Source of the DNA: Clostridia bacterium
GTDB lineage: Bacteria; Bacillota; Clostridia; Oscillospirales; Acutalibacteraceae
DNA length: 49,028 bases
Assembly (NCBI GenBank): GCA_017396175.1
Contig: JAFQMR010000032.1
Coordinates: 1 to 49,028, forward strand
Direction: 5' to 3'
Positions within the stretch are counted from its first letter, which is position 1, and the number at the start of each line of letters is the position of its first letter. Shown one piece after another: positions 1-49,028 of the stretch. A program made the translations under genes and the position numbers. The notes beneath the pieces were generated by a model, which saw only the letters and a program-made list of their open reading frames with translations, did no database searches and was not told the DNA's origin.

Positions 1-73
1 CAACCGTTTCGGGGCGGGTTTTAAAAAAAATTTACGATTTTGCGCGATTTTCTGTCGATTTCGAGGTTTTTTA

Positions 74-102
74 TTGCCTTTTGGCGCGAAAGTGCGTATA
101 AT
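74..102 (+). promoter_or_regulatory. possible sigma-A promoter upstream of murD
   Basis: TTGCCT (74-79), 17-nt spacer, TATAAT (97-102). Caveat: this leaves a very short leader before the GGGAGAAAGG RBS and the ATG at 117. Confidence 0.3.
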
Positions 103-116
103 GATCGGGAGAAAGG

Positions 117-1502
117 ATGAATGCTAGGATAAGTCGGGCAACGGAATTTTTTAACGGACTTCGCGGTAAACGGGTGGCGGTGTGCGGCATCGGGCGCAAC
201 AACACCCCCGTCGTGAAGCAGTTTTTACAATACGGAGCGATCGTGACGGCGTGCGACCGCCGCACACGGGATCAGCTCGGGGAGCAGGAGGCGCAGACGC
301 TGGAGGCACTCGGCGCGACGCTGTGCCTCGGGGAGGAGTATCTCGATCATCTGGAATCGATGGATATGATCCTGCGCACTCCCGGTATGAAGCCGTATCT
401 GAAGCCGTTTGAGGAGGCGCGTGCGCGCGGGATCGAGGTCACGTCGGAGATGGAGCTGTTCTTTGCGCTCTGTCCCGCGCCGATCTACGCCGTGACGGGC
501 TCGGACGGTAAGACGACCACCACGTCGATCATTGCGGGACTTTTGCGTGCGGCGGGGAAGACGGTGCATCTCGGCGGCAACATCGGCCGTCCGCTCCTGC
601 CCGATATCGAAACGGTGCGTCCGACCGATGTCGCGGTGGTGGAGATCAGCAGCTTTCAGCTGACGCGGATGACGCAAAGCCCGCACGTGGCGGTGGTGAC
701 GAATGTCGCCCCGAACCACCTCGACTGGCACACCGATATGCAGGAATATATTGAGGCAAAGCGCAACCTTGTCGCGTTCCAGACGGCGGCGGACCGCGCC
801 GTTCTCAACGCCGACAACGAGATCACGGCGGGCTTTATTTCCCACGTTCGCGGGGAATGCCTGCACTTCTCGCGCCGTGCGCCGCAGGAGGGCGCGTGGC
901 TGTCGGAGGACGGGATGCTCTGTGTCACGAAGGACGGCAAGACGACGCCCGTGGTCGCGGCCAAGGATATCCGTCTGCCCGGTGTCCACAACGTGGAGAA
1001 TTTCCTCGCCGCGTTCGCGGCGCTGTGGGGCGAGGTGTCGCCCGAGGTGATGGCGGCGTTCGCGAAGGAATTCGGTGGTGTGGCGCATCGCTGTGAGCTG
1101 GTTCGTGAGCGTGACGGCGTGCGCTGGTACAACGATTCCATCGGCACGAGTCCGTCGCGCACCATCGCGGGACTGAAAGCGTTTGACCGTAAGGTCATTC
1201 TGATCGCGGGCGGTTACGACAAGCACATTCCCTACGATCCGCTCGGCCCTGTGGCGCACGAGACGGTGAAGATGGCGATCCTGCTCGGGGCGACCGCCCC
1301 TGCGATCGAAGCGGCGATCCGCGCACACGGCGAGCTGCCCATTGCGCGTGTCGCGACGATGGAGGAAGCGGTCGAGACGGCGGCACGTCTGTCGCAAAGC
1401 GGGGATATCGTTTTTATGTCTCCCGCTTCGGCGAGCTTTGATTTGTATAAAAACTTCGAGGAGCGCGGCGAGCACTTCCGCCGTCTTGTAGAAGCGCTGT
1501 AA
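117..1502 (+). CDS. murD: UDP-N-acetylmuramoyl-L-alanine--D-glutamate ligase
   Basis: 461-aa ORF with an N-terminal Rossmann-like 'VAVCGIGRNN', the Mur-ligase P-loop 'GSDGKTTTTS', and MurD-like length and C-terminus. An RBS precedes the ATG. Confidence 0.9.
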   Translation: MNARISRATEFFNGLRGKRVAVCGIGRNNTPVVKQFLQYGAIVTACDRRTRDQLGEQEAQTLEALGATLCLGEEYLDHLESMDMILRTPGMKPYLKPFEEARARGIEVTSEMELFFALCPAPIYAVTGSDGKTTTTSIIAGLLRAAGKTVHLGGNIGRPLLPDIETVRPTDVAVVEISSFQLTRMTQSPHVAVVTNVAPNHLDWHTDMQEYIEAKRNLVAFQTAADRAVLNADNEITAGFISHVRGECLHFSRRAPQEGAWLSEDGMLCVTKDGKTTPVVAAKDIRLPGVHNVENFLAAFAALWGEVSPEVMAAFAKEFGGVAHRCELVRERDGVRWYNDSIGTSPSRTIAGLKAFDRKVILIAGGYDKHIPYDPLGPVAHETVKMAILLGATAPAIEAAIRAHGELPIARVATMEEAVETAARLSQSGDIVFMSPASASFDLYKNFEERGEHFRRLVEAL

Positions 1503-1520
1503 GGGCGCAAAACGGTAATA

Positions 1521-1557
1521 AAAACGGACTGTTTCGTTGAACAGTCCGTTTTTGTTT
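1521..1557. terminator. bidirectional intrinsic terminator between murD and the convergent symporter gene
   Basis: Perfect 13-bp stem AAAACGGACTGTT (1521-1533) / AACAGTCCGTTTT (1540-1552) with a 6-nt loop. It has an A-run on one side and a T-run on the other. Confidence 0.75.
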
Positions 1558-1561
1558 GTCG

Positions 1562-2992
1562 TTATTGCCAATAATCCACCTTGTCGGGCAGGTCGATATC
1601 CTTTGCCTTGAAGACGGGATCGCGGCCCTCTTTGCGCTGGGCCTCGAAGTTGCGCAGGGCGCGGAAAACGTATTTGCTGAGGATCAGGATGACGGGGATG
1701 TTGATGATGGTCATCGCGCCCATTGTGATGTCGGCAATGTTCCACAGCAGATCGGCGCTCAGTCCCGCGCCTACAAAGATCACCGCCGAGGCCAGGATGT
1801 AATACACGGTGTGGAAGGTGCGTCCCGGCTTACGGCGGAAGATGTGGAAGATGCACCGGTCCACGTAATAGAGGTTGCCGAGCAGGGTCGTGAACGCAAA
1901 CAGCACCATCGCAACCGTGATGAAGATGGGACCGAAGTCACCGAGCGTTGCCTGCAATGACGCCTGTACGTAGGGCGCACCCTTTACGGCGTCGGTCGCT
2001 TCGACGCCCGAGCACATGCACATAAAGGCGGTTGCCGAGCACACGAGGATGGTGTCGATGAACACCGACAGCACCTGCACAAGGCCTTGCTTGATCGGAT
2101 GGGAAACCTCCGCTGAGGCGGAGGCGTTCGGTGCCGAGCCGACACCCGCTTCGTTGCTGAACAGTCCGCGCTTGATACCGAGCATCAGGCAGGAGCCCGC
2201 AAAGCCGCCGAAGATCGCCTGAAAATCAAACGCTTCGCGGAAGATGCGCTCAAAGATGCCGGGCAATGCAGGCAGATTCATAAGGACGATGACGACCGCC
2301 ACCAGAATATAGGCAATGCCCATCACGGGTACCAGCACGGAGGTGGTCTTGATCAGACGCTTGCCGCCGCCGAACAGGCAGAAGCCGACAAGCACCGCGA
2401 CGATCAGACCGATGATCCACGGTGTGGTATTCGCGTCATAGAAGGCGTATGTTTCAAACGAGGATTGCAGATTGAAGGACGCCAGCATATTGAAGCCGAA
2501 GCCGTAGGTGACGATCAGCAGTACGGAGAAGAGGATCGCCAGCGGGCGGTTTTTCAAGGCGCCCTCGATGTAATAAGCGGGGCCGCCGTAGCTTTTGCCG
2601 TCGGGGCCGCGCTTTTTGTAGATCTGTGCCAACGTGCTTTCAACGAGGGCGGAGGCACCGCCGATGATCGCGATCAGCCACATCCAGAACACCGAGCCGA
2701 AGCCGCCTACGCAGATGGCGGTCGACACACCGATGATGTTGCCCGTTCCGACGCGGGACGCCGTCGAGACGATGAGCGCCTGGAACGAGGATACGGCTTT
2801 TTTATCCTTCGGCTTTTCGGTGACGGCACGGAGCTGGGAGCCGAAGTGGCGAAACTGCGCAAAACGAGTGCGGACGGTGAAATACAGTCCGCCGCCGATC
2901 AGCAGTACGATCAGGATATAGCTGTACAGCACATCCACCGCCACACCTGTCCAAGCGGTGAGCGTCTGCACGATCTGATTGAAAACGTCCAT
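1562..2992 (-). CDS. alanine/glycine:cation symporter (AGCS family, sodium:alanine symporter)
   Basis: 476-aa polytopic membrane ORF. The N-terminus 'MDVFNQIVQTLTAW' and overall pattern are typical of AGCS transporters. Confidence 0.8.
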   Translation of the reverse strand: MDVFNQIVQTLTAWTGVAVDVLYSYILIVLLIGGGLYFTVRTRFAQFRHFGSQLRAVTEKPKDKKAVSSFQALIVSTASRVGTGNIIGVSTAICVGGFGSVFWMWLIAIIGGASALVESTLAQIYKKRGPDGKSYGGPAYYIEGALKNRPLAILFSVLLIVTYGFGFNMLASFNLQSSFETYAFYDANTTPWIIGLIVAVLVGFCLFGGGKRLIKTTSVLVPVMGIAYILVAVVIVLMNLPALPGIFERIFREAFDFQAIFGGFAGSCLMLGIKRGLFSNEAGVGSAPNASASAEVSHPIKQGLVQVLSVFIDTILVCSATAFMCMCSGVEATDAVKGAPYVQASLQATLGDFGPIFITVAMVLFAFTTLLGNLYYVDRCIFHIFRRKPGRTFHTVYYILASAVIFVGAGLSADLLWNIADITMGAMTIINIPVILILSKYVFRALRNFEAQRKEGRDPVFKAKDIDLPDKVDYWQ

Positions 2993-3060
2993 AGGGGTGT
3001 CTCCTTTGTCTGTTGTTTGTCAACAGTATACCGTTTTCGACACCCGTTTGTCAAATACTG

Positions 3061-3534
3061 TCAGCGGTTAAGCAGATAAAACGCCAGGTTGAGGTAGGTC
3101 GCAAAGCCGCACCACGCGAGATAAGGGTATAAGAGGCGGGAGGCGGTGGCGTCGATCGGCTGAAAGCGGCGGATCGTGCAGGTAATCAGCACTACCAAAA
3201 GCAACAGCCAGAAGAACGCAAACAACCGCCATTCGAGACGGAAGAAGGCGATGGGCCACAGCAGATTGACAAAGAGCTGCAGCCAATACAGCTTGACAGC
3301 CTCCCGTGTGCCGTGCTCACCGCTTCCCGCAATGCGGTACGCCGCATACCCCATCAGCGTATAGAGGATCGTCCATACTACGGGAAACACCCACGGCGGC
3401 GGGGTGAGCGGCGGCTTGATCAGGTTGCTGTAATCGGGGTTTGCGAGAAGGGATGACAGCACCGCCCCCAGCAGTGTACCGCCGACATAGAGCAGCAGGC
3501 GTTTGAGATGAACGGTTTTGAGAAAAAAGGACAT
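3061..3534 (-). CDS. tspO: TspO/MBR tryptophan-rich sensory protein
   Basis: 157 aa with five hydrophobic segments. It is Trp-rich, with 'PPWVFPVVWTILYTLMGYAAYRI' and 'LWPIAFF', typical of TspO. Confidence 0.8.
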   Translation of the reverse strand: MSFFLKTVHLKRLLLYVGGTLLGAVLSSLLANPDYSNLIKPPLTPPPWVFPVVWTILYTLMGYAAYRIAGSGEHGTREAVKLYWLQLFVNLLWPIAFFRLEWRLFAFFWLLLLVVLITCTIRRFQPIDATASRLLYPYLAWCGFATYLNLAFYLLNR

Positions 3535-3593
3535 AACAGCACCCCGCCTTTATTTATTAGGATCGCTACTACGGTATGCAGTTATCGATGTCG

Positions 3594-4343
3594 TTATTCA
3601 TAATCCGCAATATTTGCCCACGACAGCAGGAAATCGCGTTCCTCGGGGAGCCCCTTGACGGACTGTGAGGCGGCAACGATGGGCATCCACGCCTCGACGT
3701 ATTGTCTGGCGGTGTTGCTTTGACGGCAGAACCGCTTGAGGTAACCGTCCGCCGTTTCGTGTTCGCCGCTGAGGCAAAAACGGAGATACGTGCGGGCGGC
3801 ATCGGCGGAGGCGTTGCCTTGTGTGGCGTGCGACCAGTCGAGAATATAGGCCTGCCCCTGCGGGGTGATCATCACGTTGGAGGGGTGGAAGTCGCCGTGG
3901 CATACCTTGTTGTGCTTCGGCATGGCGTTTAAGCGGGCGTGCAGCTCATAGCGGCAGGTCGCATCCAGCTCGCTTTCGTCGATTTTACGGCTCATTTTAT
4001 CCTTCAGCTTCTGCAGAAGCGGGCAGGTCTTGCGGTGCATCGACAGCTGGATATCCACAAACTGTGCAAGGTATTCGTCCCGTCGGACGGGCTGTGCCTC
4101 CATCAGCGATTGCAGGGTGTACCCCTCGATAAAATCCGTGATGATCGCCCAACGTCCGTCGAGCTTGGTCACCTCGTGCACGTGCGGTACGGGAAGCCCC
4201 GTTTCTTCGATGCGTGCCAGGTTGAGCGCTTCGCTCAGGATATCCGCCTTGGAATAGCAGGTATCGAACAGCTTAACGGCGCGGTCACCGTCACGGTAGA
4301 CGGTTTTGTGCTTGCGGACGGCTAAAATCTGCTCGGTTTTCAT
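3594..4343 (-). CDS. phosphotransferase-family kinase (APH / choline-kinase fold)
   Basis: 249 aa with the catalytic loop 'HGDFHPSNVMI' and the metal-binding 'ILDWSHA'. Its ATG overlaps the adhE stop (ATGA). Confidence 0.7.
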   Translation of the reverse strand: MKTEQILAVRKHKTVYRDGDRAVKLFDTCYSKADILSEALNLARIEETGLPVPHVHEVTKLDGRWAIITDFIEGYTLQSLMEAQPVRRDEYLAQFVDIQLSMHRKTCPLLQKLKDKMSRKIDESELDATCRYELHARLNAMPKHNKVCHGDFHPSNVMITPQGQAYILDWSHATQGNASADAARTYLRFCLSGEHETADGYLKRFCRQSNTARQYVEAWMPIVAASQSVKGLPEERDFLLSWANIADYE

Positions 4344-6964
4344 TCGCTCGCCTCCTGTCGGTCATACATACGGCGGTACATTGCCTTGATCTCGTCGATC
4401 AGCGGGTAGCGCGGGTTGGCACCCGTACACTGGTCGTCAAAGGCCTCCCGCGCCATCTCGTCAAGGGAGGATTCGAACGCCTCCTCTGTGATGCCGTAGG
4501 CTTTCAGCGAGGGCTTGATACCGACCTTGTGCTTGAGCTTGCCGATCACCTCGATCAGCCGCTCGAGCCGCTCCTCGTCGCTGTCGCCGTGCAGGCCGAT
4601 CGCTTTGGCGATCTGTCCGTAGCGGGCGAGGGTATGCGGACATTCATACTGCGGGAAGGTGCCCATCCGCGTCGGTGCCGAGGAGGCGTTGAAGCGCATG
4701 ACCTCTTCGATCAGCAGGGCGTTTGCCACACCGTGGGGCAGGTGGTGATACGCGCCGAGCTTGTGCGCCATCGAATGGCATACGCCGAGGAACGCGTTGG
4801 CAAACGCCATCCCTGCCATCGTGGAGGCGTTCGCGAGCTTTTCGCGCGCCTGCGGATCGTTTGGACCGTCGTGATAACAGCGCGGAAGATAGGTGATAAT
4901 GCGTTCGATCGCCCCGAGAGCCAGCGCGTCGGTGAAATCGGTGCTCATCATCGAGCCGTATGCTTCGATGGCGTGAGTCAGCGCATCAATGCCCGAGGCG
5001 GCGGTGAGGGAAGGCGGCTGATTCATCATCAGATCGATGTCGATGATCGCCATATGCGGCATCAGCGCATAGTCCGCCAGCGGGTATTTTATACCGCTTT
5101 CCTCATCGGTGATCACGGCAAACGGCGTGACCTCCGAGCCTGTGCCCGAGGAGGTCGGCACGGCGACAAACCGTGCCTTTTGTCCCATGTCGGGGAAGCG
5201 GTAGACACGCTTGCGAATATCCATAAAGCGCATGGCCATATCGTGGAAATTCGTGTCGGGATGCTCGTACATCACCCACATCACCTTGGCGGCATCCATC
5301 GCCGAGCCGCCGCCCACCGCGAGGATGACATCGGGCTCGAACTGCCGCATGGCATCCGCACCGCGCTCGGCATGAGCCAGCGTCGGATCGGGATCGACGT
5401 CGGCGTACACCGTAAAGCGCAGGGACAGCTCGTGCAGACGGTCAAGCAGGGGTGTCAGCATCCCGCTCTGATACAGAAAGCGATCGGTGACCACAAAGAC
5501 GCTTTGCGCTTGCATTGCATCACGGAGCTCTGCCAGCGCGTGACGCAGACAGCCTTGCTTCATATAGATTTTCGGCGGGGTGCGGAACCACAGCATATTG
5601 TTTCTCCTCACGGCGACGGTTTTGATGTTCAGCAGATGCATCACGCCGACGTTATCCGACACGGAATTGCCGCCCCACGAGCCGCATCCGAGCGTCAGCG
5701 AGGGCGCAAGGCGGAAGTTGTACAGGTCGCCGACACCGCCCTGCGCGGCGGGGGTGTTGATCAGAATGCGACAGGTCTTCATCCGTTCTTCAAAGCGGGC
5801 GAGGCGGTCGGGAGCGCGATGCGGATCGATATAGAGTGCCGCCGTGTGCCCGTAGCCGCCGTCCTCGACGAGCCGTTCCGCCTTGTTGAGCGCATCGCCG
5901 AAATCGGAGGCGCGGTATAAGGCGAGCACGGGGGAAAGCTTTTCGTGCGCGAACGCCTCCTGCGGCAGAACGCTTTCCACCTCGCCGATCAGTACCTTTG
6001 TTTCCGACGGCACCGAGAAGCCCGCAAGCTGTGCAATATGCGGGGCGGTCTGACCGACCACCGCCGCGTTTAAGGAGCCGTTGATGATCATCAGTCGGCG
6101 GATCTGTTCGGTTTCCTCGGCGTTCAGAAGATACCCTCCGCGTGCCGCGAATTCCTCACGCACCTTGTCGTAGATGCCGTCCGCGGCGATCACCGCCTGC
6201 TCCGAGGCGCAGATCATCCCGTTGTCGAACACCTTGGAATGCAGTACCGAGCTGACGGCCGCTTCCACGTCGGCAGTCTCGTCGAATACGGCGGGGGTGT
6301 TGCCTGCGCCGACGCCGACGGCGGGCTTGCCGCTGGCATACGCCGCCTTGACCATCCCGGGACCGCCCGTGGCGAGAATAAGATCTGCCTCCCGCATTGC
6401 GGCATCGGTCAGTTGAAGGGACGGCTCGTCGATCCAGTCAAACAGCCCCTCGGGTGCTCCCGCTTCGACGGCGGCTTTCAAAACAAGGCGTGCCGCCTCA
6501 GCCGTACAGCGCTTGGCGCGCGGGTGCGGACAGAGTAGCATCGCGTTGCGCGTTTTGATCGCCAGAAGCAGTTTGAAGATCGCGGTGGAGGTGGGGTTCG
6601 TGGTCGGAATGACGGCGGTGATCACACCGATCGGGGCGGCGATCCTCCGAAAACCCGAAGCGGCATCCTCCTCGATCACCCCGCAGGTCTTAGTGTCCTT
6701 GTAGGCGTTGTATATATATTCGGAGGCAAAATGGTTTTTGATGACCTTGTCCTCGACGACACCCATGCCGGTTTCCTCTACGGCCGCTTCGGCGAGCGGA
6801 ATACGGGCGCGGTTGGCGGCGAGAGCGGCGGCGCGGAAAACAGCATCTACCTGCTCCTGCGTATAGGACGCGTAGCGCCGTGCCGCCTCCCGCAAGCGGG
6901 AAAAGGCCGCCTCCAGTTCTTCTTTTGAATCGATAACACGGCGCGAATACGTCGGCTCCGTCAC
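4340..6964 (-). CDS. adhE: bifunctional acetaldehyde-CoA / alcohol dehydrogenase
   Basis: 874 aa, with an N-terminal aldehyde dehydrogenase half fused to a C-terminal iron-type ADH half ('[10 protein letters not shown]', His-rich metal site '[16 protein letters not shown]'). Confidence 0.9.
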
Positions 6965-7058
6965 GGTGATCCTCTCCTTTATCCGATACTGTTCAAAGCA
7001 TACCCGCGCGAGGGGGAAAGTATTCGTGCCGAAAGGAAAACTTTATCACGGTGAACGG

Positions 7059-7087
7059 TTGATTTTTGCAAAGAACGCTGATATACT
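7059..7087 (+). promoter_or_regulatory. candidate sigma-A promoter for the AI-2E transporter gene
   Basis: TTGATT (7059-7064), 17-nt spacer, TATACT (7082-7087). A GGAGG RBS follows, then the TTG start at 7123. Confidence 0.4.
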
Positions 7088-7122
7088 GAATATACAGTTT
7101 CGGGTTTGCGGGAGGTGTTCCC

Positions 7123-8442
7123 TTGAAGTTTAAATGGAAAGACAATAATTATGTTCGACTGGGATTGGCGCTGTTCGGTGCGTTGGCGGGCTTTTGGCTG
7201 TTTTACACGGTGATGTCGGATTTTTCGGCGGTATTCAGCATTGTGCAGACGGCGATCGGCCTGCTGATGCCGTTTGTGGTCGGCTTTGTGCTGGCGTATC
7301 TGCTGGCGCCGATCTACGATCACGTGGAGCGTCCGCTGTTCCGCCTGTTTGCGGGAAAAGAGAAGGAGCCCCGCCGCTTTGCAAAGGCGGCGTCGAAAAC
7401 CATCGCGACGATCGCATCGGTGCTGTTGCTGATCGCGGTGTTTGCGGGCTTGCTGAGTCTTGTGATCCCCGAAGCAATCAGCAGTATCGGTGAGCTGGTG
7501 TCGGCGGTGCCCGACCGTGCAAAGGATCTGATGGTATGGGTGCAGGAATTCAGCGCGAAGCACGGAGAGAGCCCCGTGATGCAGTATGTGTCGGACAGCG
7601 TCGGAGATATTGCGCAGTCGCTCACGGCCTGGGCACATTCCGATCTGCTTCCGCAGCTCGGCAATCTCGCGTTGCAGTTCTCAAACGGCTTGTTCGGCTT
7701 TCTCGGCACGATGAGCAATGTGTTTATCGGTCTGATCATCTGTATCTATGCGCTTAACAGCAAGGAGCTGTTTGCCGCACAGGCAAAAAAGGTGGTTTAC
7801 TCCTTCTTTAAAACGTCCACCGCCAATTACATTGTGCATATGACGCGTTACATCGACCAGACCTTCGGCCGCTATATCAACGGAATGCTGCTGGATGCAC
7901 TGGTGCTCGGCACGATGGTGTTTGTTGGTATGTCGATCCTCGGCCTGCCGTATGCACCGCTTGTGGCGGTGATTGTCGGCGTGTGCAACCTGATCCCGAT
8001 GTTCGGCCCGTTTATCGGAGCGGCGTTCGGTTGCTTCTTTGTATTGATGAAGGATCCTTTGCAGGCGCTGTTCTTCGTGATCTTCTTCACTGTGATCCAA
8101 CAGCTGGATGCGAACTTTATTGCACCGCGTATCCTCGGCGGTAAGACGGGGCTGAGCAGCTTCTGGGTGATTTTTGCCATCGTCCTCGGCGGCGGCCTGT
8201 TCGGCGTGATCGGTATGATTCTGGCGGTGCCGACGTTTGCGGTGGTGTACAGCCTGTTCCGCCAGTATGTCAGCCGTCGCCTGCAGAAAAAGAAGGTACC
8301 CGACAGCACCGAGGCGTACCAGGGACTGTGGGATGTGGATGAGGTGACAGGGGAACCGAAGTATACGGCCCCCTCCGATGAGATCACCGTTCCGCAGTAT
8401 CACAGCCAAAGCGAGGCATCCGAAGAGGAGCCTGCAAAATAA
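7123..8442 (+). CDS. AI-2E family (PerM/YhhT-like) transporter
   Basis: 439 aa with multiple TM helices and a hydrophilic acidic C-terminal tail, an architecture typical of the AI-2E family. It uses a TTG start with a GGAGGTG RBS. Confidence 0.75.
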   Translation: MKFKWKDNNYVRLGLALFGALAGFWLFYTVMSDFSAVFSIVQTAIGLLMPFVVGFVLAYLLAPIYDHVERPLFRLFAGKEKEPRRFAKAASKTIATIASVLLLIAVFAGLLSLVIPEAISSIGELVSAVPDRAKDLMVWVQEFSAKHGESPVMQYVSDSVGDIAQSLTAWAHSDLLPQLGNLALQFSNGLFGFLGTMSNVFIGLIICIYALNSKELFAAQAKKVVYSFFKTSTANYIVHMTRYIDQTFGRYINGMLLDALVLGTMVFVGMSILGLPYAPLVAVIVGVCNLIPMFGPFIGAAFGCFFVLMKDPLQALFFVIFFTVIQQLDANFIAPRILGGKTGLSSFWVIFAIVLGGGLFGVIGMILAVPTFAVVYSLFRQYVSRRLQKKKVPDSTEAYQGLWDVDEVTGEPKYTAPSDEITVPQYHSQSEASEEEPAK

Positions 8443-8451
8443 CAGACAGTC

Positions 8452-8485
8452 ACATCCGCCTTTTTCGGAGGGCGGATGTTTTTTG
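8452..8485 (+). terminator. intrinsic terminator after the AI-2E transporter gene
   Basis: Stem CATCCGCC (8453-8460) / GGCGGATG (8471-8478) followed by TTTTTT. Confidence 0.75.
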
Positions 8486-8514
8486 TTCGATTGTCGAAAA
8501 AATAAAAAACAGGC

Positions 8515-8543
8515 TTGATACCGATAAAGAATGATGATATAAT
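8515..8543 (+). promoter_or_regulatory. candidate sigma-A promoter for mutY
   Basis: TTGATA (8515-8520), 17-nt spacer, consensus TATAAT (8538-8543). A GAAGGAGAG RBS follows, then the GTG at 8588. Confidence 0.55.
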
Positions 8544-8587
8544 AAAAATAACTATATATAACTTTAAGTGAGAAGGAGAGCGGCACT

Positions 8588-9676
8588 GTGAGCGAAAGGC
8601 AACCTCAAAAGGAGCTGAACGGCTGTGCGGCGTCTCTTTGCGCTTGGTTTGAGGAAGGGCAACGGCATCTCCCGTGGCGGATCGAGCCGACACCGTATCG
8701 TGTGTGGGTGTCGGAAATTATGCTGCAGCAAACGCGGATCGAAGCGGTGCTCGGGTATTTTGAACGGTTTATGCGGGAACTGCCGACGGTGCAGGCGCTG
8801 GCCGAAGTCGATCCCGACCGTCTGATGAAGCTGTGGGAGGGCCTCGGCTACTACAGCCGCGCCCGCAACCTGCAGAAGGCGGCCCGACAGATTGTTTCGG
8901 AATACGGCGGGGAGCTTCCCGCCGATTATGACGCGCTGAAGGGCCTTGCGGGCATCGGCGAGTATACGGCGGGGGCGATCGCGTCCATTGCGTTCGGGAT
9001 CCCCGTTCCGGCGGTGGACGGCAACGTACTGCGGGTGCTGGCGCGTCTGACGGGCTGTGAGCGTGATGTGATGAACGGGGCTGTCCGTCGTGAGCTGACG
9101 GCGCTTGCCGCGTCTCTTGTGCCGACCGACCGTCCGGGTACGTTCAATCAGGCGTTGATGGAGCTCGGCGAGCGGGTGTGCTTACCGAATACAATGCCTC
9201 GCTGTGAGCATTGTCCCGTTGCGTACGCTTGCGCGGTGGCGGGGAGCGAGCGGGCGGCAGCTCTGCCTGTCCGTGCGCCGAAAAAGCCGCGGCGGATCGA
9301 GGAACGCACGGTCTATGTCCTGTTGACAAAGGGAACGCCCGGTGCGGTGTTGCTTCACAAGCGGGAGGACAACGGGCTTCTTGCGGGGCTGTGGGAATTG
9401 CCCAACACGCTCAGAACGTCGACATATACGCTTCCCGTTGCGGGTATGCGGCGCGTCAGCGACTGGTTGCCGCTTCCCGAAAGCCGCCATATTTTTTCGC
9501 ATATCGAATGGCATATGAACGGGGTTCTTGCATTGGTGGAGCCGTGCGAGTTGCCCGAGGGGTATGCGTTTTGCGATGAAGCGGCGCTTATGCGGGATCG
9601 GGCCTTGCCTACCGCGTTTCGCGCGTATGCCCATATGCTTCCGACCTGGCTGAACCAATCTCCGACGAAAGGATGA
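8588..9676 (+). CDS. mutY: A/G-specific adenine DNA glycosylase
   Basis: 362 aa with the HhH-GPD motif 'LKGLAGIGEYTAGAIASIAFG', the Fe-S cluster loop 'CLPNTMPRCEHCPVAYAC', and a C-terminal NUDIX-like domain. Confidence 0.85.
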   Translation: MSERQPQKELNGCAASLCAWFEEGQRHLPWRIEPTPYRVWVSEIMLQQTRIEAVLGYFERFMRELPTVQALAEVDPDRLMKLWEGLGYYSRARNLQKAARQIVSEYGGELPADYDALKGLAGIGEYTAGAIASIAFGIPVPAVDGNVLRVLARLTGCERDVMNGAVRRELTALAASLVPTDRPGTFNQALMELGERVCLPNTMPRCEHCPVAYACAVAGSERAAALPVRAPKKPRRIEERTVYVLLTKGTPGAVLLHKREDNGLLAGLWELPNTLRTSTYTLPVAGMRRVSDWLPLPESRHIFSHIEWHMNGVLALVEPCELPEGYAFCDEAALMRDRALPTAFRAYAHMLPTWLNQSPTKG

Positions 9677-9685
9677 CCGAGTGTT

Positions 9686-10420
9686 ATGGCTTCTGTGGCG
9701 TTGATTACGGGTGCGTCCCGCGGCATCGGTCGTGCGGTTGCCTTACGGCTGGCGCGCGACGGTTATACGGTCGTGCTGAATTATCGCCGCAATGAGCGGG
9801 CGGCTCAGGATACGGCACAGATCCTGCAGGCTCTCGGTGCGGATGGGATGCTGTGTTGTGCCGATGTTACCGACGAGTCGGCGGTGCGTCGGATGGTGAA
9901 GACGATTGAGGAGCAGTACGGTCATATCGACCTGCTGGTCAACAATGCGGGCGTGGCGGAGCAGGCGCTGTTTACCGATCTGACGGCGTCGCAATGGCGC
10001 GCGATGATGGATGTTCATGTCAACGCCGCGTTTTACACCTGCTCGGCGGTACTGCCGCTGATGATCCGCCGCAAAAGCGGCTGTATCGTCAATATTGCCT
10101 CCATGTGGGGACAGGTTGGTGCCTCGTGTGAGGTGCATTATTCAACGGCGAAGGCGGCGTTGATCGGGCTGACGAAAGCGCTTGCCAAGGAGGTCGGCCC
10201 GAGCGGCATTCGCGTCAACTGTGTATCCCCGGGTGCGGTGGATACCGATATGATGGCGGGCTTTTCGGATGCGGATCGCGAAGCGATCGCGGGGGAAACC
10301 CCTCTCGGCCGTCTCGGAAAGCCCGAAGAGATCGCTTCGGCAGTGTCGTTTTTGGCATCTTCGGATGCGTCGTTTATAACCGGTCAGGTGATCGCCCCGA
10401 ACGGTGGGCTGGTGATCTGA
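9686..10420 (+). CDS. short-chain dehydrogenase/reductase (3-oxoacyl-ACP reductase-like)
   Basis: 244 aa with 'ITGASRGIG' (cofactor binding), 'NNAG', and the catalytic 'YSTAKAA'. Confidence 0.85.
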   Translation: MASVALITGASRGIGRAVALRLARDGYTVVLNYRRNERAAQDTAQILQALGADGMLCCADVTDESAVRRMVKTIEEQYGHIDLLVNNAGVAEQALFTDLTASQWRAMMDVHVNAAFYTCSAVLPLMIRRKSGCIVNIASMWGQVGASCEVHYSTAKAALIGLTKALAKEVGPSGIRVNCVSPGAVDTDMMAGFSDADREAIAGETPLGRLGKPEEIASAVSFLASSDASFITGQVIAPNGGLVI

Positions 10421-10448
10421 GTGTGAGATCGAAAAGGAGGCGTGACGT

Positions 10449-11666
10449 ATGAAACGTGTACTGTGTGTGTGCCTTGCCTGTCTGATGCTGATGGCTTGTC
10501 CGCTGTCGGCGTCGGCGACCGTGCTGACGCAGGTGACCGATTACAGCTATGCGTCGATGCAGACAGGCGGTGTGGAAGGCGCGGTTGTCTATACCGCTCA
10601 TGACGAGTCGGGTGCGCTTGTGATGGGTACACTGACGGCAGACGGGGAGCAAACCCGTCAGGCGCATACCTTTGCCGCTTGGGATTCGTTGTTTGCGCCG
10701 AAGCTTTGGAAAACTACCGTGCATCACGACGGCACACCGCTTTGCCCCTACGGCAGTTCTCACGCGGAGAACACCATCTGCCCGTATATGGAGCTGGCGT
10801 GTGTTACGCTGGAAAATACCGAGACGGGCGTCCGTCTTGAAAACTACTATATTCCGTCGGGCGTGTCCCAGATTCTGCCCGGCACCAATATTCACTTCTG
10901 CTTCGGACGCTACGGCTATAAGGGCGCCGAGACGATGCGTTGGGACGGCGAAAGTCGCTATTTCTCCGTCAAGAATGCGGACGGCCTGTGGGGCGTGCTG
11001 GATTCGGCGAGCAATACGATGGTCACCGACTTTGTCTATACGGACATCAGCGCGGTTTACGGCAGTTACGTTAAGGTGTTTGACGGCACGGCGTGGGGAC
11101 GGCTTGACCTGAGCGGCCGCTTTGTGACACAGTTCCTCTACGAGTCGGCCGACGCGTTCAGCGTGCGCGACGAGGTGCGCGAAGTTGCGGACGGGCAGTG
11201 GCAGATCTTCAATAAGGATAACGAGGCGATCTCGCCCGTGATCGAAGGCGCGTTTCTTGAAGCAACGTACATTCCCACCGCCGCCCTTTTGCTTGTTCGG
11301 AATGCCGATAAGACGTGGGTGCTGTATGATATTGAAGGCAACGTGACGGCGAGCTTTACAGCCGCAGAGGAAGTGGACTTTTTGCAGGACAACTGCTTTG
11401 CGGTGTCACGGTATACGGAGAGCGGCGTGCTGCGCGGTATCGCGCTCTACCGTGCCGACGATATGACAACCTCGGCGGATCTTGTCGAAAAAGGCGATGT
11501 GAACTTTGACGGCGCGATCAACAGCATCGACGCGCGTCTGGCGCTTCGTACCGTGCTCGGGCAGGGTGCGCTGACCGCCAAGCAGGAAGCGGCGGCGGAT
11601 GTGTCGGAGAACGGCATCGTCGACTCGGCGGATGTGCGCGGCATTCTGCGCCTGGCGACCGCCTGA
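10449..11666 (+). CDS. secreted WG-repeat protein with a C-terminal type-I dockerin
   Basis: Signal peptide 'MKRVLCVCLACLMLMACPLSASA'. WG-type repeats are present ('DGLWGVLD', 'GTAWGRLD'). The C-terminus carries a duplicated Ca-binding dockerin motif ('GDVNFDGAINSIDARLALR' / 'DVSENGIVDSADVRGILR'). Confidence 0.75.
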   Translation: MKRVLCVCLACLMLMACPLSASATVLTQVTDYSYASMQTGGVEGAVVYTAHDESGALVMGTLTADGEQTRQAHTFAAWDSLFAPKLWKTTVHHDGTPLCPYGSSHAENTICPYMELACVTLENTETGVRLENYYIPSGVSQILPGTNIHFCFGRYGYKGAETMRWDGESRYFSVKNADGLWGVLDSASNTMVTDFVYTDISAVYGSYVKVFDGTAWGRLDLSGRFVTQFLYESADAFSVRDEVREVADGQWQIFNKDNEAISPVIEGAFLEATYIPTAALLLVRNADKTWVLYDIEGNVTASFTAAEEVDFLQDNCFAVSRYTESGVLRGIALYRADDMTTSADLVEKGDVNFDGAINSIDARLALRTVLGQGALTAKQEAAADVSENGIVDSADVRGILRLATA

Positions 11667-11696
11667 TAAACCGAACGGAGAAACGGAGAGACCGCA

Positions 11697-12593
11697 ATGG
11701 CAAAGGATCGGCGAACGACTCAAAAACCGGATAAAGCAATGCTGTACCGTTTTCTCGGAGGCGGTGCGCTGATCGTTGTCGGCATAGCGATGATCGTTAT
11801 CAGTATGACGGCGCACGGTTCGGCTCCGACTGACGGCACGCCGACGATGACAACGCTTGCGACTTCGGGTACCGCAACGGCTTCAACCGTACCGACAACT
11901 GCGGTGACAACGACGTCGGAAACGACCGTGATCACCACGACCAAAACGACGGCCGCGGAAACAACGACGGCCACGGAAACAACGACGACCGTGGCGACGA
12001 CCGCCCCGACGGCATCATCCCGCGACGACGGTGTATGGAATCTGATCCTTGTAAATCCGTGGAACGCGTGGACGGAAGCGGAGCTGGATGCCCAGACCGA
12101 CATTATGTGGTACAGCGGCAGTGAATCGGTGGACAGCCGCATTGTGGATTCGCTCAATGCGATGCTTTCGGACGGTGCGCAGTACGGACTCTGGGTGTGC
12201 TCGGGATACCGTTCCTACGGCACGCAGGAGATCCTCTTCGGACGAGAGGTTGACGAGGTGCTGAGTCTGCAGGGCGGAAGCCGTGCCGACGCAGAGGCAA
12301 AGGCGGCCACGGTGGTTGCGCGTCCCGGTACCAGCGAGCACCATACGGGACTGGCGGTCGATCTGCTTCACAGCGAATGCTGGGAGCTTGAAGAATATTG
12401 GGATCAATCGGCGGCGTTCGATTGGATGCAGGCGCATTGTGCCGAATACGGCTTTATTCTGCGGTATCCCAAGGAGAAACAGCATATCACCGGCGTGATC
12501 TATGAGCCGTGGCATTATCGGTATGTCGGCGTGGAGGCCGCCACCGAGATCATGAGCCGCGGTATCACGCTGGAGGAATATTTGCAGGGCTGA
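11697..12593 (+). CDS. membrane-anchored D-alanyl-D-alanine carboxypeptidase (VanY / peptidase M15B)
   Basis: N-terminal TM segment, a Thr-rich linker of about 70 aa, then the M15B motifs 'SGYRSY', 'SEHHTGLAVDL' and 'EPWHYRYVG'. Confidence 0.8.
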   Translation: MAKDRRTTQKPDKAMLYRFLGGGALIVVGIAMIVISMTAHGSAPTDGTPTMTTLATSGTATASTVPTTAVTTTSETTVITTTKTTAAETTTATETTTTVATTAPTASSRDDGVWNLILVNPWNAWTEAELDAQTDIMWYSGSESVDSRIVDSLNAMLSDGAQYGLWVCSGYRSYGTQEILFGREVDEVLSLQGGSRADAEAKAATVVARPGTSEHHTGLAVDLLHSECWELEEYWDQSAAFDWMQAHCAEYGFILRYPKEKQHITGVIYEPWHYRYVGVEAATEIMSRGITLEEYLQG

Positions 12594-12631
12594 GCCCTGA
12601 GCACATCCCCAAAGAAAGGTTGAATGAATGT

Positions 12632-14302
12632 ATGCAACTCAACGGCTCCGATATTTTGATGGAGTGCCTGCTGGAGCAGGGCGTCGACACCGTGTTCGGA
12701 TATCCGGGCGGTGCGGTGCTCAATATCTACGACGCACTCTATAAATACAGTGACCGTATCACGCATATTCTCACCGCGCACGAGCAGGGCGCGGCGCACG
12801 CCGCGGACGGCTTTGCGCGTGCGACGGGCAAGGTGGGCGTATGCATCGCGACCTCGGGCCCCGGGGCCACCAATCTGGTGACGGGCATTGCGACGGCGTA
12901 TATGGATTCGATCCCCGTCGTGGCGATCACCGGCAACGTGTCGGTGGAACAGCTCGGCCGCGACTCCTTCCAGGAGATCGACATCACGGGCATCACGATG
13001 CCGATCACCAAGCACAATTTTATTGTCAAGGATATCAACCAGCTGGCCCCGACGGTGCGTGCGGCGTTTGAAATTGCGCAGAGCGGCCGCCCCGGTCCGG
13101 TGCTGATCGATATTCCGAAGGATATCTCGGCGGCGGTGACGGACTATACGCCTGCACCCGCGTCTCAGAAGCGCCCCGTGCCGCCTCCGAAGGAGCCGCG
13201 CATCAAAAAGGCACTCGAGATCATTGCCACCTGCGAAAGACCGCTTATTTATTTCGGCGGCGGTGTCATTTCGTCGGGTGCCGAGGAGCTGCTGATGCGC
13301 TTTGCCACCGAACAGGACATTCCCGTTTGCGCGTCGATGATGGGACTCGGCGGCTTTGATCCGTCGAACCCGCTGTGGCTCGGGATGGTCGGTATGCACG
13401 GCACGGCGGCGGCGAATCTCGCCGCGAAGGAATGCGATGCGCTGTTTGTGTGCGGTGCGCGCTTCTCCGACCGTGTGGCGGGTGACCGCAAGGGCTTTGC
13501 GCCGAACGCGAAGGTCATTCATATCGATATCGATCACGCTGAATTCGATAAAAACGTCGCAACGGCGGTGCGTATCGGCGGTGAACTGAAAACGGTGCTG
13601 GCGGCCTTCTGCGATCGCTCCGAGCCGCATCTGCATACGGCGTGGGTGAATCTGGTCACGGGACGCAAAAAGGACGCATTCGTTCCGATGCAGGATCCCG
13701 AAGAGATGCCCGATCCCCGCGCGATCCTGCATAGTCTGCGCACGCTTGTCGACGACGAGACGGTCATTGCGACGGATGTCGGTCAGCATCAGATGTGGAC
13801 GGCTCAGCATTTTGAGGTGCGCCGTCCGCGCCGTCTGCTGACGTCGGGCGGCCTCGGTACGATGGGCTACGGCGTCGGTGCCGCCATCGGGGCGCAGTGC
13901 GGTACAAAGCACAAGCGCACCGTCCTCATTACGGGCGACGGCAGCTTCCATATGAATTGCAATGAGCTTGCAACGCTCGTGTCCTATAATCTGCCCGTGA
14001 CGGTGCTCGTGTTTGATAACCGCGTGCTCGGTATGGTGCGTCAGTGGCAAAAGGTGTTCTACGACCGTCGCTTCTCGGCGACCGATCCCGAGCGGGCGAC
14101 CGATTTTGTGAAGCTTGCCGCCGCGTACGGTTGTCGCGGACTGTCGATGAACACGGCATCGGAGATCGAAGCGGTGCTTCGCGATGCGCTCAGCGGGGAA
14201 GGCCCCGTGGTGGTGGATTGCCGCCTGTCGAAGGATGTCAACGTCCTGCCGATGATCCCCCCCGGCAAAACCGTAGACAGTATGATCGAGACGATGGAAT
14301 AA
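12632..14302 (+). CDS. ilvB: acetolactate synthase large subunit
   Basis: Homology begins at 'MQLNGSDILMECLLEQGVDTVFGYPGG'. The TPP motif 'GDGSFHMNCNE' is present. The listed ORF start at 12509 overlaps the VanY gene, so the internal ATG at 12632 is preferred. Confidence 0.85.
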   Translation: MQLNGSDILMECLLEQGVDTVFGYPGGAVLNIYDALYKYSDRITHILTAHEQGAAHAADGFARATGKVGVCIATSGPGATNLVTGIATAYMDSIPVVAITGNVSVEQLGRDSFQEIDITGITMPITKHNFIVKDINQLAPTVRAAFEIAQSGRPGPVLIDIPKDISAAVTDYTPAPASQKRPVPPPKEPRIKKALEIIATCERPLIYFGGGVISSGAEELLMRFATEQDIPVCASMMGLGGFDPSNPLWLGMVGMHGTAAANLAAKECDALFVCGARFSDRVAGDRKGFAPNAKVIHIDIDHAEFDKNVATAVRIGGELKTVLAAFCDRSEPHLHTAWVNLVTGRKKDAFVPMQDPEEMPDPRAILHSLRTLVDDETVIATDVGQHQMWTAQHFEVRRPRRLLTSGGLGTMGYGVGAAIGAQCGTKHKRTVLITGDGSFHMNCNELATLVSYNLPVTVLVFDNRVLGMVRQWQKVFYDRRFSATDPERATDFVKLAAAYGCRGLSMNTASEIEAVLRDALSGEGPVVVDCRLSKDVNVLPMIPPGKTVDSMIETME

Positions 14303-14317
14303 GGAGGAACGGAAGCG

Positions 14318-14830
14318 ATGAATACCAAAAAGCAAGTGTTTTCCGTTCTGGCGGAAAATAACCCGGGCGTGCTTCTCCGCGTGACGGGGCTCTTTTCCCG
14401 CCGCGGCTTTAATATCGATTCGCTGGTAGCCTGCAATACCGAAAACCCCGCCGTATCCCGCATCACCGTGGTGGTGACGGGGGATGAGGGCGTGTTCACG
14501 CAGGTGATCCGTCAGCTGTTCAAGCTGGAGGAGATCATCAAGGTGGAAATGCTCGCTCTCGACGAATGCACAGCCAGCGAAATGTTGCTCGTCAAGGTGG
14601 CGACCGACGATGCGAAGGAGCGTACCGCGCTTCTGAAGCTGGTGCAATCCTACGGCGGCCGCGTATTGGATATCGGTGAGGCAACGGTGACGCTCGAACT
14701 GACGGGCGAAAGCGGCGAGGTCGACGCGTTTATTACAGGACTGGAGCCGTTCGGCATCCGCGAGATGGCGCGAAGCGGTATTACCGTCCTGCAACGCGGT
14801 GACACGACGATTCACGATTATATGATTTAA
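14318..14830 (+). CDS. ilvN: acetolactate synthase small (regulatory) subunit
   Basis: 170 aa with an ACT domain ('[27 protein letters not shown]'). It lies directly downstream of ilvB. Confidence 0.85.
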
Positions 14831-14850
14831 CCTTTCGGGAGGATGCAGTT

Positions 14851-16113
14851 ATGGGAATGACAATGACACAAAAGATCCTCGCCGCTCACGCGGGACTGGA
14901 CAGCGTGACGGCGGGACAGCTGATCGAAGCAAAGCTCGATCTTTGCCTCGGCAACGATATCACGGCCCCCGTGGCGATCAACGAGTTTGAGCGCTCGGGT
15001 GCGACGCGCGTATTTGACAGAACACGCATCGCTCTCGTGATGGATCACTTCACGCCGAACAAGGATATCAAGGCGGCCCAACAGGTCAAGCGCACCCGCG
15101 AATTTGCGGGCAAATACGATATCGTCAACTTCTTTGATGTCGGCCGTATGGGCATTGAACACGCCCTGCTTCCCGAGCAGGGACTGGTCGGCCCCGGTGA
15201 CTGCATCATCGGCGCAGACAGCCACACCTGCACCTACGGCGCACTCGGTGCGTTCTCGACGGGCGTCGGTTCCACGGATCTTGCCGCAGGCATCGCAACG
15301 GGCAAAACGTGGTTTAAGGTGCCCTCGGCGATCAAGGTGGAGCTGAAGGGCGCGCTTCGTCCCTTTGTCAGCGGCAAGGATGTCATCCTGCATCTGATCG
15401 GTACCATCGGTGTGGACGGTGCGCTGTATCGTTCGCTGGAGTTTGTCGGAGAGGGCGTTAAATCCCTCTCGATGGACGACCGCCTCTGCATCGCCAATAT
15501 GGCGATCGAAGCGGGTGCGAAGAACGGTATTTTCCCCGTGGACGAGACAACGCTTGCTTACTGCAAGGATCGTTTTCAGCGTGAACTGCGCGTGTTTGAG
15601 GCGGACGAGGATGCGGTGTACGACGAGACGGTCGTGATCGACCTGGATACGCTCCGTCCGACGGTGGCGTTCCCGCACCTGCCCGAAAACACCAAGACGA
15701 TCGACGAATGCGCGGGCGCCGTCGAGATCCATCAGGTCGTGATCGGCTCCTGCACCAACGGTCGCATCGAGGATATGCGTGCGGCGGCAGAGGTGCTTCG
15801 CGGCCGCAAGGTGGCGGATTCGGTGCGTTGCATCATCATCCCCGCAACACAGGAGATCTGGAAGCAGTCGATGCACGAGGGCCTGTTCGACATCTTCATC
15901 GATGCGGGTGCGGTGGTGTCGACGCCGACCTGCGGCCCCTGCCTCGGCGGTCATATGGGCATTCTCGCACAGGGCGAGCGTGCCGTATCCACGACCAACC
16001 GTAACTTTGTCGGACGTATGGGCCATGTGGACAGCGAGATCTATCTTGCGAGCCCCTATGTGGCGGCGGCTTGCGCGGTGACGGGTACGCTGACCGATCC
16101 CGCAACGCTTTGA
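14851..16113 (+). CDS. leuC: 3-isopropylmalate dehydratase large subunit (aconitase family)
   Basis: 420 aa with Fe-S ligand motifs 'GADSHTC', 'GSCTNGR' and 'CGPCLG'. Confidence 0.85.
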
Positions 16114-16130
16114 TAAGGAGGAATGACAGT

Positions 16131-16619
16131 ATGATTGCACAGGGCTTTGTACATAAATACGGCGATAACGTGGATACGGATGTCATCATCCCCGCACGGT
16201 ATCTCAACACCTCCAAGCACGAGGAGCTGGCGGCTCACTGCATGGAGGATATCGACACGGAATTCGTAAACAAGGTGAAGCAGGGCGACATTATGGTCGC
16301 GGGCAAGAACTTCGGTTGCGGCTCATCGCGTGAGCATGCGCCCATCGCCATCAAGGCGAGCGGCATCTCCTGCGTCATTGCTTCCACCTTTGCGCGTATT
16401 TTCTATCGCAACGCGATCAACATCGGGCTGGCGATCCTCGAATGCGACGAAGCGGCTTCGGCGATCGAAGCGGGCCATGAGGTGAAGGTGGATTTTGACA
16501 CGGGTGTCATCACCGATCTCACAACGGGGGCTACCTATCAGGCCCAGCCGTTCCCGCCGTTCATCCAGAACATCATTGAAAAGGGCGGCTTGCTGTCGTC
16601 CATCTCCGAGCGCCTGTAA
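16131..16619 (+). CDS. leuD: 3-isopropylmalate dehydratase small subunit
   Basis: Starts '[25 protein letters not shown]' and contains '[13 protein letters not shown]'. AGGAGG RBS at 16116-16121. The upstream part of the listed ORF overlaps leuC. Confidence 0.85.
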
Positions 16620-16644
16620 GCGCGGAGAAAGGAGCATTCGTATT

Positions 16645-17220
16645 ATGGCGGAATGGATCGATATCACAAGAGAATGGACCGAAGCGCCGTTGTACCCCGG
16701 AGATCCCGAAACCGTGCTCGAAAAGCATCTCGATATGCGCTTCGGAGATCTGTGCAACACGTCGGTGATCCGTGCGTGTCTGCACGCGGGCACGCATATG
16801 GATGCGCCCTGCCATTTCTTTGAGGAGGCGGAGGATGCGCTGTCGATTCCGCTGTCGGTCGGTATGGGAACTTGCTGTGTCATTTCGGCAAACGGCGTAT
16901 TGGTCGGGGAAAGCCTCGAAAAATACCTGTGGATGACGCCGCCGCGTATTCTGTTCAAGGGAGACGTCACACTGTCGCAAAGCGCGGCGTTTGTGCTCAT
17001 TGACGCGGGCGTGAAGCTGGTCGGCGTGGAGGGCACGTCGGTGGCCCCCTCCGACAGCGAGGCAGAGGTACACCGTCTGCTTCTCTCGTCGGGTGTCACG
17101 ATCCTGGAAGGGCTTGACCTGTCCGAGGTGTCCGCAGGACAGCACGAGCTGCTGTGCCTGCCGATGAAGATCAAGGGCGCAGACGGCGTTCCCGTACGCG
17201 CACTGTTGGCAAAGCCTTGA
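16645..17220 (+). CDS. cyclase-family protein (kynurenine formamidase-like fold)
   Basis: 191 aa counted from 'MAEWIDITREW'. It carries the cyclase signature 'HAGTHMDAPCHF'. RBS AAAGGAG at 16628-16634. Confidence 0.7.
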   Translation: MAEWIDITREWTEAPLYPGDPETVLEKHLDMRFGDLCNTSVIRACLHAGTHMDAPCHFFEEAEDALSIPLSVGMGTCCVISANGVLVGESLEKYLWMTPPRILFKGDVTLSQSAAFVLIDAGVKLVGVEGTSVAPSDSEAEVHRLLLSSGVTILEGLDLSEVSAGQHELLCLPMKIKGADGVPVRALLAKP

Positions 17221-17231
17221 TCCTATAATAT

Positions 17232-17275
17232 AAAACGGTTTCGCCTTCCGAAAGGAGAGGCGAAACCGTTTTTCG
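17232..17275. terminator. bidirectional intrinsic terminator
   Basis: Perfect 15-bp stem AAAACGGTTTCGCCT (17232-17246) / AGGCGAAACCGTTTT (17258-17272), between the convergent cyclase and kinase genes. Confidence 0.8.
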
Positions 17276-17276
17276 T

Positions 17277-17990
17277 TTATAAAGCTTTGGCTAATTTTTC
17301 GGCGGAGTCGTAGCGATCGTTCGGATGGACAGCGGTACAGGTGCGCACAATGCGCCCTGCGCGACCTCGCGCGATCTTCTCGCTGGGGTGCTTACCTGTC
17401 AGCATCACATTGAGCATCACACCCGCGGCGTAAATATCCGTGCGGGCATCGCTTTGGGTGATGCCGAGCTGTTCGGGCGAGACATACCCCACGGTGCCCA
17501 TAATGACGGTATCGCGGGAGGCATCGGATACCTGTCGGGAGGCATTGAGGTCGATCAGCACCACGCGCCCTGAGCGGTCGATCATCACGTTGTCGGGCTT
17601 GATGTCGCGGTGGACGAGCCCGCGTGTGTGCAGGATGTGCAGGGCGGCACACACGGCCGTGAGTACCTTTTTGGCTCCGCGGTAGCGGTAATGATCGCAT
17701 TCAAGCACATCGCTCAGGGTGATCCCGTCGATAAATTCCTCGAGCACGATCTGTCCGTCGCGGAGTGTGATCACATCGTAGATCTCGGGAAGATGGGGGG
17801 AACGGATACCGCACAGAGCTTCATAGGCCTTCACGGGTGCTTTATATTTTCGAAGCAGCATGTCGCGCCCGAGCTTTTTGTGTCGAAGACGCAATATCTG
17901 ACCGCCGTTTTTCTTGGAGAGCACCGCCACAAACTGATAGGTTCTCATCAGGGTGCGGAGATATTGCTCACATGTGCAGTCGGTCACCAC
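17277..17990 (-). CDS. minimal Ser/Thr protein kinase (catalytic domain only)
   Basis: 237 aa with the catalytic loop 'HRDIKPDNVMI', 'DLN' in place of DFG, and the activation-segment end 'GTVGYVSPEQ'. Confidence 0.8.
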   Translation of the reverse strand: MVTDCTCEQYLRTLMRTYQFVAVLSKKNGGQILRLRHKKLGRDMLLRKYKAPVKAYEALCGIRSPHLPEIYDVITLRDGQIVLEEFIDGITLSDVLECDHYRYRGAKKVLTAVCAALHILHTRGLVHRDIKPDNVMIDRSGRVVLIDLNASRQVSDASRDTVIMGTVGYVSPEQLGITQSDARTDIYAAGVMLNVMLTGKHPSEKIARGRAGRIVRTCTAVHPNDRYDSAEKLAKAL

Positions 17991-18685
17991 AGCTCACCGC
18001 CGTTCCATTCCCGATAGGCATAGACAGTCTGATCCTTATGATAACGGAAACGATAATCGTGACAATCCTCCGAGCAATGGATCGTCAACGTGCCGTTCAG
18101 TTCCTCGGGCGCGGGATAGGCAAAGCCGGACACGAAAATCGCTTCGCCGCAGTAATAGACATCGGTCAGGTTGCGGCAAGCGGCAAACGCCTCGTCATCC
18201 ACCTTGTGTACAGACGGGGAAAACACGACGGTTTTTACGGTATCGCGGACGGCTTCGTCGCTGAAAGCGAACCCGTCGACCTTGTAGACGGGATGCCCGT
18301 TGATCGTGTCGGGGATGACATACACACCGCTTGCGGACGGTACGGCCACACCTGTGATCGCAAGGGCATCCTCAGCAACATCGGCGGAGGCGTTATAATC
18401 CCGATACCGCTCAGCCGTGCGGTAGCTGTACTGTACCGTATTGCCTGCGGGGGCGGGAGCGTCCGTTTGCGATGACGGCGAGGAGGCTGTACCGCTCATC
18501 CACGGCTGCCACACAAGAAAAGCGATCAGCGCGGCCGTAAGCAATACCGTTACACCCCAAAGCGGCGCTTTGCGCCGATGTGCGGCAGGGACGATCACCT
18601 GCTTTTCGTCGAGAGAGGTCATACAGTATAAGCAAAAGCGGGCTTCGTCTTCGAGGGTTGCTTTGCAATATGGACAACGTTTCAT
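17984..18685 (-). CDS. zinc-ribbon / single-TM / BspA-type leucine-rich-repeat protein
   Basis: N-terminal 'CPYCKATLEDEARFCLYC' zinc ribbon, a TM segment 'LWGVTVLLTAALIAFLVW', a Ser/Pro linker, and LRR_5-like repeats ('DGFAFSDEAV', 'DDEAFAACRNLTDVYY'). It overlaps the kinase start by 7 nt. Confidence 0.65.
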   Translation of the reverse strand: MKRCPYCKATLEDEARFCLYCMTSLDEKQVIVPAAHRRKAPLWGVTVLLTAALIAFLVWQPWMSGTASSPSSQTDAPAPAGNTVQYSYRTAERYRDYNASADVAEDALAITGVAVPSASGVYVIPDTINGHPVYKVDGFAFSDEAVRDTVKTVVFSPSVHKVDDEAFAACRNLTDVYYCGEAIFVSGFAYPAPEELNGTLTIHCSEDCHDYRFRYHKDQTVYAYREWNGGELW

Positions 18686-18691
18686 AGCGTA

Positions 18692-19114
18692 TTACCCCAA
18701 GGTATCCAAATCGTAATCGAACAGCAGCTCGTTGATCTCCACCACCGACAGCTGTTTACAAAGTCCGTAAAGAATGACACTGTCAAACGGCAGCTTGACG
18801 TACAAAGGCGGATAGCCTGCGCTTTTAAGCAGCGTTTGCGTTTCTTCGATGTTGAGCTTCATCGCCACCGCCAGACAAAGCAGCTTCTTGCGCTCGGGCA
18901 CACGCAACCCCGAGAAGATCTGGTAGGCGTATACCTCCGACAGCTCGGCATCCTTGATGACCGCCGCCTTTTTGAGCGCCTTGGCGTTCATCAGCTCGCC
19001 GAGAAGCTCCGACAATGTTTTTGTGACCATATAGTGTTTGTTTTCGTGATAAAACGCGGTGAAGTCCGCACAAAGCCCTAACTCTTCCACGATTTTCGAT
19101 GTGTCCTTCTGCAT
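18692..19114 (-). CDS. XRE-like helix-turn-helix protein
   Basis: The ATG at 19114 has an AAGGAG RBS 9 nt upstream. The HTH-like segment is 'AELSEVYAYQIFSGLRVPERKKLLCLAVAMKLNIEETQTLL'. It is the first gene of the kinase operon. Confidence 0.55.
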   Translation of the reverse strand: MQKDTSKIVEELGLCADFTAFYHENKHYMVTKTLSELLGELMNAKALKKAAVIKDAELSEVYAYQIFSGLRVPERKKLLCLAVAMKLNIEETQTLLKSAGYPPLYVKLPFDSVILYGLCKQLSVVEINELLFDYDLDTLG

Positions 19115-19278
19115 GGTTTTAAATCTCCTTTGCGTTGGTGGACTCAGCATAGCACAGTTTGATTTTTATTTCAACTATTTTTCGACTATGCTGTCAGCAT
19201 AAGATTTTTACCCGTGATCGCTGTATACTGATGTGCAGAGCGTAACGCTTATACATTACAAAAGGAGAGGACACGATT

Positions 19279-19866
19279 ATGGGTTTTATGCAGAAGGCCG
19301 TATCCGCAATGGTGACCAAATACGGCAAGGTCACAGAGGGAAAGTATGAGGGACATGTTCTGTGCCTCGGTCATGATCCCGACAAGCAGTCTAAGCCGCA
19401 GGTGGTGAATGCGTTGGCTCCCAAGCTGTTTGAGCAGGTGATCTTTATGACGGACGGTGAAGGGAAAGCCAGACACAGCATCATCGATGACATCGAGACA
19501 GCAAGACGCATCGATGAGGATGACAACAGCCTTACGCTGGAGATCGAATGGAAATCGGGCGAGGGAAGTGTGTTTCGCCTCTTCAAGGAGAAATCCGCCG
19601 ACACGGAGCAAAGCGGACTCGCCAAGGGTATCGGTCTGCTTATGAAAATGGGCGGCACCACAAAGAACTCTGACAGTCCCGAGTTAAAGACCAAAGAGCG
19701 CTACGGCGACTTTGTGGATTTTATGTACAGCTTTATGCTGTGCATGGATACGGAGACCATTGAGGAATTTGCGAGCTTTGCAAGCTCGCTGGGATACATT
19801 CCCGAGGCGTGCATGTCTATGATCGAAAAGACCGTCGAATGGGTACGTTCGCGCAGAGGCGAATAA
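19279..19866 (+). CDS. hypothetical protein (195 aa), no recognisable domain
   Basis: Good RBS (AAAGGAGAGG) and coding-like composition. It is followed closely by two small ORFs on the same strand. Confidence 0.55.
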   Translation: MGFMQKAVSAMVTKYGKVTEGKYEGHVLCLGHDPDKQSKPQVVNALAPKLFEQVIFMTDGEGKARHSIIDDIETARRIDEDDNSLTLEIEWKSGEGSVFRLFKEKSADTEQSGLAKGIGLLMKMGGTTKNSDSPELKTKERYGDFVDFMYSFMLCMDTETIEEFASFASSLGYIPEACMSMIEKTVEWVRSRRGE

Positions 19867-19884
19867 CGAAAGGACTGTGACGCT

Positions 19885-20082
19885 ATGGCCACGCGTGAAA
19901 CGGTTAAGGACTGGACCGGCAGGATCCTGGGGTTTGTGGATAAGGAAGCAAACGGCAAAAAGACATTGCGCGACTTTCACGGTCGTATCCTCGGCACCTA
20001 TGATCCGAACCTCGATCTGACACGGGATTTTTACGGTCGGCAAGTGGGGAAAGGCGATATTCTGATGACGCTTTTACGATAA
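19885..20082 (+). CDS. hypothetical 65-aa protein made of three short tandem repeats
   Basis: Three copies of D-[WF]-x-G-R-[IQ]-[LV]-G begin at residues 9, 30 and 48. RBS AAAGGA lies upstream. Confidence 0.45.
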   Translation: MATRETVKDWTGRILGFVDKEANGKKTLRDFHGRILGTYDPNLDLTRDFYGRQVGKGDILMTLLR

Positions 20083-20084
20083 CG

Positions 20085-20306
20085 ATGAAAGGAGATGATA
20101 GCGTGATCTATCCGACAAAAAGCAGTAAATGTTGCGGTACCTGTGCGCATTGGTGCGGTCCGCGCCAGGCGAAGATGGGACAGGCCGTGATCCAAAGCGC
20201 CGATACACGCGGCAAGTGCACCAAGGGTGTCAATCATGCGGCGAACGGCAATCAGGCGAACAGCGGGTTCGGCTGTTCCAAGTATCAGCTGTGGTCGGCG
20301 CTCTGA
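20085..20306 (+). CDS. hypothetical small Cys-rich protein (67-73 aa)
   Basis: Contains 'CCGTCAHWC' plus two more Cys residues. The alternative GTG start at 20103 has the better RBS (AAGGAG). Confidence 0.4.
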   Translation: MKGDDSVIYPTKSSKCCGTCAHWCGPRQAKMGQAVIQSADTRGKCTKGVNHAANGNQANSGFGCSKYQLWSAL

Positions 20307-20311
20307 ATGAC

Positions 20312-20349
20312 AAAACGCTCCGCTCTGTGAAAACAGAGCGGAGCGTTTT
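20312..20349. terminator. bidirectional intrinsic terminator
   Basis: Perfect 16-bp stem AAAACGCTCCGCTCTG (20312-20327) / CAGAGCGGAGCGTTTT (20334-20349), between the convergent small-gene operon and nrdR. Confidence 0.8.
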
Positions 20350-20360
20350 CGGTTTATAAA

Positions 20361-20828
20361 TTATTTCTCGTCCTTTGCGGCGGAGAGAAGCTTTGTGATC
20401 GTTTCCTGGAAGGAGCTGATGTCCGTAAACTGGCGGTAAACGGAGGCAAAGCGCACGTAGGCGATCGCGTCGATGTCCTTGAGGGCTTCCATCGCGTATT
20501 CGCCGATCTGCTGTGCGGTGACCTCGCGGTCGAGAGAATTCTGGAGCTTCGCCTCGATATCGTTGACCACCTTATCGAGTGCTTCAAACGGCACAGGGCG
20601 CTTTTCGCACGCGCGCATCAGACCGTTGAACAGCTTCTGGCGGTCGAACACCTCGCGGGAGTTGTCGCGCTTTACGACGATGATGGGCAGGCTTTCGATC
20701 ACCTCGTAGGTGGTGAAGCGCTTGCCGCACTGCAGGCATTCGCGACGGCGGCGGATGCGCTCGTTTTCGTCGGTGGGGCGGGAATCAATGACCTTGCTTT
20801 CGCTGAATCCGCAAAACGGACATTTCAT
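20361..20828 (-). CDS. nrdR: transcriptional repressor NrdR
   Basis: 155 aa with the N-terminal zinc ribbon '[42 protein letters not shown]' followed by an ATP-cone. Confidence 0.9.
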
Positions 20829-20866
20829 AGGCTTGTCAGCTCCTTCGCTCGTTGTAGTTACTCCTT

Positions 20867-20895
20867 AGAATAGCATATCTTGACACAAAATGCAA
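20867..20895 (-). promoter_or_regulatory. candidate sigma-A promoter for nrdR
   Basis: On the minus strand: TTGCAT (20895-20890), 17-nt spacer, TATTCT (20872-20867). Confidence 0.35.
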
Positions 20896-20927
20896 GAAAT
20901 ATCACAAAATCGTCACCATATCTTGTG

Positions 20928-21713
20928 TCACAGGGTATCGAGCGCCTGTCGCAGAGCGGCGGTTCCCGCCGAAAAATCGTCGAGACTGTCGAAATTGTGG
21001 CGATAAAGCTCGATGATCAGTGCCCCGTCAAAGCCGCTGTCTTTCAGCGCACGCAGGATCGGCGGGAAGCGGACTGTCCCTTTCCCGGGCATCAGGCAAT
21101 CCTCCTCGGCGGTCGCGTCGCTGATGTGCACGTGGCGGATCGCCCCCGCCATTGCGTCGATCATTGCAAACACATCGACATCGCTTCGGCGGCATTGCTT
21201 GAGATCCAGCGTGAACTGCGCCTTGTTGCCGAGCTGACGGCGCATCGCCCGTACGTAGTCGGGGGAGGAGGCGCGAAACCGCACAACATTTTCCTGTAAC
21301 AGCGTCACGCCGAAGGTGCGCCCGAGGTCATAAAGCCGTTCGAAGCGAGCGATGGATTCCTCCTCGGTCAGGTGCCCCGGTTCGCGGTCACCGTGCAAAA
21401 TGACGTAGTCGGCACCGACTGCGGCGGCGGTCTCATAGATCGGCTTAAACACCTCAAGGCCGTCGAGAAAACGGCGCTCGTATTTGGAAAACAGCAGGTA
21501 CGGCTCAAAGCAGGAGGTGTAGGAATGGAGCGAGCGGATGGCGATTCCCGCGTCGTCGGCGCGTCTCTTCATCTCGGAGGCAAACGACGGCGTGACCTCG
21601 GAGACCGTGTTGAGAAACACCTCCGTCACCTCGGCACCTCGCCCTTTGAGCGAGGACAGCGCCTCCTCGACAAGCGTGGGGTACAGGTTCGCCGTGGAAA
21701 TCCCGATCTGCAT
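20928..21713 (-). CDS. sugar phosphate isomerase/epimerase (xylose-isomerase-like TIM barrel)
   Basis: 261 aa with the typical 'MQIGISTANLY' start and a pattern of metal-binding His/Asp/Glu positions ('ILHGD', 'HISD'). Confidence 0.7.
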   Translation of the reverse strand: MQIGISTANLYPTLVEEALSSLKGRGAEVTEVFLNTVSEVTPSFASEMKRRADDAGIAIRSLHSYTSCFEPYLLFSKYERRFLDGLEVFKPIYETAAAVGADYVILHGDREPGHLTEEESIARFERLYDLGRTFGVTLLQENVVRFRASSPDYVRAMRRQLGNKAQFTLDLKQCRRSDVDVFAMIDAMAGAIRHVHISDATAEEDCLMPGKGTVRFPPILRALKDSGFDGALIIELYRHNFDSLDDFSAGTAALRQALDTL

Positions 21714-21763
21714 AAAAAAGCCCCTTTCCTGTGGTGATACTTCAGTATATCACAGGAAAGGGG
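21714..21763 (-). terminator. intrinsic terminator after the lipoprotein gene
   Basis: 13-bp stem CCCCTTTCCTGTG (21721-21733) / CACAGGAAAGGGG (21751-21763). On the minus strand it is followed by CTTTTTT, which runs directly into the ATG at 21713. Confidence 0.65.
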
Positions 21764-21777
21764 ATTCTGGCAAGCGA

Positions 21778-22686
21778 TCAATCGACGGTAAATTCCACCG
21801 ATAGGGTGAGAGGGATGACGCGGTGGTCCTCTGTCTTGTAGTGGCAGGAGGACGAAAAACGGTAGCGTCCCGCCTTCGAGAGATCAAACAGCCCGTAACG
21901 GTCGGGCGTATAGGTCTTTTGGAAAGTGCCGCCCGCCGCCAAAGAATAAGCAGGCATGATCCATACGGCATCCTCGTCGGTGAGGACGCTTTCCCAGTGC
22001 GTGCCGTCATAGTATTCGATGTCGTAGGGCTCGCCGAACCACGCTTCCAAGCCGCTCTCGTTGTGCCACGTGATATCGAGAACGGTATAGCCGTCCTCAC
22101 GCTCCTGACGGTCGAGCGTCAGATAAAAATGCTCGTCCACCGAGGGGGTGAGGAGCGGCGACTGTACCTGATAGCCGAAGGGATAGGGCTTACCGTCCGT
22201 CGCCACTTGCTCGACACGGCCGTCCTCCTTGACAATAAAGTGAAACGACCGCATGCCTGCGGTGCGTCGGTCTTCGACGCTGTAGCTCCCGTAAAAGGTA
22301 AGCTCTTCTTCGAGCGGCAACACATACGGAGCGATGTCGTAGGTCACGGTGAGCGAGGAGTGCGGTGCCACCGTATAGCTGTTCAGCGTGAATTGTGCGT
22401 CGGCATACGGGTGGGTGCCGTCAAAGCAACTCTCGGGTCCGTTATCTCCTTTGCGAACAATATCGAAGTTGCGGTCGGTCGGGTAGATCGTCTGCTCGAG
22501 CGGGTTATACCACGTGACAGACAGCGTTGGCGGATCGGCATCAAGGTCGGCTTCCGACAGGACGATGGTTACGTCGTTCGGCAGGAGAGAACCCGACGAT
22601 GCCGACTGTTCGGTGTCGGGTGTCGGGGCGGTACAGCCTGCGAAAAGCAGGGCAAAAACGGTTAAAAGTATAAGGCTTCGTTTCAA
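21778..22686 (-). CDS. lipoprotein with two homologous beta-rich halves, function unknown
   Basis: Lipobox 'LLFAGC'. The two halves share the motif 'L[SD][VI]TW[YH]N' and similar spacing. Confidence 0.6.
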   Translation of the reverse strand: MKRSLILLTVFALLFAGCTAPTPDTEQSASSGSLLPNDVTIVLSEADLDADPPTLSVTWYNPLEQTIYPTDRNFDIVRKGDNGPESCFDGTHPYADAQFTLNSYTVAPHSSLTVTYDIAPYVLPLEEELTFYGSYSVEDRRTAGMRSFHFIVKEDGRVEQVATDGKPYPFGYQVQSPLLTPSVDEHFYLTLDRQEREDGYTVLDITWHNESGLEAWFGEPYDIEYYDGTHWESVLTDEDAVWIMPAYSLAAGGTFQKTYTPDRYGLFDLSKAGRYRFSSSCHYKTEDHRVIPLTLSVEFTVD

Positions 22687-22701
22687 GGTATAGTCCTCCT
22701 T

Positions 22702-23307
22702 TTACGGCAGGTCGAAGGCGTCCTTCAGGGTTTTGAGCATCTCGTCCGACAGTGTCACCGTGACACCGTTTTCCGAGAGGCGGTTTTCTTCCAGCGTCCA
22801 GACACGCACATCGGTCGGCGACATCCGTGTGGTGATGCGGACGGCTTCGGCGGTCGTGCCGAGGGTCGGCTCCTCGGGCGCATCGGCGGGCTCCTCCACC
22901 GTGATATCGGCGTTTGTCGGTTGCGTCGCCATCGCGTCGGTGAGAAGGGCAAAGCGTACCGTTGCCTCGTCACCGCTCCAGAAGCGAAGCCGATTGCCGA
23001 CCATGCATTCCACGGTGGGATTTGTCTGAAGCACCGTGGAGCCGACGTCCAACGTCCCGTCTGCGTCGCCGCGGTTGGCGGTCGCGCCGTTCTTATCCTC
23101 GGAGGCATTGCCCGCGTACATATACATTTCCTCCGCGCCGTCCTCGGGCGCAACGGGTGGTGCGGGCTTCCAAAGAAGCCCTCCGACCACGGCGCACACG
23201 GCGAGTGCGGCAAGGGTGGTGCCGCCTCGGATGAGGCGGTTGCGGCGACGGATGCGTGCGCGACTGCGCTCCATCACGTCCGCCTTGCGTTCTTCAAAGG
23301 TTTTCAT
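22702..23307 (-). CDS. putative membrane-anchored anti-sigma factor
   Basis: 201 aa with a short cytoplasmic N-terminus, one TM segment ('LAALAVCAVVGGLLW') and an extracytoplasmic domain. Its start overlaps the sigma-gene stop by 4 nt. Confidence 0.5.
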   Translation of the reverse strand: MKTFEERKADVMERSRARIRRRNRLIRGGTTLAALAVCAVVGGLLWKPAPPVAPEDGAEEMYMYAGNASEDKNGATANRGDADGTLDVGSTVLQTNPTVECMVGNRLRFWSGDEATVRFALLTDAMATQPTNADITVEEPADAPEEPTLGTTAEAVRITTRMSPTDVRVWTLEENRLSENGVTVTLSDEMLKTLKDAFDLP

Positions 23308-23843
23308 AGCGTCAGCCCCTCCTCTGTCAGGACGGTGCGAAGCTCGCGCTTGGCACGGGACAACAGGTTGTCGATCTGCTTGCGATTCTTGTTCATCACG
23401 CGTCCCGCCTCGTCATAGGACAAGCCTTCAAAATACACCAGATGCACCGCCGCCTGCATATCGGTCGGCAGATCGGCGATCGCTTTATGTAAAGCGCGGT
23501 GCCGTTCCGTTTTCAGCACCGTATCCTCAAGGCTCTCCCGCTCGGCAAGCTGCTCGTCGAGCGGCTCAAAGCGCAGGCGCTTTTGCCGCTTGAGGTGATT
23601 GAGCGCACGGTTGCGGGCGAGCGTGAACAGGTAGGTGCTTAACGCGTATTGGAAGTTATAGCGACGGCGGTGCACCACGAGGTCTGCGAACACATCCGTC
23701 GCGATATCCTCAGCGGTGTACAGGTCGTGCACATAGCGGTCGATGAACAGGATCAGGCGGTCAAACCACAGCCTCATGATCTCGTCAAACGCGGCGTCAT
23801 CCCCGTCAAGATAGCGGCGGTAGCTACTTGCACCGTTATCCAT
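23304..23843 (-). CDS. ECF-type RNA polymerase sigma-70 factor
   Basis: 179 aa with region 2 ('DIATDVFADLV') and a region 4 HTH ('EGLSYDEAGRVMNKNRKQIDNLLSRAKREL'). Confidence 0.8.
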   Translation of the reverse strand: MDNGASSYRRYLDGDDAAFDEIMRLWFDRLILFIDRYVHDLYTAEDIATDVFADLVVHRRRYNFQYALSTYLFTLARNRALNHLKRQKRLRFEPLDEQLAERESLEDTVLKTERHRALHKAIADLPTDMQAAVHLVYFEGLSYDEAGRVMNKNRKQIDNLLSRAKRELRTVLTEEGLTL

Positions 23844-23945
23844 ACGACGATTCCTCCGATCTGTCTCTGCCTCTTATACAATCAAAAGGCAAGAAATCCT
23901 TATACTTTTTTCAGTATAGCACGAAACGCGGTGCTTGTGCAAATC

Positions 23946-24731
23946 TTACGCACGACATACCCACAGGTTGCGGATCTGTGAGCGGATCGCGCTGAGCTCC
24001 CACAGTTGTTCGGAGCGTTTTACGCTGTTCGGATCGTTCACCCGTATCTTGCCGTCCTCCACGGCGGTCATCACGATAAAATGCCCGTCCGACGTGAAGT
24101 CGCCTTCTCCCATAATGCAGATAATAGGATTCCCCGCCTCCAGATTGCGCAGGATGCGGTCGTCGTCGAGCGGGATCTCGGTCACCTCCAGCCCGAGCTG
24201 CTCGCCGCCCTCGGCAATCAACGCCCATGCACTGCCGTTGCCGTCGACACTGTAGCCGTGTTGCTCGGCAAATTCCGCAATGTAGGCGGGGGTATACGTG
24301 GCATCCTGTAAAAGATAGAGACATACCATCGACAGGCAGGTCGGACCGCATCCCGACAGTCCGAACAGCTCCCCTGCATAAGAGCGATACCCCCAACGCT
24401 CGTCCCATTGTAAAAGCAGCGGAACCTGCTCACACGGCAACAGCTCGCGAAGATCGACGGAGACAGGGAGGTCCTTTTTCAGCGGATAGTGAAGCACAAA
24501 CGAAGCGGCTTCGGGATGGCGCTCGTACAGCGAAAGCAGGGACGCGGGCCACAGCTCGACGGGCAAATGATGCTCCTTTGCAAAGGCGGATAAGCTGTCG
24601 GGCCGTGTCGGCGTTTCGGTCGGCGGGGGAGCGGCTTTGGGATAAAAAACGGTTACGAGAGCAACCGACAGCAGAACGCAAAGCACCAAGCACCGACGAA
24701 AGCGACGGGAAGAAGTACAGCGTCTTTTCAT
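23946..24731 (-). CDS. secreted C39-like (papain-fold) cysteine peptidase domain protein
   Basis: Signal/anchor sequence, then the catalytic-Cys context 'SGCGPTCLSMV' and a downstream 'GHFIV' His. The ATG at 24731 is preferred over the TTG at 24740. Confidence 0.65.
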   Translation of the reverse strand: MKRRCTSSRRFRRCLVLCVLLSVALVTVFYPKAAPPPTETPTRPDSLSAFAKEHHLPVELWPASLLSLYERHPEAASFVLHYPLKKDLPVSVDLRELLPCEQVPLLLQWDERWGYRSYAGELFGLSGCGPTCLSMVCLYLLQDATYTPAYIAEFAEQHGYSVDGNGSAWALIAEGGEQLGLEVTEIPLDDDRILRNLEAGNPIICIMGEGDFTSDGHFIVMTAVEDGKIRVNDPNSVKRSEQLWELSAIRSQIRNLWVCRA

Positions 24732-24763
24732 AAAAAACAACTCCTATCTTTTTTGAGATAGGA
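24732..24763 (-). terminator. intrinsic terminator after the histidine kinase gene
   Basis: Stem CTCCTATC (24741-24748) / GATAGGAG (24756-24763). On the minus strand it is followed by TTGTTTTTT. Confidence 0.55.
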
Positions 24764-24826
24764 GCAGTATAACGGATTGTGTTTGGGAATGTATTAGGGC
24801 TTCCTTACCGAAAGCTTACGGTTTTC

Positions 24827-25888
24827 TTACATCGGGAGTGTCACCTTCAGCTCGGTCCATCCGCGGATACACGAGGCGCGGATGGTACCGCCGTGCAGCT
24901 CAATGATCTGCTTGGCAAACGCCAGTCCGAGGCCCGAGCCGCCCGTTGCCGTGCGGCGGGCGCTGTCACCGCGGTAGAATTTATCAAACAGCCGTTCAAG
25001 CTTTTCAGCGGGGATATCGTCACCTTGGTTGCAGACGGATACAACGAGTTGTCCGTTTTGTGCGGAGGCGTTAACGTAGATCACGGTGCCGCTGTGGCTG
25101 TAGCTGACCGCGTTGCGGAACAGATTATCGAACACGCGTGCGAGCTTGTCGGCGTCCGCGTAGGCGGTCAGACCTGCCGCGATCCGATGCTCAACGGTCA
25201 GCTCGCGCTTGATAAGCATCGGGTGGAATTCTTCTAAAACCTGCAGCAGCAGGCGTGTGACGTTGACGTGAGAGCATTGCGTCTGAGGCGTTTGCAGATT
25301 CATACGCGTGATCTCAAAGAATTCGTTGATCAGCTGTTCCAGACGGTAGGCCTTGTCGAGAGCTATCCCCGCATACTTGGCGCGCTGTGCAGGCGGAAGA
25401 TCGGGCGTTTCCTCCAGCAGACTCACATAGCCGATCACTGAGGTGAGGGGCGTTTTGAGATCGTGTGCCAGATAGACGATCAGATCGTTTTTCTGTTGCT
25501 CGGCAAGCTGGCGGGCTTGCTCGGCTTCCTGCTGTGCGGCATAGAAGCTCTGTATCTTTTGATGAAAATCGCGAAGCTCTTCCGGGACTTTCGGCGCGTT
25601 CATCAGCGGGCTGTCCTCTTGCAGGCTTTGCTCGGCCATTCCGAGTAAACGGCCGGTGTGAAGGATGGTGATGACCGAGAGGACCAGCAATCCTGCGGTG
25701 TACGGCAGGCATAGATAGAACCAGCGGTTTTCGTTGAGAGCAATGTACAGCGAAAAGGGCAGATGATCATAAAGCCATTGCATAAGCCAGCCGTTGAGCC
25801 ATTGGTCGATCAGCACGGCGCACAGCACGTAAACGGCCGAATAGATCAGTACGCGAAGGGCAAAGCGTTTTAAAACTTTACTTTTCAA
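24827..25888 (-). CDS. sensor histidine kinase (two TM segments, short loop, HisKA + HATPase_c)
   Basis: H-box 'LAHDLKTPLTS', N-box 'RVFDNLFRNAVSY' and G-box 'GGSGLGLAFAKQI'. The start is inferred as the TTG at 25888, overlapping the end of the response-regulator gene; the listed ORF extends further upstream into the RR gene. Confidence 0.75.
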   Translation of the reverse strand: MKSKVLKRFALRVLIYSAVYVLCAVLIDQWLNGWLMQWLYDHLPFSLYIALNENRWFYLCLPYTAGLLVLSVITILHTGRLLGMAEQSLQEDSPLMNAPKVPEELRDFHQKIQSFYAAQQEAEQARQLAEQQKNDLIVYLAHDLKTPLTSVIGYVSLLEETPDLPPAQRAKYAGIALDKAYRLEQLINEFFEITRMNLQTPQTQCSHVNVTRLLLQVLEEFHPMLIKRELTVEHRIAAGLTAYADADKLARVFDNLFRNAVSYSHSGTVIYVNASAQNGQLVVSVCNQGDDIPAEKLERLFDKFYRGDSARRTATGGSGLGLAFAKQIIELHGGTIRASCIRGWTELKVTLPM

Positions 25889-26567
25889 TTTTATACCCCA
25901 CTCCCCAAACGGTTTTGATGATCCGCGGCGCACGGGACGGCTCCTTGAGCTTTTCACGAAGGCGGCGGATGTGTACCATGACGGTGTTGTTGCTGTCGAG
26001 ATACGATTCCTTCCAGACGGTTTCAAAGATTTCTTCGGAGGAGACCACCGTTCCGCACCGCTCGCACAACAGCCACAGGATGTCAAACTCGGTCGGTGTG
26101 AGCGCGATCGGCTCGTTATATAACCGCACGGTATGCTCGGCGCGGTTCACAGTGAGGCCGCGCATTTCGAGGATATCGGCCGACGGTGGGCGTACGGTGT
26201 CGTAGGTCATCCGCCTGCGAAGCTGTGCCTTGACGCGTGCGAGCAGCTCAAGAGGGTTGAAGGGCTTTGTGATGTAATCGTCGGCGCCGATACCGAGCCC
26301 CGTGATTTTGTCAATATCCTCGGTGCGTGCCGTCAGCATAATGATCGGATACGTGTGCTTTCGGCGAATAGCGGCGCAAAGAGCAAATCCATCGATAACG
26401 GGCATCATAACGTCGAGGATCGCCAGATCCACGTCGGGCGTATGTTCGATATGCGCCAGTGCTTCGACGGGATCGTAAAAGGTGTGGGTGCGATACCCTT
26501 CTTGCTGTAAAACGACCTCTACCAGGTCGGCAATTTCCCGCTCGTCGTCTACGATCACAATGTTCAT
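25878..26567 (-). CDS. OmpR-family response regulator
   Basis: Starts 'MNIVIVDDEREI' and has the receiver Asp in 'LAILDVMMP' and a winged-helix C-terminus 'VWGVGYKIEK'. The upstream part of the listed ORF has no homology. Confidence 0.85.
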   Translation of the reverse strand: MNIVIVDDEREIADLVEVVLQQEGYRTHTFYDPVEALAHIEHTPDVDLAILDVMMPVIDGFALCAAIRRKHTYPIIMLTARTEDIDKITGLGIGADDYITKPFNPLELLARVKAQLRRRMTYDTVRPPSADILEMRGLTVNRAEHTVRLYNEPIALTPTEFDILWLLCERCGTVVSSEEIFETVWKESYLDSNNTVMVHIRRLREKLKEPSRAPRIIKTVWGVGYKIEK

Positions 26568-26632
26568 CGTCAGTCCCGCCTTTCGGATAGTCTGTTTACA
26601 GTATACCATAGAATATAAAAAGTGTTTTACGA

Positions 26633-26695
26633 TTTTCTTACAAAAGGGATGTGCCTTGACGGGTATACGGTTGTTTGCTATACTTTTCTTACAAA
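26633..26695 (+). repeat. perfect 12-nt direct repeat TTTTCTTACAAA (two copies)
   Basis: Copies at 26633-26644 and 26684-26695, 51 nt apart. The second copy overlaps the -10/TSS of the GH3 promoter. Confidence 0.8.
26656..26684 (+). promoter_or_regulatory. candidate sigma-A promoter for the GH3 gene
   Basis: TTGACG (26656-26661), 17-nt spacer, TATACT (26679-26684). Confidence 0.5.
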
Positions 26696-26709
26696 GTGAG
26701 GGATGCCAA

Positions 26710-28878
26710 GTGGACTTAAACGCTCTGTTGCAATCGATGACGATGAAAGAAAAGATCGGACAGCTGACGCAGTGTACGGCGGAGCTGTTTTTGCAGACCG
26801 ATGCCGCGGCCACAGGCCCGCGGGAGGCGATCGGCCTGCCCAAAGAGATGTTGCCGCTTGTCGGCAGTGTGCTCAATTTTGCGAACGCCGAGGAGATGTG
26901 CGCCATTCAGCGGGCGCATCTCGAAGCGGATCGCCTGAAGATCCCGATGCTGTTTATGATGGATGTGATCCACGGCTACCGTACGATCTTTCCGATCCCG
27001 CTGGCGATGGGTTGCTCAATGGATCCGTCGTTGATGGATGACTGCTCGCAGATGGCGGCAAAGGAGGCGGCGGCAAGCGGTGTCCACGTCACCTTCACGC
27101 CGATGGCGGATCAGTGCCGCGATGCGCGGTGGGGACGGATCATGGAAACCACGGGGGAGGATCCCCTCCTGAACGAATGGATGGGCAAGGCGCAGGTGTG
27201 GGGCTTTCAGGGCACCACACGGGACAATACCGACCTGCGCTCTCCCGACACCTTAGCCGCCTGTGTCAAGCATTTTGCGGGCTACGGTGCCGTGGAGGCA
27301 GGACGGGACTACAACACCGTCGAGCTGTCGGAGCGCACCCTGCGCGAGACGCATTTCCCCGCCTACAAGGCGTGCATCGACGCGGGCGCGAGAATGGTGA
27401 TGACCTCCTTCTCGGCGGTGGACGGCTTGCCTGCCGTTGCAAATCCGTGGCTGATGAAGACCGTGCTGAAAGAGGAAATGGGCTTTGACGGCGTGGTGAT
27501 CAGCGATTACGACGCGATCCGCGAGCTGACGGTGCACGGCGTGGCCGCCGATCTGAAGGAGGCCGCAAGGCTGGCGTTTTCAAACGGCTGTGACATCGAA
27601 ATGTGCTCGGCGGCGTATGCGCTTCACTTGGAGGCGCTTGTAAACGACGGTGTGCTGTCCGAGGCGGATATCGACAACGCCGTGATGCGTGTTCTGCGTC
27701 TGAAGGAGGAACTGGGACTGTTTGACGATCCCTATCGCGCGGTGGATCCGCAACGCGAGGATGCCGTCTGCACCGATCCCGCTCATCGCGTCCTGGCGCG
27801 TGAGGCGGCGGAGAAAACCGCCGTATTGCTCAAAAACAACGGCATTCTGCCGTTTTCCAAAGAGGTAAAGCGTGTCGCATTGATCGGGCCGTTTGCCGAG
27901 AACCACGCGATTCTCGGTTTCTGGTCGTGTCGCGGACGTGAGGAGGAAAGCGTCACCGTGCGGCAGGGGGTAGAAGCGTTGTTGCCGTATGCAGAGGTGA
28001 CGGCGGTGCGCGGGTGCGGCAACACCGTCGGCGATGTTGATCGCAGTGGTTTTGACGAGGCTGTCAAAGCGGCATCCGAAGCGGATGTTGTCATCCTTTG
28101 CCTCGGGGAACCGTCCCATTACAGCGGGGAGGGCAATTCCCGCGTTGACATCGCTCTTCCCGGGGTGCAGGAGGCGCTGGCAGAAGCAGTGATCGAGGCC
28201 AATCCGCAGACGGCGGTGGTGTTGTTTAACGGCCGTCCGCTCGCGGTACCGCGCCTGAAGGAGACAGCCCCCGCGATCTTGGAAATGTGGTTTCCGGGCA
28301 GTGAGGGCGGCTCGGCCGCGGCACGCTTGCTGTTCGGTGAGGTGAACCCGTCTGCTAAGCTCGCCGTTACCGTACCGCGCTGTGTCGGTCAATGCCCGAT
28401 CTCGTACCGCTACGCGTCCACGGGACGCCCGAAAACCATAGCTCACGGCTACCAGCCGTTCCGCTCCAACTACCTCGACGAGGAGATCACGCCGCTTTGG
28501 CCGTTCGGCTACGGCCTGTCCTACAGTCGGTTTGTGTATGAATCGCTGCGCTTGGAAACGGATACGCTCCGTTGCGGCGAACGTCTTATGGTGACGTTGG
28601 TGCTTCGTAACGACAGCGACCGCGAGGGCACGGAGACCGTGCAGGCGTATATCCGCGATCTGCACGCGTCGGTGACGCGTCCGACGCAACAGCTGATGTG
28701 GTTTAGCAAGGTGACGCTTCCACCCCATCAGCGCATCACGCTGAAGATCCCCGTGGAGGAGAGCGATCTTTGCTTCTTTGACCGCGAGATGCGGTATGTC
28801 GCCGAAGCGGGCACGTTTGAGCTGTTTGTCGGTTACGCCGACCATCCCGTTCACGCCGTACAATTTCGGTTGGAATAA
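26710..28878 (+). CDS. glycoside hydrolase family 3 (beta-glucosidase / BglX-like)
   Basis: N-terminus 'LLQSMTMKEKIGQL' typical of GH3, then 'GVVISDY' (nucleophile Asp region) and a C-terminal fibronectin-like domain. The GTG at 26710 has a GAGGGA RBS; the ATG at 26737 is an alternative start. Confidence 0.8.
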   Translation: MDLNALLQSMTMKEKIGQLTQCTAELFLQTDAAATGPREAIGLPKEMLPLVGSVLNFANAEEMCAIQRAHLEADRLKIPMLFMMDVIHGYRTIFPIPLAMGCSMDPSLMDDCSQMAAKEAAASGVHVTFTPMADQCRDARWGRIMETTGEDPLLNEWMGKAQVWGFQGTTRDNTDLRSPDTLAACVKHFAGYGAVEAGRDYNTVELSERTLRETHFPAYKACIDAGARMVMTSFSAVDGLPAVANPWLMKTVLKEEMGFDGVVISDYDAIRELTVHGVAADLKEAARLAFSNGCDIEMCSAAYALHLEALVNDGVLSEADIDNAVMRVLRLKEELGLFDDPYRAVDPQREDAVCTDPAHRVLAREAAEKTAVLLKNNGILPFSKEVKRVALIGPFAENHAILGFWSCRGREEESVTVRQGVEALLPYAEVTAVRGCGNTVGDVDRSGFDEAVKAASEADVVILCLGEPSHYSGEGNSRVDIALPGVQEALAEAVIEANPQTAVVLFNGRPLAVPRLKETAPAILEMWFPGSEGGSAAARLLFGEVNPSAKLAVTVPRCVGQCPISYRYASTGRPKTIAHGYQPFRSNYLDEEITPLWPFGYGLSYSRFVYESLRLETDTLRCGERLMVTLVLRNDSDREGTETVQAYIRDLHASVTRPTQQLMWFSKVTLPPHQRITLKIPVEESDLCFFDREMRYVAEAGTFELFVGYADHPVHAVQFRLE

Positions 28879-28887
28879 AAAGAGAGG

Positions 28888-28930
28888 CTGTTTGCCCAAG
28901 TGTTCTTAAGGACACTTGGGCAGTTTTATT
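28888..28930 (+). terminator. intrinsic terminator after the GH3 gene
   Basis: Stem GCCCAAGTGT (28894-28903) / ACACTTGGGC (28912-28921) followed by AGTTTTATT. Confidence 0.7.
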
Positions 28931-28958
28931 CGCCTTACGGCGAGTGTTATTGCTACGC

Positions 28959-29095
28959 AGTGATATTTGAACTTCGTTCAAGTGATATTGCCTTCGGCAG
29001 TTTATGGCGAATAAAATATCACTGAAATCGTAAGATTTCAATACCACTTCCCCAAAGGGAAATATCACTCTGTGCGAAAAGCACAGAATATCACT
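28959..29095. repeat. cluster of five 9-mers, AGTGATATT (x2) and its reverse complement AATATCACT (x3)
   Basis: Exact copies at 28959-28967, 28981-28989 (forward) and 29015-29023, 29061-29069, 29087-29095 (inverted). Small hairpins lie between them: TGAAC-TTC-GTTCA, GAAATC-GTAA-GATTTC, CTGTGC-GAAAA-GCACAG. Confidence 0.9.
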
Positions 29096-29146
29096 ATATA
29101 AAAAGTACTACCCGAGGGTCTGCAAAATTAGCGGTAAAATGAAATC

Positions 29147-29175
29147 AGCCACCACGATATTCGTGGTGGCTTTTT
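29147..29175. terminator. strong intrinsic terminator hairpin
   Basis: Stem AGCCACCACGA (29147-29157) / TCGTGGTGGCT (29161-29171), 3-nt loop, TTTTT on the plus strand. It could also serve the minus-strand orphan gene. Confidence 0.75.
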
Positions 29176-29224
29176 GATATGCAGAAAACAAAGAAGATCT
29201 CGCTGTGAGGTGTTAAAACAGGAT

Positions 29225-29851
29225 TTATTTTTTCAACGATGTTCTCCATTCACATATCATTTGATTAACTTCCGTCGTGGTCATTTTTGAAGCAACATCC
29301 CACGCTTGCGGAAAATAAGTTTGCACAAAGCGTACTTGCTCTTGCTTGGGTACATAGTCAGACGGAATCAATAATTTTTGCATATGGATTGCTCTAACAG
29401 TTTGCTTTAAAATTTTTATTTTATCATCTAATGATAGCTGACTATATCTTCGGATTATAATCTTTCCCAATGATTCTTGTTTTAGAATTTCATTATATAC
29501 ATTACCAATTTGTGTTTCTTTTTCAATAGATATAGAAATTTCGGAAGTATATACACCTTTCATGTGAGTGGGGGTAATCGCAGGATTATCACCGTTGCAT
29601 TCATAAATGCTTCCAGTTACCTTGCTATAAAAATCGTAAAGCATATTATCGTAATGTTCGACAAAAACTACTTTACCATTTTCATTTTCACTAAAAGTTA
29701 CCCATTTGTAAGAACGATTCCATATGTAAAATAGAGCAATACAATAGCTTGGCGTAAAACATATCACGGGTTTTGATATTGCATTGGTTTGTGTAGCGAA
29801 CGGTTCTAATTTCTTTATGTTTTGAATTTGAGTTCCGTGATATAGATTCAT
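29225..29851 (-). CDS. AT-rich orphan protein (208 aa), possible ADP-ribosyltransferase-fold protein
   Basis: The ATG at 29851 has a GGGGGA RBS 7 nt upstream; the listed ATG at 29866 has none. The N-terminus 'MNLYHGTQIQNIKKL' is followed by 'VICFTPSYCIALFY' and 'GSIYE'. The functional call is inference only. Confidence 0.55.
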   Translation of the reverse strand: MNLYHGTQIQNIKKLEPFATQTNAISKPVICFTPSYCIALFYIWNRSYKWVTFSENENGKVVFVEHYDNMLYDFYSKVTGSIYECNGDNPAITPTHMKGVYTSEISISIEKETQIGNVYNEILKQESLGKIIIRRYSQLSLDDKIKILKQTVRAIHMQKLLIPSDYVPKQEQVRFVQTYFPQAWDVASKMTTTEVNQMICEWRTSLKK

Positions 29852-29884
29852 ATCAATATCCCCCATAACTTTTGGTACACTAAT

Positions 29885-29913
29885 ATTGTATTATAAAATG
29901 GGAACATTGTCAA
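29885..29913 (-). promoter_or_regulatory. near-consensus sigma-A promoter for the orphan gene
   Basis: On the minus strand: TTGACA (29913-29908), 17-nt spacer, TACAAT (29890-29885). Confidence 0.6.
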
Positions 29914-30130
29914 GGAACATCAATCGTAAAGCCATTTTGTGGTGCTTGCGTCTTGGGCAAGCATAGCGCGTGGACGTCCAACGCTATTTGGCGGCGCCCA
30001 CCTCGCACCGTCCCTGCGCTCACGCTGAGACAATATCGGGCAGAAGCCCGAACCCACGATCCGCAGAGGTATGACGTACAAAGGCTCCCTTGTGCAAAGG
30101 GAGCCTTTGGCAAGTTTCCACCGACAGAAA

Positions 30131-30170
30131 AACACCACCAAAGAAAATTCCTTGGTGGTGTTCGTGTTTT
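30131..30170. terminator. terminator-like hairpin
   Basis: 11-bp stem AACACCACCAA (30131-30141) / TTGGTGGTGTT (30152-30162), with T-rich flanks on both strands. Confidence 0.45.
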
Positions 30171-30251
30171 CTCCGCTAAGAATGCAGAGAAGAAAAAGAG
30201 TTTTGTTTTCTCTTCTTCGGGTAGTTTTTTGTCTTATACTGTTACAAGCAG

Positions 30252-30279
30252 GGAATTTGTGCGCCAAATTCCGTTTTTA
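30252..30279 (+). terminator. terminator-like hairpin
   Basis: Stem GGAATTTG (30252-30259) / CAAATTCC (30265-30272) followed by GTTTTTATT. Confidence 0.45.
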
Positions 30280-30344
30280 TTAAAGGTAACTATCCTTAGG
30301 GAACCTGTTCTTTGACCGACGCTTTTTTATTTATCACAAAATCA

Positions 30345-30381
30345 CAAAAAATCTCCCGCTCTGTAAAAGAGCGGGAGATTT
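30345..30381 (-). terminator. intrinsic terminator of the dehydrogenase-complex operon
   Basis: Stem AAATCTCCCGCTC / GAGCGGGAGATTT (30349-30361 / 30369-30381). On the minus strand it is followed by TTTTTTGTGATTTT. Confidence 0.75.
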
Positions 30382-30404
30382 GATTTTTATTGAAAGGGAA
30401 GCGA

Positions 30405-32882
30405 TTAAACGCCTTCTTTTGCCTTTCTGATCTGCTCGAGAGGAGTGTAGTTCTTAACGGAAACGTGACCCTTAAGAGGAATAAGCTTCTCGTTGATAGC
30501 GTCGAGGATCCACTCGGGCTGGGGGAAGAACTCCTTGTCGTACTCGAAAGCGGGAGTGATCCAGTTTTCAGAGCCTACAACAGCAGGCGGTGCATCGAGG
30601 TAATCGAATGCAAGCTCGGTGATGTTTCTTGCCATATCGTTGAGAACAGAGCCTCTGGAAACAGCGTCGGAAGCAAGGAGGATCTTGCCGGTCTTCTTAA
30701 CGGACTCGATGATGGGCTCATAGTTAAGAGGAGTTACGGAACGTGCATCGATGATCTCAGCAGAGAGACCGTATTTCTCTTCAAGAGTCTTTGCAGCTTC
30801 CAAAGCTCTGTAAAGAGTTGCGCCAACGGTAAGGATAGTGATATCTTTACCTTCCTTCTTAACGTCGGGCTCGCCGAAGGGGATCTCATAGTAGCCCTCG
30901 GGAACGCCACCCTCGTGGAACTGCTCGCCGAGATCGTAGATTCTCTGGCTCTCGAAGAATACAACGGGGTCGGTGCCCATCAAAGCGGTATTCATAAGAC
31001 CCTTAGCATCGTAAGGAGTTACGGGGAATACTACCTTGAGGCCGGGGATGTGGTTACAGAGAGCAGTCCAGTCCTGAGAGTGCTGTGCACCGTACTTGGA
31101 ACCAACGGAAACACGGAGAACAACGGGCATCTTAAGACCGCCTGCAGACATAGCCTGCCATTTTGCGAGCTGGTTGAATATCTCGTCGCCTGCGCAACCG
31201 ATGAAGTCAGCATACATGAGCTCAACGATTACACGGCCGCCTGCCATACCGTAGCCAACAGCGGTACCGACGATAGCGGATTCGGCGATGGGAGAGTTGA
31301 AGAGTCTGTGATAGGGGATAGCTTCGGTAAGACCACGGTAAACGGAGAATGCACCGTTCCAGTCTCTGACGTCCTCACCGTAAGCGATAAGGGTAGGATC
31401 GGTGTAGTATTTGTCGAAGATAGCTTCGAAGATACCGTCACGGATGTTGTAAACCTTAGCCTTGGAGTAGGGCTTGCCCTTCTCGTCAAAAGCGTAACGT
31501 GCCTTATTCTTTATCTGAATAACTCTGGGGTTTTCTTCCTTGTTTTCCATAAGAACTTCAGGCTTTGCATCGAGCATCTTCTCAACCTTCTCGTTGGAGA
31601 ACATGAGGTTTTCGATGAAGTCGGGGTTCTTTTCAAAATCGGTGTAGGGAGAGATCTCGAGGTCGGAAGCAAGCTCGAACATTGCTCTGTTTCTTGCAGC
31701 AGCAAGCTCTTCAACTGCCTTAAGCTCGTCCTCGGTTACAACGCCGGACTTAAGAAGGTCAGCGGGGAATGCCTTGATGGGATCGTGTGCTGCCCACTCC
31801 TCAAGCTCCTCTTTGGTACGGTAGGTCATAACGTCGGAGGTGGAGTGACCGCTCAAACGGTAGGTGACAACGTCGAGAAGAACGGGGCCGTTGCCCTTGT
31901 TGATCTCAGCGATCTTTCTCTTGTAGCACTCGATGAGAGCAAGAGGATTCCAACCGTCAACTCTTTCAGCGTTCATGCCGTTCTCAGCCATAGCGCCGAG
32001 TCTTGCGAGATCGCCGTAAGCCATGGTCTCACCCTTGGTCTGACCGCCCATGCCGTAGCTGTTGTTGTTGAAGTTGTAGATTATGGGAAGACCGCCCTTG
32101 TAGTCGTCGCCCCAAAGCTCGCGCATCTGGTCCATGTTAGCGAAGTTCATAGACTCGTAAACGGGACCTCTTGCAGCAGCACCGTCACCTGCATTGGCAA
32201 CGATGATACCCTTCTGCTTGTTGCACTTCTTGAAGAGAGCAACACCGGTACCTACGGGTGCGCTTCCGCCAACGATAGCGTTGTTGGGGAATATACCGAA
32301 GGGAAGGAAGAAAGCGTGCATAGAGCCGCCGAGGCCTCTTGAGAAGCCGTTATCCTTAGCAAAGAGCTCAGCCATAAGACCGTAGAGGAAGAATTCCTTA
32401 GCCTGTGCTTTGATATCGGTGGTCTTGGAGTGCTTTTTGATGATATCGTAAAGTCTGCCGCCCTGAACGGTTTCCATTATCTCAACGAGTCTTTCCTCGG
32501 AGAGCTTCTTGATAGCGGACATACCCTTTGCGATAACCTCGTGGTGAGAACGGTGAGTACCGAAGATGAAGTCGTTCTCGTCGAGGAGGTAAGCCTGACC
32601 TACTGCGGTAGCTTCCTCACCGATAGCAAGGTGAGAAGGACCGGGATAGGTGAAAGCCTTGTTGTTGTAGTTGGCTTCGAGCTTAATGGTCTGAAGCATA
32701 GTCTCGAACTCACGGATCGAGAGCATATCCTCGTAGATGCCGAGGAGGTCGGCTTTGGTGAAGTTGCCTTCAGCGACTTCTTCCTTTATTGTCTTTTTGT
32801 ACTGACAAACGGGAATGTCCTTGAAGGTGATCTTGCGAGCCTTGTGAAGGGGTGCGTAGTTAACGTGTTGTGACTTAGGCAT
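30405..32882 (-). CDS. fused E1 alpha-beta component of a 2-oxoacid (acetoin/pyruvate-type) dehydrogenase complex, TPP-dependent
   Basis: 825 aa. The N-terminal half is E1-alpha-like with the TPP motif 'GDGAAARGPVYESMNFA'. The C-terminal half is E1-beta / transketolase-pyrimidine-binding-like. AAGGAG RBS. Confidence 0.8.
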   Translation of the reverse strand: MPKSQHVNYAPLHKARKITFKDIPVCQYKKTIKEEVAEGNFTKADLLGIYEDMLSIREFETMLQTIKLEANYNNKAFTYPGPSHLAIGEEATAVGQAYLLDENDFIFGTHRSHHEVIAKGMSAIKKLSEERLVEIMETVQGGRLYDIIKKHSKTTDIKAQAKEFFLYGLMAELFAKDNGFSRGLGGSMHAFFLPFGIFPNNAIVGGSAPVGTGVALFKKCNKQKGIIVANAGDGAAARGPVYESMNFANMDQMRELWGDDYKGGLPIIYNFNNNSYGMGGQTKGETMAYGDLARLGAMAENGMNAERVDGWNPLALIECYKRKIAEINKGNGPVLLDVVTYRLSGHSTSDVMTYRTKEELEEWAAHDPIKAFPADLLKSGVVTEDELKAVEELAAARNRAMFELASDLEISPYTDFEKNPDFIENLMFSNEKVEKMLDAKPEVLMENKEENPRVIQIKNKARYAFDEKGKPYSKAKVYNIRDGIFEAIFDKYYTDPTLIAYGEDVRDWNGAFSVYRGLTEAIPYHRLFNSPIAESAIVGTAVGYGMAGGRVIVELMYADFIGCAGDEIFNQLAKWQAMSAGGLKMPVVLRVSVGSKYGAQHSQDWTALCNHIPGLKVVFPVTPYDAKGLMNTALMGTDPVVFFESQRIYDLGEQFHEGGVPEGYYEIPFGEPDVKKEGKDITILTVGATLYRALEAAKTLEEKYGLSAEIIDARSVTPLNYEPIIESVKKTGKILLASDAVSRGSVLNDMARNITELAFDYLDAPPAVVGSENWITPAFEYDKEFFPQPEWILDAINEKLIPLKGHVSVKNYTPLEQIRKAKEGV

Positions 32883-32921
32883 TTTTATTACTCCTTTTTA
32901 CAGATTTTATAAAAATTCAAT

Positions 32922-34289
32922 TTATATCATGAAAAGTGCTTCACGGATGATCTCGGCAACGGAGGGATGGGGGAATACGAATTCCTTGATATCATCGATC
33001 TTCATTTCAGCCTCAACCATCATAGCTGCGCCGTAGATTATCTCGGAGGCGTAGTTGGTGATCATGTGAACGCCTACAAGACGGTTGTTGTCCTGATCTA
33101 CAACGAGCTTGCAGATTCCGTTTCCGCCTTCGTTTTCAGCAACGTAACGGCCGGAATAGTTCATGGTGATGTTGATCTCTTTTGCATTGATGCCCTTTGC
33201 CTTAGCGCTGTCGATAGTCTCACCTACGGTAGCAACCTCGGGGTTGGTGTAGATGGCTGCGGGGATAGCGTTGTAGCGCATGGTATCCTTTTTGCCGAGA
33301 ATGTTGTTTATAGCAACCTCGGACTCGCGGTAAGCGGTGTGAGCGAGCATAGACTTGCCGTTTACGTCGCCGGTAGCGTAAAGACCGCTGATGTTGGTGC
33401 GCATCTTCTCGTCAGTCTTGATAGCTGCTCTGTCCATCTCAACGTGGAGGTTTTCAAGGCCGATTCCCTGAGTGTTGGGACGGCGTCCGATAGAGAGAAG
33501 GACCTTGTCTGCCTTAACGGTCTTCTTTTCGCCTTTTTCCTCGTATTCAACGAAATCCTTGCCAAAGGAGGTAACCTTGCAGGAGAGCTTGAATTCGATG
33601 CCCTTTGCCTCGTAGTTCTTCTGGAGTATCTTGGAGATCTCCTTGTCGGTGGGACCTGCGATCTTGTCAAGCATTTCTATAACGGTAACGTGAGAGCCCA
33701 CGCTGCTGAAATAGGAAGCCATTTCAAGACCGATAACGCCGCCGCCGATAACTACGAATTCCTTCGGGATAACGGTGAGATCGAGAATTTCTCTGTTGGT
33801 TACCGCAAAGCCTGCCTCAACAGCCTCTTTAAGACCGGGAATGGGAGGAACGACTGCGGTAGAACCGGTGGAGATGATAAGGTTGGTAGCAACGTACTCA
33901 ACGCCGTCAGCTTCAACGTGGAAGCCGTCGGGCTTCTTGCCGAGTATCATACCTCTCTTGTTAACGACGGTAACGCCGTTAGCCTTGAGCTGCATACCGA
34001 TGCCGCCTACGAGAGTTTTAACAACCTTGTTTTTTCTTGCGATAACCTTTTCCTGATCGATAGAGGAAGAGGAGCAGGTTACGCCGTACTTGTCGCCGTG
34101 ACGGGTGTAATCAAAGATTTTTGCGGAGTAGAGAAGTGCTTTAGAGGGAATGCAGCCTTCGTTGAGGCAGGTGCCGCCCAAAGCTCTCTCTTCGATAACG
34201 AGGGTCTTAAGACCTGCGTGCCCCGCGCGCTCGCCTGCAAGATAGCCTGCAGGGCCGCCGCCGAGGACGATAAGATCAAATTTATCCAT
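32922..34289 (-). CDS. lpd: dihydrolipoyl dehydrogenase (E3)
   Basis: 455 aa with the FAD motif 'VLGGGPAGY', the redox disulfide 'CLNEGCIPSK', and a C-terminal interface motif 'FPHPSVAE'. Confidence 0.9.
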   Translation of the reverse strand: MDKFDLIVLGGGPAGYLAGERAGHAGLKTLVIEERALGGTCLNEGCIPSKALLYSAKIFDYTRHGDKYGVTCSSSSIDQEKVIARKNKVVKTLVGGIGMQLKANGVTVVNKRGMILGKKPDGFHVEADGVEYVATNLIISTGSTAVVPPIPGLKEAVEAGFAVTNREILDLTVIPKEFVVIGGGVIGLEMASYFSSVGSHVTVIEMLDKIAGPTDKEISKILQKNYEAKGIEFKLSCKVTSFGKDFVEYEEKGEKKTVKADKVLLSIGRRPNTQGIGLENLHVEMDRAAIKTDEKMRTNISGLYATGDVNGKSMLAHTAYRESEVAINNILGKKDTMRYNAIPAAIYTNPEVATVGETIDSAKAKGINAKEINITMNYSGRYVAENEGGNGICKLVVDQDNNRLVGVHMITNYASEIIYGAAMMVEAEMKIDDIKEFVFPHPSVAEIIREALFMI

Positions 34290-34305
34290 TTTCAGTCACA
34301 CTTTC

Positions 34306-35652
34306 TTATTTCGCAAGGAAAATCGAAAAATTTTCCAAAACGGTGCAAAGCTCACGGAGGAACTTGGAAGCGGGAGCGCCGTCAAGTGCTCTGTGGTCGT
34401 AGGTGAGCGAAAGGTTCATAGCCTGGTAAGCCTTGAGCTCGCCGTTTACTTCTCTTACGCGGGTAGTGAGGGTGTTAACACCGAGGATACCGGTCTGAGG
34501 AGGATTGATAACGGGAGTGAAGCTCTCAACACCGAAGGAACCGAGGTTCGAGATGGTGAAGGAAGCGCCCTGAAGCTTATCGGGATTGATGTTGCCTGCC
34601 TGAGCCTCTTTTGCAAGAGCCTTAGCCTGTGCGGAGATCTCGGAAAGCGAGAGGGTATCTGCATTGCGGAGAGTGGGAACTAAAAGTCCTCTCTCGGTGT
34701 CAACTGCGATACCGATATGAACGTGGTTGAAGTATCTCATGGTATCGCCGCCGATGAGGTTGGCGTTAAGATCCTTGTGGTTCTTAAGAACACGGGATAC
34801 TGCATAGATGATGATGTCGTTGATGGTGATGTTGCCCATACCGAGCTTCTCGGCGTTAGCCTTGAGATTCTTTCTGAATTTAAGGATCTCGGTTGCGTCG
34901 TAGCTCATATTGTGGGTAAGCTGAGCGGTAGTGGTAAGAGAGGTGAGCATCGACTTGGAAATAACCTTGCGAACGTTGCTCATCTTAACGTCCTCATACT
35001 CAGCCTCTGCTGCTGCGGGAGCTGCTGCCTCTGCGGGAGCGGGCTTTGCCATGAGATCTGCAAGAGAAACTCTGCCGCCGATTCCGGTGCCGGTAGCGTT
35101 TTCTGCGCCGTCCTTACCGAATGCTGCGCCGGTGAAGGTAACGCCGCTGTCGATAACTGCCTTGATGTCTCTCTCGATGATTCTTCCGTAGGGACCGGTG
35201 CCTGCTGCAAAACGGATATCAACGTTCTGCTTTGCTGCCAAAGCCTTAGCTCTGGGGGAGATCTTTATCATCTCGCCCTCTGCTCTCTCAACGGGAGCAA
35301 CGGGAGCTGCTGCCTCTGCTGCTGCAGGTGCTGCTGCTTCTGCTACGGGAGCTGCTGCCTCTGCGGGAGCCTCGTCTGCCTCTGCAGCGGGTGCAAAAGC
35401 GGAAACGTCCTCGCCGGGATTGCCGATAACCGCAACGTTGGTAAGGCAGGGAACGTCAGCGCCGTCACCCTGGAATATTTCGAGAAGGGTACCGTCAACC
35501 TTTGCTTCCTCATCAACCGAAGCCTTGTCGGTCTCGTAAGAGAAGAGAAGATCTCCTGCTTTTACAGCATCGCCCTTTTGCTTATGCCATTTGGTGATAA
35601 CACAGCTCTCAACCGATATACCGACCTTAGGCATTATAACTGCTGTTGCCAT
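34306..35652 (-). CDS. dihydrolipoamide acyltransferase (E2) with a single lipoyl domain
   Basis: 448 aa with the lipoyl-Lys motif 'YETDKAS', Ala/Pro-rich linkers, an E3-binding domain ('ISPRAKALAAKQNVD') and the catalytic 'DHRALDG'. Confidence 0.9.
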   Translation of the reverse strand: MATAVIMPKVGISVESCVITKWHKQKGDAVKAGDLLFSYETDKASVDEEAKVDGTLLEIFQGDGADVPCLTNVAVIGNPGEDVSAFAPAAEADEAPAEAAAPVAEAAAPAAAEAAAPVAPVERAEGEMIKISPRAKALAAKQNVDIRFAAGTGPYGRIIERDIKAVIDSGVTFTGAAFGKDGAENATGTGIGGRVSLADLMAKPAPAEAAAPAAAEAEYEDVKMSNVRKVISKSMLTSLTTTAQLTHNMSYDATEILKFRKNLKANAEKLGMGNITINDIIIYAVSRVLKNHKDLNANLIGGDTMRYFNHVHIGIAVDTERGLLVPTLRNADTLSLSEISAQAKALAKEAQAGNINPDKLQGASFTISNLGSFGVESFTPVINPPQTGILGVNTLTTRVREVNGELKAYQAMNLSLTYDHRALDGAPASKFLRELCTVLENFSIFLAK

Positions 35653-35697
35653 TTTTATTCCTCCATATCTAATATAATGTAATTAAATTAAATGTAC

Positions 35698-36969
35698 TTA
35701 GTCAATAACGAGGTCTTTTGCGTTTGCGAGGAGGTATTTTTCAGCCTCTGCGCACCAAAGACCGTTGTTAGCGGAAACGATCTTATCGAGCTCTGCGAAG
35801 AAGGGATCGGTCTTACCGAGCTCTGCAAAGTCAGCGATAGCGGTCATGGGCATAGACTTGTGAGTGTAGACGAGCTTCTTGCCGCCCTTGATGTTGGGAA
35901 GGTTCTTGGTGGTCTCGGCTGCAGAATCAAGTCCGCCTACGTGGGTGATCATCATAGCGGGATTCAAAATGCCCTTTTCCATTTTTGCAAGGCTTTCCTT
36001 CATATCGTCGGTGTTACCGCCGGAGGTACCTACAATGTGAGTGAAGTTGTAGTGAACGTTGTAGAAGTTGAATCTTGCAGAAAAATCGGTCTTGGAGGGG
36101 CCTGCGAAGAAGTTAAGACAGCCGTCCTTACCAAGTATTGCGTCAGCCTGCTCAACGACAGCTGCAACGGGAGCGAAGCAGAATACGTCGTCGTAGCCCT
36201 TGCCGTCGGTGTACTCGAGGAGTGCAGCAACGGGATCCTCAACGGTAGCGGTGTTGAGATATACGAGCTTTACACCGTTCTTGGCAGCCTCTTCAACGGT
36301 GAGTATCTCGGAAGCTCTCTTAAGTCTTGCGTCGTCGATATCGGTAACAACAACGAGAGAAGCCTTTCTCTCAGCGTGGATAGCGTAGTCAACAGCGCCG
36401 AGACCCATAGGACCTGCACTGGCAAGAAGAGCAAGGGTACCGCCCTCTTTGATACCCATGTTGTGAACGTAGGTACCCTGAGGAATATGATAGTTTGCGT
36501 GGTAAGCGCCGACGATGCAGCTCATGGGCTCTGCAAGAGAACCGTAGAAATAAGCGTCGCCGTCGTAAGCCAAAAGGCAGTCGCTTTCCATAACGCAAGA
36601 GGGAACGATAGCGTACATAGAGTCGCCGCCGATGTACTGGAAGGAGTAACCGGGAGCGTCAAGAGAGCCCTTATAGTTCATAGCGGGCTGAATGGCAAAC
36701 TTGTTGCCTGCTTTGAATTGGGAAGCCCATTTGCTTCCTACCTCAACGATCTCGCCGCAGAATTCGTGACCGATGATGATGGGATTTTCCGCAACGTCAT
36801 CGGGAACACGCTTGTGAGCGGGACCCTGAATGGTAGCCTTGTAAGAAGACATACAAAGGCTGTCGGAAATGATCTTAACGAGGATCTCGTCGTCTTTGAT
36901 AGCGGGAAGCTCAAAGGTCTCGAGTCTGAGATCATTTGCACCGTAAAGTCTGAGTGCTGTGTTTTTCAT
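35698..36969 (-). CDS. zinc-dependent MDR-family alcohol/polyol dehydrogenase with an extended C-terminus
   Basis: 423 aa with 'GHEFCGEIVEVG' (Zn ligands), the nucleotide-binding 'LLASAGPMGLGAV', and about 70 extra C-terminal residues compared with the usual MDR length of about 350 aa. AGGAGG RBS. Confidence 0.75.
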   Translation of the reverse strand: MKNTALRLYGANDLRLETFELPAIKDDEILVKIISDSLCMSSYKATIQGPAHKRVPDDVAENPIIIGHEFCGEIVEVGSKWASQFKAGNKFAIQPAMNYKGSLDAPGYSFQYIGGDSMYAIVPSCVMESDCLLAYDGDAYFYGSLAEPMSCIVGAYHANYHIPQGTYVHNMGIKEGGTLALLASAGPMGLGAVDYAIHAERKASLVVVTDIDDARLKRASEILTVEEAAKNGVKLVYLNTATVEDPVAALLEYTDGKGYDDVFCFAPVAAVVEQADAILGKDGCLNFFAGPSKTDFSARFNFYNVHYNFTHIVGTSGGNTDDMKESLAKMEKGILNPAMMITHVGGLDSAAETTKNLPNIKGGKKLVYTHKSMPMTAIADFAELGKTDPFFAELDKIVSANNGLWCAEAEKYLLANAKDLVID

Positions 36970-37004
36970 TATGTATCCTCCTAAAATGTATTACTGTAAT
37001 TATA

Positions 37005-37775
37005 TCAGAAATCCAGAGATCTCACTTCGACTCCGCCTTTTATGGCGGCGATGTAGAGATTCTCGGGAAGTCTTTCATTGGTGATCAAGACGTCAATGTC
37101 TTTGAAGTTCGCAAAGGTATATGCAAGTGATTTTCCTACCTTTGAGGAATCCATAAGCAGTATTACCTTATTTGCTTTTTTTATGACTGCACGCTTTACC
37201 TCGCATTCTGCGTAGTTGCCGCAGGAGAAACCGCCTGCCGCGGAAAGACCTGCGGGAGCGATAAATGCGATGTCGATATTTACCGACTTGATAAATGCAA
37301 GTGCCTGTGCGCCCGAATCGGCAAGATTTGCTCTGTTTATAAGACCGCCTACGATATTAACGGTAGTCTGTGAATGACGGAGTATCTCAAGCGCGATGTT
37401 GGGGGCGTTGGTGGTGACGGAAAAATTCATATTGGGGATAAGCTTTGCAAGACACATCATAGTGGATCCGCTGTCGATAAAAACGCTTCTGCCGCTTTCG
37501 AGATAGGGAACTGCCGCCTTTGCGACCTGCATCTTTGCAACGACGTTGGAAACGGCACGGTCCTCGTAATTATCTTCGGAGGGCATTTTGTGATGCTCGA
37601 GCACCTTGCAGCCGCCACGGATAGTCATGATAAGACCCTCGTGCTCGAAATATTCGAGATCGCGGCGAAGAGTCATGGTGGAAACCTCGGGGAAAAGGGA
37701 AGAAAGCTCTTTTAAAGTAATGATTTCTTTTACCTTGAAAAGCTCTTTTATCTTTTCTCTGCGTTCATAATTCAT
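37005..37775 (-). CDS. DeoR-family transcriptional regulator
   Basis: 256 aa with the N-terminal HTH 'ITLKELSSLFPEVSTMTLRRDLEYFEHEGLI' and a C-terminal sugar-phosphate sensor domain. It ends 35 nt upstream of the dehydrogenase gene. Confidence 0.85.
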   Translation of the reverse strand: MNYERREKIKELFKVKEIITLKELSSLFPEVSTMTLRRDLEYFEHEGLIMTIRGGCKVLEHHKMPSEDNYEDRAVSNVVAKMQVAKAAVPYLESGRSVFIDSGSTMMCLAKLIPNMNFSVTTNAPNIALEILRHSQTTVNIVGGLINRANLADSGAQALAFIKSVNIDIAFIAPAGLSAAGGFSCGNYAECEVKRAVIKKANKVILLMDSSKVGKSLAYTFANFKDIDVLITNERLPENLYIAAIKGGVEVRSLDF

Positions 37776-37818
37776 CTGCGTTACCTCCTTCTTAAAAGCT
37801 CATTCTTCGTCAGTATAA

Positions 37819-37847
37819 ATTGTAACATTTTATAACAAAAAAGTCAA
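37819..37847 (-). promoter_or_regulatory. candidate sigma-A promoter of the DeoR / dehydrogenase operon
   Basis: On the minus strand: TTGACT (37847-37842), 17-nt spacer, TACAAT (37824-37819). Confidence 0.5.
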
Positions 37848-37961
37848 GCAAAATCACAAAAGATAACATTTTCTAATCTTTGAACAAAACTGCGCCGAGA
37901 TGGGCGTTTTTTATGTGCAATTTGTCAATTGTTTATTTTTGAAAAAATGGCGTTAAAATTG

Positions 37962-38004
37962 TGCATAAATATGCAAAATAATGAATATACTGCATAAATA
38001 TTCA
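37962..38004. promoter_or_regulatory. tandem AT-rich palindromes resembling ARG boxes (ArgR/AhrC operators)
   Basis: TGCATAAATATGCA (37962-37975) and TGAATATACTGCATAAATATTCA (37982-38004). Both have TGNAT...ATNCA half-sites like the TGAAT-w4-ATTCA ARG-box core and lie upstream of argG. Confidence 0.45.
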
Positions 38005-38105
38005 AAACATCAAAAAACACCAATTAAATTGACTATATAAAATAGACAAAAATGAGGATATACGGGTATAAAAAATGTTTATTTATACAAACTTTGTAAA
38101 TAAAC

Positions 38106-38134
38106 TTGCATTTTGCGAAATATAAGTGTATAAT
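38106..38134 (+). promoter_or_regulatory. candidate sigma-A promoter of the arg operon
   Basis: TTGCAT (38106-38111), 17-nt spacer, consensus TATAAT (38129-38134). An imperfect palindrome TTATTTATACAAACTTTGTAAATAA sits just upstream. Confidence 0.55.
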
Positions 38135-38193
38135 ACAGTGGTAAAAAATAAAAAAACAGCCGTGTTAAATCACGGCAGAACGGAGAATATATA

Positions 38194-39411
38194 ATGAAAA
38201 AGATTAAAAAGATCGTACTTGCTTATTCGGGCGGACTTGATACCTCCATCATCATTCCGTGGCTCAAGGAAAACTATGAGGGCTGCGAGGTCATTGCCGT
38301 TGCTGCCGACGTAGGTCAGGGCAAGGAGCTTTCCGGTCTTGAGGAAAAGGCAATAAAGACCGGCGCATCCAAGCTTTACATCGAGGACCTCACCGAAGAG
38401 TTTATTGAAGAATATATCTATCCCACCATCAAGGCGGGCGCGGTTTACGAGGGTAAATACCTCCTCGGCACCTCCTTTGCAAGACCCGTTATTGCAAAGA
38501 GAATAGTTGAGATAGCAAGAAAGGAAGGAGCCGATGCAATTGCACACGGCTGCACCGGTAAGGGCAACGATCAGGTTCGCTTCGAGCTTACCATCAAGGC
38601 GTTTGCTCCCGATATGGAGATAATCGCTCCCTGGAGAGTATGGGACATCAAATCGAGAGATGAGGAGATCGACTACGCCGAGGCTCACAACATTCCTCTT
38701 AACATCACCAGAGAGACCAACTACTCGAAGGATATGAACATATGGCACCTTTCTCACGAGGGACTCGATCTTGAGGATCCCGCAAACGAGCCTATGTACG
38801 ATAAGATACTCGAGCTCGGCGTTTCACCCGAGCAGGCACCCGATAAGGCGACCTACGTAACTATCGGCTTCGAAAAGGGTGTTCCCACCACCTTGAACGG
38901 CAAGAAGGTCGACGCCGTAACGATGGTCAAGGAGCTTAACGCCGTCGGCGGCGCAAACGGTATCGGTATAATCGATATGGTTGAAAACCGTCTTGTAGGT
39001 ATGAAGTCAAGAGGCGTTTACGAAACTCCCGGCGGCACCATTCTCTACGCCGCACACGACGCTCTTGAGACCCTTACCCTCGACAGAGATACCATGCACT
39101 ACAAAAAGCTCGTTGCAGAGCGCTTTGCAGAGCTCGTATATTTCGGTCAGTGGTTCACTCCTCTTCGCGAGGCACTTTCCGCATTCGTTGACAAAACTCA
39201 GGAGACCGTAACCGGTGAAGTAAAATTAAAGCTCTATAAGGGCAACGTAATCCTCGCATCCGTAACCTCACCCGAATCTCTCTACGACGAGGATATCGCA
39301 ACCTTCTCGGAGGACGAGGTCTACGATCAGAAGGATGCCGACGGATTCATCAATCTCTTCGGTCTTCCCATAAAGGTAAAGGCACTTAAGGACCTTAAGA
39401 AAAACAAGTAA
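38194..39411 (+). CDS. argG: argininosuccinate synthase
   Basis: 405 aa with the N-terminal ATP-PPase motif 'AYSGGLDTS'. It is ArgG-like throughout. Confidence 0.92.
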
Positions 39412-39434
39412 GAAAAATCAAGGAGGGCATTTCC

Positions 39435-40814
39435 GTGAAGCTCTGGACAGGCCGTTTCAAAAAAGCCATAGATAAAAAGACCGACGATTACAATTCCTCT
39501 CTGCCGTTTGACATTCGTCTTTACAACGAGGATATCGAAGGCTCGGTAGCCCATGCGGGAATGCTCGCAAAGCAGGGAATAATATCCGAAAAGGATCTTA
39601 ACGATATCATTTCGGGCCTTTCGAAGATAAAGGAAGAGCTAAAAGACCCCAAATACGCCTCGGACGAAGCCGAGGACGTCCACTCACTCGTTGAGGGAAT
39701 GCTCACCGAAATGATAGGCGACGCGGGCAAGCGTCTCCACACTGCAAGAAGCAGAAACGATCAGGTCGCACTCGACTTAAAGTTAAATCTTCGCAAGGAG
39801 GCAAACGAGGTAAGAGATCTTCTTACCTCGCTTGTCGCCGCTATTGTAAAAACCGCAAAGGAGAATACCGACACGGTAATGTCGGGCTACACCCATCTTC
39901 AGAAGGCACAGCCCGTAACCTTTGCACATCACGTAATGGCATACGCGCAGATGTTCAAGCGCGATATAACCAGAATCGACGACTGTATTGAAAGAATGAG
40001 CGAATGCCCCTTGGGAGCAGGCGCACTTGCAAGCACCACCCATCCCATAGACCGCTTTGAAACTGCCAAGGCTCTTGGCTTCAAGGCGCCTATGGCAAAC
40101 TCGATGGACGCGGTATCGGATCGCGACTACGTCATCGAGCTTACCTCCTGCTTCTCGATAATAATGATGCACCTTTCCCGCTTCTCGGAGGAGATAATCC
40201 TCTGGTGCTCGGGAGAATTCCGCTATATCGAGCTTGACGACGGCTTTTCGACCGGCTCGTCGATAATGCCGCAGAAGAAGAATCCCGATATAGCAGAGCT
40301 TTGCCGCGGTAAAACGGGCAGAGTCTACGGCGACCTTATGGCGCTTCTCACCGTTATGAAGGGCATTCCGCTTGCCTATAATAAGGATATGCAGGAGGAT
40401 AAGGAGTCGGTATTCGACGCGGTAGACACCGTAAAGATGTCCCTCTCGGTATTTACCGATATGTTTGCTACCATGAAGGTAAACAAGGAGGAGATGAGAA
40501 AAAAGGCAGCCGACGGCTTTATAAACGCCACCGACTGTGCCGATTATCTTGCCAAAAAGGGAGTCCCCTTCCGCGATGCATACAGAGCGGTCGGAGAACT
40601 CGTCCGTTACTCGATAGATAACGGCAAAAATCTTGAAAGCCTCACGATAGAGGAATACAAGGGCTTTTCCCCCGTATTTGAAGAAGATATCTACGATGCC
40701 ATTTCACTTGAGCGCTGCGTAAACGGCAGAAGGGTCTACGGAGGCCCCGCAGGTGAAGCGGTAGCGATACAAATAGAAGAAATGGAAAAATTTTTGGGTA
40801 GTATAAATGGCTAA
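39435..40814 (+). CDS. argH: argininosuccinate lyase
   Basis: 459 aa with a GTG start after an AAGGAGGG RBS and the fumarate-lyase signature 'GSSIMPQKKNPD'. Confidence 0.92.
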   Translation: MKLWTGRFKKAIDKKTDDYNSSLPFDIRLYNEDIEGSVAHAGMLAKQGIISEKDLNDIISGLSKIKEELKDPKYASDEAEDVHSLVEGMLTEMIGDAGKRLHTARSRNDQVALDLKLNLRKEANEVRDLLTSLVAAIVKTAKENTDTVMSGYTHLQKAQPVTFAHHVMAYAQMFKRDITRIDDCIERMSECPLGAGALASTTHPIDRFETAKALGFKAPMANSMDAVSDRDYVIELTSCFSIIMMHLSRFSEEIILWCSGEFRYIELDDGFSTGSSIMPQKKNPDIAELCRGKTGRVYGDLMALLTVMKGIPLAYNKDMQEDKESVFDAVDTVKMSLSVFTDMFATMKVNKEEMRKKAADGFINATDCADYLAKKGVPFRDAYRAVGELVRYSIDNGKNLESLTIEEYKGFSPVFEEDIYDAISLERCVNGRRVYGGPAGEAVAIQIEEMEKFLGSING

Positions 40815-41754
40815 ATATAAAGTTTTTGTCGACGGAAACGTCGGCACTACGGGTATGCAGATAGAGGAGCGCCTGAAAGCAAGAAGCGATATTGAGCTTC
40901 TCACCATTCCCGAAAAGGACCGTAAGGATCCCGAAGTGATCAAAAAATTCATAAACGATTCCGATATCACCTTTCTTTGCCTTCCCGATGCTGCGGCAAG
41001 GGAAGCGGTAGAGCTTGCAAAGGGAAGCAGTGCCAAGATAATCGACGCCTCAACGGCACATCGCACAAATCCCGATTGGTGCTACGGCTTCTCGGAGCTC
41101 GGCGCAGAATTCAAGGAAAAGCTTAAAAGCTCAAAGAGAGTTGCAGTCCCCGGCTGTCACGCCTCGGGCTTTATCTCGCTTATATATCCGCTTGTAAAGG
41201 AGGGCGTTTTATCGCCCGATGCCGATATATCCGCAACCTCCTTAACGGGTTACAGCGGCGGCGGAAAAAAGCTTATTGAAAAATACGAGGGCGAGTCAAG
41301 AGATAAAAACAGCTTAAAGGCTCCTATGCCTTACGCTCTCTCGCTTTCGCATAAGCATCTCCCCGAAATGACTAAAATATGCTCCCTTACAAAGCCTCCC
41401 GTATTTTTGCCCGTGGTAGGCGACTATTATAAGGGAATGCTGGTATCGGTACCGCTTAACGCCGATAAGCTTTCGGTCTTACCAAAAGAGCTTAACGCCG
41501 TTTACGAGAAATATTACGGCGGCAGTAACTTTGTAAAGGTTATGCCCTTTAATGCCGATCTGAGCGAAAGCGGAGGATTTTTAAGTCCCGAGCTTGTAAA
41601 CGGCACCAACGAGCTTCAGATATACGTTTTTTCCAACGGCGATCAGGTAATGCTTTGCTCGGTGCTTGACAATCTCGGCAAGGGCTCGGGCGGAGCGGCG
41701 GTTCAATGTATGAACATAATGCTCGGAATTGACGAGACGATATCACTGAATTGA
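40807..41754 (+). CDS. argC: N-acetyl-gamma-glutamyl-phosphate reductase (short type)
   Basis: 315 aa with the catalytic Cys in 'VPGCHASG'. It overlaps the argH end by 8 nt. Confidence 0.85.
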   Translation: MAKYKVFVDGNVGTTGMQIEERLKARSDIELLTIPEKDRKDPEVIKKFINDSDITFLCLPDAAAREAVELAKGSSAKIIDASTAHRTNPDWCYGFSELGAEFKEKLKSSKRVAVPGCHASGFISLIYPLVKEGVLSPDADISATSLTGYSGGGKKLIEKYEGESRDKNSLKAPMPYALSLSHKHLPEMTKICSLTKPPVFLPVVGDYYKGMLVSVPLNADKLSVLPKELNAVYEKYYGGSNFVKVMPFNADLSESGGFLSPELVNGTNELQIYVFSNGDQVMLCSVLDNLGKGSGGAAVQCMNIMLGIDETISLN

Positions 41755-41758
41755 GGAA

Positions 41759-42979
41759 ATGAAAATGAAAGAAATAAAAGGCGGCGTAACCGCGGCAAAA
41801 GGATTTACCGCATCGGGAATCTACTGCGGTATCCGTAAAAATAAAGAGAAAAAGGACCTTGCACTTATCAAATCCGAGGTAATGTGCTCTGCGGCGGCAG
41901 TCTATACCACCAATAAGGTCAAGGGCGCACCCATTGCCGTAACCAAGGAAAATATCAAGGACGGCAAGGCAATAGCCGCCATCTGCAACAGCGGAAATGC
42001 AAACACCTGCAATGCGGACGGCGTTGAGGTAGCGGAAACTACCTGCAAGGCACTTGCAAAAGAGCTTAATATCTCCGAAAAGGATATAATAATCGCGTCA
42101 ACCGGCGTTATCGGTCAGCCTCTTAATGTAAAGGCGATTACCGACGGAATCCCCTCACTCGTAAAGAGCCTCTCGGTAGAAGGCGGGGAGGACGCCTCGT
42201 GGGCAATACTCACCACCGACTTAAAGCCCAAGGAGGCAGCAGTCGAATTCGAGGTAGGCGGCAAGCTCTGCCGTATGGGCGGCATTGCAAAGGGCTCGGG
42301 TATGATAAATCCCAATATGGCTACCATGCTCGTATTTATCACGGGCGACGTAGCCGTTTCTCCCGAAATGATAAAGGTAGCGGTAAAAGAGGCGGCTGAC
42401 GAGAGCTTCAATATGATCTCCGTCGACGGCGATACCTCCACCAACGATATGCTCTCCGTTATGACCAACGGTATGGCAGGCAATGCCGAGATCACCGAGA
42501 AAAACGAGGATTACAAGGTATTTTTGGAAGGACTTACCTTCCTTTGCAAAAAGCTTTCGCAGATGATAGCGAGAGACGGCGAGGGTGCAACCAAGCTTTT
42601 GGAGGGCTACGTTTACAACGCGCCCGATAAAGAAACGGCAAGAATTGCCGCAAAATCGGTAATTTCCTCAAATCTCACCAAGGCAGCAATGTTCGGTGCC
42701 GATGCAAACTGGGGAAGAGTCCTTTGCGCACTCGGCTATGCAAAATGCGAGCTTGACGTAAACAAGATAGACATTGCCTTCAAAAGCGAGGCAGGTGAGA
42801 TAACCGTTTGCAAAAACGGCGCAGGCGTTGATTTTTCCGAGGAAAAGGCAAAGGAAATTCTCCTTAAGGACCATATAATCATCGACATCAACTTAAACGA
42901 CGGCACCGAGGAGGCAACTGCTTTCGGCTGCGACCTCACCTACGAATACGTAAGAATAAACGGCGATTACAGAACCTGA
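41759..42979 (+). CDS. argJ: bifunctional ornithine acetyltransferase / N-acetylglutamate synthase
   Basis: 406 aa with the autoproteolysis site 'NMATMLVFITGD'. The second ATG at 41765 has better RBS spacing, so the start is uncertain by 6 nt. Confidence 0.88.
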   Translation: MKMKEIKGGVTAAKGFTASGIYCGIRKNKEKKDLALIKSEVMCSAAAVYTTNKVKGAPIAVTKENIKDGKAIAAICNSGNANTCNADGVEVAETTCKALAKELNISEKDIIIASTGVIGQPLNVKAITDGIPSLVKSLSVEGGEDASWAILTTDLKPKEAAVEFEVGGKLCRMGGIAKGSGMINPNMATMLVFITGDVAVSPEMIKVAVKEAADESFNMISVDGDTSTNDMLSVMTNGMAGNAEITEKNEDYKVFLEGLTFLCKKLSQMIARDGEGATKLLEGYVYNAPDKETARIAAKSVISSNLTKAAMFGADANWGRVLCALGYAKCELDVNKIDIAFKSEAGEITVCKNGAGVDFSEEKAKEILLKDHIIIDINLNDGTEEATAFGCDLTYEYVRINGDYRT

Positions 42980-42999
42980 TATCCCGAAAGGAAAAGAAA

Positions 43000-43875
43000 A
43001 TGGACGAAATTACTTTTAACTCGATTGAAAAAAAGGCAGAGGTGCTAATAGAAGCCCTCCCTTATATAACGCAGTACAGAGGTAAGACGATAGTAATAAA
43101 ATACGGCGGCAACGCTATGATAAACGAGGAGCTCAAGAATGCAGTTATCTCCGATATCGTTTTGCTTTCCTGCATCGGAATAAACGTGGTGCTCGTCCAT
43201 GGCGGCGGCCCCGAAATTACCGATATGCTAAAGCGCGTCGGCAAGGAGAGCCGCTTCGTAAACGGACTTCGCTATACCGACGCCGAAACAGCCGAAATAG
43301 CACAGATGGTTCTTGCGGGCAAAATAAACAAGGACCTCGTAAGTATGATAAACTGCGCCGGCGGCAATGCAATAGGCATTTCAGGCTTCGACGGCGGACT
43401 TATCAAGGCAAAGAAAAAGAGCGATAACGGCGTCGATTACGGCTTTGTCGGCGAGATATCCGACGTAAATACAAAAATAATCAGAGATAATCTTTCAAAC
43501 GGCTATATCGTAGTCGTTTCAACGGTTGCGGCAGGCGAAAACGGCGAGGTCTACAATATAAACGCCGATACCGCGGCTCTTGAAATAGCAATCGCCCTAA
43601 AGGCAGACAGAGTTCTCGTCCTTACCGACGTCCGCGGCGTTTTGAAGGACGCTCACGACGAAAGCTCTCTTATTTCCGATATCAAGCTTTCCGAGATACC
43701 CGACCTCATAAAGAGCGGCATAATCACCGGGGGAATGATACCGAAGATAGAGAGCATTGCAAATGCGGTAAAGCTCGAGATAAAGTCGGCAAGTATAATT
43801 GACGGACGTGTAAAGCACTCGATCATAGTTGAGCTTTTCTCACACGAGGGCTTCGGCACCATAATCCACAGATAA
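43000..43875 (+). CDS. argB: acetylglutamate kinase
   Basis: 291 aa with 'VIKYGGNAM' and 'VHGGGPEI'. Confidence 0.9.
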   Translation: MDEITFNSIEKKAEVLIEALPYITQYRGKTIVIKYGGNAMINEELKNAVISDIVLLSCIGINVVLVHGGGPEITDMLKRVGKESRFVNGLRYTDAETAEIAQMVLAGKINKDLVSMINCAGGNAIGISGFDGGLIKAKKKSDNGVDYGFVGEISDVNTKIIRDNLSNGYIVVVSTVAAGENGEVYNINADTAALEIAIALKADRVLVLTDVRGVLKDAHDESSLISDIKLSEIPDLIKSGIITGGMIPKIESIANAVKLEIKSASIIDGRVKHSIIVELFSHEGFGTIIHR

Positions 43876-43887
43876 GGAGACAGCGTA

Positions 43888-45078
43888 ATGTTTGATTCAA
43901 AATACTATATTGAAAGAGATAAGGCGGTAATGCTCGAGACCTACGACCGTTACCCCGTGGTAATCGAAAAGGGAAGAGGAGCCACCGCTATCGACGTAAA
44001 CGGTAAAAAATACATCGACTTTGCGGCAGGCATTGCTGTAAACGCGCTCGGATATGCCGATAAAAACTACGTAAACGCCGTGATCAAGCAGGTAAAAAAG
44101 GTAGGTCATATCTGTAACCTTTACTATAACCCCACCAATATCGAGCTTGCCGAGAGAGTAATTGCGGCAACCGGTATGAAGAGAGTATTTTTTGCAAACT
44201 CGGGCGCCGAGGCAAACGAGGGCGCGACCAAAATTGCAAGAAAATACGCGGCGGATAAATACGGACCCCACAGAAACGTAATTCTCACTCTTAACAACTC
44301 CTTCCACGGCAGAACGATAACCACTCTTTCCGCAACGGGACAGGAGTCGTATCACAAGCATTTCCAGCCTCTTACGAGCGGCTTCGTATATCCCGCAGAG
44401 AATACCGTTGAGTCTATCGCCGAAACGATAAACGAAAACGTATGCGCAATAATGATAGAGCTTATTCAGGGCGAGGGCGGCGTAAATCTCCTCGATAACG
44501 ATCTCGTTATGGGAATTCAGAAGCTTTGCGACGAGCACGACCTCTTACTTATCGTCGACGAGGTGCAGACCGGCGTTCTTCGCACCGGTAAATTTCTTGC
44601 CTGCAACTATTTTGATATCCACCCCGATATAGTAACTCTCGCAAAGGGACTCGGCGGCGGAATGCCTATCGGTGCAGTTCTTGCAAATGAAAAATGCGAG
44701 CACGTTCTCTCCTACGGTCAGCACGGCTCAACCTTCGGCGGAAACCCGATAGTCTGCGCGGGCGCGATCGAGGTAATGAAGCGCACTACCGATCCTCAAA
44801 TGGAAAAGGATGTTTGTGAAAAGGGCGAATATATCCGCAACAAAATAAAGACCTTCAAAAACGTTAAAAACGTTCGCGGACTCGGTCTTTTCATCGCCTT
44901 TGACCTTATAAACGGCAACTCCAAGGAGGTCTCCCGCGAGATAGCCGAAAACGGCTGCCTCACCCTTACAGCAAAATCGTCTATGCGACTTTTGCCGCCC
45001 CTTATAATCTCTTATAAAGATATAGATAAGGGTCTTGAAATAATCAAAAAATCAGTTGAAGCAAGAGCGGAGAAATAA
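43888..45078 (+). CDS. argD: acetylornithine aminotransferase
   Basis: 396 aa, class-III aminotransferase, with 'DEVQTG' and the PLP-Lys context 'DIVTLAKGLGGG'. Confidence 0.88.
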   Translation: MFDSKYYIERDKAVMLETYDRYPVVIEKGRGATAIDVNGKKYIDFAAGIAVNALGYADKNYVNAVIKQVKKVGHICNLYYNPTNIELAERVIAATGMKRVFFANSGAEANEGATKIARKYAADKYGPHRNVILTLNNSFHGRTITTLSATGQESYHKHFQPLTSGFVYPAENTVESIAETINENVCAIMIELIQGEGGVNLLDNDLVMGIQKLCDEHDLLLIVDEVQTGVLRTGKFLACNYFDIHPDIVTLAKGLGGGMPIGAVLANEKCEHVLSYGQHGSTFGGNPIVCAGAIEVMKRTTDPQMEKDVCEKGEYIRNKIKTFKNVKNVRGLGLFIAFDLINGNSKEVSREIAENGCLTLTAKSSMRLLPPLIISYKDIDKGLEIIKKSVEARAEK

Positions 45079-45080
45079 AA

Positions 45081-45983
45081 ATGAAGCATTTACTTAAATT
45101 ACTCGACCTTTCCGAAAAGGAAATAATTGAAATACTTGACCTTGCCGATGAATTGAAGGCAGAAAACAAGAAGGGAATAACCCATCATCGCCTCGCAGGC
45201 AAAACGCTTGGACTTATATTTGAAAAATCCTCTACCAGAACGAGAGTATCCTTCGAGGTTGGAATGTATCAGCTCGGCGGATATCCGCTTTTCTTAAGCT
45301 CGCGTGACCTTCAGCTCGGCAGAGGCGAGTCTATTGCCGATACCGCACGCGTTCTTTCCCGTTACGTAGACGGAATTATGATAAGGACCTTCGAGCAGGA
45401 AAAGGTAGAGCAGCTTGCCGAATACGGCTCAATTCCGATAATAAACGGACTTACCGATTTCTGCCATCCCTGTCAGGTGCTTGCAGACCTTCAGACCATC
45501 CGTGAATATAAGGGCGGCTTTGCAGGAAAGAAGCTCGTATATATCGGTGACGGCAACAATATGGCAAACTCTCTCATCGTAGGCGGCCTTAAGGTCGGTA
45601 TGAGCGTAGCGGTAGCATGCCCAAAGGGCTACGAGCCCGATGCAAAGGTGCTTGAATTTGCAAAGGATAAGGATTTCCTTCTCACAGACGATATCTACGA
45701 AGCCGCAAAGGATGCAGACGCCATCTATACTGACGTATGGGCAAGTATGGGTCAGGAGGGCGAAGCAGAGGAACGCAAAAAGATATTCAAGAGCTATTGC
45801 GTAACTAGCGAGCTTATGAAGGTAGCAAAGCCCGACTGCATCGTGCTCCATTGCCTCCCCGCACATAAGGGCGAGGAGATAACCGAAGAGGTATTTGAGG
45901 CTCACGTAAACGAGATAATGGATGAAGCTGAAAACCGTCTCCATGCACAAAAGGCAGTTATGGTAAAGGTAATGGAGAAATAA
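45081..45983 (+). CDS. argF: ornithine carbamoyltransferase
   Basis: 300 aa with 'STRTR', 'HPCQ' and 'HCLP' motifs. Confidence 0.9.
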   Translation: MKHLLKLLDLSEKEIIEILDLADELKAENKKGITHHRLAGKTLGLIFEKSSTRTRVSFEVGMYQLGGYPLFLSSRDLQLGRGESIADTARVLSRYVDGIMIRTFEQEKVEQLAEYGSIPIINGLTDFCHPCQVLADLQTIREYKGGFAGKKLVYIGDGNNMANSLIVGGLKVGMSVAVACPKGYEPDAKVLEFAKDKDFLLTDDIYEAAKDADAIYTDVWASMGQEGEAEERKKIFKSYCVTSELMKVAKPDCIVLHCLPAHKGEEITEEVFEAHVNEIMDEAENRLHAQKAVMVKVMEK

Positions 45984-46019
45984 TTGCTCCGTTCCCCAAA
46001 AAATAAAAAACTTTTAAGA

Positions 46020-46057
46020 AAGACGTCCTTTTTGCTTGACAAAGGGACGTCTTTTTG
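46020..46057 (+). terminator. intrinsic terminator of the arg operon
   Basis: Stem AAGACGTCC (46020-46028) / GGACGTCTT (46045-46053) followed by TTTG. Confidence 0.65.
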
Positions 46058-46064
46058 TTAAAAT
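46036..46064 (+). promoter_or_regulatory. near-consensus sigma-A promoter (extended -10) reading into the tRNA-fragment array
   Basis: Consensus TTGACA (46036-46041) in the terminator loop, 17-nt spacer ending in TGT, then TAAAAT (46059-46064). Confidence 0.6.
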
Positions 46065-46113
46065 AAATAACGCTGAACAGAGTTAACACTCCCTTGGGAG
46101 TTTAACATATACT

Positions 46114-46254
46114 TGAGAGATATCGAAGTGGGGACGTTTGCGACCGCCGCCGGTGGCGGAAAAAGGGAGCAAAAAGGAGTGGCAGCGGTCGAAATTTTGC
46201 GAAGCGAACAGCGAGCAAAAAATTTCGCAAACCGCAACAGGACATAACGGGGCT
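46114..46254 (+). pseudogene. tRNA-Ser 5' fragment, unit A (split by a 110-nt insert, truncated)
   Basis: TGAGAGATATCGAAGTGG (46114-46131) matches nt 1-18 of the unit B copy, and ACATAACGGGGCT (46242-46254) matches nt 19-31 of the intact tRNA. No 3' half is present. Confidence 0.6.
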
Positions 46255-46312
46255 CCCCGTTCGATGAAAAATTGAATAGTCGTTATACTCCAAAACGGGG
46301 TTTAACATAGAT

Positions 46313-46352
46313 GGAGAGATATCGAAGTGGTCATAACGGGGCTGACTCGAAA
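46313..46352 (+). pseudogene. tRNA-Ser 5' fragment, unit B (nt 1-40, ends in the anticodon loop)
   Basis: GGAGAGATATCGAAGTGGTCATAACGGGGCTGACTCGAAA is identical to the intact tRNA at positions 8-40. No complementary acceptor 3' strand (TCTCTCC) follows. Confidence 0.8.
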
Positions 46353-46500
46353 GGTAGCCGAGCTTATCACTTGGTGAGTCGCGAAAGCTCTTGTTTTCTC
46401 GCAATATCTCGCAAATGCTTCATTTTTCTTGAATTTTGAGTGAACGCATTTCAACTTCGGCCTTGCAAAAGCCGTGCAAAATTCAAAACTAAGTTAATAC

Positions 46501-46540
46501 GGAGACGTATCGAAGTGGTCATAACGGGGCTGACTCGAAA
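46501..46540 (+). pseudogene. tRNA-Ser 5' fragment, unit C (nt 1-40, ends in the anticodon loop)
   Basis: GGAGACGTATCGAAGTGGTCATAACGGGGCTGACTCGAAA is identical to the intact tRNA at positions 8-40. No CGTCTCC 3' strand follows. Confidence 0.8.
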
Positions 46541-46693
46541 TTCTCGTATTCAAGTGGTAACTGTCATTTCACAAAGCCTTTAACGGTGCGGGTTTGCAGA
46601 GTAACACGGCTTTGATTCCACTTTCTTATCTAATGCACTATCTAATATAAATTTAATATCGGTTAAAACTCTATTTTAGAGTTTGACATACAC

Positions 46694-46787
46694 GGAGGGT
46701 TATCGAAGTGGTCATAACGGGGCTGACTCGAAATCAGTTGTACGGCTTAATACCGTACCAAGGGTTCGAATCCCTTACCCTCCGCCA
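46694..46787 (+). tRNA. tRNA-Ser (anticodon CGA), type II with a long variable arm and encoded CCA
   Basis: Hand-folded. Acceptor GGAGGGT/ACCCTCC, anticodon stem GCTGA/TCAGT with loop CTCGAAA, variable-arm stem GTACGG/CCGTAC, T arm AAGGG-TTCGAAT-CCCTT, discriminator G, then CCA. Confidence 0.85.
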
Positions 46788-46790
46788 AGG

Positions 46791-46827
46791 ACAATCGCAA
46801 TCTTAGGATTGCGATTGTTTTCTTTTT
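46791..46827. terminator. bidirectional terminator after tRNA-Ser
   Basis: 11-bp stem ACAATCGCAAT (46791-46801) / ATTGCGATTGT (46808-46818) followed by TTTCTTTTT. The stop codon of the minus-strand HTH gene lies in the loop. Confidence 0.7.
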
Positions 46828-47063
46828 ATCTCCCTTGCATCGTAGCTTGATATATAATACTGTCTGCCAACCTTTGTGGCAGGAAGTTTTCCTTTTTTTA
46901 TATAGCTGTAAACCGTCTTTAAACACATATCAAGATATGCTGCGGTTTGTTCTACCGTCCAAGCCTTGTGGTTTTTAATTTTGCCACCGTAATATCCGGG
47001 GATTTTAATATCCTTTTTCAATTCGTGCAAGCCTCCGTTTCTCTCTGCGTTTTTCGTTTTCAA
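46803..47063 (-). CDS. excisionase-family helix-turn-helix protein
   Basis: 'WTVEQTAAYLDMCLKTVYSYIKKGKLPATKVGRQYYISSYD' matches the excisionase/MerR-type HTH pattern. The listed start is a TTG; an internal TTG at 47021 behind GGAGG is an alternative. Confidence 0.6.
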   Translation of the reverse strand: MKTKNAERNGGLHELKKDIKIPGYYGGKIKNHKAWTVEQTAAYLDMCLKTVYSYIKKGKLPATKVGRQYYISSYDAREIKRKQSQS

Positions 47064-47637
47064 TTTCTCTTGAGCGTTTTGCCTTAAAGGTTTTTATAAG
47101 TGCTTTATATTTTTCACCTGTTGGGTTTGAAACCTTTTCAGGCGAGGATGCATAGATTATAAGTTCTTTTTTAGATATGTACTGCGTACAACCGATTTTA
47201 ATTGCCGTAAAACCGCCCTCACGCGCGATTTGATGTATCAGTTGGGGTCTACACCCTAACAGCCTTGAAACCTCCGACGTGGGCACAGCATCGGGCAGTT
47301 CTTGCCATTCAAATTTTAACCACTGCATAAACTCTTTACAGTTTTGTTTTGTGGGTTCAAGTAATACTCGCGGATGCCATTCGGTGCGATTTGAAAACAT
47401 ACCTACAAGCTCTGCAAGGAATCCCACCTCGTTTTCCATTCGCCATTTGAAGTGTTCGGCATCTTCTATAAGAACTTTGTATTTGTGAGTTGCGTGGCCT
47501 GTGTTTTCGTGTGGGATATAATTGTTATCCATCAGATATTTCATCTTGCGTGTTGAGATATGAAGATATTGCCGTAACTGACATCCGCTCATATATTCCT
47601 TTTCCATATTCTTCTCCATTAGTCCTTTGTTTTGCAA
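47005..47637 (-). CDS. DNA-binding protein with two HTH-like segments, element-encoded
   Basis: 210 aa with 'CQLRQYLHISTRKMKYLMDNNYIP' and 'TSEVSRLLGCRPQLIHQIAREGGFTAIKIGCTQYISKKEL', plus a basic C-terminal tail. The start is uncertain, with several in-frame ATGs at 47637-47592. Confidence 0.5.
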   Translation of the reverse strand: MQNKGLMEKNMEKEYMSGCQLRQYLHISTRKMKYLMDNNYIPHENTGHATHKYKVLIEDAEHFKWRMENEVGFLAELVGMFSNRTEWHPRVLLEPTKQNCKEFMQWLKFEWQELPDAVPTSEVSRLLGCRPQLIHQIAREGGFTAIKIGCTQYISKKELIIYASSPEKVSNPTGEKYKALIKTFKAKRSREIENEKRREKRRLARIEKGY

Positions 47638-48812
47638 AGCACATCGGTTATAACCGCCGCACTTGCTTTCTTACTTGCAGTATCGAGATGCCCATAAATA
47701 TTTGCTGTTGTCCCAATATCCGAGTGCCCAAGGAAGTTGGACACATTTATTAGCGGCACTTCCTTGCCGAGCAATATACTCGCAAATGTATGCCGTAGGT
47801 CGTGGAATCGTATGTGCCGTAAGCCGTATTTTTTTAGCAGGTCGCTGAAATGTGACGTTATATAGGACGGCTTTATAAGATTGCCGAGTTGGTCAACACA
47901 TACATAATCGTGATACTTTCGGTTGTAACTGCTTTTGAATAGTTTTCGGTATAATTCTTGCTTTTCTTTAACTTCAATCAACATTTCATACACGGGTTCG
48001 GGCAGAGGTAATGTGCGTCTGCTCGATTTATTTTTCATCTGTTCTTCGGGGATGGTTACGGTTTTACCGTTTTCTGTGTACTCAACTATTTTAGTATCAA
48101 GCAGTACTGACCTTTCTTCCCAGTTTATTCTTGACCATCTTACACCCAAGGCTTCACTGCGCCTGAGTCCCATACCACCGCCGAGCATTATGGCAGGATA
48201 GATTATATCATCCTTGGTGAGTTCCAACAGCGTGAGCAGTTCTTCCTCGGTGTAGTTGTCATTATTAAATTTGTTTTTCTTCGGTCTGTCGATTCGGTCG
48301 AAGGGATTTGCATCTATCATCTCATCCTTAAAGGCTATGTGGAATGCACGGCGGAGAAGAGCGTGATAATGGATAACCGTGTTTGCAACCACGCCTTCTT
48401 TAAACAAATAATCATAGAAGGCTTGGATATCTTTAGGCTTTAGATTCTCAACCGTTAGGTTTTTATGCCTTGTAAAGTACCGTTTGATTTTGCCCTCTAT
48501 CAGCATTTCATAGCTGTTGTATGTATTCATTTGAAGGTTAGGCTTTACTCTTTTCAGAAATATGCATAGGTAATCATACACGGGAATATTTGCATCGGGA
48601 CGTCCACCAAGGGCGAGTCCTCTTCCATATTCCTTTTCATATTTGTCCACCACCTCTCTATAAGCCTTGTTGACCTTTGCCTTGGGTGTGCCTTCGGGTA
48701 AGCCGAGGGTACGCCACACGGGTCTGGTTTTGCCGTTAATTTTCACTTGTATAACGGCATACAGTCTTCCGTTCTTAGCTTGAACGCTTGCCGAGAATTT
48801 GCCCGTTGTCAT
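47619..48812 (-). CDS. int: tyrosine-type site-specific integrase
   Basis: The ATG at 48812 has an AAGGAA RBS. It has an N-terminal arm-binding-type domain, the catalytic residues in 'GLRRSEALGVRW' and 'HDLRHTFASILL', and the Tyr in 'GHSDIGTTANIYGHL'. Confidence 0.88.
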   Translation of the reverse strand: MTTGKFSASVQAKNGRLYAVIQVKINGKTRPVWRTLGLPEGTPKAKVNKAYREVVDKYEKEYGRGLALGGRPDANIPVYDYLCIFLKRVKPNLQMNTYNSYEMLIEGKIKRYFTRHKNLTVENLKPKDIQAFYDYLFKEGVVANTVIHYHALLRRAFHIAFKDEMIDANPFDRIDRPKKNKFNNDNYTEEELLTLLELTKDDIIYPAIMLGGGMGLRRSEALGVRWSRINWEERSVLLDTKIVEYTENGKTVTIPEEQMKNKSSRRTLPLPEPVYEMLIEVKEKQELYRKLFKSSYNRKYHDYVCVDQLGNLIKPSYITSHFSDLLKKYGLRHIRFHDLRHTFASILLGKEVPLINVSNFLGHSDIGTTANIYGHLDTASKKASAAVITDVLCKTKD

Positions 48813-49028
48813 AAATTTCAATTCCTTTCTGTAATCTATATTGGTTTTTGCCAACAGGAACAATACCATAAGCATCTTCCGAAGTCCAGACTATTTTGGG
48901 AGTCTTGTGGCAAGAATTCTTAACGGGGTTCGAACTAAGCTCTCTTGCTCTCATAAAATTTATTAAATCTGATTTCGCAATTCGTTTTTCTCTGCCGACC
49001 TTAATTGACGGTATCGTTCCGTTGTTCA
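48775..49028 (-). CDS. partial (5'-truncated by the window edge) excisionase-like HTH protein
   Basis: An open frame from 49026 down to the TAA at 48777-48775 translates to '..NNGTIPSIKVGREKRIAKSDLINFMRARELSS..'. It overlaps the int start by 38 nt and is not in the ORF track because its start lies outside the window. Confidence 0.5.
   Translation of the reverse strand, partial: NNGTIPSIKVGREKRIAKSDLINFMRARELSSNPVKNSCHKTPKIVWTSEDAYGIVPVGKNQYRLQKGIEIYDNGQILGKRSS

Follow-up and report, generated by a model that had tools for sequence, protein, structure and literature searches.

The run of tRNA-Ser(CGA) 5′ halves that precedes the intact tRNA-Ser gene in this Clostridia bacterium is very probably a stack of attL junctions, produced by nested serial site-specific integration. 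The window analyzed here is the whole stretch of 49,028 nucleotides (contig JAFQMR010000032.1, assembly GCA_017396175.1). Junctions, empty sites and the reconstitution of a split tRNA were all observed. Serial integration at the anticodon loop had been among the explanations of the original prediction, and its core idea is upheld by the comparison of the window with a second genome of the same species (L001) and by the element ends visible in L011/L012; three of its details had to be given up.

Layout of the array

The 33-nt tRNA-Ser(CGA) 5′ segment TATCGAAGTGGTCATAACGGGGCTGACTCGAAA occurs exactly three times in the window, at 46320, 46508 and 46701, and 0 of 100 shuffled sequences gave a match to it with up to three mismatches permitted. 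Counted with the acceptor strand, the copies are 40 nt long and start 188 and 193 nt apart, their acceptor strands being GGAGAGA (copy A), GGAGACG (copy B) and GGAGGGT (tRNA C). Only the last copy is called as a tRNA, by ARAGORN (anticodon CGA) and by Rfam. Truncated copies A and B both stop at CTCGAAA, and the sequences directly 3′ of this motif differ. A degraded fourth copy (copy 0), which starts 199 nt upstream of copy A, consists of GAGAGATATCGAAGTGG at 46115-46131 and GGACATAACGGGGCT at 46240-46254, split by an insertion. Thus, the identical 5′ segments with differing acceptor strands and regular spacing, the truncation of both copies at one nucleotide and the degraded fourth copy were all recovered as the original prediction had described them. 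The same holds for its two pairs of short direct repeats, TCTCGCAA at 46397 and 46407 and TATCTAAT at 46627 and 46639, and for the upstream promoter, which matches at 11 of 12 positions and has the TG, with the only terminator-like site of the array region 3′ of the intact tRNA (Table 1). The conserved upstream motif was recovered in part: the TTTAACATA-type motif lies at 46097-46109, 46297-46309 and 46678-46690, but its version ahead of copy B is weaker. Spacers A-B and B-C have no mutual similarity.

Table 1. Features of the array and of the part of element C inside the window.
Positions	Strand	Feature	Basis or remark
46019..46054	+	argF terminator hairpin; the -35 hexamer of the tRNA promoter falls within it	Inverted repeat I2, 14-nt arms, 93% complementary, then T-run
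46036..46064	+	Predicted chromosomal tRNA-Ser promoter, TTGACA-17-TAAAAT with TG	11/12 positions; equivalent in L156
46113..46131	+	Copy 0 part 1, acceptor strand to D-loop, ...GAGAGATATCGAAGTGG	Probable 5′ remnant of the original tRNA-Ser
46132..46242	+	111-nt structured multi-copy mini-element (MITE-like) in the D-loop of copy 0	
46243..46254	+	Copy 0 part 2, CATAACGGGGCT, D-loop to start of anticodon stem, truncated	
46255..46312	+	58-nt junction and conserved leader of tRNA A (hairpin and TTTAACATA), putative oldest layer	
46313..46352	+	Copy A, former tRNA-Ser 5′ half, GGAGAGA; probable attL junction of element B	Core CTCGAAA 46346-46352
46353..46500	+	Spacer A-B, putative left (P′) arm of element B and leader of tRNA B	CTCGCAA pair 46397, 46407
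46501..46540	+	Copy B, tRNA-Ser 5′ half of element B, GGAGACG; attL junction of element C	Core 46534-46540
46541..46693	+	Spacer B-C, left (P′) arm of element C and leader of tRNA C	TATCTAAT pair 46627, 46639
46694..46787	+	Intact tRNA-Ser(CGA) of element C, GGAGGGT/ACCCTCC	ARAGORN; Rfam tRNA, 51.8 bits
46788..46821	+	tRNA terminator	15-pair stem and T-run
46803..47021	-	72-aa excisionase-family HTH protein	Pfam HTH_17, 2e-12; NCBIfam TIGR01764 'excise', 34.2 bits (cut-off 28.8)
47005..47607	-	200-aa protein of element C	Weak HTH_17 match
47619..48812	-	Tyrosine integrase of element C, 397 aa, reads toward the tRNA	Pfam Phage_integrase 1e-25, SAM_5, SAM_3
48775..49028	-	Incomplete gene of element C, next in order, for a 120-aa HTH_17 protein; runs off the end of the window	Gene order in L007, L009 and L011

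The insertion that splits copy 0 is a 111-nt mini-element whose homologues occupy this site in 17 or more other species and in which 11 of 32 predicted pairs show compensatory changes; a CCCCGTTCGAT...leader string follows it on the 3′ side in 11 of 18 aligned examples. One replicon of Vescimonas fastidiosa (NZ_AP023416.1) carries it at 24-25 places, in REP-like hairpin loops, and both copies inspected there occupy the loop of a CCGATGTGG...CATCGG hairpin, a target that the D-loop GAAGTGG/TCAT of tRNA-Ser resembles (few sites inspected). With many dispersed copies and a fixed insertion target, again from few inspected sites, the insert appears to qualify as a MITE. Small MITE-like elements with hairpin loops or REP sequences as their target include the IS200/IS605-derived PATEs and the REP-targeting IS110/IS1111 elements. 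Like them, the insert is small (~110 nt), non-coding and multi-copy, has hairpins with compensatory changes, appears to use a fixed short target, GTGG/..CAT, in hairpin loops, and shows no obvious target duplication.

Occupied sites, empty sites and element C

Positions 44001-46541 of the window are 100% identical to L001, which has identical flanking DNA, and the two sequences are unrelated 3′ of that point. In L001, copy B is an intact tRNA (GGAGACG...CGTCTCC), a state also found in L151 and L152 (GGAGACG/CGTCTCC). The window departs from L001 by one insertion alone, the left end of a mobilizable element, which begins right after CTCGAAA and brings a 153-nt arm, a second complete tRNA-Ser(CGA) and genes for an excisionase-like protein and a tyrosine integrase. 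Positions 46565-49028, inside this insertion, are 98.4% identical to L011, and in L011/L012 both ends of this element, element C, are visible with CTCGAAA on each side. There, 17,233 nt separate the tRNA 5′ half from the orphan 3′ half, and when joined in silico the two give a perfect tRNA-Ser(CGA) according to ARAGORN. The two ends share CTCGAAA only (TTCTCGAAA at most); the 5′ half stands alone at attL, as does the 3′ half at attR. From L001 and the 98.4%-identical copy in L011/L012 we infer the nesting in the present genome, where the right end of element C and a predicted mirrored series of 3′ halves lie outside the window. For the innermost layer, the element bodies are nested to the right of the intact tRNA and have not been lost.

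The comparison of the argF-tRNA-Ser region in relatives, a check named in the original prediction, showed a plain junction. A related species (L156, argF 86% identical) has argF, a promoter in the equivalent position, one intact tRNA-Ser(CGA) and core genes, and its tRNA lies where the window has copy 0 part 1.

The 3′ halves of tRNA C and tRNA B differ too (ACCCTCC vs CGTCTCC), as does the variable arm, so a whole tRNA gene was imported. Element B in L001 and in L133 likewise contains a tRNA-Ser(CGA), and in L133, another host, an element-B-like unit begins at the same point after CTCGAAA. The elements had been thought to supply only a promoter and a 5′ half; this no longer holds, as a complete tRNA-Ser(CGA) is brought, with both halves and a matching acceptor stem. 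The spacers had been taken for decayed att arms with arm-type sites: the arm-type repeats are there, but the arms are intact left (P′) arms of ~150 nt.

The copy of element C in L011/L012 is 17.2 kb long. It encodes a relaxase (PF03432), MobC/NikA, AAA_25, AbiTii, a methyltransferase and a ResIII protein. Gene calls gave neither capsid nor tail genes, and type IV secretion genes are absent from these 17.2 kb. With int, xis, relaxase and MobC and no conjugation pore, the gene content fits that expected of an integrative and mobilizable element (IME). Element C is not a temperate phage, though its mode of action is like that of a phage system. The predicted domains point to integration by an element-encoded tyrosine integrase. 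Six of the nine TCTAAT/ATTAGA copies in the 17.2-kb element fall within -185..+107 of the core, so that these sites concentrate around the reconstructed attP. The left arm of element C was found with the mobilizable element in two further genomic contexts, and in L007 and L009 the unit of arm, 5′ half, arm and tRNA C stands behind two different host promoters, with different acceptor strands and flanking genes. Loci with homologues of the methyltransferase proved to be other elements that carry the same restriction-modification-like cassette and have no tRNA in them.

A look-up with a 259-aa cargo protein of L001 returned a single-layer element-B-like insertion (L133) and a contig that begins within a tRNA 3′ end (L134); the predicted point at which, in this species, element C ends and the B 3′ half begins was not among the matches. 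When IMG/VR was scanned with the array and the intact tRNA, no free circular attP form was found in this viral collection and host flanks alone were returned. A 20-mer scan of JGI metagenomes for the attR junction of element C gave five chance matches, all in unrelated sequence, and a search of a plasmid collection with the tRNA gave nothing useful. BLAST of the array against phage genomes, which had been proposed for tracing the mobile-element source of the spacers, returned tRNA-Ser genes only. The three faecal scaffolds named "Bacteriophage sp." (H1, H2, H6) proved to be ordinary contigs of bacteria; two of them hold one tRNA-Ser each, and the third breaks off within a 5′ half. The junction of layer A is atypical, with a break at about tRNA position 31 and an arm of merely 58 nt, and no empty site was found for this layer (copy 0 to tRNA A).

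Recurrence in gut Clostridia and competing readings

Such arrays are present in at least 119 species genomes of gut Clostridia. Among the loci listed, which extend to at most 8 kb and stop short of any attR, nearly all that are uncut end the array with the intact tRNA, and an integrase homologue was found 3′ of the tRNA in 26 of the 34 with at least 3 kb downstream, on the opposite strand in all but one case and mostly within ~1.5 kb. The loop CTCGAAA is kept in all non-terminal copies of the listed loci (152/152), the search pattern itself having forced it for the first copy of every locus; the sequence after it is varied in these copies and is TCAG in most terminal ones. The spacers of the listed loci sort into 26 families; of the families inspected, the majority show a direct-repeat pair of 6-8 nt peculiar to the family. 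Spacer A-B belongs to family 2 (11 members among the loci listed, 148 nt each), which is found together with the L001-type integrase clade; overall, the last-spacer family follows the integrase clade. The arm from core to tRNA measures 131-162 nt, and the tRNA beyond it is complete and self-matching. Judged from these sequences, the spacers appear to be attL arms with integrase-specific arm-type repeats, and the short repeats would bind the arm domain of the integrase. Also, in L011 two tRNA-Pro(TGG) halves end behind the anticodon loop and are followed by an intact tRNA-Pro and an integrase, which suggests that the same design operates at tRNA-Pro(TGG) too.

The copies could be read as pure scars, that is, as traces of decayed elements which each gave a promoter and a 5′ half in a reversed-orientation tRNA integration, the spacers being eroded remnants of whole elements once situated between the halves. 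The displaced pieces are indeed 5′ halves, not the usual 3′ fragments, and copy 0 is truly decayed. However, the L001-window comparison and the L011 junctions contradict this reading: a whole tRNA gene was imported, as the 3′ half of tRNA C shows, and the element body is located on the right side, where the matching 3′ half borders it. The spacers, moreover, are conserved across species, fall into tight length classes, as in family 2, and carry paired repeats. We regard the pure-scar reading as very improbable.

A functional or co-opted repeat-spacer RNA, whose tRNA halves would decoy anticodon nucleases or tRNA-binding factors or compete for them, is to be judged just as improbable. The halves are probably transcribed, since the array has a near-consensus promoter ahead of it and is free of terminator-like sites within, and transcription of the array as one RNA from this promoter is plausible. 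The halves are also sequence-perfect, and element C carries cargo of defence type (AbiTii, methyltransferase, ResIII helicase). Their perfection is nevertheless explained by the recent truncation of functional tRNAs. Copy number varies between strains exactly by element insertions, L001, L151 and L152 having one unit fewer; the related species L156 has a plain junction; the spacers are mutually unrelated inside the array and follow the integrase clade; and an Rfam family match is absent. By the refuting test that the original prediction had set for it, the decoy RNA falls: L156 has the plain junction, and L001 and the window differ by exactly one element insertion. The array does not appear to be conserved as a unit independent of mobile-element genes.

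Local tandem duplication of a promoter-plus-tRNA unit, by slippage or unequal crossing-over and with later loss of the 3′ halves, would account for the regular spacing and for the similar leader motif upstream of each copy, but the unlike spacers contradict it, both truncations fall at exactly one nucleotide and the acceptor strands differ as those of separate complete genes would, which leaves it a negligible probability. The suggestion of a large tRNA-adjacent structured ncRNA of the ROOL/GOLLD kind is equally negligible: that the region folds better than shuffled sequences (z = -3.3) says nothing here, because the tRNA, the terminator and the structured mini-element all lie within it; Rfam 15 run on 45950-46900 gave no match to such a family even at E ≤ 1, the intact tRNA alone passing the gathering score and the other matches being a below-threshold antisense one over the tRNA 3′ half and a weak FtrB one (E 0.23), and the region is a mosaic of separately mobile pieces.

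Proposed integration cycle and related systems

To account for the stack of attL junctions, we propose a family of integrative elements of gut Clostridia with a heterobivalent-type tyrosine integrase, for which the 7-nt anticodon loop CTCGAAA of tRNA-Ser(CGA) would be the crossover site. These elements do not restore the target tRNA by fusion; each carries a complete tRNA-Ser(CGA) with its leader, ~130-160 nt inside its left end, with the P′ arm on one side and the integrase gene on the other. A single integration would then give, from left to right, the resident 5′ half, the P′ arm, the new intact tRNA, xis/int, the cargo, CTCGAAA and the resident 3′ half. The newly delivered tRNA would be a perfect attB on which the next element lands, and each new landing would leave one more 5′ half and arm upstream and shift the earlier element body downstream. 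The carried tRNA would make up for the destroyed one; the upstream promoter probably drives read-through over the whole array, and in this way the host promoter would express the last tRNA of the stack. The constant period of ~190 nt would result from the 40-nt tRNA half plus a fixed arm length. The regular period and the perfect 33 nt would thus reflect shared element architecture and recent events, not selection on an RNA array.

In the present array, copy 0 would be the chromosomal gene, old, decayed and struck by the 111-nt mini-element, copy A the tRNA of an earlier layer and copy B the tRNA of element B. tRNA C is that of the newest arrival, a mobilizable element with relaxase, MobC and defence-type cargo. 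The body of element C would end ...CACAATTCTCGAAA, joined to the B 3′ half TCAGTTTGCGGGCAACCGCACGTGAGTTCGAATCTCACCGTCTCCGCCA. Farther right, the body of element B would follow, with the 259-aa gene or its equivalent and a 394-aa integrase, and then CTCGAAA with a 3′ half whose acceptor, TCTCTCC, matches copy A. The circular attP would read ...CACAATTCTCGAAATTCTCGTAT..., that is, the right end, CTCGAAA and TTCTCGTATTCAAG.

More tentatively, and at somewhat less than even chances, the arrays mark a large guild of "tRNA-replacing" islands, undescribed to date, among gut Clostridia. Every such island may destroy a tRNA-Ser(CGA) or tRNA-Pro and supply a substitute read from the host tRNA promoter; the substitute may be a portable landing pad, on which islands stack like nested dolls and travel as composites, and perhaps the islands contend with one another to control an indispensable tRNA. 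Co-option of the perfect, jointly transcribed 5′ halves, for example as anticodon-nuclease decoys, is much less likely.

If the proposed cycle is right, a carried tRNA that becomes the next attB would let defence-gene islands accumulate at one locus and move as composites, which is undescribed in the sections of PMC10865867 on which we draw. Known from actinobacteriophages, tRNA-dependent integration would thereby be extended to mobilizable islands, which are very common among the Firmicutes of gut and rumen (at least 119 species). In genomes of Clostridia, rows of tRNA 5′ halves would be neither pseudogene noise nor new RNAs but precise markers of nested mobile elements, whose order records the history of arrival. 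The integrases, with their 7-nt core and family-specific arm repeats, are candidate tools for site-specific integration in gut anaerobes that are hard to engineer.

The sublocation classes of tRNA-gene integration, which Williams reportedly set out in 2002, include crossover in the anticodon loop. As in classical tRNA islands (Islander database, PMC4383910), the crossover here would fall in a 7-nt anticodon loop flanked by a symmetric stem, with the core as a direct repeat at both ends; the integrase gene adjoins the intact tRNA, and repeated use of the site sets elements side by side. Classical islands carry a tRNA 3′ part fused at the core, and their displaced 3′ pieces are separated by whole islands, whereas here the whole gene is carried, neither half of the target keeps its partner, and the 5′ halves pile up ~190 nt apart. 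A tRNA 3′ part abutting the core, with a restored hybrid attL, does not appear in these elements. Accretion of ICEs, IMEs and CIMEs in Firmicutes (PMC5704250, PMC5357655; detection tool PMC9585547) similarly involves integration next to or inside another element and gives composites able to move together, and in L007 and L009 the left arm of the outer element accompanies the inner one as it moves. Such accretion uses an att site regenerated at the element boundary, whereas the landing pad here would be a functional tRNA, carried as cargo at the edge.

The closest known mechanism is tRNA-dependent lysogeny, described for the actinobacteriophages Fionnbharth, the LeBron group and Gaia in a paper which, in the sections drawn on here, also names prophage Lj965 of Lactobacillus johnsonii (Guerrero-Bustamante and Hatfull, mBio 2024, PMC10865867). 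Both systems have a tyrosine integrase and an attB inside a tRNA gene, putative arm-type sites that flank the core, and an element-carried tRNA with the same anticodon, which could replace the destroyed one. The common core is very short in both, 8-17 bp in the phages and the 7-nt loop here, and for this reason neither junction rebuilds the tRNA. By its sequence, element C belongs with them on two counts, an attB in a tRNA gene with a non-rebuilding core and a tRNA-Ser(CGA) carried inside the element. The carriers in gut Clostridia differ in being non-phage islands, element C having a relaxase and MobC, and in holding the replacement tRNA directly beside attP, behind the host tRNA promoter. 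The proposed reuse of the carried tRNA as attB, with the nested stacks of 5′ halves that result, also sets these islands apart from the phage system as those sections of PMC10865867 describe it.

The tRNA-Ser array and its neighbours in the window

The 49-kb window contains three occurrences of the 33-mer TATCGAAGTGGTCATAACGGGGCTGACTCGAAA (46320, 46508 and 46701), whereas 100 shuffles contained none. When the seven acceptor bases are included, the differences between the copies are confined to acceptor positions 5-7. Only the third copy (tRNA C) was called by ARAGORN as a complete gene, a tRNA-Ser(CGA) scoring 51.8 bits in Rfam; the two truncated copies (A and B) both end with the final anticodon-loop base. 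The threefold repeat truncated at this loop, as described in the original prediction, was therefore borne out, and its degraded fourth copy (copy 0), short direct repeats, TTTAACATA-like upstream motif, promoter-like site and single terminator after the tRNA were all recovered in place. The -35 hexamer of the promoter-like site falls within the argF terminator hairpin.

The core arginine operon (argJ, argB, argD, argF) lies upstream of the array, and three genes follow the intact tRNA, the window ending 216 nt past the integrase gene. A GTTAxACTCC-loop-GGAGTTTRACATA leader is conserved upstream of tRNA-Ser(CGA) genes, chromosomal and element-borne alike, including the host genes in the comparison contig L007. 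Covariation is seen in its hairpin stems, and a -10 element (TATACT/TAAAAC) or a processing signal may lie within it. Elsewhere in the window, a Gut-1 RNA (Rfam RF01706) match at 28921-28993 (+) scored 51.3 bits against a gathering score of 50.

Features of the array region and occurrences of the structured unit (L040, L061 and L157 are comparison contigs)
Feature	Position	Strand	Details
argF terminator hairpin	46019-46054		
Promoter-like site	46036-64		11/12 positions
Leader sites	46083-46109; 46283-46309; 46664-46690		
Broken fourth copy (copy 0)	46115-46131 + 46240-46254		
~111-nt structured unit	window 46132-46242; L040 313-426; L061 6445-6558, 6737-6847; L157 1498-1613, 20008-20122		
Truncated copy A	start 46313		
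Truncated copy B	start 46501		
tRNA C, tRNA-Ser(CGA)	46694-46787		complete gene
72-aa excisionase-family protein	downstream of intact tRNA	opposite	Pfam HTH_17; NCBIfam TIGR01764
200-aa protein	downstream of intact tRNA	opposite	
397-aa tyrosine integrase	downstream of intact tRNA	opposite	

Crossover at the anticodon loop and import of a complete tRNA

Same-species contigs were retrieved with the exact argF protein as query. One of them (L002) was the same as the window. Another, L001 (GCA_017411345.1), was 100% identical to it over 44001-46541 and then unrelated, the last common base lying one base beyond the CTCGAAA of copy B. In L001, copy B continues into a full tRNA-Ser(CGA), with CGTCTCC as the 3' acceptor strand matching GGAGACG; other cargo and another integrase, 39% identical to that of the window, come after it. 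Thus, the window corresponds to L001 with extra DNA inserted into tRNA B at its anticodon loop. This insertion opens with a 153-nt spacer and holds a whole new tRNA, then xis and int. As tRNA C has its own acceptor (GGAGGGT/ACCCTCC) and a variable arm unlike that of tRNA B, both tRNA halves were imported. Serial integration at the anticodon loop, as originally proposed, was therefore right as to the crossover point, but the elements bring a whole tRNA and not just a 5' half. Two contigs with 99% identical argF (L151, L152) were in the same state as L001. In a related species (L156, argF 86% identical), argF is followed by a terminator, a promoter, a single tRNA-Ser(CGA), a terminator and core genes, and no integrase was found at this locus, which represents the plain ancestral arrangement.

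With the 200-aa protein as query, the newest arrival, element C, also turned up in two further genomic settings, L007/L008 and L009, and these contigs were extended through a methyltransferase look-up (L011, L012). Its right end reads ...GCCACAATTCTCGAAA, directly followed by TCAGTTAGGGAGCAATCCCCCGCGAGTTCGAATCTCGCCGTCTCCGCCA and a terminator. TCAGTTAGGGAGCAATCCCCCGCGAGTTCGAATCTCGCCGTCTCCGCCA represents an isolated 3' half of a tRNA-Ser. Its acceptor strand fits the GGAGACG of the truncated 5' half that borders the element on the left; the two halves are 17,233 nt apart and, joined in silico, give a perfect 89-nt tRNA-Ser(CGA). The sole repeat of the element ends is the 7-nt loop, so the target is split without being rebuilt and the substitute comes from the element. 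Over the portion of element C that the window covers, identity to L011 is 98.4%. Its genes (xis, 200-aa protein, int, HTH, relaxase PF03432, MobC/NikA, AAA_25, DUF6809, AbiTii, N6_N4 methyltransferase, 452-aa protein, ResIII-like protein, AAA_14 and HTH_3) make it an integrative mobilizable element with defence-type cargo. The methyltransferase and ResIII-like cassette, with AbiTii (L011 5752-12786), recurs at 93-95% protein identity in L158-L163, quite different integrase-bearing elements with Fic, GmrSD, Abi_alpha, SLFN or kinase genes, and appears to be exchanged among islands.

The DNA common to L007 and L009 begins one unit before element C, in the order host promoter, host acceptor (GGAGACG or GGAGAGG) and 5' half, 142-nt arm X', GGAGACG 5' half, arm Y and tRNA C. 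Read from this left end, element C therefore lies within the tRNA of an outer element. L011 and L012 are 99.9% identical across 20.7 kb, up to the first half, and the composite stands behind two different host tRNA promoters. In another host (L133), an element-B-like unit (spacer family 2, tRNA and 259-aa gene) starts directly after CTCGAAA. In the host 5' half there (675-725), 17 extra nt resembling a hairpin (tgaggttttacctcgga) are inserted around the anticodon stem, ahead of TGACTCGAAA. Just past the orphan Ser 3' half of L011 lies a tRNA-Pro(TGG) array (2407-2910, - strand), in which two 5' halves, both severed right after the anticodon loop TTTGGGA, stand ahead of the intact gene with a period of ~209 nt and spacers 84-88% alike. 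Two small genes and a 479-aa integrase come next; the stacking design is thus not peculiar to tRNA-Ser. In L141 (IMG/VR UViG_3300029763_000192, ~4960-5160), the upstream truncated half has the loop CTTGAAA, i.e., anticodon TGA as in tRNA-Ser(UGA), and the intact gene after it is a tRNA-Ser(CGA). Here an element may have entered a non-cognate serine tRNA, one for which the carried tRNA would be no replacement.

Arrays, spacers and the interrupted copy in other genomes

A survey of one genome per species, with a pattern of two halves 140-170 nt apart, gave at least 119 genomes with arrays. Among the matches listed, the majority were Oscillospirales, Acutalibacteraceae or Christensenellales from human, ruminant and other guts, with Sinanaerobacter, Anaerotignum and one Selenomonadaceae genome also present. 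These matches held two copies in 97 loci, three in 21 and four in 2, and the final copy was an intact tRNA in every uncut locus. An integrase homologue followed the tRNA in 26 of the 34 listed loci with at least 3 kb downstream, on the opposite strand in all but one and mostly within ~1.5 kb. Also among the matches listed, all 152 non-terminal copies ended in CTCGAAA (the pattern imposed this ending on one copy per locus), followed by diverse sequence, whereas TCAG followed in most terminal copies.

The 152 spacers of the matches listed form 26 families, each narrow in length, and the family of the last spacer correlates with the clade of the downstream integrase. In most inspected families, two direct repeats of 6-8 nt, peculiar to the family, lie at a distance of ~85-110 nt from the core (e.g., TATCTAAT, CTCGCAA, GTCTAAT, TTCTAC, TCTAACG, TCTCCCG, TTCCCAAA). 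The 17.2 kb of element C contain nine TCTAAT/ATTAGA hexamers, of which six fall within -185 to +107 of the core in the reconstructed attP. Lambda-like integrases have arm-type sites laid out as such paired repeats near the core. We infer that the repeats are arm-type sites bound by the integrase, and the spacers therefore consist of P' arms plus a ~45-nt tRNA leader, rather than the decayed att arms first suggested, of which the arms with their paired repeats stand. An arm of fixed length added to the 40-nt tRNA half gives the ~190-nt period. The identity of the 33 bases is explained by recent truncation of functional tRNAs, and the integrases' requirement for the anticodon stem-loop may also contribute. 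An AAACCC...GGGTTT(T)-type hairpin was seen ~+35 to +65 from the core in many otherwise unrelated families (e.g., window 46574-46598), and again in element C's P arm (reverse strand of L011). It might act as a weak terminator or as a site for an accessory protein.

Copy 0 is the 5' part of the chromosomal tRNA. Homologues of its ~110-nt interruption occupy the corresponding site, flanked by GAAG(T/C)GG and CATAACGGGGC, in at least 17 other species, and an alignment of 18 units showed compensatory changes at 11 of 32 predicted pairs. Halves of this type are perfect at positions 8-19, against a variable acceptor, and in 11 of the 18 aligned examples they break at about position 31, followed by a shared CCCCGTTCGAT...leader string. 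One Vescimonas fastidiosa replicon holds 24-25 occurrences of the unit away from tRNAs; in the two inspected, it sits in a REP-like hairpin loop (CCGATGTGG-unit-YCATCGG), with an uninterrupted copy of this hairpin close by. The unit is probably a small structured non-autonomous mobile element, site-specific and MITE-like, which we read as homing to GTGG|..CAT loops, the tRNA-Ser D-loop among them.

Mechanism and comparison with known systems

The array consists of stacked attL junctions, either live or recent. The alternative of a functional repeat-spacer RNA is rejected, the related species having a plain argF-tRNA-Ser junction. Each crossover at the anticodon loop orphans both target halves, and the complete cognate tRNA carried ~150 nt inside attL then becomes the target of the next arrival. 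Arms differ from family to family and carry paired repeats. The integrase would take the anticodon stem arms as core sites, with its N-terminal domain on the paired repeats, and the 72-aa protein would steer excision. After integration, transcription from the host tRNA promoter would continue past the dead half and the arm and reach the new tRNA, which would make up for the lost one; no terminator-like site was found between promoter and new tRNA in the window array. Such read-through would account for the placement of the tRNA at the very edge of the element. These observations bear on mobile-element biology and on the annotation of genomes, and the elements may be a source of integration tools.

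In classical tRNA islands the gene is restored by a fused 3' segment, a defining feature that the array elements lack. The mechanism matches tRNA-dependent lysogeny (PMC10865867), in which a tyrosine integrase uses an attB inside a tRNA with an 8-17-bp core, the gene is not rebuilt, and the phage-borne cognate tRNA is needed for lysogen survival. The array elements share four features of that system as set out there; the temperate-phage feature is absent from element C because it is a mobilizable island. Neither stacking via the carried tRNA nor the 5'-half arrays to which it leads were found described in the consulted sections of that article or in open-access literature text.
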